Of a stretch of 64,000 nucleotides of DNA, positions 1 through 64,000 are shown piece after piece. The stretch's first letter is position 1, and each line of letters begins with the position of its first letter. Source of the stretch: Clostridia bacterium. GTDB taxonomy: Bacteria > Bacillota > Clostridia > TANB77 > CAG-508. The stretch spans positions 24,021 to 88,020 of the forward strand of contig JBKUYM010000005.1 of NCBI GenBank assembly GCA_046964515.1, read 5' to 3'. The notes under the pieces are model-generated. The model was not told the DNA's origin. It worked only from the letters and a program-made list of their open reading frames with translations, and searched no databases. Made by a program: the position numbers and the translations under genes.

Positions 1-200
1 TTTCATAACTCTTGTTAAAATATGTCCCACATGTGGCTTACCATTGGCTGTTGGTGGTCCATCATAAAAAGTAAAATACTTTTTCCCTTTATTCTTATCG
101 AAATTTTTATGGATAATATCTTTTTTCTTCCATAAATGCATTACTTCTTGTTCCATTCCCACAAAGCCGTCTTCTTTTAGTTCCACTTTTTTATACATGC
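1..200 (-). CDS. ileS: Isoleucyl-tRNA synthetase, type 2 (eukaryote-like), N-terminal part. Truncated by window start; start codon at 198-200.
   Basis: Reverse-strand translation [25 protein letters not shown]...[27 protein letters not shown]. The [16 protein letters not shown] (HIGH) motif is typical of IleRS2. A T-box leader with an AUC specifier lies upstream. Confidence 0.75.
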
Positions 201-281
201 TTATTTCTCCCCTTCCATATTTTAGCTTTGTATTAAGAGCACTATTTTTTATGCTCAAAAGCTTTCACTTTTAAAATACTT

Positions 282-545
282 TTATTTCAAATAGTTTTTT
301 TCTATTTCTTCTACTAATTCAAATCTATGTTTTTGTCCTGTAATATTATCTGGTCTTTCTGGTATTTCTTCTAAAAACATTTTTTCTGGTCTAATCCATA
401 TAGAACCTTCTTTATCATTTCTATTATATAAAGATTTATAAATTACCATTCTTTCTTTTGTCTCTGATGATTGACCAATATTTTCTACGAAACAATAATT
501 TCCCTTAAAATGTCTATACACTCTTCCTACTTTTACCTCTTCCAT
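282..545 (-). CDS. DUF1653-family small protein, first gene after the T-box leader and apparently co-transcribed with ileS.
   Basis: 87 aa, GRVYRHFKGNYCFVENI motif typical of DUF1653. RBS AAAGGAGGAG 7 nt upstream of the ATG. Sits between the T-box terminator and ileS. Confidence 0.6.
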   Translation of the reverse strand: MEEVKVGRVYRHFKGNYCFVENIGQSSETKERMVIYKSLYNRNDKEGSIWIRPEKMFLEEIPERPDNITGQKHRFELVEEIEKNYLK

Positions 546-559
546 TTTTTCTCCTCCTT

Positions 560-900
560 TTTTATATCAAAAAAACCTCTTCATCCTTATATACTAGGAC
601 GAAAAGGTTATCTTTTCCGCGGTACCACCTAAATTAAAAATTGCTATTGCTTTACAATTTTTCACTTATCCTCTTTAACGCAGAGTATCTTACGTTTATA
701 CTTAATTTCTATATAGATTTCAGTATAAAAACAACATAGGTGATAACAAATAAAACAGTAACTACTAGAATTCCACCTATCTCTAGCTCTCTATTGACTT
801 ATCTTATTTGTGTTGTCCTTGTTTTCGTTTTTCTTTATTTATGCTATTTATCATAACATCTTTTGTTTTAAAATGCAATACTATTGCTTATTTTTCTTGG
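560..900 (-). promoter_or_regulatory. T-box riboswitch leader (Ile specifier) with terminator, controlling the DUF1653-ileS operon.
   Basis: Minus-strand read AAUUUAGGUGGUACCGCGGAAAAG (T-box consensus AGGGUGGNACCGCG) at + strand 612-634. Followed by an 11-bp stem (CCUUUUCGUCC/GGAUGAAGAGG, two GU pairs) plus U7 terminator at about 563-600. Candidate specifier GUUAUCACC (AUC followed by A) lies in an upstream stem. Confidence 0.6.
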
Positions 901-983
901 AAATGGAAGTTACGATTTAACTTCTTATTTTGATTAAACTATTTTTGAAGAAAAATTCGTGGGCTATTTTTTTGTTCTATATA

Positions 984-1544
984 TTAATGTTTTAGCCCAC
1001 CTATTTGTGATAACTCTATTATTTTTATTTTATTTTTTTCATTTTCTTGTTTTAAATATCGTATATCTTGTTTATGTTCCTCTATTCTTTTATTAGCATC
1101 TTGTCTTGTTTCAAATAGAATAGAAATTTTATCGCTATATTCTTTTTCCATCAGCATGGTTGAATTTTCTACTATGGTTAAACAATCTATTACTTCTCTT
1201 ATTTGTAATTCGACTTTTCTAAATCTATTTTCCATATTTTCTTGTATACTTTTTATATTTCTTTGCATGTTCTTTATTTCAGTTTTCATTGTCTTCATCT
1301 CAGTTTGCATAGATTTCATCTCGTTTTGCATTATCTTCATCTCATCTTGCATTATAATCATATCACTTTGTATTGTTTTCATATCGCTTTGCATTATATT
1401 TATATCACTTTGCATTGTTTTTGTGTCAGTTTGCATTGTTTGCATATCGGCTTTCATTGCTTTCATATCATCTTGCATAAGTTGCATGTTTATTTGTATA
1501 TTCTGCAAAATTTCTAAAATCTGTGTTTGCATATTTGTCTCCAT
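984..1544 (-). CDS. Hypothetical Met/Gln-rich coiled-coil protein with about 11 tandem heptad repeats (MQxDMKx).
   Basis: 186-aa ORF. Central region MQTMQTDTKTMQSDINIMQSDMKTIQSDMIIMQDEMKIMQNEMKSMQTEMKTMKTEIKNMQ is encoded by 21-bp tandem DNA repeats at about 1240-1500 (TTTGCATTRTNTTCATNTCRN). No recognisable family. Confidence 0.45.
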   Translation of the reverse strand: METNMQTQILEILQNIQINMQLMQDDMKAMKADMQTMQTDTKTMQSDINIMQSDMKTIQSDMIIMQDEMKIMQNEMKSMQTEMKTMKTEIKNMQRNIKSIQENMENRFRKVELQIREVIDCLTIVENSTMLMEKEYSDKISILFETRQDANKRIEEHKQDIRYLKQENEKNKIKIIELSQIGGLKH

Positions 1545-1797
1545 TTTACTTTGCCTCCTTTCTTATGTAAGTTGGTACCTTGGTAGATTTTAGTATAGCA
1601 TATAATCCACACTCTTTCTATATATTTAGTAAATCTTTTTCTAAAATCTTTCGACAAAATCTGTGATATTCTATGCTTAGCGTATCTCTCTCATTAATGC
1701 TTTTCTTTTTTTACATTTCATAAAATAGATTTAATAAACACTATTTCTTTTTCACTTTCATAAAAAAATTGCTAGACTATGTCTAACAATTTTTTTA

Positions 1798-3105
1798 TTA
1801 TGCAGTTTCTTCTTTATTTGTATTTTTTCTAATCGGTTTTTCTTCCTTTTTAACTACTTTATTTTCATTAATTACTAATGTTGGTGATTCTTGATTTAAT
1901 ACTGTATTCTTTGTAACAATGCACTTTTCAATTTTAGGATTAGAAGGAATTTCGAACATAATATCTCTCATAATTTCTTCGATAATAGATCTAAGTCCTC
2001 TTGCACCAGTTTTTCTTTCAATAGCTTTATCGACAATTGCTTCTAATGCTTCTTGTTCAAATTCTAATTCTACATCATCTAATTTTAATAATTTTTGATA
2101 TTGTTTAATTAAAGCATTCTTTGGTTTCGTTACAATATCAATTAACGTTGCTCTGTCCAATTCCCTTAAAGTCGCTACAATTGGTAATCTTCCTACAAAT
2201 TCTGGTATCAATCCAAATTTTAACAAATCTTGTGGTAGTAATTCTTCATATACTTTATATTTATCAATTTCTTTACTACTTTTTACATCTGCTCCAAAGC
2301 CAATTGCTTTCGTTCCAATACGTTCATTAATAATTTTGTCTAACCCTTCAAAAGCACCGCCACATATAAATAGGATATTTTCTGTATTAATTTGAATTAA
2401 TTCTTGATGTGGATGTTTTCTTCCTCCTTGTGGTGGAACAGAGGCTACCGTGCCTTCTACAATTTTTAATAAAGCTTGTTGCACACCTTCTCCACTCACA
2501 TCTCTAGTAATAGAAGGATTTTCTGATTTTCTGGTAATCTTATCAATTTCATCAATATAAATAATTCCTTTTTCTGCCTTTTCCACTTCGTAATCTGCAT
2601 TTTGAATTAATTTTAGTAAAATATTTTCGACATCTTCCCCCACATAGCCTGCTTCTGTTAGAGTGGTAGCATCTGCTATGGCAAAAGGTACTTTCAAAAT
2701 TCTAGCAAGGGTTTGTGCTAAAAGCGTTTTTCCACAACCAGTTGGTCCTAATAGTAATACATTACTTTTTTGAATTTCCACATCATCTTCATTTTTCTGT
2801 GGATAATTAATCCTTTTATAATGATTATATACCGCTACCGCCAATGTTTTTTTTGCTTCATCTTGACCAATAACATAGTTATCCAATATTTGTTTAATTT
2901 CAGACGGACTTGGCAGTTTTTCTTCTTCTTTATTATTTAATGTATATGTTACATCCTCTTCACTGCAACTATCACTATCTATAATATTAGAACAAACTTT
3001 AATACATTCATCACAGATAAATACACCAGGTCCTGCAATAATTCTTTCTACAGCATCTTGTGATTTACCACAAAATGAGCATTTTACATTACTATTTTTT
3101 GTCAC
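1798..3105 (-). CDS. clpX: ATP-dependent Clp protease ATP-binding subunit ClpX.
   Basis: N-terminal zinc finger CSFCGKS...CDEC. Walker [16 protein letters not shown]. Length 435 aa. Lies downstream of clpP and tig. Confidence 0.95.
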
Positions 3106-3167
3106 TTTCCTTCTCCTTTTATTTCTATCTTTTATTCTTTGGTTATTATAATCGTTTCTACTCTATT

Positions 3168-3770
3168 TTATGCTTTTTTCTCTAAAATGCCATCAATTAA
3201 TCCATACTCTAATGCTTCTTGTGCTGTCATCCAGTGATCTCTTTCTGTATCTCTATTAATTATTTCGATTGGCTGACCTGTTTTTTCACTCAATAATTGA
3301 TTTAGTTTTTCCCTCGTTTTTATCATATGATCTGCATGAATTTTAATTTCTGTAGTTTGTCCTGCAATTCCATTTCCTCCAATTAATGGTTGATGAATTA
3401 AAATTTCAGAATTTGGTGTTGCAAATCTCTTTCCTTTTTCTCCAGAAGCCAAAAGTACAGAACCCATACTAGCAGCTAAACCTATACACATAGTAGAAAC
3501 TGGACATTTAATATAATTCATCGTATCTACAATTCCCATTCCATCTGTAATAGATCCTCCAGGACTATTAATATATAAGAAAATTTCTTTATCTGGATCT
3601 TCTGACTCTAAGAATAGTAATTGTGCAATCACTAAACTAGCAGAAGTTGGATTTACATCTTCTCCTAAGAAGATAATTCTATCTTTTAATAATCTAGAAA
3701 AAATGTCATAAGACCTTTCTCCTTTGGCTGTTTGTTCAATAACATAGGGAACTAAACTATTTTGTAACAT
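3168..3770 (-). CDS. clpP: ATP-dependent Clp protease proteolytic subunit ClpP. Likely true start at 3770; the ORF track extends to 3851.
   Basis: Serine-protease core [21 protein letters not shown]...[31 protein letters not shown] precedes the ATG at 3768-3770 ([13 protein letters not shown]). Confidence 0.93.
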
Positions 3771-3874
3771 ACTACTTTCCTCCTTTAATTTATATATAAA
3801 GCGTAAAAAGTTAGTGGCAACCGCTTCTTTATTTTTAAATAAATTGTTCACCCCTAACTTTTCCCTTTATTACA

Positions 3875-5158
3875 CTATTTTATTTTAGCATTATCTACAA
3901 TAAAGCTAATTGCTTTTTCTGTTTTAACACTATCTGCTATATAATTTTTTAGATTCTCATTTTCCATTAATTCTTTAGCATCTCTACCATAATTTTTAGC
4001 CATTTCTTCTACTTTTTCTTTTATTTCATCTTCAGATGCTTCTATTTTTTCTGCTACTATAACTGCATCTAAAACTAATCTTGTCTTTACAGAATTAGTA
4101 GCTTGTTCTTCAAATTCTTTTCGCATATCTGCTTCAGTCTTATTCATCATTTGAAGATACTGTGTTAAAGCTAGACCTTGGTAAGATAATCTTTGTTCAA
4201 TATCTTTTACCATATTATCGGTTTCTGTTTCAATCATTCCTGATGGAATTTCTACTTCTACTTCTTCACATACTTTTTTAATAGCAGCTTCTTCTGTTTC
4301 ATATTTTGCTTTTGACTCATTCTCTTTTTCTAATTTTTCTTTAATGCTATCTTTTAACTCTTTTAAAGTATCGAATTCACTAACATCTTTTGCAAATTCA
4401 TCATCTAAAGTAGGTAATTCTTTTTTCTTAATTTCATGTAATTTCACTTTAAAAGTAGCTTCTTTTCCTGCTAAATCTTTAGAGAAATATTCTTCTGGGA
4501 AAGTTACTTTGATATCTTTCTCCTCATCTATTTTCATGCCAATGATTTGATCTTCAAATCCAGGAATGAAAGTATTACTTCCAATGACTAATTCATGATT
4601 TTCTGCTTTTCCACCTTCAAAGGCTACCCCATCTACAAAACCTTCAAAATCAATGATAGTAGTATCACCATTTTCTACTGGTTTATCTTCTACATTAACA
4701 AGTCTTGCATTTTTTTCTTGCATATGTCCTAATTCATGTTGAATATCTTCATCTTTTACAGTATACTCTACTTTTTTTAGTTCTATACCTTTATATTTTC
4801 CAAGTTTAATTTCTGGTCTTGTTTGAATAATTGCTGTAAAAATTAATTCTTTTCCTTTTTCAATTTGTGTAATATCTATATCTGGTCTGCTAACCGCTTC
4901 TATATGGTTATCTTTTAATTCTTGTTCAAAAATTTCTGGAACCAATTCATTAAAAGCATCTTCATAGAAAATTTCAGATCCATAATGTTTTTCTACTATA
5001 TTCATTGGTGCTTTTCCTTTTCTAAATCCAGGAATATTAAAGTATTTTGCATTTTTGGCATATACTTTTTTAATTGCTTCATCAAATTTTTCTGCTTCAA
5101 TAATGAAACTTAGTTTTAATTCATTATTTTTGTCTGTTTTTTCAAATTTCATACTCAT
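3875..5158 (-). CDS. tig: Trigger factor (ribosome-associated peptidyl-prolyl isomerase/chaperone).
   Basis: 427 aa, N-terminal ribosome-binding motif GFRKGKAP. Canonical tig-clpP-clpX order. Stem-loop plus T-run terminator at about 5225-5290. Confidence 0.9.
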   Translation of the reverse strand: MSMKFEKTDKNNELKLSFIIEAEKFDEAIKKVYAKNAKYFNIPGFRKGKAPMNIVEKHYGSEIFYEDAFNELVPEIFEQELKDNHIEAVSRPDIDITQIEKGKELIFTAIIQTRPEIKLGKYKGIELKKVEYTVKDEDIQHELGHMQEKNARLVNVEDKPVENGDTTIIDFEGFVDGVAFEGGKAENHELVIGSNTFIPGFEDQIIGMKIDEEKDIKVTFPEEYFSKDLAGKEATFKVKLHEIKKKELPTLDDEFAKDVSEFDTLKELKDSIKEKLEKENESKAKYETEEAAIKKVCEEVEVEIPSGMIETETDNMVKDIEQRLSYQGLALTQYLQMMNKTEADMRKEFEEQATNSVKTRLVLDAVIVAEKIEASEDEIKEKVEEMAKNYGRDAKELMENENLKNYIADSVKTEKAISFIVDNAKIK

Positions 5159-5323
5159 TTTTTATTCTTCCTTTCATGCTATCAAAATCTATTTAGCTTG
5201 TTTATTATATCATATTTTTTTTAGATTGCAAGTCCCAAAGTTAAAAAAGATAGAAACTATGTGTATAAATCGTTCCCATACTTTCTATCTTTTTTTCATT
5301 ATTACTTTTTTCTTAATCGGTAC

Positions 5324-5848
5324 TTATACTTTTCCTAAAATTTCCTCCACTGCATTTTCTAAATCCATATTCTCAATTATATAATCGGCTACTTCTTTGG
5401 CTCTTTTAAATTTTTCTTTGTCTATCTGCATTCTAATTTGAATACTCTCTATAGAATCGCCTCTTTTTAGCATACGTTTTACACGTTCTTGTTCTGGTAC
5501 ATGTATATAAAAAACTGTTATGGGAATATTTTCTTTTCCTAATGCCTTTGCTTTTTCTTTAATATCTTTAACAGAATCTACAATAGAAATACAAACAACA
5601 TCTTCTCTTAGAGATTGGGTACTAATTCCATAATATTGTCCATTAAATTCTGCTCTTTGTAATAATTTTTGTTCTTCCCATAATTTTTCAAATTCTGGTT
5701 TTGTTACAAATTGCATTTCTTTTGAATTTTCTTCACTTGGTCTTTTATCTCTTGTTGTATGATTTATGGCTCTTTGATATCCCCTTGTACATAGTCTTTC
5801 TAATATAGTTGTCTTTCCTGAACCACTTTCTCCTATTAATATAATCAT
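5324..5848 (-). CDS. Guanylate kinase-like P-loop kinase (short form).
   Basis: GESGSGKTT P-loop and the HTTR..R..E motif of the guanylate kinase family. 174 aa, shorter than canonical Gmk. Confidence 0.55.
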   Translation of the reverse strand: MIILIGESGSGKTTILERLCTRGYQRAINHTTRDKRPSEENSKEMQFVTKPEFEKLWEEQKLLQRAEFNGQYYGISTQSLREDVVCISIVDSVKDIKEKAKALGKENIPITVFYIHVPEQERVKRMLKRGDSIESIQIRMQIDKEKFKRAKEVADYIIENMDLENAVEEILGKV

Positions 5849-5866
5849 TTTCTATCCTTTCTTTCG

Positions 5867-6322
5867 TTACTTTTCTAAATATTTATCATATCTTCCTGCC
5901 TTTATATCTTTAACAAACTTTTCTTTTGTTTCTGGTGGTACAATTAACAAATTGGAGATTTCTTGTTTTGCTATGATTTCTGGCAAATATTCTCCTTTGT
6001 GTTTATATTTTGGATGATGAGAAAATTCTGGTCCTGTTCCACTTCCAAACTTTCCTCCAACATATTCACAAAGGAAATAATATTCTTTTATCTCTTGATT
6101 CTCTTGTGATGTATATTGATATAATAATTCTCCTACTTTTACTTGTATACCAATTTCTTCTTCTATTTCTCTTTTTGTTCCTTCTTGTAGTGTTTCACCA
6201 TCTTCTAAGCCTCCTCCGGCAAATACATAATACTCTCCCAAAGGATGATCTTGTACATTTCTTCTATGCATCATAGCAAATCCATTTTGCATAGGGATAA
6301 TTCCTGCTACACGTATTCTCAT
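5867..6322 (-). CDS. NUDIX hydrolase.
   Basis: Nudix box GGGLEDGETLQEGTKREIEEEIGI (GX5EX7REUXEEXGU). Confidence 0.75.
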   Translation of the reverse strand: MRIRVAGIIPMQNGFAMMHRRNVQDHPLGEYYVFAGGGLEDGETLQEGTKREIEEEIGIQVKVGELLYQYTSQENQEIKEYYFLCEYVGGKFGSGTGPEFSHHPKYKHKGEYLPEIIAKQEISNLLIVPPETKEKFVKDIKAGRYDKYLEK

Positions 6323-6325
6323 ATT

Positions 6326-7228
6326 TTATTTCCTTTCTAATTTAACAATACCATTAATAATATTTAAATCTGAAGGTATTATATATGGTACTTTTGCCTT
6401 TAAAAATATAGCTTGTGCTAAAATACTACCTGCCTTTGCACCATCCATCCATTTTTGATTATGTGGCATTAATATATATAAGTCATCTAAAGTCATTTGT
6501 TCTAATATTTCTTGATTTTTCTTAGCAAAGTCTTCATAAGAAATCATGAATTCATGAATACCATCATGAAAAATACAATTTGGTACAAGATGGTATTTTA
6601 CTAACTGTTGATATCTCAATTCCCCACCTGTAAAAATACCACAATCACAATTCCATTCTAAATTTTCCTCTTTTAAAATGTTTAGAGCATACTTTAAAAT
6701 ATCTTCTATTTTTAAAGATTGATTTTCGTCATTGATTTCTGGAAAGTTATTCATAATTTCCGCTACACCAATCGATAAGTTTTTTCTTTCTATTACATTT
6801 CCTTTATCAAAAACAACTAACTCTGTTGTTTTTCCGCCCATGTTAACCATTAAAACTCTTTTTCTATCATAAATACCTTGCATTGCTTTTTCAAAATAAT
6901 AGTTTTCTTCTTCTTGCGAAATAACATGAAATTTTAAATTTAACTCCGCAAAATCTGCTTTTAGAACCTCTAATTGTTCCTTCGGTATTTTTCTCCAAAT
7001 ACCAGTTGCATACATTTTACAATTTCCTATTGATAATGTATATCTAGTTGTTAAATCTTTAAAATAACTTAATAGTAAAATATAATTTTTATGGCTAATA
7101 CCATTTTCCTGCGTGAAATAATCCTTAAATAGAATAGATTTTTCCTCTATTAACTGTGGTTGAATACTTTTTTCTTTACAAAGATATGTTTTTATAGTAG
7201 AAGATCCTAAATCAATATAATATTCCAT
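6326..7228 (-). CDS. ASKHA-fold protein, Ppx/GppA-like phosphatase family (putative). Start moved to the MEYYIDLGSS methionine.
   Basis: N-terminal YYIDLGSSTIKTYL resembles the Ppx/GppA IDxGSNSxR phosphate-1 motif; a second glycine-rich motif is MVNMGGKTTEL. RBS AAAGGAA precedes ATG 7226-7228. The longer ORF-track start overlaps the upstream gene. Confidence 0.4.
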   Translation of the reverse strand: MEYYIDLGSSTIKTYLCKEKSIQPQLIEEKSILFKDYFTQENGISHKNYILLLSYFKDLTTRYTLSIGNCKMYATGIWRKIPKEQLEVLKADFAELNLKFHVISQEEENYYFEKAMQGIYDRKRVLMVNMGGKTTELVVFDKGNVIERKNLSIGVAEIMNNFPEINDENQSLKIEDILKYALNILKEENLEWNCDCGIFTGGELRYQQLVKYHLVPNCIFHDGIHEFMISYEDFAKKNQEILEQMTLDDLYILMPHNQKWMDGAKAGSILAQAIFLKAKVPYIIPSDLNIINGIVKLERK

Positions 7229-7251
7229 GGGTTTGTTCCTTTCTCTACTTT

Positions 7252-7728
7252 TCATATTCTCTTTCTCAAGAAATAATCTACCGTATCTGGTGGACAATCT
7301 TCAAAAGTAGCATATACTTTATACCCTAATTTTTCATAAAAGCCTTTTGCTTGAAAATTCCAAGTTTCCATTCTAACACCTATCAATCTTTGTTCTCTTG
7401 CTATTTTCTCTATTTTTTCTATGAGCCTAGTGCCTAATCCTTGTTTTCTATAATTTTTTTCTATCCACAAGTCATCTAAAAAATACCATGCATAGGCAAT
7501 ATGTCCGATAGCGCCTCCTATCACCTTTCCATTATCTTTTAATACAACATGATAATCATTAGTTTTTCTACTTGGCTCTATTAATGTATTGTCTGCTATA
7601 TACGCACATTTTTCTCGATTATAGGCATGGAGTTTTTTTCTAATATATTGTTTAAAATCTTCCTCTTTGTTCTCTTGTATTTCTATCATATTTACTCCTT
7701 TATACAAATTGTATATTTTCTTTTCCAA
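7252..7728 (-). CDS. GNAT family N-acetyltransferase.
   Basis: Acetyl-CoA binding motif RKQGLGTRLIEKIEKIA (Q/RxxGxG/A). About 150 aa. Confidence 0.7.
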   Translation of the reverse strand: MEKKIYNLYKGVNMIEIQENKEEDFKQYIRKKLHAYNREKCAYIADNTLIEPSRKTNDYHVVLKDNGKVIGGAIGHIAYAWYFLDDLWIEKNYRKQGLGTRLIEKIEKIAREQRLIGVRMETWNFQAKGFYEKLGYKVYATFEDCPPDTVDYFLRKRI

Positions 7729-10700
7729 TTAATTCTTCAAATTCTTGTATGATTGTTTCATTAGCATATATAGCACCTGCTTTATCTGTTTTTTGCCCAT
7801 TTACGATTTCAATAGCCATATTATTTCTATCTCCTGTAAAAAATTTAATAGCCCCTCTTAGTCTATCTTTTTGAGCTTCTGTTAAATTGGTTATATGAAA
7901 CTGTATTGTCCTTTTTTCTATAGCTACAGTAGCCTGGTTTCCTTCTCCATTTGCATGAAAATCCATAATTTTGTTGGCAATAATTGTTGCACTTTGTTCT
8001 TCTTCTTTAATACTTAATCTACCTTCTACTAGCACAATATTATCCTCTATCAAACTACTACCTGCACTTTGGTAAGCATTCTCAAAAGCAATTATTTCCA
8101 TACTACCATACAAATCTTCTAAAGTGATAAATGCCATAATTTTGTTATTTTTAGTATACTTCTTTTTGATGCTACTAATAATACCGGCATATTTTACAGA
8201 TTGGTTATCTTGATATGGAAACTTTCCAGTTTGCTCTAGTTCTTCCATGCCTTCTTTAATCTTCAAACTATCAATATTGGTTCTAGCTTTTATTTCTTCT
8301 TGCAATCCTTCTAAAGGATGACCAGATATATAAAGCCCTAACATTTCTTTTTCCATAGATAATAATTCTTTTTCTGAATATTCTTTTAAAGTATTATAGG
8401 TATATTTCATTTTTTCTAGCTGATTGCTTTCTTCATGACTAGTTCCTAAATCAAACATAGAAACTTGTCCTTTAAAATTCTTTTTAGAAGCATCTGAAAT
8501 AGAATTGATAATTTCTTCAAAAGAAGCCATTAATGTACTTCTTGTTTGTTCAAATTCATCAAAGGCACCTGCTTTAATAAGACTTTCTACACACTTTTTA
8601 TTAACCGCTTCATCTTGTATTCTTTCACAAAAGTCTGTAAAAGATTGATACTTTCCCTTTCTTTGTCTTTCTTGTACAATATTATCCACTGCAGAAGTGC
8701 CTACATTTTTAATGCTACCTAATCCAAAACGAATTTTATTACCATCTTCTACTGTAAATTTAGTAGCACTTTTATTAATTTCTGGTTTTAATATTTCTAT
8801 ATGTAATCTTTTACATTCTTCAATATAATAAGGTACTTTATCTAAATTTCCTAAATAACTATTCAAAGTAGCAGCCATAAATTCTGCTGGATAATAAGCT
8901 TTTAAATATGCTGTTTGATAAGAAAGTACCGCATAAGCAGCTGCATGGGATTTATTAAAAGCATATTTAGCAAATTCTGCCATTTCATCAAAAATCGTAT
9001 TCGCTGACTTTTCGTCAATTCCATTACGTACACAACCTGGTACAATAACATTTCCTTGTTCATCTACTTGTCCATGAATAAAAATTTCTCTTTCCTTTGC
9101 CATAACATCTAATTTCTTTTTTCCCATAGCACGCCTTACTAGATCAGCTCGTCCCAAAGAATAGCCTGCTAAATCTCTTACAATTTGCATAACTTGTTCT
9201 TGATACACCATACAACCATAAGTAACCTCTAAAATAGGTTTTAGTGCCGGATGAGTATATACTGCATGTTCTGGATCTTTCTTATTAGCAATGTATCTTG
9301 GAATTTGATCCATTGGTCCAGGTCTATATAAAGAAACACCGGCGATAATATCTTCTAGGCAATCTGGTTTTAGTTCTTTCATAAAGTTCGTCATCCCTTG
9401 GCTTTCAAATTGAAAAATGCCAACACTATTACCTTCTTGCCACAACTTATAAGCCTTTTCATCATGCATCTCTTTATCAAATACGACTTCTATTCCTTTA
9501 TTTTCTTTTACTATACTTTTTGTATCTTCAATAACCGTTAATGTTCGAAGTCCTAAGAAATCCATTTTCAAAAGACCTAATTCTTCTAAAGTAGTCATTA
9601 TAAATTGTGTAGAAATAGTATTATCACGCATATATAATGGTACATAAGTATCTACTGGATCTTTGGTGATAACAATACCACAAGCATGGGTAGAAGCCTG
9701 TCTAGGCATTCCTTCTAAAGCCATAGCTATATCTAATAATTTTTTAGTATCTGGATTTGTGTCATAAACTTCTTTTAGTTCCCTATTTTGTTCCATCGCC
9801 TTTTGAATCGTAATATGTAACTCATTTGGAATCATTTTCGCCAATTTGTCTGCTTCTGCATAAGGCACATCTAATACTCTTGCCACATCTCGTATAACCA
9901 TCCTAGCAGACATCGTACCAAAAGTAATAATTTGAGAAACATGATCATATCCATATTTTTGACATACATATTCTATCACTTGATCTCTTTTTTCATCACT
10001 AAAATCCACGTCAAAATCTGGCATACTAATCCTCTCTGGATTTAAAAACCTTTCAAAAAGTAAGTTATAGGCAATCGGATCAATATCTGTAATACCAATG
10101 CTATAAGCGACAATAGACCCTGCTCCTGATCCACGCCCTGGTCCTACAGAAATATCATGTGTCTTTGCAAAATGAATATAATCCCATACAATCAAAAAAT
10201 AATCGACATATCCCATTTTATTAATTACCGACAATTCATATTCTTTTCTTTCTATCAATTCTTGTGAAAGATGTTCTCCATAACGCTCTTTCATACCATC
10301 ATCGGTTAACTTTACTAAGTATTCATAATGAGAAGCAAATTCTGGTGGTACATCGTAATTCGGTAAAATTGTATGCCCAAATTCAAATTCCACATTACAC
10401 TTTTGTGCAATTTTAACCGTATTTTCAATAGCCTCTGGTACATTTAGAAAATATTGTTCCATTTCTTGTGGAGATTTAATATAAAGTTCATCTGTTTCAA
10501 AACGCATTCTATCTTCATCAGACATTTTCTTGCCAGTTTGGATGCACAATAGTACTTCATGATTATATGCATCCTCTCTCCTAGCATAATGTGCATCATT
10601 TGTAGCAACTAAAGGAATATTTAACATTTTAGAAAGTTCTATTAATTTTTGGTTTACAAGAACTTGTTCTTTTACACCATTATTTTGAATCTCTAAATAA

Positions 10701-19330: not shown

Positions 19331-19846
19331 TTAAGTTTCTATCTCATTTGTCTTTACTTCATAATTATTTTTAATTTCACTTAAGACTTGTGTAATATCT
19401 GCTTGTGTATTTTCTTCTTTCTTAATTACTTTTTTCATGGTAATCTTTGTTCCCAATCCTAAAATAGATTCCACTTGCATTTCGTCCATAAAACTTTCCA
19501 TAATCGTAAATCCCATTCCTGATCTTTCTAAATTAGGTTTTGAAGTATATAACGGTTTTTTAGCCATTTCAATGTTTTCAATTCCTTTTCCTGTATCTGA
19601 AATTTCTATGGTAATCGAATTTCCCATAATTTTACTGATAATTTTGATAATGCCTTCTTTATCTTCATATCCATGAATAATACAGTTTGTAACCGCTTCT
19701 GATACTGCTGTTTTTATATCTGCTAATTCTTCAATGGTAGGATCTAGCTGTGCTGCAAAAGCTGCCACACTAATCCTAGCAAAGGCTTCATTATTGGATT
19801 TACTAACAAACTCTAATCTCATCTCATTTTCATACATACTTTTCAT
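19331..19846 (-). CDS. spoIIAB: Anti-sigma F factor SpoIIAB (serine protein kinase).
   Basis: N-terminus [29 protein letters not shown]...[11 protein letters not shown] and the G-box [11 protein letters not shown] typical of SpoIIAB/RsbW HATPase. Confidence 0.88.
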
Positions 19847-19872
19847 TATATAAATTCCTTTCTTATCTTTAG

Positions 19873-20187
19873 TTATATGGCATCTTTAATGGGGCAAATT
19901 TTTATAACCCCACTCATTTCAAAAATTTTCTTGATACTAGGCGTAACATGTATCATCTCTAGACTTCCTCCTAACATTTTTATCATCTTATACCTTCCTA
20001 ATATCATTCCTATTCCTGCACTATCCATAAAAGTGACGCCACTAAAATCAAATATAACTTTTCTAGGCATAAATCTTGTAATTTCATTATCCGCTTTCCT
20101 CCTTATTTCTTCTGTAGTATGATGGTCAATTTCTTCTGTTATTTCCAATAAAAGAAGCTTGTCCTCTTGAATATATTTTGTATGCAA
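19873..20187 (-). CDS. spoIIAA: Anti-sigma F factor antagonist SpoIIAA (STAS domain).
   Basis: STAS motif [22 protein letters not shown] with the phosphorylatable Ser. 104 aa. Confidence 0.88.
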
Positions 20188-20364
20188 GCTAAAGTCCCCC
20201 CTCTTTTTTGTTTTTTGTTATCTGTATTATAATCTTTTTTCCATTATTTTCCAATAGCGAATTTTAGGAAGTTTTATCGATTTGTGAAAAGTTTTCGACA
20301 TTCTTCTTATTTCGTAAAAAAAGAATAATCAATCCTTTAATATTGATTATTCTTCTATCTTTAT

Positions 20365-23010
20365 TTATAAATGTGTAAGCCTTTCTTTAGTTGTCTTTAA
20401 CATTTCTTCATATTTTGTTAATTTATCTTTTTCTTCTTGTATTTTAGATGCTGGCGCTTTACTTGTAAATCCAGGATTAGAAAGCATTTTTGTAGCTCTT
20501 TGTACTTCTCCTTCTAATTTTTGTACTTCTGCTTCTAACCTTTTTCTTTCTGCTTCTATATCTACTAATTCTTCAAAAGGAATGTAGATTTCCATGTGTT
20601 TGGTAATAATGGATATGGCATTTTGTGGAATCTCTTGTTTATCTTGAGCAAAAGTAATTGTATTAGCAAATCCTAATTTCATCAAAAATCCTTGTGATTG
20701 TTTAATCGCGTTTTTCAAATCCTTTGTTAGGAATATTAATGTTGATTTTTTAGAAGGATGTACATTCATATTGGTACGAATATTTCTAATACCAATAATC
20801 ATTTCTTTCATTTCTTCTACTTGTGCTTCCTCCTGTTCAAAATTTAGAGTTTCTTCAAATACAGGCCACTTGGCAATCATAATACTTTCATCATTATGAT
20901 ATAATTTACTATAAATCTCTTCTGTAATAAAAGGCATTACTGGATGTAATAATTTCAAACTATCTTTTAATACCTTATTTAATGTCCATAATGCTGCATC
21001 CTTCGTAAGACTGTTTTCTTCATATAAACGAGGTTTTACCATTTCTATATACCAATCACAAAAAGCATTCCAAATAAAGTCATATATTTTTTGTGTTGCT
21101 ACCCCTAATTCATAATGTTCTAAATTATTCGTAACTTCTTTAACAACTTGATTTAATTTAGTTAAGATCCATTTATCTTCATAGGCTAAATTTTCTGGTA
21201 CTTTTTCTGATATTAAATAATGAAGTTCTTCTTCCTCCTGTCCTAATACAAATTTAGAAGCATTCCATAGTTTATTAGCAAAATTAGATGCTGCTTCTAA
21301 CTTTTCTGGCATATAACGTATATCATTTCCTGCCGTAGTACCTAGTATTAGAGAAAATCTCAAACTATCTGTACCATATTGATCAATAATTTCTAATGGA
21401 TCGATTCCATTTCCTAAAGATTTTGACATTTTTCTACCTTGTGCATCTCTTACAATTCCATGGATAAGAACATCTTTAAAAGGCGGTTTTCCCGTATGTT
21501 CTATTCCTGAAAAAATCATTCTAGCTACCCAAAAGAAAATAATATCATAGCCTGTTACTAAAGTATTTGTTGGATAAAAATATTGGAAATCTTGCGTTTG
21601 CTCTGGCCAACCTAAAGTTGAAAATGGCCATAAAGCAGAACTAAACCAAGTATCTAATGTATCTTCATCTTGATGAATATGGTTACTTCCACATTTTGTA
21701 CATTTTGTTGGTGCTTCCTTAGCAACCATCATATTTCGGCAATCCTCACAATAATAAGCCGGTATTCTATGACCCCACCATAATTGTCTTGAGATACACC
21801 AATCCTGTATATTTTCCATCCAATTAAAATAAATTTTATCAAACCTTTCTGGAATAAACTTTACTTCTCCTGACTTAACAGCTTCTATCGCAGGCTCTGC
21901 TAACGGTTTCATTTTTACAAACCATTGCTCTGAAATATGTGGTTCAATCGTATGATGACAGCGATAACATTTTCCTACATTATGTGTATAATCTTCTATT
22001 TTTACTAAATTTCCTGTTTCTTTTAAGTCCTCTACAATCTTTTTTCTTGCCTCTAATAAATCCATTCCTTGGTATGCTGGTACTAAATTACCCATTTTGA
22101 AGTTTTCATCAAAAACTTCTATAATTTCCAATCCATGTTTTTGTGCTGCAGCATAATCATTTGGGTCATGTGCTGGTGTTAACTTAACAGCTCCTGTACC
22201 AAACTCTCTTTCTACGAATTCATCTGCAATAATTGGAATTTCTTTATTCATAATCGGTAATATGACTGTTTTCCCAATTAAATCTTGGTATCTTTCATCA
22301 TCAGGATGTACAGCAACACCAGTGTCCCCTAGCATAGTCTCTGGTCTAGTAGTAGCAACTATAATATAACGGTCTTCCTCTTTTACTTTATAACGAATAT
22401 GCCATAAATGAGTTGGTTCCTCTTCATATTCTACTTCTGCATCTGAAATAGATGTATTACAATACGGACACCAATTAATCATTCTTTTTCCTTTATAGAT
22501 TAATCCTTTTTCATATAATTTCATAAAAACATACGTAACTGCATTAGATAATCCTTCATCCATTGTAAATCTTTCACGAGACCAATCACAAGAACAACCT
22601 AATTTTTTTAATTGCTTAATAATCGTTCCACCATATTCTTTCTTCCAATCCCAAGCTCTTTCCAAAAAGCCTTCTCTTCCAATATCTTCCTTTGTAATAC
22701 CTGCTTCTTTCATTTTAGCTACAATCTTAGCTTCTGTAGCAATCGCAGCATGATCCGTTCCTGGAACCCAAAGTGCATTATAGCCTTGCATCCTTTTATA
22801 ACGAATTAAAATATCTTGAATGGTTTCATCCAAAGCATGCCCCATATGCAATTTCCCTGTAATATTAGGAGGCGGAATTACAATCGTATATGGCTCTTTT
22901 GTTCTATCTTCCGATGGTTTAAAATAACCATTATCCTCCCATTTTTTATAAATTTTATCTTCAAATTCTTTAGGTTCATACTTTCCCTCTAATTTATGTT
23001 TCTCACACAT
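20365..23010 (-). CDS. valS: Valyl-tRNA synthetase. Start at MCEKHKLEG; the ORF-track 5' extension is translated repeat and leader.
   Basis: HIGH motif PPPNITGKLHMGHAL and KMSKS motif. Editing domain. C-terminal coiled coil. RBS AGGAGGAAAAGGAT precedes ATG 23008-23010. Confidence 0.95.
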   Translation of the reverse strand: MCEKHKLEGKYEPKEFEDKIYKKWEDNGYFKPSEDRTKEPYTIVIPPPNITGKLHMGHALDETIQDILIRYKRMQGYNALWVPGTDHAAIATEAKIVAKMKEAGITKEDIGREGFLERAWDWKKEYGGTIIKQLKKLGCSCDWSRERFTMDEGLSNAVTYVFMKLYEKGLIYKGKRMINWCPYCNTSISDAEVEYEEEPTHLWHIRYKVKEEDRYIIVATTRPETMLGDTGVAVHPDDERYQDLIGKTVILPIMNKEIPIIADEFVEREFGTGAVKLTPAHDPNDYAAAQKHGLEIIEVFDENFKMGNLVPAYQGMDLLEARKKIVEDLKETGNLVKIEDYTHNVGKCYRCHHTIEPHISEQWFVKMKPLAEPAIEAVKSGEVKFIPERFDKIYFNWMENIQDWCISRQLWWGHRIPAYYCEDCRNMMVAKEAPTKCTKCGSNHIHQDEDTLDTWFSSALWPFSTLGWPEQTQDFQYFYPTNTLVTGYDIIFFWVARMIFSGIEHTGKPPFKDVLIHGIVRDAQGRKMSKSLGNGIDPLEIIDQYGTDSLRFSLILGTTAGNDIRYMPEKLEAASNFANKLWNASKFVLGQEEEELHYLISEKVPENLAYEDKWILTKLNQVVKEVTNNLEHYELGVATQKIYDFIWNAFCDWYIEMVKPRLYEENSLTKDAALWTLNKVLKDSLKLLHPVMPFITEEIYSKLYHNDESIMIAKWPVFEETLNFEQEEAQVEEMKEMIIGIRNIRTNMNVHPSKKSTLIFLTKDLKNAIKQSQGFLMKLGFANTITFAQDKQEIPQNAISIITKHMEIYIPFEELVDIEAERKRLEAEVQKLEGEVQRATKMLSNPGFTSKAPASKIQEEKDKLTKYEEMLKTTKERLTHL

Positions 23011-23028
23011 ATCCTTTTCCTCCTTTTT

Positions 23029-23080
23029 TGTCCTTTGGGGACGTTGATTAATGGACAAAAGTGTCCATTGGGGACACTGA
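23029..23080. repeat. Dispersed palindromic intergenic repeat, copy 3, between the valS T-box terminator and the valS RBS.
   Basis: TGTCCTTTGGGGACGTTGATTAATGGACAAAAGTGTCCATTGGGGACACTGA. Confidence 0.85.
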
Positions 23081-23084
23081 TTAT

Positions 23085-23340
23085 CTTTTTGTCTATTGCA
23101 GACCATCAAAAAAAGCCTTTCCCTATTGTAAGGGCAAGACTTCTATTTCTCACGGTACCACCTTAATACGATAAATAAAAAAATTATTTATCCTTAACTT
23201 GCTTGTTAACGTTAGCGAAACGAGTATAACTACTAATCTTTCATTATACCAACTCCAAAGCTACCTTCCATTTTCTTTCCTATTAGAAGTTCTCAGCAGG
23301 TTACTTCTATTCTCTGTGATAGTAAGTTAAAATGTACTCC
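23085..23340 (-). promoter_or_regulatory. T-box riboswitch leader upstream of valS.
   Basis: Minus-strand read UUAAGGUGGUACCGUGAG (T-box motif) at + strand 23149-23166, followed by a stem and a U7 run at about 23105-23140. Upstream stem I region has GA-rich AGAGAAUAGAAG. Specifier codon not resolved by eye. Confidence 0.55.
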
Positions 23341-23467
23341 TCTTTTTCTTTGTTTTTCTATTATGTTTTCTATATTAGCATATTTTATTCATTTTTGCAA
23401 GATATTGTTCATTTTTCTTATAAAAATTTATAGTGCAGGGGCATTGCACCCCCACACTTTTGTAACT

Positions 23468-23824
23468 TTATACATATTGTTGCAGTCGATACTTTCCAAG
23501 AAAACTCTTATACAGTGTTCCATTCTCATCATCTCTGATAAAATTTTTTCTTTTTATTTCTTTGTCTGTAGAATTCACGTAATATCTGCTCATTTCGCCC
23601 TTCTTTGCGTTAAATATCAGTCCATTCTGTATGTACATAACCGAATACTGTAGTAAAACTACTGTACAATATTCTTCTTGACCTGCATAGCTGATTCTTA
23701 CATAATATGCCGTTTGTTGATTTTTATCTAATTCTATTTTATCTTTAGATAAAACTTCAAAACTAGCATCTGCATCTAAAACTGTCCGTAAAAATCTCCT
23801 TACTTTTGCATCTTTTTTATGCAT
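23468..23824 (-). CDS. Hypothetical protein (118 aa).
   Basis: ORF only. Contains one of the two in-frame CGG (Arg) codons of the window that is not a frameshift junction. Confidence 0.3.
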   Translation of the reverse strand: MHKKDAKVRRFLRTVLDADASFEVLSKDKIELDKNQQTAYYVRISYAGQEEYCTVVLLQYSVMYIQNGLIFNAKKGEMSRYYVNSTDKEIKRKNFIRDDENGTLYKSFLGKYRLQQYV

Positions 23825-23966
23825 AGACTACCTCCTTTTTGGTATAGTTACTTTCTACGAGTTGCATTATGTTAATAATAGCATGTTTTGTCGTATTTTG
23901 TCAATTTATTATATTCCTAAAATAAAGAACAGCTTAAGATCTGTTCTTTATGACGGTTTATTTTCT

Positions 23967-24161
23967 TTATCTTTTTAAAAAAAAGAATATTAATAGAACT
24001 CCAATCATGGAAATAATAAATCCGACTATTTTAATCCATTTAGCACCTTCATTTTGATCACCAAAACTAAACCATTTTTTCGTCATGTTGCGAGCACTAT
24101 ATAACATCGTAACCCCTACCGCTGCCATAATAAATCCTATTATTGTTAATGTGATTTCCAT
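23967..24161 (-). CDS. Small two-helix membrane protein (64 aa), hypothetical.
   Basis: Two hydrophobic segments. ORF only. Confidence 0.3.
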   Translation of the reverse strand: MEITLTIIGFIMAAVGVTMLYSARNMTKKWFSFGDQNEGAKWIKIVGFIISMIGVLLIFFFLKR

Positions 24162-24178
24162 TTGTTTAACATCCTCTC

Positions 24179-25048
24179 TTAAAAGAATTCTACTGTATAT
24201 TTACATTCAAATTCTTGTTTTGGTGGAAGCAAAATAATGTCTCCCTTTTGTCTGAACACACCTGATGCGTTAACCGTATCTGCTGTTGTCTTCCATGGTT
24301 CTATGCAAATAAATGGTGCATTTGGTTTTGACCAAATTGCTAAATAAGGAAAACCTGTATAATCCATTGTTAACACAGTTTTATCTGGATTTTTAGTTTT
24401 TAAGCTAATCTTTGTAGATTTTAAGCCCTTCATAATAACAGCATCATTATCAAAAATGTGTGGCTTAATGGTAATTCTTTTTTTATCATCCATAATATTT
24501 TTAGCATATTCTGTTCCTACTAATCCATCTACTAAATATAAAAAGTGAATTTTTTCTTCCTCTTCTTCAAATTCCAGATAATAATTTTCCTTTTGTAACG
24601 CCTCTAAATTAATTTGAAATGCAGGATGACCTCCTATACCAAAAGGCATATCCACATCTCCATCATTTACCACTTTATAGATAGTTGTTAATTTATTTTC
24701 ATCTAAGCGATAAGTAACAAATAAAGAAAATTCATAGGGAAATTTATCCATTAATTTTTTATTACTCTTTAATACATAGGAATGAAAATTGTCTAGTTTT
24801 GTAATTGGCTCAAATTCCATATCTCTTGCAAATCCATGTTGTGGCATTTCATAAGTTTTTCCATTAATAATGGTTTGATTTTTTTTAGATTTTCCTACTG
24901 TTGGAAATAGAACTGGCCAATGTCTTTTCCAATAGATTCTTCCATTACTATCTATGCAATCTTGTCCTTGGTGTATTTTTTCTTCTCCATCTAATTTAAA
25001 ACTGATTAGTTCAGCACCTATCTTCGAAGTTAGTATTTGTGTGTGCAT
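24179..25048 (-). CDS. Aldose 1-epimerase (galactose mutarotase-like, LacX/YihR-type) family protein.
   Basis: Signature YWKRHWPVLFPTVG ... HGFARDMEF ... GIGGHPAF typical of the aldose epimerase superfamily. Confidence 0.6.
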   Translation of the reverse strand: MHTQILTSKIGAELISFKLDGEEKIHQGQDCIDSNGRIYWKRHWPVLFPTVGKSKKNQTIINGKTYEMPQHGFARDMEFEPITKLDNFHSYVLKSNKKLMDKFPYEFSLFVTYRLDENKLTTIYKVVNDGDVDMPFGIGGHPAFQINLEALQKENYYLEFEEEEEKIHFLYLVDGLVGTEYAKNIMDDKKRITIKPHIFDNDAVIMKGLKSTKISLKTKNPDKTVLTMDYTGFPYLAIWSKPNAPFICIEPWKTTADTVNASGVFRQKGDIILLPPKQEFECKYTVEFF

Positions 25049-25134
25049 AAATAACGACTCCTTTTACTTCTATTTTTGTACATCTTGTTTTTCTTTTCTA
25101 TCATATTGTTTTTTTATGTAAATGTCAAGTTTTT

Positions 25135-26253
25135 TCATCCTATTTCTGCTTCTTCCACATACATTTTTTCTTCTGTTTGTTCTATTATTTGTGCTTTTCT
25201 ATCTTGAAATGCTTTTTCTATCCACTCTATGGATTCGATTTCTTCTCTATCTGCTCTCTGTATTGCTCTATGCTTTTTTACATCCAACCATCTAGCATAA
25301 TATTCTATGGGATCTGTTTTTTCTAATTCTTGTAATTTTTGCATTAATTGATAGATTGATTTTGCTTTTATATCCGCGTTCATATCTTTTTCTACTATTT
25401 CTCTTGGAAAATAAATACCGGCTTGTGTACTAATAATGGACTCTTTCAAAACAGACTTTAATGTCTCTTCTAATTCCTCATCCTTTACTTGATCTTGGTA
25501 TACCCCTTTTGTATTATTTAGGACAACAAATCGAAAAAACTGTTTATATACTGCCTTTGTTCTTTGCATTAATATATTAGCTTGTCTAGCTTTATTGACT
25601 TTATACAAATGCGTACTTGCATATTGCATATATTTTTCTTGAAATAATTTTTGAAATTCTATATACATCATCGCTTGTAAAACAGTTCTTTGTCTTGGCA
25701 TTTCATTATATAAATATGTTTTTATTCCCTCTTGCAATTTTCGTCTATCTCTTACTAGCTTTTGCTTTTTTTCATAGCTTTTTTTATCATTTCTTTCTAA
25801 TTCTTTTACTTCTCTTAATTCTTCATAGATTTCTTTAACCCAACTTTGGCCACTATCTTCTTTTTTTCTATTGCCACTTTTCTGTCCATCCACTTTTTTT
25901 ACGTATTCTGGGTTATAACTAATTGTCTGCTCTGTTATATGTATCATGGGATTTTCTTGTGACATGGTTAATTCTTTTAAAGTTCCCCATACGGCTTCAT
26001 TTACAGCTGCTCTTTCTGTAAGTTCTCCCGTACTTGAAGGATTATTTAAAACAACGAATCTATAAAATTGCTTATAAATATTTTTAGCACCTCTAACCCA
26101 AATTTGTATTTTTTGTTCAGCTTGTTTGTCTCCTTTTTCTATATACATTTTTTCTCCAAATAATTTTTTGAATTCAAAATATAAAATGCCTTCTAAAACA
26201 CTCTTTTCATCCTCTATCCCATAATAGAAAAATCTTTCAAAATTCTTACCCAT
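25135..26253 (-). CDS. Hypothetical protein composed of two tandem copies of a roughly 170-aa uncharacterised domain.
   Basis: Internal duplication: YFEFKKLFGEK...KNIYKQFYRFVVLNNPSSTGELTE aligns with YIEFQKLFQEK...KAVYKQFFRFVVLNNTKGVYQDQ. Confidence 0.45.
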   Translation of the reverse strand: MGKNFERFFYYGIEDEKSVLEGILYFEFKKLFGEKMYIEKGDKQAEQKIQIWVRGAKNIYKQFYRFVVLNNPSSTGELTERAAVNEAVWGTLKELTMSQENPMIHITEQTISYNPEYVKKVDGQKSGNRKKEDSGQSWVKEIYEELREVKELERNDKKSYEKKQKLVRDRRKLQEGIKTYLYNEMPRQRTVLQAMMYIEFQKLFQEKYMQYASTHLYKVNKARQANILMQRTKAVYKQFFRFVVLNNTKGVYQDQVKDEELEETLKSVLKESIISTQAGIYFPREIVEKDMNADIKAKSIYQLMQKLQELEKTDPIEYYARWLDVKKHRAIQRADREEIESIEWIEKAFQDRKAQIIEQTEEKMYVEEAEIG

Positions 26254-26306
26254 TTTTTCTCACTTATTCTTTCTATTAATTTTTTATATTTACCTTCTTC
26301 CGTGTT

Positions 26307-28356
26307 TTATAATTCAATCATTCCCTTTTGAAATTTCTTCTGTATTAATCCTTTTAACCTATAATTCTTCTCTAATAACATCTTAGGATCTTCTTGTTCT
26401 ATTTGTATCGCCAAAGCTTGTACCTGTTTTAAAATAGGCATATCTTCAAATAAGTTAGCAATTTTAAACTCTGGAAGTCCATGTTGTTTGGTTCCAAAAA
26501 ATTCTCCAGTTCCTCTTAATTCCAAATCCTTTTGCGCTATTACAAAACCATCATTTGTACTTTGCATAATTTTCATTCTCTGTCTTACAACTTCTGAACG
26601 ACTATCATATTTTAAAATACAATAAGATTGATAAGCACCTCTTCCTACACGTCCTCTTAATTGATGAAGCTGTGCTAAACCGAATCTCTCTGCATTTTCT
26701 ACTACCATGATACTAGCATTTGGAACATTAACCCCTACTTCTATAACTGTAGTAGAAACTAATATATCCATATTTCCTTCTTTAAATTGTTTCATAATTT
26801 CGTCTTTTTCTTTTGGTCTCATCTTTCCATGCAAAAAAGCAACCTTATATTCTCTAAAAATTTCTCTTTCATATTTTTGTGCTAATTCCATAACTGCTTT
26901 TGCATTAATTTCTTCGGTTTCTTCCACTAATGGACATACGACATATACTTGTCTTCCTTCTTCTATTTGTTTTTTAATAAAATCATTAACTCTATTTTCC
27001 ATGGATTTGTTAACCGCAAATGTATCTATCTTCTTTCTATTAGGCGGTAATTCATCAATAATTGAAATATCTAAATCTCCATATAAAATTAGTGCTAAAG
27101 TTCTTGGAATAGGTGTAGCCGTCATAACTAACACATCTGGATTTTCTCCCTTAGCAATCATATTTCCTCTTTGTTTTACACCAAAACGATGTTGTTCATC
27201 TGTTACTACCAAACCTAATTTCTTAAAAACTACATTTTCTTCTAATAAAGCATGTGTACCAATTAAAATGTCAATTTCTCCATTTTGTAGTTTTTCTAAA
27301 ATCTCTTCTTTCTTCTTTTTGGTAATACTACCAATTAATAATCCACATTTGATGTTCCATTTTGATAAAATAGCTTCAAAGCTTTCTAAATGTTGCGTAG
27401 CTAAAATAGCTGTTGGTGCCATAATTGCCACCTGATAGCCACATTTTACGGCTTTATAACTTGCCACTATGGATACCACTGTTTTTCCGTGAGCCAACAT
27501 CACCTTGTAATAAACGATTCATTGGCTTTTCTTGTTCCATATCCTCGTCAATTTCCTCTAATACTTTTAGTTGTGCTTTTGTCAAATGAAAAGGTAATTC
27601 ATTAATGACATCTGACATTTTTACGACTTTATCATAAGCAATTCCTGTTTCTTCTACGGTTTCATTTTTTAGACTCATTAAGGCTAATTGCATAGATAAT
27701 AATTCTTCAAATACTAGTCGCTTTCTAGCCTTTTCAAATTCCGAAAAATCTTGTGGAAAGTGAATTTTGTAGGTAGCCTGGTTAATTTCCTCTAATTGAT
27801 AGGTTTTTTTTATGTATTCTGGCAATGTTTCTGGTAACTTTCCATGTATTATTTCCAAACCGTTTTCGATAATTTTACGTATTGTATTTTGTGATAATTG
27901 ATAAGTTAATGGATAAATCGGAATAATCTTTCCTGTGTTTTTTGAAGTATTTTTGTCATCAAATACAGGAGAATTCATTTCTATTTTTCCATATTTCACA
28001 GAAACTTTCCCATAAAATTTATAGGTTTTACCTATTTCAAATCGATTTTTTAAATAACTTTGGTTAAACCAAGTAATCTGACAAGTACCAGATTCATCAC
28101 GTACTACCAATTTATAAATAGCCATACTCTTTCGAATTCTTGCTTCACTAATTCTAGAAACAGCAATCGCTTCAATAAGTGCTTCTTCCCCTTCTTCTAA
28201 CTCTGCAATTAGCTTTGGCTTTCCTCTATCTTCGTATTGTCTTGGATAATAGGTAATTAAATCCTCTAATGTAGCAATTCCTAGCTTATTTAATAGTTTT
28301 GCTCTAGTTGGACCTACCCCTTTAATATATTGTACTTCTTTTTTTAACTCTTGCAT
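26307..28356 (-). CDS. recG: ATP-dependent DNA helicase RecG, interrupted by a +1 frameshift inside the Walker A motif near 27488. ORF-track fragments are 27454..28356 and 26307..27503.
   Basis: N-terminal wedge domain. N-terminal fragment ends ...LLQGDVGS RKNSGIHSGKL*. Deleting one C of TCA CGG AAA gives LLQGDVGSGKTVVSIVASY (canonical GDVGSGKT), continuous with the C-terminal fragment HGKTVVSIV.... Confidence 0.88.
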
Positions 28357-28845
28357 TTTTTCTCCTTCCTTGTTATTCGAAAGTAAAATGCTTTTTTACG
28401 TTTTTATTCTAACATGTTTTTTTTAAAATGCAAAGATGATTTTGTATTTTTATTTATAAAATAGGTAAATATTTTTATTCTTTATATTTTTCCCATGGCT
28501 ATTTCATAAAATATTACAATTTTGTAATATTTTATGAAATTCCCCTGACGTAAAGCCTTTTATGTTCTAATAATCTAACTTTTTGTATAATTATCCACCA
28601 GTGTAACTCAATGTCAGCAACTTTTAAAAAAATAGTGTAATTATCAATTAAAATAATTACACTATTTTTAGTTATAATAATAATCTCTGAAAAAAGACCA
28701 CAAAATTCTTATACAACCATGTACCCTTTTTTAAAAACTTGTTTTATAATTAATTCAATTCATATCTTCTCTAACCTATTCTTTATTTTGTTTTATTTAA
28801 GTCTTATTTAGTTTATTATTATCCTATATAAAGAATTTTAAAGTG

Positions 28846-30564
28846 CTAAGATACGGCCAACACTGTGTGAAACCCATTATCGTAAGTGCTATCGCCATTA
28901 ACACGACCGAAAGAAAACAAGCCGGCACTTGAACCGTCCCATAAACCTCCACCGCGAACCGAGAACGGAGCGTTCAAACCTGAGTAATACGAGTAGTCTC
29001 CATACCAACTAGTGTTTCTGGTTCCGTCCGTTGAAATCTCATGGATACCATCACCATAGATTAATGTATTCTTCTTATAGTTATTAGCACTTGCTGTGTT
29101 TAAGTTTGTATCATTATTTGCTATACTTGTATTATCTGTAGTGCTATCAAAAGGATAAATTGTTGTATACTTAGTACTGATTGTTTTTAAATCGTTTCCA
29201 TCATAGGCTATACTTAATCCATAAGTCTTCAATTCTCCACGACTGTTTGCTACATAAGCAGCTGTTCTTTCCCATGTTCCTCCACTTAAGTCATAGATTC
29301 CATAAATGGTTCCTGATGAACTAACCTTTGTTCCATTAACTTGATTCCATGTATAGACACCATCTGCTGCTGTATTGGCGGTTGTTTTATTAATATTAGC
29401 TATTGTCGTTGATTTTTCTCCTGCGCTTGTAGAAGCTGTTGTACATCCTGTTATATCATAAACACTATCTACACCTGACTTTCCTGCTGTGGCAGTTCTT
29501 GTTGCTCCTCCACTATTTAGATTAATATTATTAATTGCAATATCTGTTCCATTTAATCCATATTTACTTTGACTTAAGTATGCTACTGCACCCCATTCAC
29601 TATTTTTCATTAGGTGAGAATCTGTACTTTCTGATAGTCCATATATATTTCCACTCTCTGTCATAGCCTTGGCTATATTATAAGCATCGTTATGATTGAT
29701 ATAATTCATGCTATACGTGGTTCCTTGGAACGTTGGATATTTTATAGCTGTTTTTGTACTTCCATATATTCCATCTAACCAGTTACGGGCAGATTCGTTT
29801 CCGTCGGCGCTTTGTCCTCTCTCTACGGCTCTTACCCAGGAAGTACTTTGTGAATAGCTGACACTACTTGCCTTGACTGGCGCATTATTATTTCCACTAG
29901 CATAACCTGCTTCAAATTTGGTCACCCATATACCCGTTAACTCTTTATCCCAGCCTCCATTTCTATAATTAATCGCTGTTTCATCTGTAAAAGCTGGGTG
30001 CACCGTATATCCTATTGTTGTATCTACATTTTCATCTACACTGTTACATCTTTTTGCTGTTTGTATTTGTCCATTTTCATCACAATAATTATCCGTTGTT
30101 CCTATTAAAAACTTTATATCAAAGGTTTGATTATCGTTTACTTTATACGCATATCTGGGTATCCATACCCACATACTTCCGTCTTCTGTTTGACTATTCG
30201 CCCACTTTTTACTATTATAATCATACCATTCTATATCATTTTCGCTACTGTCTTGTACTTCTCCTTTGGCACTTTCACTTGGATTTGTAAATTTGATAGC
30301 TTTCATTCCTGTTGCTAATCGTGGCTTATTAACTCCCTTTTCTGTTATATACGTTTTTCCAGTTGCTTCATCTATTTGTTGTTCTAAACTAGCTAATCCT
30401 CCTGCTTCTTCTTTTTGCCCTTGTGCGGTTTCATTTTTCGCTCTTTGTGCTTGCGTTATAATACCGTTTTCTCCTACTAACATATTAATCGTTACACCAG
30501 CTAAAATGATTAATACAATAATCGTAATGACTAAAGCTATTAACGTAATTCCTCTTTGTTTCAT
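28846..30564 (-). CDS. Membrane-anchored protein with a prepilin-like N-terminus (MKQRGITLIALV..., Glu5 replaced by Ala) and a divergent C-terminal FGE-sulfatase (SUMF1-like) domain.
   Basis: N-terminus MKQRGITLIALVITIIVLIILAG. Shares FVWIP and GxW-EWT...RGGxW motifs (GGTWERTAAY ... VRGGGLWD) with the 50495..51667 protein. The 3' 200 nt are markedly GC-richer than the genome. Confidence 0.45.
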   Translation of the reverse strand: MKQRGITLIALVITIIVLIILAGVTINMLVGENGIITQAQRAKNETAQGQKEEAGGLASLEQQIDEATGKTYITEKGVNKPRLATGMKAIKFTNPSESAKGEVQDSSENDIEWYDYNSKKWANSQTEDGSMWVWIPRYAYKVNDNQTFDIKFLIGTTDNYCDENGQIQTAKRCNSVDENVDTTIGYTVHPAFTDETAINYRNGGWDKELTGIWVTKFEAGYASGNNNAPVKASSVSYSQSTSWVRAVERGQSADGNESARNWLDGIYGSTKTAIKYPTFQGTTYSMNYINHNDAYNIAKAMTESGNIYGLSESTDSHLMKNSEWGAVAYLSQSKYGLNGTDIAINNINLNSGGATRTATAGKSGVDSVYDITGCTTASTSAGEKSTTIANINKTTANTAADGVYTWNQVNGTKVSSSGTIYGIYDLSGGTWERTAAYVANSRGELKTYGLSIAYDGNDLKTISTKYTTIYPFDSTTDNTSIANNDTNLNTASANNYKKNTLIYGDGIHEISTDGTRNTSWYGDYSYYSGLNAPFSVRGGGLWDGSSAGLFSFGRVNGDSTYDNGFHTVLAVS

Positions 30565-30971
30565 TTTTCTTCTCCTTTGTTTATTTTTTAGTATTATTTA
30601 CCATTTTCATAAAAATATACTGTACCTTTCATCCTTTATCTGTTTTATATTTCCATTTACTGTATTTTAGGCAAATTATACTCATATATGCTATAAGCAT
30701 AATTATATTTATGCTTTTAACTTTTGTCAATGGCTTTTTTAATTATTTATATTTCTTTTAATATTTTTTATTTTTTCACATACTCGAAGAAAAAAATTAT
30801 ACAATTGTATAGGATTTAATAATTAAACTTAAATGTTCACTGTTTTTCTATTCCAGTAATTTTTCCAAAAAAGGTTCCTATTTTCTTTTTTTTGGCATAT
30901 AATGTTCATATCTAATAGAGGATATGATTATATTCTCTATTATCCATTATATAAAGCGAGGTGCTTTTAAA

Positions 30972-31985
30972 ATGAAAACTTATAAATTAGCCGTAGTTGG
31001 TGCTACGGGTGTTGTTGGAAGAACAGTTCTAAAAGTATTGGAAGAAAAAAAACTTCCTATTTCAGAATATGTTCTTTTTGCTTCTAGCAAATCTGCTGGA
31101 AAGAAAATTTCCTTTATGGGAAAGGAATATATTGTACAAGAATTAAATGCCCATTCTTTTGATGCTGGATTTGATTTTGCCATTTTTTCTGCTGGCGGTG
31201 AAACTTCTAAAGTCTATTCCCCTATTGCTGCTTCCAAAGGATGTGTTGTAGTTGATAACAGTAGTGCTTTTCGTATGGATGAACAAGTTCCTTTAGTTGT
31301 TCCTGAGGTAAATCCTGAAGAAATAGCTCATCATCATGGTATTATTGCTAATCCTAATTGTTCTACCATTCAGGCGGTAGTTCCTTTAAAACCTTTAGAG
31401 GATGCTTATCATATTAAAAGAATTGTCTATTCTACATACCAAGCCGTATCAGGTGCTGGTTCCAAAGGAATTGCTGATTTAGAAAATGGCATCATTCATA
31501 GAGAAGAAAAAGAAAATACTAGTTATCTTCAGAAGTTCCCTTATCCTATCTTTAGTAATTGTTTGCCTCATATCGATGTATTTTTAGATAATGGTTATAC
31601 CAAAGAAGAAGAAAAAATGGTAAATGAAACTAGAAAAATATTAAAAAGACCAGATTTACGTATCACTGCCACCGCCGTTAGGGTTCCAGTCTTTAACTCC
31701 CATAGTGAATCTATTAATATAGAATTTGAAAAAGATTTTACCATTGAAGAAGTAAAAGACTTATTAAGGCGTAGTCCTGGTGTGGTTTTACAAGATAATC
31801 CTGCTTATAACCTTTATCCACTTGCTAGCTACGCTACTGGTTTTGATGAAGTATTTGTAGGAAGAATTAGAAAAGATGAAAGTGTTTCTTTTGGTTTGAA
31901 TTTATGGGTAGTTGCAGATAACATCCGAAAAGGTGCTGCTTCTAATGCTATACAAATTGTAGAAAAATTAATAGAAAACACTTAA
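30972..31985 (+). CDS. asd: Aspartate-semialdehyde dehydrogenase.
   Basis: [16 protein letters not shown] Rossmann motif, active-site Cys region [20 protein letters not shown]. Start at the internal Met of the ORF-track ORF. Confidence 0.9.
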
Positions 31986-32092
31986 ATTGTATAAAACTAT
32001 TTCCTTTTACTTATCTTTATTTTATAATTAGGTTTATAGAAACTATAATTATATCTTCTATAAAACATTGCCTTTTAGAAAGAAGGATTTTT

Positions 32093-32968
32093 ATGAAAAA
32101 AATATTATTTAAAGGATGTGGTACTGCTATCGCCACTCCATTTACAAAAGATGGCATTCATTTTGAAGAATTAAAAAGATTATTAGAATTTCAAATTGCA
32201 GAAGGTGTAGATGCTATTATTGTTTGTGGCACTACTGGTGAGAGTTCTACTATGACACAGCAAGAACGAAAAGATACCATTGCTTTTACAGTCAATACAG
32301 TTGCTGGAAGAGTTCCTGTTATTGCTGGTACTGGTGGTAATAATACCAAAACCGCTATAGAGATGTCTCAATACGCAGAATCTGTTGGTGTAGATGGCTT
32401 ATTGGTGGTTACACCTTATTATAACAAAACTACACAAGCTGGATTAATTGCACATTATACAGCCATTGCTACTAGCGTTTCTATTCCTATAATTTTATAC
32501 AACGTCCCTAGTAGAACGGGTGTCAATATTTTACCAGAAACTTGTCTTGCTTTATCCAAAATAGAGAATATTGTAGCAATTAAAGAAGCCTCTGGAAACA
32601 TTTCTCAAGTTGCTAAAACGGCTTCTCTATGTGGCGATTCTTTATCTATTTACTCTGGAAATGATGATCAGGTAATTCCTATTTTATCACTTGGTGGTTT
32701 AGGTGTTATTTCTGTATTAGCCAATATAGAGCCACATTTTACACATCAAATGGTAATGGATTTCTTACAAGGAGATATCCAAAAAGCAAAAGACGCTCAA
32801 TTAAAATGCTTACCTCTTGTAGAAGCTTTGTTTTGCGAAGTAAATCCTATTCCTGTAAAACAGGCTCTAAATTACAAAGGTTATGATTTTGGCATTCCTC
32901 GTTTACCTCTTGTAGAAATGTCTGCTAGTGGTAAAGAAAAATTAGAAAAAGCGATGAAAGCATTTTAA
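32093..32968 (+). CDS. dapA: 4-hydroxy-tetrahydrodipicolinate synthase (DapA).
   Basis: [15 protein letters not shown] and the catalytic Lys region AIKEASG. 291 aa. Confidence 0.9.
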
Positions 32969-33181
32969 TTATTTTTTATCATACACCTCGTTTAGTAAAA
33001 CTATACTCTAAATGCAGGTGTATTTTTATAGTTATACGAATTAAAAAATCTACCTAATACGATATAAAAGATACTCCTCCTATCTCTATTAAAATTTTCT
33101 TAATACACTTTTCTTTTTAGCTACTTTATGCTAAAATAGAAATTAGTAAGAAATTCACTTTCAATTAGGAGAAAAAAGATA

Positions 33182-33736
33182 ATGAATGAATTGTTAATTA
33201 AAACAGAAAACTCACTAGAATTTAAAGATTTTTATGAAATTATAGAAGATATTGCTACTAATGAAACTGTTTTAGAAATGAAAAATTATAAACAGCATTA
33301 TGATACTACTACTTATGAACATTGTATGCATGTCGCTTTTTTAAGTTATAAAATTGCTAAAAGATTACATTTAGATGTTATTTCTCTTGCCAGAGCTAGC
33401 ATGCTTCATGATTTATTTTTATATGATTGGAGAAAAAAGCAAAGACATATAGAATTATCTGGTTTACATGCTTTTGTACATCCCAAAATTGCTTTAAAGA
33501 ATGCTTCTGCTTTATTTACTTTAAACGAAAAAGAAAAAGATATTATTTTAAAACATATGTGGCCTGTAACTTTTGCACTTCCTAAATATAAAGAATCTTT
33601 TGTTATTACTTTCGTAGATAAATATTGTGCTGTGGCCGAATCCGCTAATTATTATATTTCTATATTAAATAAGAAAAAAATTTATCGTTATGCTTATGTT
33701 TTTTTATGCCTTTTAGGTTCTTTTGCTGTTGTATAA
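33182..33736 (+). CDS. HD-domain phosphohydrolase.
   Basis: H...HD motif YEHCMHVA ... SMLHDLF. Confidence 0.6.
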   Translation: MNELLIKTENSLEFKDFYEIIEDIATNETVLEMKNYKQHYDTTTYEHCMHVAFLSYKIAKRLHLDVISLARASMLHDLFLYDWRKKQRHIELSGLHAFVHPKIALKNASALFTLNEKEKDIILKHMWPVTFALPKYKESFVITFVDKYCAVAESANYYISILNKKKIYRYAYVFLCLLGSFAVV

Positions 33737-33812
33737 TAAAACTTTTTTACAATAAAGTATTTAAAAAGCGAATACTTTATTGTTTTTTTATAAATCAGAA
33801 AGGATGATGTTA

Positions 33813-34562
33813 ATGATACAGGTATTTGTAAATGGTTGTAATGGAAAAATGGGACAAGAATTAATTAGTCAAATGGATGCCTATGAAGATTTTATATTAA
33901 CAGGAGGCTTTGACCAAGAAAATACAGGAAAGTTTTCATTTCCTGTATATACTTCTTTTGAAAACATTGTGGATTTACCAGATATCATTATTGACTTCTC
34001 AGTTCCACTTGCTACTTTAAATCTGCTTTCTTTTGCTTCTTCTAAGAAAATTCCTGTTGTTATTGCTACAACTGGCTTTTCTAAAGAGCAAGAAAATCAA
34101 ATTCAAGAATATGCTAAGCAAATTCCTATTTTTAAATCTTCTAATATGTCTTTTGATATTTTTTTAATGACAAAACTATTGAAAATTGCTGCTAAAGCTT
34201 TAGAAAATACGGATATTGAAATTATAGAAGCTCATCATAATCGTAAAATTGATGCTCCTAGTGGAACTGCTTTAATGCTAGCCGATACTATTAATGAAGC
34301 ACTAGACCATCGTTATACCTATGATTTAAATCGTTTGCAAAAACGAGAAAAACGTTCTAAAACAGAAATTGGTTTTTCTTCTATTCGTGGTGGTAATATT
34401 GTAGGTGAACATAGTGTACAATTTATTGGTCAGAACGAAACTTTTGAAATTACGCATAAAGCATATTCTAGACGAGTATTTGCAGATGGGGCCCTAAAAG
34501 CTGCTTGCTTTTTAATAAAACAACCTGTTGGTTTGTATTCCATGGAAGATTTAATACATTAA
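33813..34562 (+). CDS. dapB: 4-hydroxy-tetrahydrodipicolinate reductase (DapB). Start at MIQVFVNG.
   Basis: VNGCNGKMG dinucleotide motif, EAHHNRKIDAPSGTA signature. RBS AGAAAGGATGA. Confidence 0.9.
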   Translation: MIQVFVNGCNGKMGQELISQMDAYEDFILTGGFDQENTGKFSFPVYTSFENIVDLPDIIIDFSVPLATLNLLSFASSKKIPVVIATTGFSKEQENQIQEYAKQIPIFKSSNMSFDIFLMTKLLKIAAKALENTDIEIIEAHHNRKIDAPSGTALMLADTINEALDHRYTYDLNRLQKREKRSKTEIGFSSIRGGNIVGEHSVQFIGQNETFEITHKAYSRRVFADGALKAACFLIKQPVGLYSMEDLIH

Positions 34563-34626
34563 AAAATAGAAAGAAGTACTTATCTTTTATTGATAAATAC
34601 TTCTTTTATTATTTGTTTCATAATGT

Positions 34627-35016
34627 CTAGAAAACATTTTTTATTTGTAGCGAAAATTTATCTTTTATATGCTTTAATATAAAAATACAAGTGTCTAATT
34701 CTGGTACACCCTGTGTGTATTCTTCTACTTCAATGTTGGCTTTTAATGCTGTTAATTGTGTCTCTACTTTTTCTAATTCATCATGTTCTATAAAATAAGC
34801 TAGTTTTTGATATCTCTCTTCCCACTGTTCCATAATCTGTTCTATCTTTTTTTGTACAACTTCTTTCTCCACTTCTTCTTGTACAATATTTTCTCTTAAA
34901 TCCATCAAACTATTATCTATATAACTAACTACTTCTTTTGTATAATTCTGTGTGAAAATATTTAAACTAACAATGATGATTATGATAATCATACTAATTA
35001 TAAATTCTTTATTCAT
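34627..35016 (-). CDS. DUF4363-like small membrane-anchored protein.
   Basis: N-terminal TM then a coiled region. Conserved partner position downstream of a DUF421 gene. Confidence 0.45.
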   Translation of the reverse strand: MNKEFIISMIIIIIIVSLNIFTQNYTKEVVSYIDNSLMDLRENIVQEEVEKEVVQKKIEQIMEQWEERYQKLAYFIEHDELEKVETQLTALKANIEVEEYTQGVPELDTCIFILKHIKDKFSLQIKNVF

Positions 35017-35027
35017 ATTGCCATCCT

Positions 35028-35717
35028 TTACTTTTTCTTATTTTCTTTTTTCATTTTTGCTTGGCAAAAGAAATTTCCTTTTCCGTCAATAGTTACTAGT
35101 AAAGCTTCTTCTGGTTTTATAGCAAAAGCACTAACTTCTTTTTCTAACCAATGGTAATCTTTTTGCAATTTTTCTAAATTTTGCTTCATAACTTTTCCAT
35201 CAACTACCAAATCATAGGAAATACCTTCATATTCTGGCATAATATTAAAATCTTCTGGAATAGTAGTTCTCTTGTTTGGTTTTTGAATTACTGTAATTTG
35301 TCCACTTGTTTCTAAAATCGCATATTCTACATCACCAATATTACTAACATTATTTCCCCTTAGTCTTTCTTCTAATTCATTAATGGTAAATCTCTCTTTC
35401 TTCATTTTTTGCTCATCAATTTTTCCTCTATATATTAGAATAGAAGGTTTTCCGCAAATCAATTCTCTTATTTTTAAGCTTTTTAAATTCATCATAGAAA
35501 TAATTAAATGCATAACTAATAGTCCTAAAATAGGAATAATACCATTTGAAATAGGAATGCCTGGTTCTGCCATTGGAATGGTCGCCAAATCCGCAATCAT
35601 AATAGAAATCGCTAGTTCAAATGGTTGCAACTGCCCTATTTCTCGTTTTCCCATAAAACGCATAACTATTAAAACAACTATGTATAAAAAAATAGTTCTC
35701 AAAAAAGTTAATAACAT
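35028..35717 (-). CDS. DUF421 (YetF-like) membrane protein.
   Basis: N-terminal three TM helices plus a C-terminal YetF-like soluble domain (FTINELEERLRGNNVSNIGDVEYAILETSGQITV). Confidence 0.55.
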   Translation of the reverse strand: MLLTFLRTIFLYIVVLIVMRFMGKREIGQLQPFELAISIMIADLATIPMAEPGIPISNGIIPILGLLVMHLIISMMNLKSLKIRELICGKPSILIYRGKIDEQKMKKERFTINELEERLRGNNVSNIGDVEYAILETSGQITVIQKPNKRTTIPEDFNIMPEYEGISYDLVVDGKVMKQNLEKLQKDYHWLEKEVSAFAIKPEEALLVTIDGKGNFFCQAKMKKENKKK

Positions 35718-35890
35718 AAAAAATCCTCCTTAAAACAAATCTTACTTTGTTTCTTTCTGTTTATTTTTAACATTTTCTTAGAAACTATTCATTTTTTGAA
35801 TATTTTTATTTTTTTTGTTCATACTAACACTATAAAACCATGTAAATTAGCAAAATATTTGCAAATTTCAATTTAAGGAGGTTTTTCATT

Positions 35891-36268
35891 ATGTCAGAAA
35901 ATCAAGCGCATAGTCAATCCAAAAATGGTACCAGTACCATTTGGCAAATAATCGGAAGACTTGTAACAGCTGCCATTGTCCTTGCTATTACTGCATTTTT
36001 TACACCTGGATTTCAAATTAATAATATTTGGACATTGATTGCTGCAGCTGTTGTTCTTACTGTAATAGATTATTTAATCGTAAAATTCACAGGACTTCAT
36101 GCTAGTTCTTTCGGTAAAGGATTTGTAGGTTTTGTCCTTTCTGCTATTGTCTTATATGTTACTCAATATTTCGTAGCAGGATATACCATATCTTGGATGG
36201 CTGCTATCATAGGTGCTCTTATCTATGGTGTAGTTGACTACTTTTTACCTGGCGAACAACAAATGTAA
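35891..36268 (+). CDS. Small four-TM membrane protein, holin-like (PF04020/YvlD-like), putative.
   Basis: 125 aa, four hydrophobic helices. Hairpin terminator at 36266-36290. Confidence 0.45.
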   Translation: MSENQAHSQSKNGTSTIWQIIGRLVTAAIVLAITAFFTPGFQINNIWTLIAAAVVLTVIDYLIVKFTGLHASSFGKGFVGFVLSAIVLYVTQYFVAGYTISWMAAIIGALIYGVVDYFLPGEQQM

Positions 36269-36404
36269 TTTTTTAATTACATTTCGCCTTTTGTAATTTA
36301 ACTTTTTTATAAATAATTTTTAAAGAAAAAAATACCGCTACTTCTTTTTGAAATAGCGATATTTTTTATAAATTGTTTTATATATAACAAAATATTTGTT
36401 TAAT

Positions 36405-36456
36405 CAGTGTCCCTAATGGACAAAAGTGTCCATCAATCAACGTCCCCGATGGACAT
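36405..36456. repeat. Dispersed palindromic intergenic repeat, copy 4, which supplies the last 7 codons and stop of the 36433..37696 gene.
   Basis: Reverse complement ATGTCCATCGGGGACGTTGATTGATGGACACTTTTGTCCATTAGGGACACTG. The central 4-nt spacer is inverted (CTTT versus AAAG) relative to copy 3. Confidence 0.85.
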
Positions 36457-37696
36457 TTTATGGTTCCAATATTGTTCATATAATTTAGTGGCTGTTTGTG
36501 GACTATCCACTCCTGTTGCATTTTTTACAGGTGCAAAATCTTCTTCCCTTTTTCCTCTCATAATGGTCATATCATCAAAGAAGTTAAAACCATCAAAGAT
36601 AAATTCTTCAAATTTATAAGCATTTTCTTCTTTCGGTTCTATGTATTTTCCGTCTTCATAATGACTAATCTTTTTTAAAGCTTTATGATATGGCAATTTT
36701 TGTTTTGCTATTTTAACAATAGCATCTAGATTATATAAATTGCACAAAATATGTGATTCTCCAAAAACTAATTCTCCCTTTTCATCTCTCATTTGTGCCA
36801 TATCTTCTGGCAATTCTGAATATTCTATAACAGATGGTTTCCCATTTCTTTTGCAAAAAGCACCTACTCTTTCTTTTGCACTATTTTTTACAATAGATTT
36901 AGAAGCTATTTCATTATTTTGAGAAATGGTTAGTCCTAATAGTATAGGTTCTACCATTTGTAATAACACATTATCTACAGAACAAATATATACCCATTCA
37001 ATTTGCTTTTTTCTCATGTCTTCAATGATTCCTTCTTTTTCCATAGCACGATATATACTACCATTTCCATCAGAAGCTTGTTTAATAAATCCATTCTCAT
37101 CTAATAGTAATTTTCCTTTTGTATCCATTAATGGCATTTCTCCTTGTATAAAGAAATGAACTGCTTCTTTTGGATAGCCAAAATATTGTTTATCTTTTAA
37201 AAAGTCTACTGTTTGTTTATGGTTTTCTTTACTGGTCATAATATACCATGGTAGGATAATGCCATATTTTTGATTGTTTCTTTTTAAAGTTTCTACTAAT
37301 ATTTCAAAAAGGTATTTGGGTTTTGGTGAAATTGGCATTAGAAAAGTACCTTTTGGACCTTCATGTCCGAAGTCTGCTTCCTTGTCCTCCTGCCATAGTT
37401 ACAACTGCATATTTTCCTTGTTTGATAATTTCCTCGCCTATACTTTGGTAGTTTTTCTTTTCTTCCTCTTTTAATTGGTTCCCATCTACATAAGCGATAT
37501 TTTCTATTTCTTCATCCTTCATTTCTGATATATTTTGGGTTTGTTCATATAATTGCTGTAATTGTTCAAAATCAATTGATAAAATTTGCTTTACCAACGC
37601 TTCTTTATTTTCATTTATTTCTAATGTTTCTAATAGTTTATCTTGCTTATATTTCTGTAAAAGCAATTTTGCTTTTTCATATGCTTGTATATCCAT
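36433..37696 (-). CDS. UDP-sugar (UDP-N-acetylglucosamine) pyrophosphorylase, UAP1/UDPGP family, interrupted by a +1 frameshift near 37369. ORF-track fragments are 37361..37696 and 36433..37338.
   Basis: N-terminal fragment ends MAGGQGSRLRT*. Deleting one C of CTT CGG ACA gives MAGGQGSRLGHEGPKGTFLMPISPKPKY..., which carries the family nucleotide-binding signature and runs into the C-terminal fragment. Confidence 0.7.
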
Positions 37697-37788
37697 TTGT
37701 TTTTTCTCCTTACGCTTTTATTTTTTATGTTCTTTATTCTATCATATGCCAAAAAATAGTGCAAGTTCCTCTTCCCTGCACTATTTTT

Positions 37789-39523
37789 CTATACTTTTAA
37801 TGCTTGTTTTTGATAATACATTTCATAATAATTTTGTTTCTTTTCTAATAATTCTTCATGTGTGCCTTGTTCTATAATACATCTATCTTTCAAATACATA
37901 ATTTGATCTGCATTTCTTATTGTATTTAATCTATGAGCAATTATAATAGCAAATTTTCCCTTTAACATTTCTTCCATTGCTTCCATTACTTGATTTTCAA
38001 ATTCTAAGTCTAAATTAGAAGTTACTTCATCTAATAAAATAATATCTGCTTTTTTTAAAATAGCTCTTGCAAAATTTAATAGCTGTTTTTCTCCATAAGA
38101 TAAAATATCTGATTTTGCATTAATAACCGTTTCATATCCTTTTTCTAATAATGTAATTTTTTTATCTAGTCCCAGTTTTTTACAGACTGTTATAATTTCT
38201 TCTGTTGCTATATCCTCTTTGTTTCCATACCTAATATTTTCTATAATAGACATTTCAAATATAACCGGATCTTGAAACACATAAGCAATATTTTTTCTTA
38301 ATTCTTTTAAGTCATATTGTCTAATATCTACACCATTTATTTTTATTGTTCCCTCGCATATATCATAGAATCTCGGTATTAAATTGATTAAAGATGTTTT
38401 ACCAGCTCCACTTTTCCCTACTAATGCTATTCTCATAGGATGATTTATTTTTAAATTTAAACCTTCTAATATTTTATTTTTTTTATCATATGTTAGACCA
38501 ACCTGCTGGAATTCTATATTTTCTATCTTTTCTAAAGTTAATTTTCCCTCTTCTTTTTCTATTGGTATTTCCAACAAATCAAATATATTACAAAAACATT
38601 GTGCTCGATAATTCATTAGATGAATATGTTCTAACAGCGTTTCTACATGTTTTTTCATATCATCAATGTAATCTATCATTAACATGATAGTCGCAGCACT
38701 CATCATTCCAAACTGCATAGAAATACCACCCAAGTAGATTGTTATTATAGTAGCTGTAAAAGAAAGTATAGAAAATAAAGTATTATGTAATACTATAATA
38801 CGGTTTGATTTTAATAATTCTTTTTTACTTTCTTCTAAAATTTTTTGAATTTGTTTTACATTTGTTTTTTCTAATCGTAATGTTTTTGTAGTAGCATAAC
38901 TATCTATAAATTCATTCATATTTGCTTGTAATTCTATCATAATTTCTTGAATTTTTCTTGAAATTCTTTTATTTTTTCTAAATAATGGACTAACAATACC
39001 ATATGAAAATAAATAAATAGTAACAATTACAATCCCTAATTGAAAGTTTAAGAGGCATAGAATAATAGAAATAACTATAAGTGTTAGCAATCTTACACTA
39101 GTTGCTCCAACCATGTTCCATGCAAATAATCTCGAAGATTCATATGTTTGTGTGGTTATAATTTCTATCATATCTCCTATTTGTCTTTTTTCTATTTGAT
39201 TTAATTGAACCTTTTGTAATTTAGAAAATACCTTTTCCTTTAAATTTCGATCAATTTTATATATAGTTATTTTTCTTTTTCTTTCTGTACATCTACAGAA
39301 TATCATTCTTCCTATAATTAATAAAATTAAAAGTCCAGACAAAATCATTACATTATTTAAATTGTTTTGTGGTATTTCTACATCAATGACTCGTTGTGCT
39401 ATAAAAGGATAGGATAGATAAATATAAATTGTTTGAATAGCAATTCCTATAAATATTTCTATTATATCTTTGTGATTTCCGTGTTAGTTGATACATTTGT
39501 TTTAAAGTTTTATTCTTAGACAT
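37789..39523 (-). CDS. ABC exporter (fused TMD-NBD), second gene of a tandem heterodimeric pair, interrupted by a +1 frameshift near 39481 in codon 15.
   Basis: ATG at 39521-39523 overlaps the stop of the upstream ABC gene by 8 nt. MSKNKTLKQMYQLT then CGG. Deleting one C gives ...QLTGNHKDIIEIFIGIAIQTIYIYL...MILSGLLILLII, continuous with the ORF-track ORF. Walker A GKSGAGKTS, signature LSYGEKQ, Walker B ILLDE. Confidence 0.8.
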
Positions 39524-41354
39524 ATTCTTCTCCTAATTGATTTTGATTTAATTCATATATTTTCTTATAACTTTCATTTTGTAATAATTGACTATGTGTA
39601 CCACTGATTGCTTTTCCTTCGTGCAAATAGATAATTTTGTCAAACTTATCTACCCATTGCATATCATGTCCTATTAAAATGATAGTAAAATCTTTTTTTA
39701 AGTCTAACACATGTTGTATAATATTTCTTTTGTTTCTAGCATCTATAGCACTAAAAGAATCGTCCAAAATCATAACTGGTTTTCTCTTTCCAAAAGCTCT
39801 TGTTAGTAATAGTCTTTGTTTTTGTCCTTTGGATAAAGCAATTCCTTTTCTACCTACATAACTATTGTATCCATCTTTTAAATGATTAATATCTTGATGT
39901 AATTCAAAGAATTTAGCCAAATGCATCATTTCTTGATCTGGCATATATGGATTTAATATTTTAATATTTTCAGCAATGGTTTTAGAAAATAAGTAAGAAT
40001 CCTGTAAAAGTAAACATATTACTTCTCGAATTTCTTTTTTGTTCAATTCTCTTAATTCATAACCTCCTATGGTTATACTTCCAGTGTAAGGATAAAATCC
40101 AATTAATGTCTTAAATAGAATGCTTTTTCCACTTCCTGTTGCTCCCATAATAATCACACGTTCATATTCTTTAATTTCTATATTTAAATCTCTTAATATA
40201 CAATTTCCATTTATCCATATACAAGCATCTTTAAAAATAATATCTACATGTGCTATCTTTCTATTACTTATTTTTTCTTCTTCTACGGTTAATTCCATAA
40301 TTTGTTTTAACCTTTTATAAGAGACCATAAATTCATTAAAAGCATTTAGTATCTCCGATACATCTGTAAATGCTTTTGTTATACGATTTGAATAACTTAA
40401 TACTACATAAATACTGCCTAAAGTGATTGCTTGTATATAATATAGATAGCCCCCTAACATAAAAATAAAAGGTGCTTGAAGTTTTACAATATTTTCTATT
40501 AACATATTATAATGAGAACTAATTTTAATTCTCTCTTCATTTATCTTCGTATAGGCATCTACTGCTTTTTTCCACTTTTCTTCTTCTTTTTCTTCTAAAT
40601 TATTGACTTTTATAAATTTCATATTTGTAAAATTATTATCTAATCTGCTATACAATTCATTTTGTATAAGAATCTCTTTCTGCAAGGTAGGTCTCACTTT
40701 TTGGTAATAACGATAAGATAAATAGATAATCATAATAGAAGATACTAACATAATAACGGATAAACGTATATCTAAATTAGATAATTGGACAATAGCAAAT
40801 ATAATTGTTAGACTAATATCAATAAAAAAAGTTAACTGTTTATCTATAAAAGTAACTATACGGTTTACATCTCCTGATGCTTTTTGAACTAAATCTGATA
40901 ATGAATTATGATAAAAACTATCATACGTTAAAGATTGGATGAAATTGAACACATTTAATTTCAATGCATATTGAAAAGATTGTATAATTCGATTTTTCAT
41001 CATCTGTTTTATATAATTGGTAGTTAAAATAATCATTTGTATAATAATAAGTGCTATACAAGTAGATATTATAAAGGTAGAACCCTCTCCTTTTATAAAG
41101 TATTCTAACCATATTTTATTACTATTTTGTTTTAAAATATGATCTATAAAATATTGAATTATTAGAGGAATAACGGTTATTAAATAGGTCATTGCTAGAT
41201 TAGCTATCATATAGAGTATTATTTGATATCTACTATTTTTAAAACTTTTTATAATCATTCTTTTTATTTCATTTTTCTTTTTCATTTCTTCTTCCTTTTT
41301 TTGTAACTTAACTTTTTCCTTATCTATTGTACCTATATTTCCATTTTTTAGCAA
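39516..41354 (-). CDS. ABC exporter (fused TMD-NBD), first gene of the tandem pair.
   Basis: Six TM helices, Walker A GATGSGKS, signature LSKGQKQR, Walker B ILDDSFSAID. 612 aa. Confidence 0.85.
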   Translation of the reverse strand: MLKNGNIGTIDKEKVKLQKKEEEMKKKNEIKRMIIKSFKNSRYQIILYMIANLAMTYLITVIPLIIQYFIDHILKQNSNKIWLEYFIKGEGSTFIISTCIALIIIQMIILTTNYIKQMMKNRIIQSFQYALKLNVFNFIQSLTYDSFYHNSLSDLVQKASGDVNRIVTFIDKQLTFFIDISLTIIFAIVQLSNLDIRLSVIMLVSSIMIIYLSYRYYQKVRPTLQKEILIQNELYSRLDNNFTNMKFIKVNNLEEKEEEKWKKAVDAYTKINEERIKISSHYNMLIENIVKLQAPFIFMLGGYLYYIQAITLGSIYVVLSYSNRITKAFTDVSEILNAFNEFMVSYKRLKQIMELTVEEEKISNRKIAHVDIIFKDACIWINGNCILRDLNIEIKEYERVIIMGATGSGKSILFKTLIGFYPYTGSITIGGYELRELNKKEIREVICLLLQDSYLFSKTIAENIKILNPYMPDQEMMHLAKFFELHQDINHLKDGYNSYVGRKGIALSKGQKQRLLLTRAFGKRKPVMILDDSFSAIDARNKRNIIQHVLDLKKDFTIILIGHDMQWVDKFDKIIYLHEGKAISGTHSQLLQNESYKKIYELNQNQLGEEYV

Positions 41355-41463
41355 GTATATTTTTTTTACATATTTTTATTTTTTAGTCATATCTTTTCAT
41401 TTTCCTAATATACATTAAATAAAGTTTATTAGTACAAACATTTTTAAGGAGGTATATATTTTA

Positions 41464-42945
41464 ATGGAAGAGAATTTACAATTGTATCAAGATATAGCAA
41501 AACGTACAGATGGTGATATTTATGTTGGTGTTGTAGGTCCCGTACGAACTGGAAAATCTACATTTATTAAAAGATTTATGGATTTATTGGTTATTCCTAA
41601 TATTGACAATGAATACAAAAGAGAGCGCGCTTTAGATGAACTTCCTCAGAGTGCTTCTGGAAGAACTATTATGACAACAGAACCTAAATTTATTCCCAAT
41701 GAAGCTGTTGAAATTACATTAGGAGATCATATTAAGCTAAAAACTCGTTTAGTAGACTGTGTTGGTTATTTAGTAGATAATGCCATTGGTTATTTAGAAG
41801 ATGATATGCCTAGAATGGTAAAAACACCTTGGTCAGAAGAAGAAATCCCTTTTGAGCAAGCTGCTGAAATTGGAACAAAGAAGGTTATTCAAGAACATTC
41901 CACTATTGGTATTCTCATTACTACAGATGGGTCTATCACAGATATTCCAAGAGAAGATTACATAGAAGCAGAACAAAGAGTTGTTAATGAGTTAAAAGCT
42001 TTAAATAAACCATTTGTTATCGTATTAAATTCTGCTGATGTTACATCTGATTACACTAGAAGTTTAGCCAAAAAGTTAGAAGACAAATACAATGTACCTG
42101 TTATTCCTACTGATTGTTCTACTTTAAATTTAGAAGATATCGATGAAATCTTTGGAAAAATTCTTTATGAATTTCCTATTGAGACTATGAACATTCATTT
42201 TCCACATTGGGTAGATGGATTATCTGATGACCACTGGTTGAAAAAAGAGCTTTATAGTCAAATTAAAGATGCTTTTGCAGATGTTCGTTTATTAAAACAA
42301 ATTGATACAGGAATTTCTAAAATTCAAAAAACAGATATTATTCAAAAGACCATGATCGATGAAATTTTATTGGGTACTGGTAGTGTCAATATTTCTATTG
42401 CTTTAATGGATGATTTATTTTATAAAGTACTAACTGAAATTTCTGGTGTTGAAATTGCTAATGAAGGTGATTTATTTTCCACAATTACCGCTTTTGCACA
42501 AACTAAAAAAGAGTATGATAAAGTAGCTTATGCTTTAGAAGAAGTAAAGGCAAAAGGTTATGGCATTGTAACACCATCTATGGATGAATTAATCTTAGAT
42601 GAACCAGAGATGGTAAAACAAGGTTCTCGTTTTGGTGTAAAATTAAAGGCAAAAGCTCCATCTATTCACATGATTAGAGCAGATATTGAAACGGAAGTTT
42701 CTCCTATTGTAGGAAGTGAAAAACAATCTGAAGAATTAGTGAATTATTTACTTTCTGAATTTGAATCTGATCCACAAAAAATTTGGGAATCTAATATTTT
42801 TGGAAAAAGCTTACATGAACTTGTTAATGAAGGCTTACAGAATAAATTATGCAGAATGCCAGAAGATGCACAAGCAAAATTGCAAGAAACCTTGGAACGT
42901 ATCGTTAATGAAGGTAGTGGTGGATTAATTTGTATTATTTTATAA
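41464..42945 (+). CDS. spoIVA: Stage IV sporulation protein A (spore coat morphogenetic ATPase).
   Basis: N-terminus DIAKRTDGDIYVGVVGPVRTGKSTFIKRFM...LPQSASGRTIMTTEPKF...VIQEHSTIGILITTDGSITDIPREDY matches SpoIVA closely. 493 aa. Confidence 0.9.
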   Translation: MEENLQLYQDIAKRTDGDIYVGVVGPVRTGKSTFIKRFMDLLVIPNIDNEYKRERALDELPQSASGRTIMTTEPKFIPNEAVEITLGDHIKLKTRLVDCVGYLVDNAIGYLEDDMPRMVKTPWSEEEIPFEQAAEIGTKKVIQEHSTIGILITTDGSITDIPREDYIEAEQRVVNELKALNKPFVIVLNSADVTSDYTRSLAKKLEDKYNVPVIPTDCSTLNLEDIDEIFGKILYEFPIETMNIHFPHWVDGLSDDHWLKKELYSQIKDAFADVRLLKQIDTGISKIQKTDIIQKTMIDEILLGTGSVNISIALMDDLFYKVLTEISGVEIANEGDLFSTITAFAQTKKEYDKVAYALEEVKAKGYGIVTPSMDELILDEPEMVKQGSRFGVKLKAKAPSIHMIRADIETEVSPIVGSEKQSEELVNYLLSEFESDPQKIWESNIFGKSLHELVNEGLQNKLCRMPEDAQAKLQETLERIVNEGSGGLICIIL

Positions 42946-42997
42946 GATATTTATAGGAATGATTTACCCCGTAGGCAACGCCCACGGGGTATGTACC

Positions 42998-44008
42998 CTA
43001 AAAGAAAAAGTCTGCATCTCCATTTTTCTTCCAATACATAAATGTTTTTCCATCTCCATAGCCACTATATCTAAAGCTTTCAATCTCCTGTAAACATTCC
43101 TTTAGAGTTTTTTTGTCCCCTATTTTTAATGTATCTGGAAGAATTATGTCAATATTGATTTCATAATCCTTTGTTTTAGCATCTATATAAGAACCTCCAA
43201 ATATGTCCTCATCTATTTGACATATACCTTCTATTTCCTTAAAGTTCATTTCTTTTATTTTAGGTTCCTGCTCCACATAATAAGCATACTGGTAAGGAAT
43301 GGTATCTTCTACTATATACATGTAGAGTTCTCCTTCCTTTTCTATGATGGGATAAATAACTTCATCTTTCACAGTAATACTATATCCATTTATTAATTTT
43401 CCCTCTGTTACTTTTATTTTGTTCCAATCTTCTTTACATTTTATGATATAGTATAAAGACCCTTCATCATAATACCAGTGGTCATTAATAGGCTCATTTG
43501 AACAAACGTATTTTTTATTGCTCCATCCATCCATTCGTTCTGTTCTAGTATGATATTCTATTCTGCTTATACTCGTAGTTTCTCCCCAGAATTCAGCATC
43601 TACTAAAACTAGGTTATTTCCTTTTGATCTATAATAGACACTTGAAGAACTATCATATAATTTCGATTCTATGCAGACAGGTTCACTTATCATAATATCT
43701 CCACTTTCATTTACATACGTAAACTCTTCTACACCACTTCTTTCTATTTCCTCTTGTATAAAATTATTGATTTTTTGTTTAAGTTCCTGATTTTGTCTAT
43801 CCCTTTCAAATATTTCAAAAGACTCTAATTTCTCCCAATCTGGTTCTTCTGGTAATTCCTGTAACCTTTCTGTGGGAAATTTTAAATACGTGATTCCACC
43901 TTCTGTCCATACCTCTGGAACATAGTTCCATTTCAATATAAGACTGAGCAGAATTTCAAAGAACAACCCTAATAAAAAAAATGTTACTAAAATCCGTCGA
44001 CCTTTCAT
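42998..44008 (-). CDS. Hypothetical secreted or membrane-anchored protein (336 aa).
   Basis: N-terminal signal/TM MKGRRILVTFFLLGLFF. Contains an in-frame CGG (Arg) at codon 5 that is not a frameshift junction. Confidence 0.4.
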   Translation of the reverse strand: MKGRRILVTFFLLGLFFEILLSLILKWNYVPEVWTEGGITYLKFPTERLQELPEEPDWEKLESFEIFERDRQNQELKQKINNFIQEEIERSGVEEFTYVNESGDIMISEPVCIESKLYDSSSSVYYRSKGNNLVLVDAEFWGETTSISRIEYHTRTERMDGWSNKKYVCSNEPINDHWYYDEGSLYYIIKCKEDWNKIKVTEGKLINGYSITVKDEVIYPIIEKEGELYMYIVEDTIPYQYAYYVEQEPKIKEMNFKEIEGICQIDEDIFGGSYIDAKTKDYEINIDIILPDTLKIGDKKTLKECLQEIESFRYSGYGDGKTFMYWKKNGDADFFF

Positions 44009-44219
44009 TGTTGATTTCCTCCTTCATTTGTTGTTTGGTACAAATTTTCAATCCTCCTTATAATTATTATTGAGTTACTCATTATAAAAACAGTATTTAT
44101 TATATATTTTTATGTTAATAATGTCAATATGTGCCTTTTAGACTGGGATTATCTGCAATTATTTTATGAAATAATTATTAATAAATGTAAAGAAAAAGGT
44201 AAGATTTATTTCTTACCTT

Positions 44220-44907
44220 TTACCATCTAAAGTGTCCTGAAATAGGATCTATGCTATTCCATCTTTCTAATGCGTCTTCTTCTCTATTTGGTTGTGCAGC
44301 ATTATGAATTAAATAAGGAATCCCTTTTTCATTTCGTTTATCTGAAATAATACCAACATGAGATTTTCCAAATGTAACAATATCTCCTGGTTGCCATTGT
44401 TCTATTTTTTCTAAATCTGTTGTTAATGTTTTTGCATTTCTAGAAAAAAATACTCTTAAATTGTCTACTCTTCTAAAATCAATATTAGGATCTGCTTTTC
44501 CTTCTGTTCTGGGATAAGCTTCTATATGTTCTTTAATATCTGCATCTACCATATCTTTTAAGTTATATCCCGCATGTTTAAAAGCTCTCCATATAACATC
44601 TGTACATACACCTTCTCCTTCTGGTGGATACCCCCCTGCATAATAAGCATTTTTGTAAACTGGTTTATTTTGTGCTTCTTCTTTAGCACCCAATAAAATA
44701 TCTGTATAATCGTCTATTCCATTTTGATTTTTATCTTGATCACTTATCATAACTTCTATTCCGAAAATCTTTTGCTTCATAAACCGTCTTAAAAACAGTT
44801 TGCATTTGTGGAAAACAAATGACACTCATTATCCCTATTACTAAAATAATTGCACTAATTATCATAGATATGAAAATAACCTGATTCGTTTTTCTTTTTT
44901 TCTTCAT
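44220..44907 (-). CDS. DUF1287-family protein with an N-terminal TM anchor, interrupted by a +1 frameshift near 44763.
   Basis: ATG 44905-44907 (RBS AAGGGGG) opens MKKKRKTNQVIFISMIISAIILVIGIMS...VYEAKDF then CGG. Deleting one C of TTT CGG AAT gives ...AKDFGIEVMISDQDKNQNGIDDYTD..., continuous with the ORF-track ORF 44220..44825. Confidence 0.6.
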
Positions 44908-44933
44908 AAAAGCCCCCTTAAAAGGTGATTTTT

Positions 44934-45635
44934 CTAATTAATTTCTTCTTTCATTATAGCTTCTTTATCTTGCTGTGTCAAATAACCATATTTTATCATT
45001 TTATTGATAACTTGTTCTTGTCTTTGCTTCGCTAGATCTGGATTTTTAGTAGGTGCATATACAGAAGGTGCATTGGGAATACCTGCTAATAAAATACATT
45101 GTGCATCTGTCATTTGATTTGGTTCTTTATGAAAATAACCTCTAGAAGCTTCTTTTATGGTGTAATAGCCATCTCCATAATAACTAGTATTTAAATAAAG
45201 TTCTAAAATTTCCTCTTTTTCATATTGTTTTTCTATTTCAAAAGCCATAAACATTTCAGCCACTTTTCTGGTGAATTTCTTTTCTTGCGTAAAATACATA
45301 TTCTTTGCTAATTGTTGAGTAATGGTACTACCTCCTTCTACTAATTTCATAGCTTTTATATCATTAAATATGGCTCTCCCTATAGCAATCATATCGATGC
45401 CATTATGATCATAGAATCTATGGTCTTCTACAGATATGACTGCTTTTAAATAGATAGGTGGTATTTCCTTTAATGATGTATAATTTTCCTTTGTTTTTAT
45501 TTCATAAACTCTATCCACTATGCTTTTTTCTTCTAACGCCTTTTGATACATTTCATGTCCACTGCCAATAATATATAAACCAATACTCATTACCATTAAT
45601 ATAATTACGATTGCTATTCTTTTTACTATCTTCAT
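44934..45635 (-). CDS. Monofunctional biosynthetic peptidoglycan transglycosylase (GT51, MtgA-like), paralog 1.
   Basis: N-terminal TM. GT51 motifs EDHRFYDHNGID, GGSTITQQLAKN, RKxxE. Confidence 0.8.
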   Translation of the reverse strand: MKIVKRIAIVIILMVMSIGLYIIGSGHEMYQKALEEKSIVDRVYEIKTKENYTSLKEIPPIYLKAVISVEDHRFYDHNGIDMIAIGRAIFNDIKAMKLVEGGSTITQQLAKNMYFTQEKKFTRKVAEMFMAFEIEKQYEKEEILELYLNTSYYGDGYYTIKEASRGYFHKEPNQMTDAQCILLAGIPNAPSVYAPTKNPDLAKQRQEQVINKMIKYGYLTQQDKEAIMKEEIN

Positions 45636-45697
45636 TTTTAATTACACCTCTTTTTCCTTTTAGAAAGAAAGTGGCTTTTTAAGCCACTTCTTTTTGT

Positions 45698-47761
45698 TTA
45701 ATCCTCTTTTATAATATTCTTACTTCCAAAATAAGTTGCTAAGAAATAAGCCCCATAGATAAGGATAATAAAAATAGCTGTTGCAATAATCGAAGAAATT
45801 AAATCTTGCTTTCCAAAGGTTGCTAAAATAATGTGCGCTACTTTTAATCCAAAAATAGAATGAATAATGGCTAATAGTAAAGGTATCATAAAGAATATAC
45901 CGATTTGCTTAAATAAAGCTCTATTTATCATTTTTTCATCTGCACCAATTTTCCTTAAAATACGAAATCTTTCTTGATTATCAGAAGTATCTGATAATTC
46001 TTTTAATGCTAAAATGGCAGCACTTGAAATTAAAAATACAATTCCTAAATATAATCCAATAAAAGTTGCTGTTGCGCCAATTCCCTTACTTGATTCGTAT
46101 AAAGTAATTTTTGTCATAGCACTCATATCCTTAAAAGAACTTGTATTAACGGTTTGATCTTCATCTCCTAAAGCTAATATTTTATTTTCTACTGCTTGTT
46201 TTTCTTCTTCCGTTACAGCATTATATTTGGCATGTAGGTAATCCATAGCTCTCCAATCTTGGTTTACCGCTTCATCTGGTAGAATAACCATACCCGTTTC
46301 CATAGCCTGTGAAGAAATACAATTAAATCCTTCTATATGTTCTTTTACATTTGGATAATACGTTTTTCCATCTATTGTAATCGTATTATTGACTTTTAAA
46401 GCTCTATCTAATAAAGATATCATGTCTTCATAATTACCTACAATAGCATATTGATTTCCTTCTAATGTAATTAGTTCATTTCCAAATAATTTAGCAACTT
46501 TATTATAATCCGAAACACGCATAATTGGATATACACTAGTTATTCTCAATTGTGGAAATAATGTTTTTACCTCTGAAACCGTGTCTCCTAGTAAAGTACT
46601 TAAAGTTACTTGTTCTGTTGTATATTGTTTTACTTCGATATATTCACTAAAATTAGTTTGGTAATCAAACTTTAATTCTTGTAAAACTTGTGTAATCGTT
46701 TTATTACGTTTTTGTTTTTCTTCTTCTGTATATCCTTTTTCATTTTCTGGTAAATGACCTGACTTTATAATCGTAATATCTACTGGTGTATATGTCGTTA
46801 ATTGGTCTGTTAAACTATTATTTAAGGATATCGCTGATGAGAAAATACAAATTGTTAAAAATAATAATATACAAATAATACTCATAGATATAGTTGTTGT
46901 ATTAATCTTACTATCTATTTGTCTCATTACAAACATATTTAAGTCTTTCTCGTACCATTTTTTTCTGCCTTGCACTAATTTTAAAGCAAATCCAGAAAGA
47001 GAATAGAAGAATAAGAAAGTACCAACACAGCCTAAAATAATAGCTTTTAGTATACCTTGCATCTGTGTAGAATATATTTCCGTTAATGCTAAATGGTAAG
47101 CATAACCCAGTACAGCTATGGATACTAAAAATAAAATCACTGATAAAATAGAACTTCTAATTTTTACTTTTTCATTTTTCTTACTAGCTGTTAATAAATC
47201 TATTAATTTATATCTTGAAATGGCAAACATATTTAATACAATAACCACTAAGTAAATAACAGCAAAATAAATAACGGTTTTTAGCATAGCTGCTTGAGAA
47301 AATATAAATTGATACTTGCTCATATCTGCTTCAAATAATTTAGCAACTAAAGCAGACATTAATTGAGAAGCAAAGACACCTATTACTAATCCTACTGCTA
47401 ATGAAAAAATACCTACTAATATGGTTTCTATCAATAGTATTTTAGAAATTTGCCCTTTTCCCATTCCTAAAGTCATATATAGTCCAAATTCTTTTTTTCT
47501 TCTTTTAATTAAGAAATTATTAGCATATACAATTAGAAATCCTAACACTAATGAGACAAAAATAGAAACCATACCTAGCATTTGTATCATTAATTGCATA
47601 ATTTGTCTTTTGGATTCTGACATTTCTATCATAGCTTGTTGTGCATCCATAGAATTAAAAATATAAAATATAGCAACCCCTAGCACTAATGTAATAAAGT
47701 AAATAACATAATCTTTCATATTTTTTTTCATACTTCTTAAGGCTAATTTAAATGACATCAT
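45698..47761 (-). CDS. ABC transporter permease, FtsX-like with 10 TM helices (BceB/VraG/YxdM type).
   Basis: 687 aa, two FtsX-like 4-TM modules separated by a large extracellular loop. Overlaps the upstream ATPase gene by 14 nt. Confidence 0.8.
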   Translation of the reverse strand: MMSFKLALRSMKKNMKDYVIYFITLVLGVAIFYIFNSMDAQQAMIEMSESKRQIMQLMIQMLGMVSIFVSLVLGFLIVYANNFLIKRRKKEFGLYMTLGMGKGQISKILLIETILVGIFSLAVGLVIGVFASQLMSALVAKLFEADMSKYQFIFSQAAMLKTVIYFAVIYLVVIVLNMFAISRYKLIDLLTASKKNEKVKIRSSILSVILFLVSIAVLGYAYHLALTEIYSTQMQGILKAIILGCVGTFLFFYSLSGFALKLVQGRKKWYEKDLNMFVMRQIDSKINTTTISMSIICILLFLTICIFSSAISLNNSLTDQLTTYTPVDITIIKSGHLPENEKGYTEEEKQKRNKTITQVLQELKFDYQTNFSEYIEVKQYTTEQVTLSTLLGDTVSEVKTLFPQLRITSVYPIMRVSDYNKVAKLFGNELITLEGNQYAIVGNYEDMISLLDRALKVNNTITIDGKTYYPNVKEHIEGFNCISSQAMETGMVILPDEAVNQDWRAMDYLHAKYNAVTEEEKQAVENKILALGDEDQTVNTSSFKDMSAMTKITLYESSKGIGATATFIGLYLGIVFLISSAAILALKELSDTSDNQERFRILRKIGADEKMINRALFKQIGIFFMIPLLLAIIHSIFGLKVAHIILATFGKQDLISSIIATAIFIILIYGAYFLATYFGSKNIIKED

Positions 47762-48515
47762 TTAAATCACCTCCAAGAAGTGTTACTACATTAATAATTT
47801 CATCAAAAAATTCTTTTCTTGTTTTATTTCCCTTTCGAATCTCATTAAAGATTTTTCCATCTTTTATAAATAGAATTCTTTTACAGTAACTTGCAGTAAA
47901 GGCATCATGTGTTACCATTAATATGGTTGCTTTATTTTCTAGATTTAATTTTTCCATACTTTCTAGTAACATTCTAGCTGCTTTTGAATCTAAAGCACCT
48001 GTTGGTTCATCTGCTAAAATCAATTTTGGATTGGTAATAATCGCTCTTGCAGCAGCAACTCTTTGTTTTTGCCCTCCTGAAATTTGATAGGGGTATTTTT
48101 TTAGAATATCCTCGATTTCTAATTTTTTGGCTACTTGTCCTATTTTCTCATGGATTTGCTTTGTATTTTCTCTTTGAATTGTTAAACTAAGTGCAATATT
48201 TTCATATGCAGTTAATGTATCTAGTAAATTGAAATCTTGAAAAATAAACCCTAATTCTTCTCTTCTAAATTTATTTAAATGATTTCCTCTTAGCCTCGTA
48301 ATGTCTTGTTTGTTAATCATAATATTTCCTGCTGTTACTCTATCAATGGTAGAAATACAATTCAAAAGTGTTGTTTTTCCACTTCCTGACGCCCCCATAA
48401 TCCCAACAAATTCTCCTTCTTCTACCTGAAAGCTAATATTGTCAATCGCTTTTGTCAAATTTGACTTATTTCCATAGTATTTTTCTATATTTTTTACCTC
48501 TAAAACTTGACTCAT
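47748..48515 (-). CDS. ABC transporter ATP-binding protein (BceA type). Start at MSQVLEV.
   Basis: Walker A GASGSGKTT, signature ISGGQKQRVAAARA, Walker B ILADEPTGALD. RBS AAGGAGGGAG upstream of ATG 48513-48515. Confidence 0.85.
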   Translation of the reverse strand: MSQVLEVKNIEKYYGNKSNLTKAIDNISFQVEEGEFVGIMGASGSGKTTLLNCISTIDRVTAGNIMINKQDITRLRGNHLNKFRREELGFIFQDFNLLDTLTAYENIALSLTIQRENTKQIHEKIGQVAKKLEIEDILKKYPYQISGGQKQRVAAARAIITNPKLILADEPTGALDSKAARMLLESMEKLNLENKATILMVTHDAFTASYCKRILFIKDGKIFNEIRKGNKTRKEFFDEIINVVTLLGGDLNDVI

Positions 48516-48646
48516 TTTTATTCTCCCTCCTTGTTTTATACTCTTATTGTAATCTAAATTATTTTTCTTTGCCATCGATTTATCTTTCTTTTTTCTTACA
48601 TTTTTGTAAGATTTCTCTTTTAAAAAAAGTAAGCATTTTATTTTGC

Positions 48647-49660
48647 TTACTCTATCATATAACTATTCATAGGAAAGGTTATGCATACAATTGTTCCTAC
48701 TCCTTCTGTAGCTTGTATTTGTATACCTAATCTTAATTTTTGACAAAGTTTTTTACACAAATATAGTCCTATACCTGTTGATTTTTTATTTGTCTGTCTA
48801 CCATTGGTTCCTGTAAAACCTTTTTCAAACACGCGTGGTAATTCTTCTTCTTTAATTCCCACCCCATTGTCTTTTATATATAATTCTACTTTTTCTTTTT
48901 GTTTTATAGCCCATATTTCAATTTCTTTATTCTCTTTATTTAAATAGCGTATACTATTTTGTATAATTTGATTTAGTATAAACATACACCATTTAGAATC
49001 TGTACGAACTTCTATATCTAAATCATGTAAATTAGCCTTGATTTTTTCTTGTATAAAGGCATTTTTATTTCTTTTAATGACGGTATTCACCACTTGTTTT
49101 AAGGACACTTTTTTAATACAATAATCCTTTTCTACTGTATTACTTCTAGCATAAAATAAAGCCTGCTCTACATAGTTATCTATTTTATCTAATTCTTCTT
49201 CTATACTTTTGGTTACTTCATTTCTATTATTCTCTACAATCATTTTTCCTGTAGCAATAGGTGTTTTTATTTCATGAATCCATGTCTCAATATATTCTTT
49301 GTATTCTTCTTGATTATATTTATAACTGTTAACATGTTCTATCATCGATTTATGCGTTTGCTGTAAAATATCTTTTAGAATTTTTCCTTCTATAAAACTA
49401 GGTTCTTTTAATAATTCCGTAATTAAATATTTCTCTGGCAGTTCTTCTAATAGGTTTTGTATTTTTTTATAAAAGACTTTTCTTTGATAAAATTCTATGA
49501 ATAAGCCAATTGTATATACAATACTTATACTACCTACAATATAAATTAAAACCTGTACTGGTAAATTATAAGGTAATAGAAATATATAAATCGTTATCAT
49601 AGTACTAATTAATAAGATAATCGTTATTATTTTATCCTTTATCCATTCCATAAAATTCAT
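48647..49660 (-). CDS. Sensor histidine kinase (BceS-type, intramembrane-sensing, two TM helices with no extracellular domain).
   Basis: H-box EIKTPIATGK, HATPase N/G boxes (DNGVGI, GTGIGLYL). Confidence 0.8.
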   Translation of the reverse strand: MNFMEWIKDKIITIILLISTMITIYIFLLPYNLPVQVLIYIVGSISIVYTIGLFIEFYQRKVFYKKIQNLLEELPEKYLITELLKEPSFIEGKILKDILQQTHKSMIEHVNSYKYNQEEYKEYIETWIHEIKTPIATGKMIVENNRNEVTKSIEEELDKIDNYVEQALFYARSNTVEKDYCIKKVSLKQVVNTVIKRNKNAFIQEKIKANLHDLDIEVRTDSKWCMFILNQIIQNSIRYLNKENKEIEIWAIKQKEKVELYIKDNGVGIKEEELPRVFEKGFTGTNGRQTNKKSTGIGLYLCKKLCQKLRLGIQIQATEGVGTIVCITFPMNSYMIE

Positions 49661-50349
49661 TATTCTTCCTCTTTTTCTTCTTTTAAAAGATATCCTTGTC
49701 CCCTTCTAGTTTCAATCATTTCTTTTAAATTAATTTCTGCAAGTTTATTTTTTAATCTGGTAATATTAACGGTTAATGTATTATCATCGATAAAACTATC
49801 TGTGTCCCATAAATATTCCATCATTTCTTCTCTTGAAACAATTTCACCTCTTTTTTGTAGTAGAAAATGCATGATTTTTAATTCATTTTTTGTTAACTCA
49901 ATTTTCATCTGTGCTGTTTCTATTCTACTTTTAGATATATTTAGAATAAAATCACCTGCATCTATACGGTTTGTATTATCCTTTGCTCTTCCTACACGTT
50001 TTAAAATAGCAGCTATTTTAGCCAATAAAATTTGAATATGAAATGGTTTTGTTACATAATCATCTGCCCCATAATTCATACTTAATAATTCATCTACTGT
50101 ATTGTCTTTACTAGTTATCATAATGACTGGTACTTCTGAGGTTTTTCTTAATTGTTTTAATAGATATTCTCCATCTGTATTGGGTAATTGAATATCTAGT
50201 AAGACTAAATCTGGTTGTATTTGTATAATAGTTTCTACCACTTGTTTAAATTGTGTAATAACGTCTACTTGATAACCATTATGACTCAAAAAAGCTTCTA
50301 ATTCTTTTCTTAATTTTTCATCATCTTCTACAATGACTATTTTTTGCAT
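49660..50349 (-). CDS. Response regulator, OmpR family (BceR-type). Start at MQKIVIVEDD.
   Basis: Receiver domain with DIQLP phospho-Asp region plus a C-terminal winged-helix. RBS AGAAGGAGGAAG. Confidence 0.85.
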   Translation of the reverse strand: MQKIVIVEDDEKLRKELEAFLSHNGYQVDVITQFKQVVETIIQIQPDLVLLDIQLPNTDGEYLLKQLRKTSEVPVIMITSKDNTVDELLSMNYGADDYVTKPFHIQILLAKIAAILKRVGRAKDNTNRIDAGDFILNISKSRIETAQMKIELTKNELKIMHFLLQKRGEIVSREEMMEYLWDTDSFIDDNTLTVNITRLKNKLAEINLKEMIETRRGQGYLLKEEKEEE

Positions 50350-50494
50350 AAAACTTCCTCCTTCTGCTTTTCTAGTATCAAACAATTATATTTAGAGTAT
50401 ACACTGTTTTTCTATTTGTGTCAAAATAAAAAAAGAAACAGAAATCATCATTTTTTCTGTCTCTTTTTTATTAAACAAATTCAGCCCGTCCCCA

Positions 50495-51667
50495 TTAGTT
50501 TATATAAAAACTAATTCTAAATCCTATGGTGTTGTTAGCTGTTGCTGCATTATAGGCATATCTAGTAGCTGCTAATTGTCCTATGGTTACCATATAAGAT
50601 CCGCCTCTTACGACTCTTACATTGGTTCCTGCTGTTTCTTGTGTCCATTCATATACATTGCCTGCTACATCATATATATTTTTTGCTTTTGTATTTTCGC
50701 TATTACCAGTTAATATTAATCTTGCTTCTCCTTGTTGCTTTATATAGGTATTTCCTTGTATATCTTTGTATTCCAATGTAGCATTTGGATAATTTCCCCA
50801 TGTTAGGCTATCGTTTACATTATAGGTATTACTTGCTAAAAACCTTAACATGGAATCCCATTGTACACCATACATAACCGATGTGGTTATTTCTTCATAT
50901 TGATTTGTTTTTCCAAATTTAATAGCTAATTCTTTTGCTCCTGTAATTTCACGTTTATTAATCGTTGTTTGTTCAAATGGCACATAGTCATATACTTGTA
51001 ATCCTTTTCTTATGGCAATATTATCTGAATTTTTCACTTCTGTTCTAGCATTTTGTGCTTCCGCATCGCCTACTTCAAATCTTCCCACATAGAAGCCACC
51101 ATATTTTCTGACTTTTTGATACATTTGCTTATATTCAGCTTTTTCACTTTCTATTGGCTCTATATAAGTTTTATCTAGTGTCTCCTTTGGTACATTTTTT
51201 TGCCAATCAGTTGTATGAAATAAATCCATATTTTCTACTGGTATCCATACAAATTGGTTTTGTTTTTCATCTTCTATGACTAATCCATTTAAATAGCTAT
51301 TTTGTTCTCCCCATTTTGCTGTTTTATCAATCGTTTCATCTTGTTCTTGATTAACTGCTTTAAATCCTTTTGGAATTACAGGATTATAATAGCATGGAGT
51401 CTTTCCATCTATGGTGGAATTTTCACTTGCAATGGTATTTATATCTATTTGTGGTAATGGGTCTTTAGCAATTTCTATTGTTTCTTCCTGTATTGGCTGT
51501 TCTTGTTCATTTTCTACCACCTTATTTTCCTCTACTGGTTGATTTGTTTCCTCTTTCTTTTTTCCTGTTACTAAGACAATACTAATGATGATAATGGCAA
51601 TTACCACAATTGCAATGATGGCTATTAGCCCAATCCTAGTAATTTGTATCTTTTTGTTTTCTTCCAT
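50495..51667 (-). CDS. Membrane-anchored protein with a C-terminal FGE-sulfatase (formylglycine-generating-enzyme/SUMF1-like) domain. Paralog of 28846..30564.
   Basis: N-terminal TM ITRIGLIAIIAIVVIAIIIISIV. C-terminal GNVYEWTQETAG...RVVRGGSY...NNTIGFRI typical of the FGE-sulfatase domain. Confidence 0.6.
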   Translation of the reverse strand: MEENKKIQITRIGLIAIIAIVVIAIIIISIVLVTGKKKEETNQPVEENKVVENEQEQPIQEETIEIAKDPLPQIDINTIASENSTIDGKTPCYYNPVIPKGFKAVNQEQDETIDKTAKWGEQNSYLNGLVIEDEKQNQFVWIPVENMDLFHTTDWQKNVPKETLDKTYIEPIESEKAEYKQMYQKVRKYGGFYVGRFEVGDAEAQNARTEVKNSDNIAIRKGLQVYDYVPFEQTTINKREITGAKELAIKFGKTNQYEEITTSVMYGVQWDSMLRFLASNTYNVNDSLTWGNYPNATLEYKDIQGNTYIKQQGEARLILTGNSENTKAKNIYDVAGNVYEWTQETAGTNVRVVRGGSYMVTIGQLAATRYAYNAATANNTIGFRISFYIN

Positions 51668-51816
51668 TTTGTTTTCTTCCTTTCTCCTTAGTTTATTTTA
51701 TTATATCGTATGCCTCCTTTTTTTTCAATCACAATATTCATAATTTTTTAAGAAAATAGTTTGTCTTTTTTCATAAGGATGTTGTATAATACAAAATAAG
51801 TAAGGAGGAACTATAT

Positions 51817-52509
51817 ATGAAATATGTAAAAAGAGTGCTCCTTCTTTTATTGGCGGTTTTACTGATTGCTTCTACAGTCATTATCATGAATGGTCATAAA
51901 TTATATAAATCCGCTATAGAGGAAATGAGTTTAGAAGATAAGATAGAAAAGATACAAAGTGATCCGAATTATACCCCCAAGGAATACATTCCTGCTATTT
52001 ATAAAAATGCTGTTATTGCGGTAGAAGATCACCGTTATAAAGAACATGGTGCTATTGATATTATTTCTATTGGTAGAGCTATTTGGTCTAATATTCGTGC
52101 AGGCGAATTGAATGAAGGTGGTAGTACTATTACACAACAAGTTGCTAAAAACCTTTACTTTATTACAGAAGATGATTTTCTCTCTAGAAAAATTGCTGAA
52201 ATTTTTGTAGCTATGGATTTAGAAAAACAATATTCTAAAGAGGATATCTTAGAATTCTATATGAATACTATTTATTTTGGTGAAGGCTATTATGGTATAA
52301 AAGAAGCTGCTAATGGTTACTATCATAAAGAACCAAAAGATTTAAGTTTATATGAAGCAACTATGCTTGCTGGTGTCCCTAACGCTCCTTCTGTATATGC
52401 TCCAACCATTAATCCTGATTTAGCTAAAAGTCGACAAGGAAAAGTGATTCGTTCTATGGTGAAATATGGTTATCTTTCCCAAGAGGAAGCAGATAAAGTT
52501 ATAAAATAA
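51817..52509 (+). CDS. Monofunctional peptidoglycan transglycosylase (GT51), paralog 2.
   Basis: EDHRYKEHGAID, GGSTITQQVAKN. About 55% identical to 44934..45635. Confidence 0.8.
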   Translation: MKYVKRVLLLLLAVLLIASTVIIMNGHKLYKSAIEEMSLEDKIEKIQSDPNYTPKEYIPAIYKNAVIAVEDHRYKEHGAIDIISIGRAIWSNIRAGELNEGGSTITQQVAKNLYFITEDDFLSRKIAEIFVAMDLEKQYSKEDILEFYMNTIYFGEGYYGIKEAANGYYHKEPKDLSLYEATMLAGVPNAPSVYAPTINPDLAKSRQGKVIRSMVKYGYLSQEEADKVIK

Positions 52510-52582
52510 TGATTTCAGATAAAAAAATTCTTACTAGATAGTTTAGTAAGAATTTTTTTATGACTATTTTTATCTTTTTCTC

Positions 52583-52611
52583 TTGACATTTTTCAAAATA
52601 TTTTGTATAAT
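52583..52611 (+). promoter_or_regulatory. Consensus sigma-A promoter of the tRNA operon.
   Basis: TTGACA, 17-nt spacer, TATAAT (ctcTTGACAtttttcaaaatattttgTATAATaaaaat), about 20 nt upstream of the first tRNA. Confidence 0.65.
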
Positions 52612-52630
52612 AAAAATCGCGTTAGGATTT

Positions 52631-52707
52631 GCTCCCTTAGCTCAGTTGGTCAGAGCAACCGGCTCATAACCGGTGGGTCCAAGGTTCAAATCCTTGAGGG
52701 AGCACCA
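52631..52707 (+). tRNA. tRNA with CAU anticodon. Closest resemblance is to Firmicute tRNA-Ile2 (lysidine, LAU); elongator tRNA-Met is not excluded.
   Basis: GCTCCCTTAGCTCAGTTGGTCAGAGCAACCGGCTCATAACCGGTGGGTCCAAGGTTCAAATCCTTGAGGGAGCACCA. Cloverleaf with 7-bp acceptor, CUCAUAA loop, encoded CCA. Confidence 0.85.
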
Positions 52708-52757
52708 TTCTTTATTATAATGGTTTTCCACTAACGTTATATTTTAATTTTATATAT

Positions 52758-53068
52758 GGGTAGGTGGCCGAGTGGCTAAAGGCGGCAGACTGTGATCTTT
52801 AGTTGATTCAAAACTTAAATTTGCAGCTCATACAAGTGATTGTATGATGAAAACCGGGCTAATTCGGGGAATTCTAAGGATAAATTTTTTATCTATGACA
52901 ATCCCGAGCTAGAAAATTTATTTTCGAGTGTAGAGACTTTATACCTGGTATCTTGAAAAAGATAAAGAGAAAGTCCAGACTACAAACATTTTATGGTAGT
53001 GAAAACTATAGTAGTAAGAAATCTGTTCTCATACGAGTACGATGGTTCGAATCCATCCCTGCCCACCA
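52758..53068 (+). tRNA. tRNA-Tyr (GUA) gene interrupted by a 225-nt intervening sequence between anticodon-loop nucleotides 35 and 36.
   Basis: Exon 1 GGGTAGGTGGCCGAGTGGCTAAAGGCGGCAGACTGT and exon 2 AAATCTGTTCTCATACGAGTACGATGGTTCGAATCCATCCCTGCCCACCA join to a class II tRNA nearly identical in architecture to B. subtilis tRNA-Tyr (loop CUGUAAA, long variable arm, encoded CCA). Confidence 0.75.
52794..53018 (+). ncRNA. Putative self-splicing group I intron (225 nt, no ORF) inside tRNA-Tyr.
   Basis: 5' exon ends in U and the intron ends in G (omega G). One internal guide sequence AUUUGCAG (intron nt 26-33) pairs with the exon 1 end CUGU (P1, with the U.G wobble at the splice site) and with the exon 2 start AAAU (P10). 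R-like element CCAGACUACAAAC pairs with GUAGU just before the 3' splice site (P7-like). GAAA-capped hairpins (UAUCUUGAAAAAGAUA, UAGUGAAAACUA) are present. Confidence 0.55.
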
Positions 53069-53106
53069 AAAATATCGTAAAATGCATTTTACGATATTTT
53101 TATTTT
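53069..53106 (+). terminator. Rho-independent terminator after tRNA-Tyr.
   Basis: AAAATATCGTAAAATGCATTTTACGATATTTT hairpin plus a T-run. Confidence 0.7.
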
Positions 53107-53165
53107 CTTAATTTTTTTATTCTTTATTTTCTCTTTCCAAAACTAATAAATTACATTTAAAGGAT

Positions 53166-53589
53166 GTGAAATTCATGTATTTTCATACCAACAAGCAAAA
53201 AGGAAATACTAGTCTTGCTATTGCCATTGCTTATTATGTATCCAATGGTTATACAATCTCTATTCCATTAAATGATACGCAGGATTATGACTTAATTATC
53301 GATAAAGCTAATCATTTGAAAAAAGTTCAAGTCAAATCTACATCTTGTAAAACAAAATACGGTACTTATCAAGTTTCTTTAAAAAGTTGTGGCGGTAGCA
53401 ATCGGAAAGACTTATAAAACATTAATAGATACGAACATTGATGAAGTCTTTATCTTAAATGAACTTTTAGAAATTTATATTATCCCCTTTTCTATTATAA
53501 AAAATAAGTGCTCTTTAAATCTGTGTAATAGATATGAAGAATATAAAATTTTTCCAAAAAACCAAAAAAATTTTCCATATTTTAGATAA
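53166..53589 (+). CDS. PD-(D/E)XK nuclease-fold protein (Hjc/archaeal-resolvase-like), interrupted by a +1 frameshift at 53403. ORF-track fragments are 53166..53417 and 53389..53589.
   Basis: KGNTSLAIAIAYYVSNGYTISIPLNDTQDYDLIIDKANHLKKVQVKSTS parallels the Hjc core (G-S-S...D-x-I-A...E/Q-x-K-S-T). AAT CGG AAA gives GGSNRKDL*. Deleting the C gives ...CGGSNGKTYKTLIDTNIDEVFILNE..., continuous with the second ORF. Confidence 0.5.
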
Positions 53590-53722
53590 TTTTTTTGGTT
53601 TGATTAGTATTATTTAAATCAAATGTTTCTATTGAAATTTTTCACAAAATATTCTAATGATTTCTAATAATATATTTTCTTTAAAATTAAAAAATTTAAT
53701 CCGACTGCACAACTATTTCTGT

Positions 53723-54385
53723 TTAATAATCTAAATAATAATTTTTTATTTTATCTATTGTACCATCTGCTGAAATTTTTTTCCATTCTTCTTTATATAT
53801 ATTTTTTGTATATTCCTTATTTAAGTAATCTTTTTCAAATTTATCTCTTTTTTTAACTAAAATTGGATTATTGGTCCAAAGATTAAAATGTCCAAATCCT
53901 TCTATTCTTTTTGTCATATATGAATAACATCTTTCAAAATGTTCTTCAAAAGTAGTTAAATCGGGATAATTTTTTATTGAAGTAGCTAATTGTCTTTTAG
54001 CTAATATTTCAATATCAAAATCTCGATCTGAATCTGAAAGAATTTTCCCATACATATTTCTTGGAGTCTCTTTTCTAGAACCTCTATGGTCTTCAATTGC
54101 TTCTTTCATTTCTTCAATTTCAGCATCAGAAAAATACTTTTTCATTTGTTGGTCTTTCACAAAAATTTCCCCTGATTCTTTTTCATGATTATCTCTATTA
54201 GAATAAAGTCCAACATCATGGTATGCAGCAATTGTGTATGCTTTATTTATATCTAAATTATAGTAATTTGCTAACATTAAGCAGTTGTTAATTACATTAT
54301 TCACATGTAACATCCCATGTGAATAATATCTACGATACATTGGAAATATATTTTTTTCTATATATTGTTTTAACTCTTGGTTCAT
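53723..54385 (-). CDS. HD-domain phosphohydrolase.
   Basis: HGMLHV ... AAYHDVG ... EDHRG ... DSDRD metal-binding motif set of the HD superfamily. Confidence 0.6.
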   Translation of the reverse strand: MNQELKQYIEKNIFPMYRRYYSHGMLHVNNVINNCLMLANYYNLDINKAYTIAAYHDVGLYSNRDNHEKESGEIFVKDQQMKKYFSDAEIEEMKEAIEDHRGSRKETPRNMYGKILSDSDRDFDIEILAKRQLATSIKNYPDLTTFEEHFERCYSYMTKRIEGFGHFNLWTNNPILVKKRDKFEKDYLNKEYTKNIYKEEWKKISADGTIDKIKNYYLDY

Positions 54386-54696
54386 ATAATAATCTCCGTT
54401 TCATAATACTATAAAATATTCTAACATATTTTATAGACAGTTACAAGAACACATACTAAATTATATAAAAAACAACCATATTATTTAGAAAAATTAAATT
54501 TTTATAAATTGCAATGTGAGAGCAATAATCATTATAATGAGCACTCAAAAAAAGAAATCGAAAAGATGTTAAAACAAATTTATAAATCCACAAATCCTAT
54601 TTGCCTGCCCTAGTATTTTTATTAGTTATAAATTTTTTCAAAAAAAGTTTACCTATCAATAAAATAGGTAAACTCTGTCTTTATCTCTATATTTTT

Positions 54697-55539
54697 CTAA
54701 TTTTGTGCATCTCTGCCTTCTGGTAAAGCTGGTACTTCTAAAACCACTCTTACTTTAAACATATATTTAACGGCTCTTACAATTTTACTTTCTTTAATTC
54801 TTTGCCATAAAGAAGGTTTTACCTCAAAAGTAGTCTGCTGTTCATAGGTATCTTGTACTGGTTGTGTAGCTGGTTGCTCTTCTATTTTTTCTTCTACTAT
54901 ATTACTTACATTTTCCTCCGGTGTTGGAATTAGTTTTAAAGCATCTGCTACTTCTATACCAATATAACTTAATGCTTTTGATCTATCTTCTATTCTCTCC
55001 ATATCTATTTCAATATGTAAATTAGATTCCAAATTCACAATTCTAGCATTGATTAACTTAACAGCATCTTGATAATTTTGAGATTTCTTGGATTTTGCTT
55101 TTCCAATAATTTCTAATGTTTCAATAATATCTTCTGGAAAATCATCTTCTATTTCTTTTATAGAGTTTTTCCAACCCTCTTCTTTATTTTCCACATTTTC
55201 TAAAGTATCTTTTAAAACACCTGCTGCTGCAATATTTGCCTCTCTTTGACGAATCAATTCTTCTATTTGTTTTGTATTTTCTTCAAATTGGTTAGTAGCA
55301 AATTCCACTAATTCATAAGCAGCTTTATATACACTTGCTGGAAAATTTTTCTTTTTTGGATATTCTATTAAATAGGTTTTTATAGATTCTATTAAATCCT
55401 TAAAGTAAGAATCCTCTTCTAATTGAATAATTTGTTTCTTACTCTTAGGGTTAATTAATTTTTCTACTTTATCAATATTAGACAATATTTTTTCTTCTGT
55501 GATTACCATTCTCACATTTACTATGCCAGATCTAGACAT
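54697..55539 (-). CDS. Hypothetical acidic coiled-coil protein (280 aa).
   Basis: ORF with a hairpin plus U-run terminator at about 54630-54670. No confident family. Confidence 0.35.
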   Translation of the reverse strand: MSRSGIVNVRMVITEEKILSNIDKVEKLINPKSKKQIIQLEEDSYFKDLIESIKTYLIEYPKKKNFPASVYKAAYELVEFATNQFEENTKQIEELIRQREANIAAAGVLKDTLENVENKEEGWKNSIKEIEDDFPEDIIETLEIIGKAKSKKSQNYQDAVKLINARIVNLESNLHIEIDMERIEDRSKALSYIGIEVADALKLIPTPEENVSNIVEEKIEEQPATQPVQDTYEQQTTFEVKPSLWQRIKESKIVRAVKYMFKVRVVLEVPALPEGRDAQN

Positions 55540-55721
55540 TGTAAACTCTCCTCCTTTGTCCTATGTATTTGTTATCTGTCTTACTTCATTCTACAAAAAT
55601 TTACAATAGGATTCTTAATCTATTATATTTCAACTTCTATCTCATTTTAATACATTTTCATCCTATGTGTCAATAGTCAAACTCGTATTTCCGTAAAATG
55701 TAACAGAACTGTAACAATTTT

Positions 55722-57611
55722 TTATTGTTTATCTTCTTGTTTTTCTTTATCCTTATTAATTTCTACATATCTTTTAATTTTCATGGTGGTTGTTTTTACA
55801 AATTCATCTTTTTTTATTTCTAAGTTTTTAATAGCTTTATAGGATGGTGATTTTTTATTAATTAATTTTATTTGTTCCCAAATTATATCGTAAATTTGTT
55901 TTTCTGTTAAATTTTTTCCATGTCTTGCTTCAATTTCTTCATAGTTTGGAATAACTTTCACAGAAATCACTAACTCTTTTTCTCCTTCTTGTTCCTTTCC
56001 ATATACCATACATTCTGCAATTTCTGGTATATCCCCTAATAATAATTCTAATTCTTCAGGGTAAATATTTTTTCCATTTTGCGTAACAATCACATTTTTA
56101 GTTCTTCCTGTAATATATAAAAATCCTTCTTCATCTAAGTAACCCACATCACCAGAGTGAAACCATCTATTACCGTTTTCATCTACCTCAATTACTTCTT
56201 TGGTTGCTTCTTCATCTTCATAATAGCCTAACATTAAAGTATCACTTTTAATCAAAACTTCTCCTTCTTGTTTTTCATTTGGATGATCAATCTTTATTTC
56301 TGCACAAACAACTGCCTTTCCTGCAGAACCCACTTTAGGATTAAATTCTGGCGTTAATGCTGCAATAGGTGCTGTTTCTGTTAAACCATATCCTTGTAGA
56401 AAAGAAATTCCAATATCTTGTACCCATTTTCCAACCTTTGGATCTATTGGTGCTGCTGCAGATACAATAATTCTTAATTTTCCGCCCAAGTTTTCATAAA
56501 TTTCATTAAATACCTTTTTCTTAATATCTACGCCTACGCCTTTTAAAGCATTCGTAATGTGAATCATAGAATTAACTAAGCCTGCTTTTCCACTCTTTTG
56601 GATAGTAGCGTTTATTTTTCTATACAAATTTTCAATTAAAAGTGGAACAGCCAATAAAGCCGTTGGTTTTGTTTCCTTTAAATCTGGTACAATATACTTT
56701 AATCCTTGACAAATTGCCACAGAACAACCATTAGCCATTGGTAATAAAAAGCCTATACTAGATTCATAAGTATGATGTAATGGTAATACTGAAAATAATC
56801 TATCACTTTCATATAATTTTACATAGGCACTAACTGCATTTACATTCTGAGCTAAGTTTTTATTAGAAATCATAACCCCTTTTGAATTAGAAGTCGTACC
56901 AGATGTAAAAATTAGTACTTTAAAAGCATCTGGATCTATTGGTATTTCCATAAAAGACTGATCACCTGTTTCCACTAAAGCTTTTCCTTCTTTTAGGATA
57001 GTATCAAATCCAATATCTCTTCCTTCTAATATATCTTCACTATTCATTTGAATAAAGTATTTTACTTCTGGTAACTTATCTTCTACCTTTTTTATAACTT
57101 CTTTTTTCTTTGTAGAGTAAATAACCGCAGCAGCTCTTGATCTTCTAATTACATTTTCTATTTCATTAGCTGGTAATTCTTTATCTACTGGTACAGCAAC
57201 TCCAACGCCACAAAGTATAGCCATATAAGAAACGTACCAATTATAGGTATTTTCACCTATTATAACCACTCTTTGTTCTTGCAATCCATATTTTTTAGTA
57301 AGTGCTGTTCCTAAAGCAATAACATCATTTGCAAATTCTGTATAGGTAATTTGTTTAAATGCTTCTTTGGGATTAAATTTTTCTAGCATAAAAATATTAT
57401 TCGCATACATTTCTTTCGATCTCGTAAAGATTTCTTTAATGGTTTGATAATTCGTTATTTCATATTGTTTTTGCTTTTCCTTCGGTGTAACTTCTGCTTT
57501 CTTCTTTAATTCTTCATAGTCTACTTTTACTTCTTCTATGTTCTCGATTTCTTTCATTTTTATTTTTGGAAATTTAAAATTTGGCATTTTAAAGTCTTTT
57601 AAGATTCTCAT
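55722..57611 (-). CDS. Long-chain-fatty-acid--CoA ligase (AMP-binding superfamily).
   Basis: AMP-binding motif IFTSGTTSNSKGVMISNKNL, hinge motif YGLTET, C-terminal ...GRTKN. Confidence 0.85.
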   Translation of the reverse strand: MRILKDFKMPNFKFPKIKMKEIENIEEVKVDYEELKKKAEVTPKEKQKQYEITNYQTIKEIFTRSKEMYANNIFMLEKFNPKEAFKQITYTEFANDVIALGTALTKKYGLQEQRVVIIGENTYNWYVSYMAILCGVGVAVPVDKELPANEIENVIRRSRAAAVIYSTKKKEVIKKVEDKLPEVKYFIQMNSEDILEGRDIGFDTILKEGKALVETGDQSFMEIPIDPDAFKVLIFTSGTTSNSKGVMISNKNLAQNVNAVSAYVKLYESDRLFSVLPLHHTYESSIGFLLPMANGCSVAICQGLKYIVPDLKETKPTALLAVPLLIENLYRKINATIQKSGKAGLVNSMIHITNALKGVGVDIKKKVFNEIYENLGGKLRIIVSAAAPIDPKVGKWVQDIGISFLQGYGLTETAPIAALTPEFNPKVGSAGKAVVCAEIKIDHPNEKQEGEVLIKSDTLMLGYYEDEEATKEVIEVDENGNRWFHSGDVGYLDEEGFLYITGRTKNVIVTQNGKNIYPEELELLLGDIPEIAECMVYGKEQEGEKELVISVKVIPNYEEIEARHGKNLTEKQIYDIIWEQIKLINKKSPSYKAIKNLEIKKDEFVKTTTMKIKRYVEINKDKEKQEDKQ

Positions 57612-57650
57612 TTTATACGTCTCCTTTTATTTTTCGATTTTTGATTCATT

Positions 57651-58229
57651 TTATACTTTCCTTAATTTTTTAATAAAGGCATTATCAATTTCTGCATATA
57701 ATTCCGGTACTTCTATATTTTTTTCTCTTCTTAATTTGTAAATCAAACTAGAACATACAAATCCAAAAACACCAGAAGCAATCACATTTGGATCTGCTTG
57801 TATAATTTCTTGTTTTTTCATTCCTTCTTCTACAATTTCTTGTATCATTTGAATGTATTCAAATACATAGTCTCTACACATTTTGCTTCTAGGACCGGTT
57901 CCCCATATTTGGCTTAAAATAATCGTCATAAAACTTTCATATTTTACTAATACTTTTAATTCAATCAGTACAATTGCTCTTAATTTGTCTATAGAATTCG
58001 TTAATTTATCTGTTTTTATAGCAATACTATTTTTTAATAATTTAACCCCTTCTTCTACTAAGAATTTAAAAATCTCTTCTTTACTAGAAAAATGATAATA
58101 TAAGGTTCCTTTTGCAACACCTACTGTTGCTGTTATTTCTTCTATACTCGTTGCATCATATCCTTTTTCTGCAAACAATCGCATAGAAGTTTCGAATATC
58201 TTTCTTTTTGTTTTATTCATCCACTTCAC
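57651..58229 (-). CDS. TetR/AcrR family transcriptional regulator.
   Basis: N-terminal TetR HTH RKIFETSMRLFAEKGYDATSIEEITATVGVAKGTLYYHF. Confidence 0.8.
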   Translation of the reverse strand: MKWMNKTKRKIFETSMRLFAEKGYDATSIEEITATVGVAKGTLYYHFSSKEEIFKFLVEEGVKLLKNSIAIKTDKLTNSIDKLRAIVLIELKVLVKYESFMTIILSQIWGTGPRSKMCRDYVFEYIQMIQEIVEEGMKKQEIIQADPNVIASGVFGFVCSSLIYKLRREKNIEVPELYAEIDNAFIKKLRKV

Positions 58230-58330
58230 CTTTTTTAATAAAATCTTAAGTAATTATATAATTTTCTTGGTATTTTTGCAAGTAAATTCCAAAGAAAAAG
58301 GAAAGAATCCACTGCTTCTTTCCTTTGTTC

Positions 58331-59341
58331 TCATTTTCTAGTCTTGCCATCTAAAGTATCTAAATTATCCAATGCTTTTCCTGTTCCTAAAGCAACACAG
58401 GAAACGGCATCTTGGGCTATCATAACATTGATTCCAGTTTTCTCTTGCAAAAGTTTATCTAAACCGTCTACCAAACAGCCCCCTCCTGTCATATAAATGC
58501 CTTTGTCACTAATATCTGCTGCTAATTCTGGTGGCGTCTTTTCTAAAACAGAATGCACAGCATCTACAATCATAAGAGCTGGTTCCATTAAAGCTTCTAA
58601 CATTTCACTAGAATAAATCGAAACAGTCTTTGGAAGTCCTGTTACTAAATCTCTTCCTCTAATATCCATTTGTGCATCTTGTATTTTTGGATATACACAT
58701 CCAATATTTATTTTTAAATCCTCTGCAGTTCTTTCCCCTATCATAACATTATGTTTTTTCTTGATATATTTTACAATTGCCTCATCAAATTTATCACCAG
58801 CAATTTTTAAAGAAGTACTAACCACAGAACCACCTAAAGAAATAACAGCAATATCCGTAGTTCCTCCGCCAATATCTACCACCATATTGCCACATGGTTT
58901 TGAAATATCAATTCCTGCACCAATAGCTGCTGCAATTGGTTCTTCTATTAGGTATACTTTTCTAGCACCTGCTTGTGAAGCAGCATCAATTACTGCTTTT
59001 TTTTCTACTTCTGTTACTTGCGAAGGTATGCATATCATAATTCTTGGTGAAAATACAAATTTACCACATACTTTACCAATAAAATATTTTAACATTTTTT
59101 CTGTTACTGTATAATTAGAAATAACACCATCTCTTAACGGTCTAGTTGCTACAATATTTCCTGGTGTTCTTCCTAGCATTCTTCTTGCTTCTTTTCCTAC
59201 AGCTAGTACATTTCCTGTATTATTATCTACTGCAACTACAGATGGTTCACGAAGTACAATTCCTTTTCCTTTTGCATAAGCAATTACAGTGGCTGTTCCT
59301 AAATCTATTCCAATATCTTGTCCAAAGCCGAACATTTGCAT
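58331..59341 (-). CDS. mreB: Rod-shape-determining actin homolog MreB/Mbl.
   Basis: Actin-fold phosphate motifs DIGIDLGTATV, VVDIGGGTTDIAVIS, MTGGG. Confidence 0.9.
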   Translation of the reverse strand: MQMFGFGQDIGIDLGTATVIAYAKGKGIVLREPSVVAVDNNTGNVLAVGKEARRMLGRTPGNIVATRPLRDGVISNYTVTEKMLKYFIGKVCGKFVFSPRIMICIPSQVTEVEKKAVIDAASQAGARKVYLIEEPIAAAIGAGIDISKPCGNMVVDIGGGTTDIAVISLGGSVVSTSLKIAGDKFDEAIVKYIKKKHNVMIGERTAEDLKINIGCVYPKIQDAQMDIRGRDLVTGLPKTVSIYSSEMLEALMEPALMIVDAVHSVLEKTPPELAADISDKGIYMTGGGCLVDGLDKLLQEKTGINVMIAQDAVSCVALGTGKALDNLDTLDGKTRK

Positions 59342-59530
59342 CTTCCTTTCAAGTATTTTTATCTCTTTTTCATTATTTCCGTTTTATTACAAATCTGTTA
59401 CAATTATATTACGTTTTTATAAAAATAGCAATCTTTATCCTAAAATTTTTTTAAGTTTCTATGAAAAGTATACCCAAAAAAAAGAAAACCTTACTAGTTT
59501 TCTTTTTTCTATAGCTTTTAAAAATTGTTT

Positions 59531-60004
59531 TTAGCCAAAATAGCATAGTAGGATAATACTACTAATTAACATAGCAAAATTCATGGTTGGGTCAGATACT
59601 TTCTGTTCTTCTGTTATCTCTTCATTCATATTTTCTACTACATCTAACACCACTTTATCCACTTTATTATAATTAAATTTTCTTTCAAAATCTAATTTTT
59701 CTCCAGGTTTTAATTGCGTAATTTCTACATATTTTGTTCCCATTAACACATCATGTTTGGAATAAAATTCTAATTTTATGTATTCATTTTTAATTGTTTG
59801 GTCTGTACTATTTACTAAATTCCCTGTAACTTGTCCGTTAACGGATGTCGCTTTTACTTCTACTTGTATAGGTATATCTGCCTTTATGGTATAGCTTTTT
59901 TCATGGTATGTTGTATGAATTGCAAAGAAAATCATAATTTGAGAAAATAGAAAAAAAGCCACTACCAATATTGCATAAATAAAAAATGTTTTTAATCTTT
60001 GCAT
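59531..60004 (-). CDS. Hypothetical membrane protein with N- and C-terminal TM helices.
   Basis: ORF only. Confidence 0.35.
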   Translation of the reverse strand: MQRLKTFFIYAILVVAFFLFSQIMIFFAIHTTYHEKSYTIKADIPIQVEVKATSVNGQVTGNLVNSTDQTIKNEYIKLEFYSKHDVLMGTKYVEITQLKPGEKLDFERKFNYNKVDKVVLDVVENMNEEITEEQKVSDPTMNFAMLISSIILLCYFG

Positions 60005-60050
60005 AAATTTTCTCCATTCTTGGTTGTTCTAATTTTCCCTCTTTTGCTTC

Positions 60051-60707
60051 TTATTTTATTTTTCTAAATACACCAGATACTTTTCCTAGTATTTCACAAT
60101 TAGGAACGATAATAGGATCCATTGTACTATTTTCTGGTTGTAAACGGATGTGATCTTTTTCTTTGTAAAAAGTTTTAACAGTAGCTTCTTCTCCAATCAA
60201 AGCAACAACAATTTCTCCATTGTTAGCGGTATTCTGTTTTTTTACTAAAATATAATCCCCATTTAAAATACCTGCTTCAATCATACTTTCTCCTCTTACA
60301 GTTAGCATAAAGCTTTCACTATTTCCTACAAAATCAAGAGGAATTGGAAAAGTATCTGTTACATTTTCTACTGCTAAAATTGGTTCTCCTGCTGTAATTT
60401 TACCAATTACAGGAACATCGACCATTTCTCTTCCAGTATATAAATTCTTCATTTCTTGCTTCTTTTCTCCTGAAGCATTTTTGATTAGTCTAAGTGTTCT
60501 TCCTTTTTGATCTTCCTTCTTAATATATCCTTTTTCTGCTAATTTTGCTAAATATCCATGTACGGTAGCAGTAGAATTTAATCCTACCGCTTTACCAATT
60601 TCTCTTACTGAAGGTGGATAACCATTCTCATCTATTTGTTTTTCAATAAATTTTAATATGGATTTTTCTCTTCTATTTATTTCCATAGGATCCTTTTTTT
60701 CTCTCAT
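60051..60707 (-). CDS. lexA: LexA repressor (SOS transcriptional repressor/autopeptidase).
   Basis: N-terminal winged HTH. Cleavage-site and S24 peptidase motifs VRGESMIEAGI and the catalytic Lys region GEIVVALIGEEATVKTF. RBS AGGAGTGA. Confidence 0.9.
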   Translation of the reverse strand: MREKKDPMEINRREKSILKFIEKQIDENGYPPSVREIGKAVGLNSTATVHGYLAKLAEKGYIKKEDQKGRTLRLIKNASGEKKQEMKNLYTGREMVDVPVIGKITAGEPILAVENVTDTFPIPLDFVGNSESFMLTVRGESMIEAGILNGDYILVKKQNTANNGEIVVALIGEEATVKTFYKEKDHIRLQPENSTMDPIIVPNCEILGKVSGVFRKIK

Positions 60708-60808
60708 TTACATCACTCCTAATTTAATTTTACCTTATCTTATCATACAAACAAAAAAATGTCAAACAAAAGTTTCAATTTCATTTGACATTTCCTTATT
60801 TATTTAAA

Positions 60809-62098
<1,290 letters not shown>

Positions 62099-62264
62099 TT
62101 ATTCTTTATTTTTTATAAGTCATTTTTTCTTCCTTCTATTCCATCTTGCGGTCTAAATGCAGGAGACATTATTAACATTAATTTCATTTTTCCTGCGAAA
62201 ACAAATTCTGTTTTTGGAGGAATCTCAATAACATCTCCTTGTTGCACTTTTATTTTCTCTTCTT

Positions 62265-63281
62265 TTATTTTATAAAATAGTCTAATTTCATAGCTTTTTT
62301 CACTTTTTTCATAGTTTCTTTAGCAACAGCTTGTGCCTTTGTAGTTCCCTCTAATAAAATTTTATCTACTAATTCTGGATGTTGTTCATAATAATTTCTT
62401 TTTTCTCTAATTGGTCTTAAAGTTTCTATAATATTTTGTGCTAATTGTTTTTTGCAAGCAACACAACCTCTTTTACCTGCTCTACACTCTTCACAAACAT
62501 CATTAACTTCTTCTTGAGAACTAAATAATTGATGATAATAAGCAACCATACAAATATCAGGATTTCCTAAATCATCTTTTTTTATTCTACCCGGGTCTGT
62601 AACAGCACTCATAACTTTTTTAGTAATCTCTTCCTCTGTATCTGCTAAATAAATAGCATTTCCTAGTGATTTTCCCATCTTATCATTTCCATCTAGCCCT
62701 TTAATTCTTTTACCGCTAGATAGAACCGCTTCTGGTTCTATTAATACTTCTCCATAAATACTATTAAATTTTCGTACAATTTCTCTACATTGTTCAATCA
62801 ATGGTAACTGATCTTCTCCTACTGGTACCAATGCACCTTCAAAGGCTGTAATATCTGCCGCTTGGCTTACTGGATAACCTAAAAATCCATAAGTTACACT
62901 TTCTCCAAACAAATCCTTTTTTTGCGCAATTTCTGTTTTTACTGTAGGATTTCTTTGTAATCTAGCAATTGTTACCAAATTAGAGTAAAATACAGTAAGT
63001 TCAGCTACCTCAGGTATCATAGATTGTATATATATAGTACTTTTTTGTGGATCAATTCCACAAGCTAAATAATCCATAGCAACTTGTCTTACATTATTTC
63101 TGACTTTTTCTGGATTGTGAAAATTATCTGTTAAAGCTTGCACATCTGCAATTAATATATATGGATCATACAATCCTGCATTTTGCATTTCTACTCTTGT
63201 TTTTAAGGAACCAAAATAATGACCAATATGCAATCTTCCTGTTGGTCTATCTCCTGTTAGAATACGTTTTTTATCTGTCAT
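62265..63281 (-). CDS. trpS: Tryptophanyl-tRNA synthetase.
   Basis: ILTGDRPTGRLHIGHYFG (HIGH) and KMGKS (KMSKS) motifs. 338 aa. Confidence 0.95.
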   Translation of the reverse strand: MTDKKRILTGDRPTGRLHIGHYFGSLKTRVEMQNAGLYDPYILIADVQALTDNFHNPEKVRNNVRQVAMDYLACGIDPQKSTIYIQSMIPEVAELTVFYSNLVTIARLQRNPTVKTEIAQKKDLFGESVTYGFLGYPVSQAADITAFEGALVPVGEDQLPLIEQCREIVRKFNSIYGEVLIEPEAVLSSGKRIKGLDGNDKMGKSLGNAIYLADTEEEITKKVMSAVTDPGRIKKDDLGNPDICMVAYYHQLFSSQEEVNDVCEECRAGKRGCVACKKQLAQNIIETLRPIREKRNYYEQHPELVDKILLEGTTKAQAVAKETMKKVKKAMKLDYFIK

Positions 63282-63423
63282 TTAAATTCCTCCTATTTTT
63301 CTAATTTTAGATATAATCTATTATATCTAATTTTTACCATTTTTACAAGGTAAGAGCCTAAAGTTTTTACTTTTGGTCATAAAAAAGAAAGAGCTATTTT
63401 TTAGCTCTTCCTTTGTGTAACTC

Positions 63424-64000: not shown

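Follow-up and report, generated by a model that had tools for sequence, protein, structure and literature searches.

The tRNA-Tyr(GUA) gene of this Clostridia contig is split by a group I intron, inserted in the anticodon loop between nucleotides 35 and 36. Taken together, the results make it very probable that the window (the whole 64,000-nt stretch of DNA that was analysed) carries a compact, ORF-less member of a widespread intron family, with a decayed copy of an I-Ssp6803I-family endonuclease gene downstream.

A preliminary description, made from the sequence letters, had proposed that the gene is split by 225 nt at 52794-53018. In-silico splicing and ARAGORN returned the same coordinates, and no ORF lies within the insert, as had been noted. 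Exon 1 ends in CUGU, while exon 2 begins with AAAUCUG and finishes with CCA, as read from the sequence and after in-silico splicing; the final U of exon 1 and the final G of the insert were both read at the positions that had been given for them. The joined exons were called by ARAGORN as tRNA-Tyr(gta), a canonical class II tRNA of 86 nt with its CCA, in agreement with the prediction. With intron detection on, ARAGORN reported tRNA-Tyr [52758,53068] i(37,225) in the unspliced window. The split gene was missed by default ARAGORN and by an Rfam scan of the window at the gathering threshold.

The split gene probably shares a transcript with the tRNA-Met(CAU) gene that precedes it. The consensus match upstream of the pair would act as their promoter, and the hairpin behind exon 2 is likely the intrinsic terminator of the tRNA operon (Table 1). 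This hairpin was not listed by a terminator scanner run on the window, because its stem is too poor in G-C pairs. At homologous loci its position is taken by other hairpins.

Table 1. Features of the split tRNA-Tyr locus, in window coordinates
Feature	Position	Strand	Basis
Putative sigma-70-type promoter, TTGACA, 17-nt spacer, TATAAT	52583..52611	+	12/12 consensus match; upstream of tRNA-Met/tRNA-Tyr pair
tRNA-Met(CAU)	52631..52707	+	ARAGORN; Rfam tRNA model, 73.3 bits
tRNA-Tyr(GUA) exon 1: acceptor 5' strand, D arm, 5' anticodon stem, C32 U33 G34 U35	52758..52793	+	ARAGORN, spliced and unspliced
ORF-less group I intron of 225 nt, anticodon site 35/36	52794..53018	+	RF00028; covariation, 110 sequences
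P1 extension hairpin UUUAGUU / AACU-U-AAA	52798..52819	+	Compensatory changes in 3/7 pairs
Internal guide sequence AUUUGCAG, intron nt 26-33	52819..52826	+	GCAG pairs with exon CUGU (P1); P1 pairs invariant in 110/110
P2 hairpin UCAUACAA-GUGA-UUGUAUGA, GNRA loop	52828..52847	+	8/8 pairs compensatory; 99.9% of cells paired
P3 5' strand CCGGG, partner CCUGG at 52944-52948	52854..52858	+	5/5 pairs compensatory
P4-P5-P6 domain; P4 UCGGGG/UCCCGA, P6 CUAGAAA/UUUCGAG, P5a hairpin on P5	52864..52928	+	Covariation helices
P7 5' strand G[A]GACUUU, bulged A, in R element GUGUAGAGACUUUAUACC, partner 52970-52976	52933..52940	+	Rfam alignment
P3 3' strand CCUGG, pseudoknot with P7	52944..52948	+	Covariation alignment
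P8 hairpin UAUCUU-GAAA-AAGAUA	52949..52964	+	5/6 pairs compensatory
J8/7 and P7 3' strand, AAGAG AAAGUCC, S element	52965..52976	+	Rfam alignment; invariant across intron family
3' domain: P9.0-type helix ACUAC/GUAGU around small hairpin CAU..AUG and P9	52979..53015	+	Covariation helices
Terminal guanosine (omega-G), 3' splice site	53018..53018	+	G in every aligned sequence
tRNA-Tyr exon 2: A36 A37 A38, 3' anticodon stem, long variable arm, T arm, acceptor 3' strand, encoded CCA	53019..53068	+	ARAGORN
Likely terminator: perfect 14-bp inverted repeat AAAUAUCGUAAAAU GC AUUUUACGAUAUUU, then U-rich run	53070..53107	+	Direct reading
Predicted free-standing PD-(D/E)XK homing-endonuclease pseudogene, I-Ssp6803I family (PF11645)	53175..53589	+	Pfam, PDB, tblastn

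The insert matches the group I intron model RF00028 over the full model (positions 1-253), with 44.9 bits and an E value of 2.3e-10 in a 421-nt search, and its R and S elements are aligned in this match. The curated gathering score of the model is 50, and a scan of the whole window at that threshold did not list the intron. Folded as a single sequence, the intron is modestly better than its shuffles (z = -1.8). The match and the strong covariation over 110 sequences confirm the earlier proposal that the tRNA-Tyr(GUA) anticodon loop contains a group I intron.

Covariation was assessed on an alignment of 110 intron-bearing tRNA-Tyr sequences, with slid pairing partners and 500 shuffles as controls. 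RNAalifold recovered the anticodon stem, P1, P2, P3, P4, P5, P6, P8 and P9, and the full structure consists of these helices together with the P7 pseudoknot and P9.0. A small hairpin that RNAalifold placed in alignment columns 161-174 was dropped as a competitor of P7. In the full structure 98.8% of cells are paired, compared with 37-42% when the partners are slid. Compensatory changes were found in 41 of 71 pairs and double changes in 504 cells, which none of the 500 shuffles reached. Such changes occur in nearly every helix, indicating that the fold of the intron RNA is under selection. The anticodon stem CAGA/UCUG, with 100% of its cells paired and one compensatory change, is preserved in the precursor.

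The guide sequence was read at intron nt 26-33 as had been claimed, and the P1 pairing CUGU/GCAG that was proposed with it is invariant. Its splice-site wobble, U52793.G52823, is kept as U.G in all 110 sequences, and the three neighbouring exon pairs do not vary. P10, also proposed, is possible: by direct reading, AUUU of the guide can form 2-4 bp with AAAU of exon 2, overlapping the P1 extension. The phage versions of the intron lack this extension. The P3-P7 catalytic core asked of a group I intron is present, with P3 to P8 and the P3/P7 pseudoknot kept across the 110 sequences. Compensatory changes affect 2 of 6 pairs in P4, 4 of 5 in P5/P5a and 5 of 6 in P6. P5 contains, by direct reading, the motif UCUAAG...UAUGA (52873-52878 / 52894-52898), similar to the 11-nt receptor, which we take to be a GAAA-tetraloop receptor-like element.

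P7 is formed by GAGACUUU/AAAGUCC, and all 7 of its pairs are invariant in the 110 sequences. Because P1 and P7 do not vary, covariation is uninformative on these two helices. The G-C pair of P7 with its bulged A is presumably the guanosine-binding site. Three nucleotides separate P7 from the 3' strand of P3, and none separates that strand from P8. The preliminary description had assigned P7 differently, to CCAGACUAC/GUAGU. This pairing is real, but it is the outer, P9.0-type helix of the 3' domain (ACUAC at 52979-52983 with GUAGU at 53011-53015; compensatory in 2 of 5 pairs), and the assignment was rejected because Rfam places the R and S elements elsewhere. Nor is P9 absent, as had been thought: UAGU-GAAA-ACUA at 52997-53008 forms it, with a GAAA loop and compensatory changes in 4 of 4 pairs. 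A small extra hairpin lies in the same domain at 52987-52995.

By analogy with other group I introns, we infer that the intron is self-splicing. The pathway proposed here follows from group I chemistry and from the Azoarcus and Anabaena pre-tRNAs. Transcription from the promoter at 52583 would yield an RNA with tRNA-Met and the tRNA-Tyr precursor, whose intron would fold into P1-P9 while the anticodon stem remains paired. CUGU of exon 1 would pair with GCAG of the guide, so that a U.G wobble marks the 5' splice site. A free guanosine in the site formed by the P7 G-C pair would attack after U35, and the terminal G53018 would next fill the G site. The freed 3'-OH of U35 could then attack after G53018, joining U35 to A36. 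Docking of the P9 GAAA loop in the 11-nt-type receptor of P5 would stabilise the fold, as would the GNRA loop of P2.

The same split tRNA-Tyr, with junctions GACUGU| and G|AAAUCU, was found at at least 111 loci, or 111 of 119 among the genome matches listed. These are at least 111 species-level genomes with a homologous intron at the same site, nearly all of them metagenome-assembled genomes (MAGs) of gut Clostridia. A further 54 metagenome loci, located through the neighbouring protein alone, have the same split gene. This recurrence means that the split gene is not a chance arrangement. Two relatives (L134 and L188) have both the flanking genes and the intron in common with the window, and three phage loci (L008, L009 and L010) have the same intron-bearing tRNA-Tyr. 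Among cultured phages no close relative of the intron was found, only matches to a core of about 60 nt. The intron family is thus fixed at tRNA-Tyr 35/36 in many uncultured gut Clostridia and occurs in phage tRNA-Tyr genes too. The host and site had been considered unusual for a Firmicute, a view that does not survive the spread over these species and phages or the precedent in a recent survey (PMC13011429).

The PD-(D/E)XK gene that had been noted about 100 nt downstream is indeed outside the intron; its ORF starts 107 nt past the 3' end of tRNA-Tyr, behind the terminator-like hairpin, and belongs to PF11645. Support for this family includes a best E value of 8e-19 and 62.9-68.5 bits against a cut-off of 26.1; the N-terminal half matches with an E value of 4e-17 and the repaired protein with 1e-17, over profile positions 2-109 of 138. 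The only PDB match is 2OST (E 3e-5 with a single sequence, 1.3e-7 with a profile), which we take to be I-Ssp6803I from the Synechocystis tRNA-fMet intron. PADLOC reports an 'HEase' match with an E value of 9e-8. One extra base, located in 53397-53403, shifts the reading frame. The frame of the N-terminal half meets a stop at 53415-53417, the C-terminal half is read in a different frame up to 53589, and tblastn gave two pieces in different frames. In an independent metagenome contig (L004) the same truncated 80-aa gene was called. Judged from these reading frames, the window gene is a free-standing homing-endonuclease gene of the I-Ssp6803I family that has decayed. Neither the family membership nor the frameshift had been noticed in the preliminary description.

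Among the 97 intron-bearing genome loci listed, 44 have a full-length endonuclease gene 55-120 nt after tRNA-Tyr, 41 of them free of stops, whereas 8 have remnants and 45 have none. Across genome and metagenome loci together, the gene is placed 55-274 nt downstream. Its median dN/dS is 0.24, and by these sequence measures about 40 other species keep an intact copy under purifying selection. Comparison of empty and filled sites shows a clean indel, a cassette of about 400 nt with a ribosome-binding site and the ORF, located immediately after the terminator hairpin. The decay states among loci range over nonsense mutation, frameshift, internal deletion and absence. Upstream of endonuclease homologs that have no tRNA neighbour, an Rfam scan at the gathering threshold found no known RNA.

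How the parts of this locus relate can be read in several ways. Both exons are intact and conserved in at least 111 species, all 28 distinct spliced sequences fold as tRNA-Tyr, nearly every helix of the insert has compensatory changes, and no variation is seen in the splice-site U.G, P7 or the terminal G. These observations are hard to reconcile with a dead insertion in a pseudogene whose work is done by an uninterrupted tRNA-Tyr elsewhere, and intron-bearing and intron-less copies with the same anticodon are rarely found in one genome, according to the survey (PMC13011429). We consider such a pseudogene very improbable, even though our view of the genome is the 64-kb window, the RF00028 score of 44.9 is under the gathering threshold of 50 and the adjoining endonuclease gene is itself decayed. 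With the intron read as functional, the endonuclease is most likely, from the sequence comparisons, a selfish element that either stands beside the intron-bearing tRNA gene or cooperates with it. The former, an independent free-standing homing element similar to SegB of T4, has a chance that we place slightly short of even. It would target post-terminator or other tRNA-cluster DNA and would merely neighbour an old, vertically inherited intron. SegB itself is a precedent, as a free-standing endonuclease encoded among tRNA genes (PMC2330249). Independence would account for the clean presence or absence of the cassette directly after the hairpin, for its patchy spread with nonsense, frameshift and deletion remnants, as in the life cycle of homing genes, and for its occurrence beside tRNA-Tyr genes that lack an intron and, in phage tRNA arrays, beside tRNA-Ser, tRNA-Gly and tRNA-Arg. 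However, there is little conservation between species in the DNA behind the terminator, which makes it a poor homing target. A free-standing element also leaves unexplained why close relatives so strongly favour tRNA-Tyr and why the phage L141 gene is inserted at exactly 35/36.

That insertion, precisely at CUGU|AAA of tRNA-Tyr, speaks for collaborative homing; no group I signal was found in it. Here the endonuclease would cut intron-less tRNA-Tyr near 35/36, the intron would protect its own genome, and repair would copy the intron and the endonuclease gene together. The target of I-Ssp6803I presumably lies in the anticodon arm of tRNA-fMet. That target is a pseudo-palindromic 23 bp (PMC3384342), and PF11645 genes are found within tRNA-fMet and tRNA-Arg introns (PMC13011429). 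Only about 110-170 bp lie between the intron site and the start of the endonuclease gene, and phage L009 has the same intron-plus-endonuclease arrangement. No exon substitution separates tRNA-Tyr alleles with the endonuclease from those without it, so any immunity does not come from exon changes. In a protein-seeded search the intron was present in 54 of 59 adjacent tRNA-Tyr genes, a figure that is biased because the set keeps only the best 80 relatives of proteins from intron-bearing loci. The intron does not, however, occur wherever the endonuclease does. Adjacency holds in 54 loci, and the 5 other endonuclease-linked tRNA-Tyr genes of the 59 lack an intron although the endonuclease ORF is intact. 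The anticodon arms of intron-less L180, L226 and L228 are identical to the spliced arm of the window, phages L142, L143 and L154 pair the endonuclease gene with an intron-less tRNA-Tyr, and the cultured-phage relatives adjoin tRNA-Ser with no intron. Conversely, the endonuclease gene is absent from 45 of the 97 intron loci listed. We therefore regard collaborative homing as unlikely, and it is equally doubtful that gut Clostridia chromosomes and phage tRNA arrays share a composite homing unit in which the intron is the immunity determinant.

Were such a composite unit real, bacterial tRNA genes would have their first collaborative-homing system, and it would be a living intermediate toward endonuclease-containing tRNA introns, such as that of Synechocystis tRNA-fMet; phage L141, with its endonuclease gene at 35/36, would then represent an offshoot of this process. 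The loci, with endonucleases from intact to absent, are useful in any case for studying how a homing gene and an intron associate and decay. With the intron family, a small group I ribozyme also becomes available as a deep natural alignment. Since default finders miss the split gene, more than 100 gut Clostridia species would appear to have no tRNA-Tyr, and this apparent loss bears on codon-usage inference and on checks of genome completeness. Should the split gene be the sole tRNA-Tyr gene, every tyrosine codon would depend on RNA-catalysed splicing.

Introns at tRNA-Tyr 35/36 are already known as a kind, and the window copy is an ordinary member. In the survey (PMC13011429, mSystems 2026), which sampled complete genomes only, a tRNA-Tyr(GUA) 35/36 intron is listed in a Patescibacterium, Doudnabacteria GCA_016699995.1, one 35/36 intron is counted in Bacillota_A, and self-splicing in vitro was shown for other 35/36 tRNA introns. 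The Doudnabacteria intron resembles that of the window in host tRNA, in its guide (UGCAG) and in the point of insertion (CUGU|AAA). The two introns have the motifs UGCAGCUCrUAC, CCGGG, GUAGAGACUnnAUACCnGG and AGAnAnAGUCCA in common, and their spacing is nearly identical (102 versus 106 nt and 26 versus 25 nt). The window intron is longer (225 versus 192 nt), and two of its hairpins, the P1 extension and an additional one in the 3' domain, set it apart; the hosts are gut Clostridia and Patescibacteria, respectively. The breadth of at least 111 species and the flanking endonuclease gene found here are not reported in that survey. It assigns 25 of 28 35/36 introns to subgroup IA (PMC13011429), whereas the window architecture, by its helix map, reads as IC3-like.

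The likeness to the IC3-type introns of Azoarcus and Anabaena extends to the anticodon-loop site, the retained anticodon stem, a length of about 200-250 nt and the lack of an ORF. The compact IC3-type layout is seen in P2, P9.0 and P9, the L9 GAAA and L2 GUGA loops, and the P5 UCUAAG/UAUGA motif. Core strings presumably in common with Azoarcus are AAUUCGGnGAA, CCUAAG..UAUGn, CCGAGC and GUGUAGAGACU. The Azoarcus helix set is P2-P9 plus P9.0 (PMC13168695), as in the window, which has no P7.1/P7.2. The window intron differs in its host tRNA and in its site, 35/36 as against 34/35 for tRNA-Leu in the survey (PMC13011429), and also in its P1 extension, extra 3' hairpin and AU-rich composition.

The endonuclease gene resembles I-Ssp6803I in its PF11645 membership, its D...QxK catalytic motif and its size (about 126 aa here versus 151), and both genes are tied to a tRNA gene with a group I intron. 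Close homologues of I-Ssp6803I are generally cyanobacterial (PMC3384342), while the PF11645 genes found here are in Clostridia and phages. Unlike I-Ssp6803I, the window gene is outside the intron, is frameshifted and has tRNA-Tyr, not tRNA-fMet, as its host. In the collaborative homing pairs of phages, namely psbA with F-CphI in cyanophages and nrdA with MobE in Aeromonas phage Aeh1, an endonuclease gene likewise stands beside a gene with an ORF-less group I intron. Like T4 SegB (PMC2330249), the window gene is located in a tRNA gene region, and its presence among close relatives is patchy. In contrast to both the phage pairs and SegB, the locus described here is a bacterial chromosomal tRNA gene, and its enzyme is of the PD-(D/E)XK type.

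The tRNA-Tyr(GUA) gene lies in two halves within 52758-53068, with a gap of 225 nt between exon 1 and exon 2. Splicing of the exons in silico gave a class II tRNA-Tyr(gta) of 86 nt with CCA encoded (ARAGORN). ARAGORN with intron detection calls the native unspliced sequence tRNA-Tyr [52758,53068] i(37,225), and the coordinates proposed in the preliminary description for the split gene proved exact to the base by sequence reading, in-silico splicing and ARAGORN. Over the whole window (G+C 29.3%), default ARAGORN and the Rfam gathering scan missed the split tRNA-Tyr and found the neighboring tRNA-Met alone there. In practice, genomes with the split gene seem to be without tRNA-Tyr under standard annotation. 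A T-box leader on the minus strand of the window (23127-23359; RF00230, 104.7 bits, gathering score 93) is unrelated to the intron.

Features of the split tRNA-Tyr locus and helices of the intron
Feature	Position or sequence	Remark
sigma-70-type promoter, perfect	52583-52611	5' of tRNA-Met
tRNA-Met	52631-52707	ARAGORN default and Rfam gathering scan
tRNA-Tyr exon 1	52758-52793	GGGTAGGTGGCCGAGTGGCTAAAGGCGGCAGACTGT
P1	exon CUGU and intron G with UGCAG 52822-52826	wobble U52793.G52823
P2		GNRA loop GUGA at tip
P3	CCGGG/CCUGG	
P4	UCGGGG/UCCCGA	
P5		bears UCUAAG...UAUGA
P7	G[A]GACUUU/AAAGUCC	with the bulged A plus G-C pair usual in a guanosine site
P8	UAUCUU/AAGAUA	
Outer 3'-domain helix, P9.0-type	ACUAC 52979-52983 / GUAGU 53011-53015	three nt before terminal G
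P9	UAGU-GAAA-ACUA	within outer 3'-domain helix
tRNA-Tyr exon 2	53019-53068	AAATCTGTTCTCATACGAGTACGATGGTTCGAATCCATCCCTGCCCACCA
14-bp perfect hairpin, then U-run	53070-53107	directly 3' of tRNA-Tyr CCA; direct reading

The covariance-model search that had also been proposed returned one strong Rfam match to 52700-53120 in an E-value scan, the group I intron model RF00028 (44.9 bits, E 2.3e-10). The alignment spans model positions 1-253, with a score just below the curated 50-bit threshold, and assigns the R element to GUGUAGAGACUUUAUACC and the S element to AAAGAGAAAGUCC. We then analyzed an alignment of the window, 106 distinct genome sequences and three phage sequences (110 rows, 286 columns). 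Unguided RNAalifold yielded the anticodon stem, P1, a P1 extension, P2, P3, P4, P5, P6, P8 and two 3'-domain hairpins, with compensatory changes at 38 of 57 pairs. The P7 pseudoknot and the outer 3'-domain helix were added to this structure before pairs were counted. Standard pairs occupy 98.8% of 7,727 cells in the full structure, and a shift of the 3' partners by one to three columns lowers this share to 37-42%. Both sides change at 41 of 71 pairs (504 cells). None of 500 shuffles matched the real alignment on any of five measures. Covarying pairs are found in P2 (8/8), P3 (5/5), P6 (5/6), P8 (5/6) and P9 (4/4). P1 and P7 are invariant across the alignment, so covariation is silent on both; their invariance fits catalytic roles. 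The window sequence folded singly forms most helices of the structure, with a modest z-score of −1.8. The sub-threshold full-model match and the covariation together uphold the main claim of the preliminary description, and the insert in tRNA-Tyr is very probably a group I intron that functions.

The guide AUUUGCAG, at intron nucleotides 26-33, forms P1 with its wobble at the 5' splice site and is also able to pair with AAAU of exon 2 as a short P10, both as previously described. The UCUAAG...UAUGA of P5 is presumably the 11-nt GAAA-tetraloop receptor with the outer C-G swapped for U-A. The pairing with GUAGU near the intron end, earlier taken as P7-like, is really the outer P9.0-type helix, as RF00028 puts the R and S elements elsewhere. 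Inside this helix lie a small hairpin and P9, which makes a three-way 3' domain after P7; the view that P9 was missing was wrong. In the phage introns, one continuous GAAA-capped hairpin takes the place of the three-way domain. There is no P7.1 or P7.2, because only three nucleotides separate P7 from P3' and none separate P3' from P8.

Because a promoter precedes tRNA-Met and a hairpin with a U-run ends tRNA-Tyr, tRNA-Met and the tRNA-Tyr precursor are likely to lie in one predicted transcript. The intron would be excised from it in the two steps usual for group I introns, judging from the conserved anatomy and knowledge of the family. The intact exons and the fold conserved in more than 100 species argue strongly that splicing would work in vivo.

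Searching species-representative genomes for GACTGT, the guide TGCAGC and GTGTAGAGACT returned at least 119 loci. Of the 119 listed, 111 (thus at least 111) have a tRNA-Tyr(gta) with a 198-235-nt intron at the same position, and four more have a tRNA-Asn(gtt) (ARAGORN with intron detection). The junctions are uniform, GACTGT| ... G|AAATC in every case. Hosts among the matches listed are nearly all gut or rumen MAGs named "Clostridia bacterium" or "Clostridium sp. CAG", plus one Anaerolineales MAG. A pattern of the guide and both core elements matched 14 IMG/VR viral loci, and tRNA-Tyr is split at the same point in three distinct phage loci (L008, L009, L010). Closely related introns also occur in other phage tRNA genes, namely tRNA-Asn GTT (L007, L011, L018) and tRNA-Arg TCT (L014, L019), and in one non-tRNA context (L016/L020), where no tRNA was found. 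According to a 2014 review, all phage introns lie in protein-coding genes (PMC3984707).

The PD-(D/E)XK nuclease gene noted downstream, outside the intron, was borne out: the ORF from 53175 matches the N-terminal half of Pfam PF11645 (PD-(D/E)XK endonuclease). The ORF is frameshifted by one extra base within 53397-53403 relative to homologs; its frame ends at the stop 53415-53417 and the C-terminal half runs on to 53589 in a different frame. An independent metagenome assembly contains this truncated 80-aa gene too, so the frameshift does not come from an error in the window sequence. Once the frame is repaired, the protein aligns with PF11645 positions 2-109 of 138. Its sole solved relative is 2OST, which we take to be I-Ssp6803I, the endonuclease encoded inside the Synechocystis tRNA-fMet intron. 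I-Ssp6803I is a tetramer with a pseudo-palindromic target of 23 bp (PMC3384342), and PF11645 genes lie inside tRNA-fMet and tRNA-Arg introns (PMC13011429).

Among 97 genome loci with enough downstream sequence, 44 carry a full-length homolog in the same orientation, mostly starting 55-120 nt after tRNA-Tyr and in three cases with an in-frame stop; eight have remnants and 45 have none. The median pairwise dN/dS of the 41 intact genes is 0.24. Between the close relatives L021 and L052, the difference is a clean cassette of ~400 nt, made up of ribosome-binding site and ORF, directly after the terminator hairpin; between L029 and L049, also close relatives, it is an internal deletion of the endonuclease gene. 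This pattern is as expected of a homing-endonuclease gene cycling through invasion, decay and loss, with the window copy at the decay stage. In three locus pairs (L107/L131, L025/L030, L027/L106), introns are 99-100% and endonucleases 85-98% identical and the next 1 kb is without detectable similarity, so that synteny ends where the endonuclease gene does.

On viral contigs and in cultured phages, endonuclease homologs sit in tRNA gene arrays. The homolog follows the intron-bearing tRNA-Tyr in phage L009, adjoins an intron-less tRNA-Tyr in L142, L143 and L154, and adjoins tRNA-Ser(GCU) in eight IMG/VR loci (L145-L152), T5-like phage SelmaRatti and Bacillus phage BCP12; tRNA-Gly or tRNA-Arg is the neighbor in other phages. 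The PF11645 homologs of Escherichia phage SelmaRatti (L235, 1507-1878) and BCP12 (L236, 1486-1881) bear the annotation hypothetical protein and precede tRNA-Ser(GCU) by 3-15 nt, and those of the eight IMG/VR phages precede it by ~40 nt. These cases hint at a broader family of endonuclease genes in tRNA arrays. The unannotated 735-kb uncultured phage LR756501.1 has a homolog at 187074-187445 (45% identity) and, 3 kb from it, a ~60-nt match to the intron P7-P9 region (190291-190353).

The endonuclease could be an independent free-standing homing element like SegB of T4, at a probability not far short of even. That it instead cuts at the intron insertion site and homes with the intron as one unit appears unlikely. 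Cutting at that site has family precedent, and in a 104-kb phage contig (L141, IMGVR_UViG_3300020201_000012, 2341-2932) tRNA-Tyr is interrupted exactly at CUGU|AAA by 507 nt that include an endonuclease gene. The L141 halves rejoin as a good cloverleaf. Their insert, in which no group I signal turned up, is composed of a degenerate tRNA-like stretch and a PF11645 ORF; the stop codon of this ORF spans the junction. A protein-seeded search also bears on the question. Among its best 80 metagenome loci, 70 had enough upstream sequence, showing an intron-bearing tRNA-Tyr 64-274 nt upstream in 54, an intron-less tRNA-Tyr 70-75 nt upstream in five and something else in 11. The intron is thus present in 54 of 59 linked tRNA-Tyr genes, but this association comes from biased sampling, and the five endonuclease genes beside intron-less tRNA-Tyr are intact. 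In three of those five tRNAs the anticodon arm is identical to that of the spliced tRNA-Tyr of the window. Endonuclease-plus and endonuclease-minus alleles cannot be told apart at any exon position.

In five loci (L160, L165, L171, L184, L187), the endonuclease ORF is preceded at ~100 nt by a conserved sequence with a tRNA-like T arm and GCACCA at its end (…UUUUUCGAAUACGUC…GCACCA). ARAGORN and Rfam do not recognize this sequence, which may represent a further tRNA-like gene, split or of unusual form. Contig ERZ824473.840 (17228-26446) carries two endonuclease copies ~4.8 kb apart, one after an intron-bearing tRNA-Tyr and the other after this tRNA-like sequence (L160, L169). L190 and L210 retain exon 2 and just the 3' portion of the intron upstream of the ORF, with the 5' portion replaced by unrelated GC-rich sequence in L190; these could be rearrangements or assembly chimeras.

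That group I introns occur in anticodon loops of bacterial tRNAs is textbook knowledge. Alignment to the Azoarcus sequence, a lead rather than a test, gives AAUUCGGnGAA, CCUAAG/UAUGn, CCGAGC and GUGUAGAGACU in common. The window intron has the same helix set as the 205-nt Azoarcus pre-tRNA-Ile intron (PMC13168695) and, because helices and motifs are common to both, is IC3-like by architecture; the label is provisional because subgroup models put 25 of 28 35/36 tRNA introns in IA (PMC13011429). In the literature searched, we found no description of how widely the intron occurs among gut Clostridia MAGs and phage tRNA genes, or of the free-standing PF11645 gene that recurs behind it; both deserve a note, not a new category. 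The supposed rarity of the tRNA-Tyr host and 35/36 insertion is corrected by the genome loci and by a 2026 publication that already reports this position and tRNA-Tyr(GUA) host, counting one 35/36 intron in Bacillota_A (PMC13011429). The Doudnabacteria tRNA-Tyr intron reported there has guide, core motifs and spacing in common with the window intron, which belongs to an already described kind.
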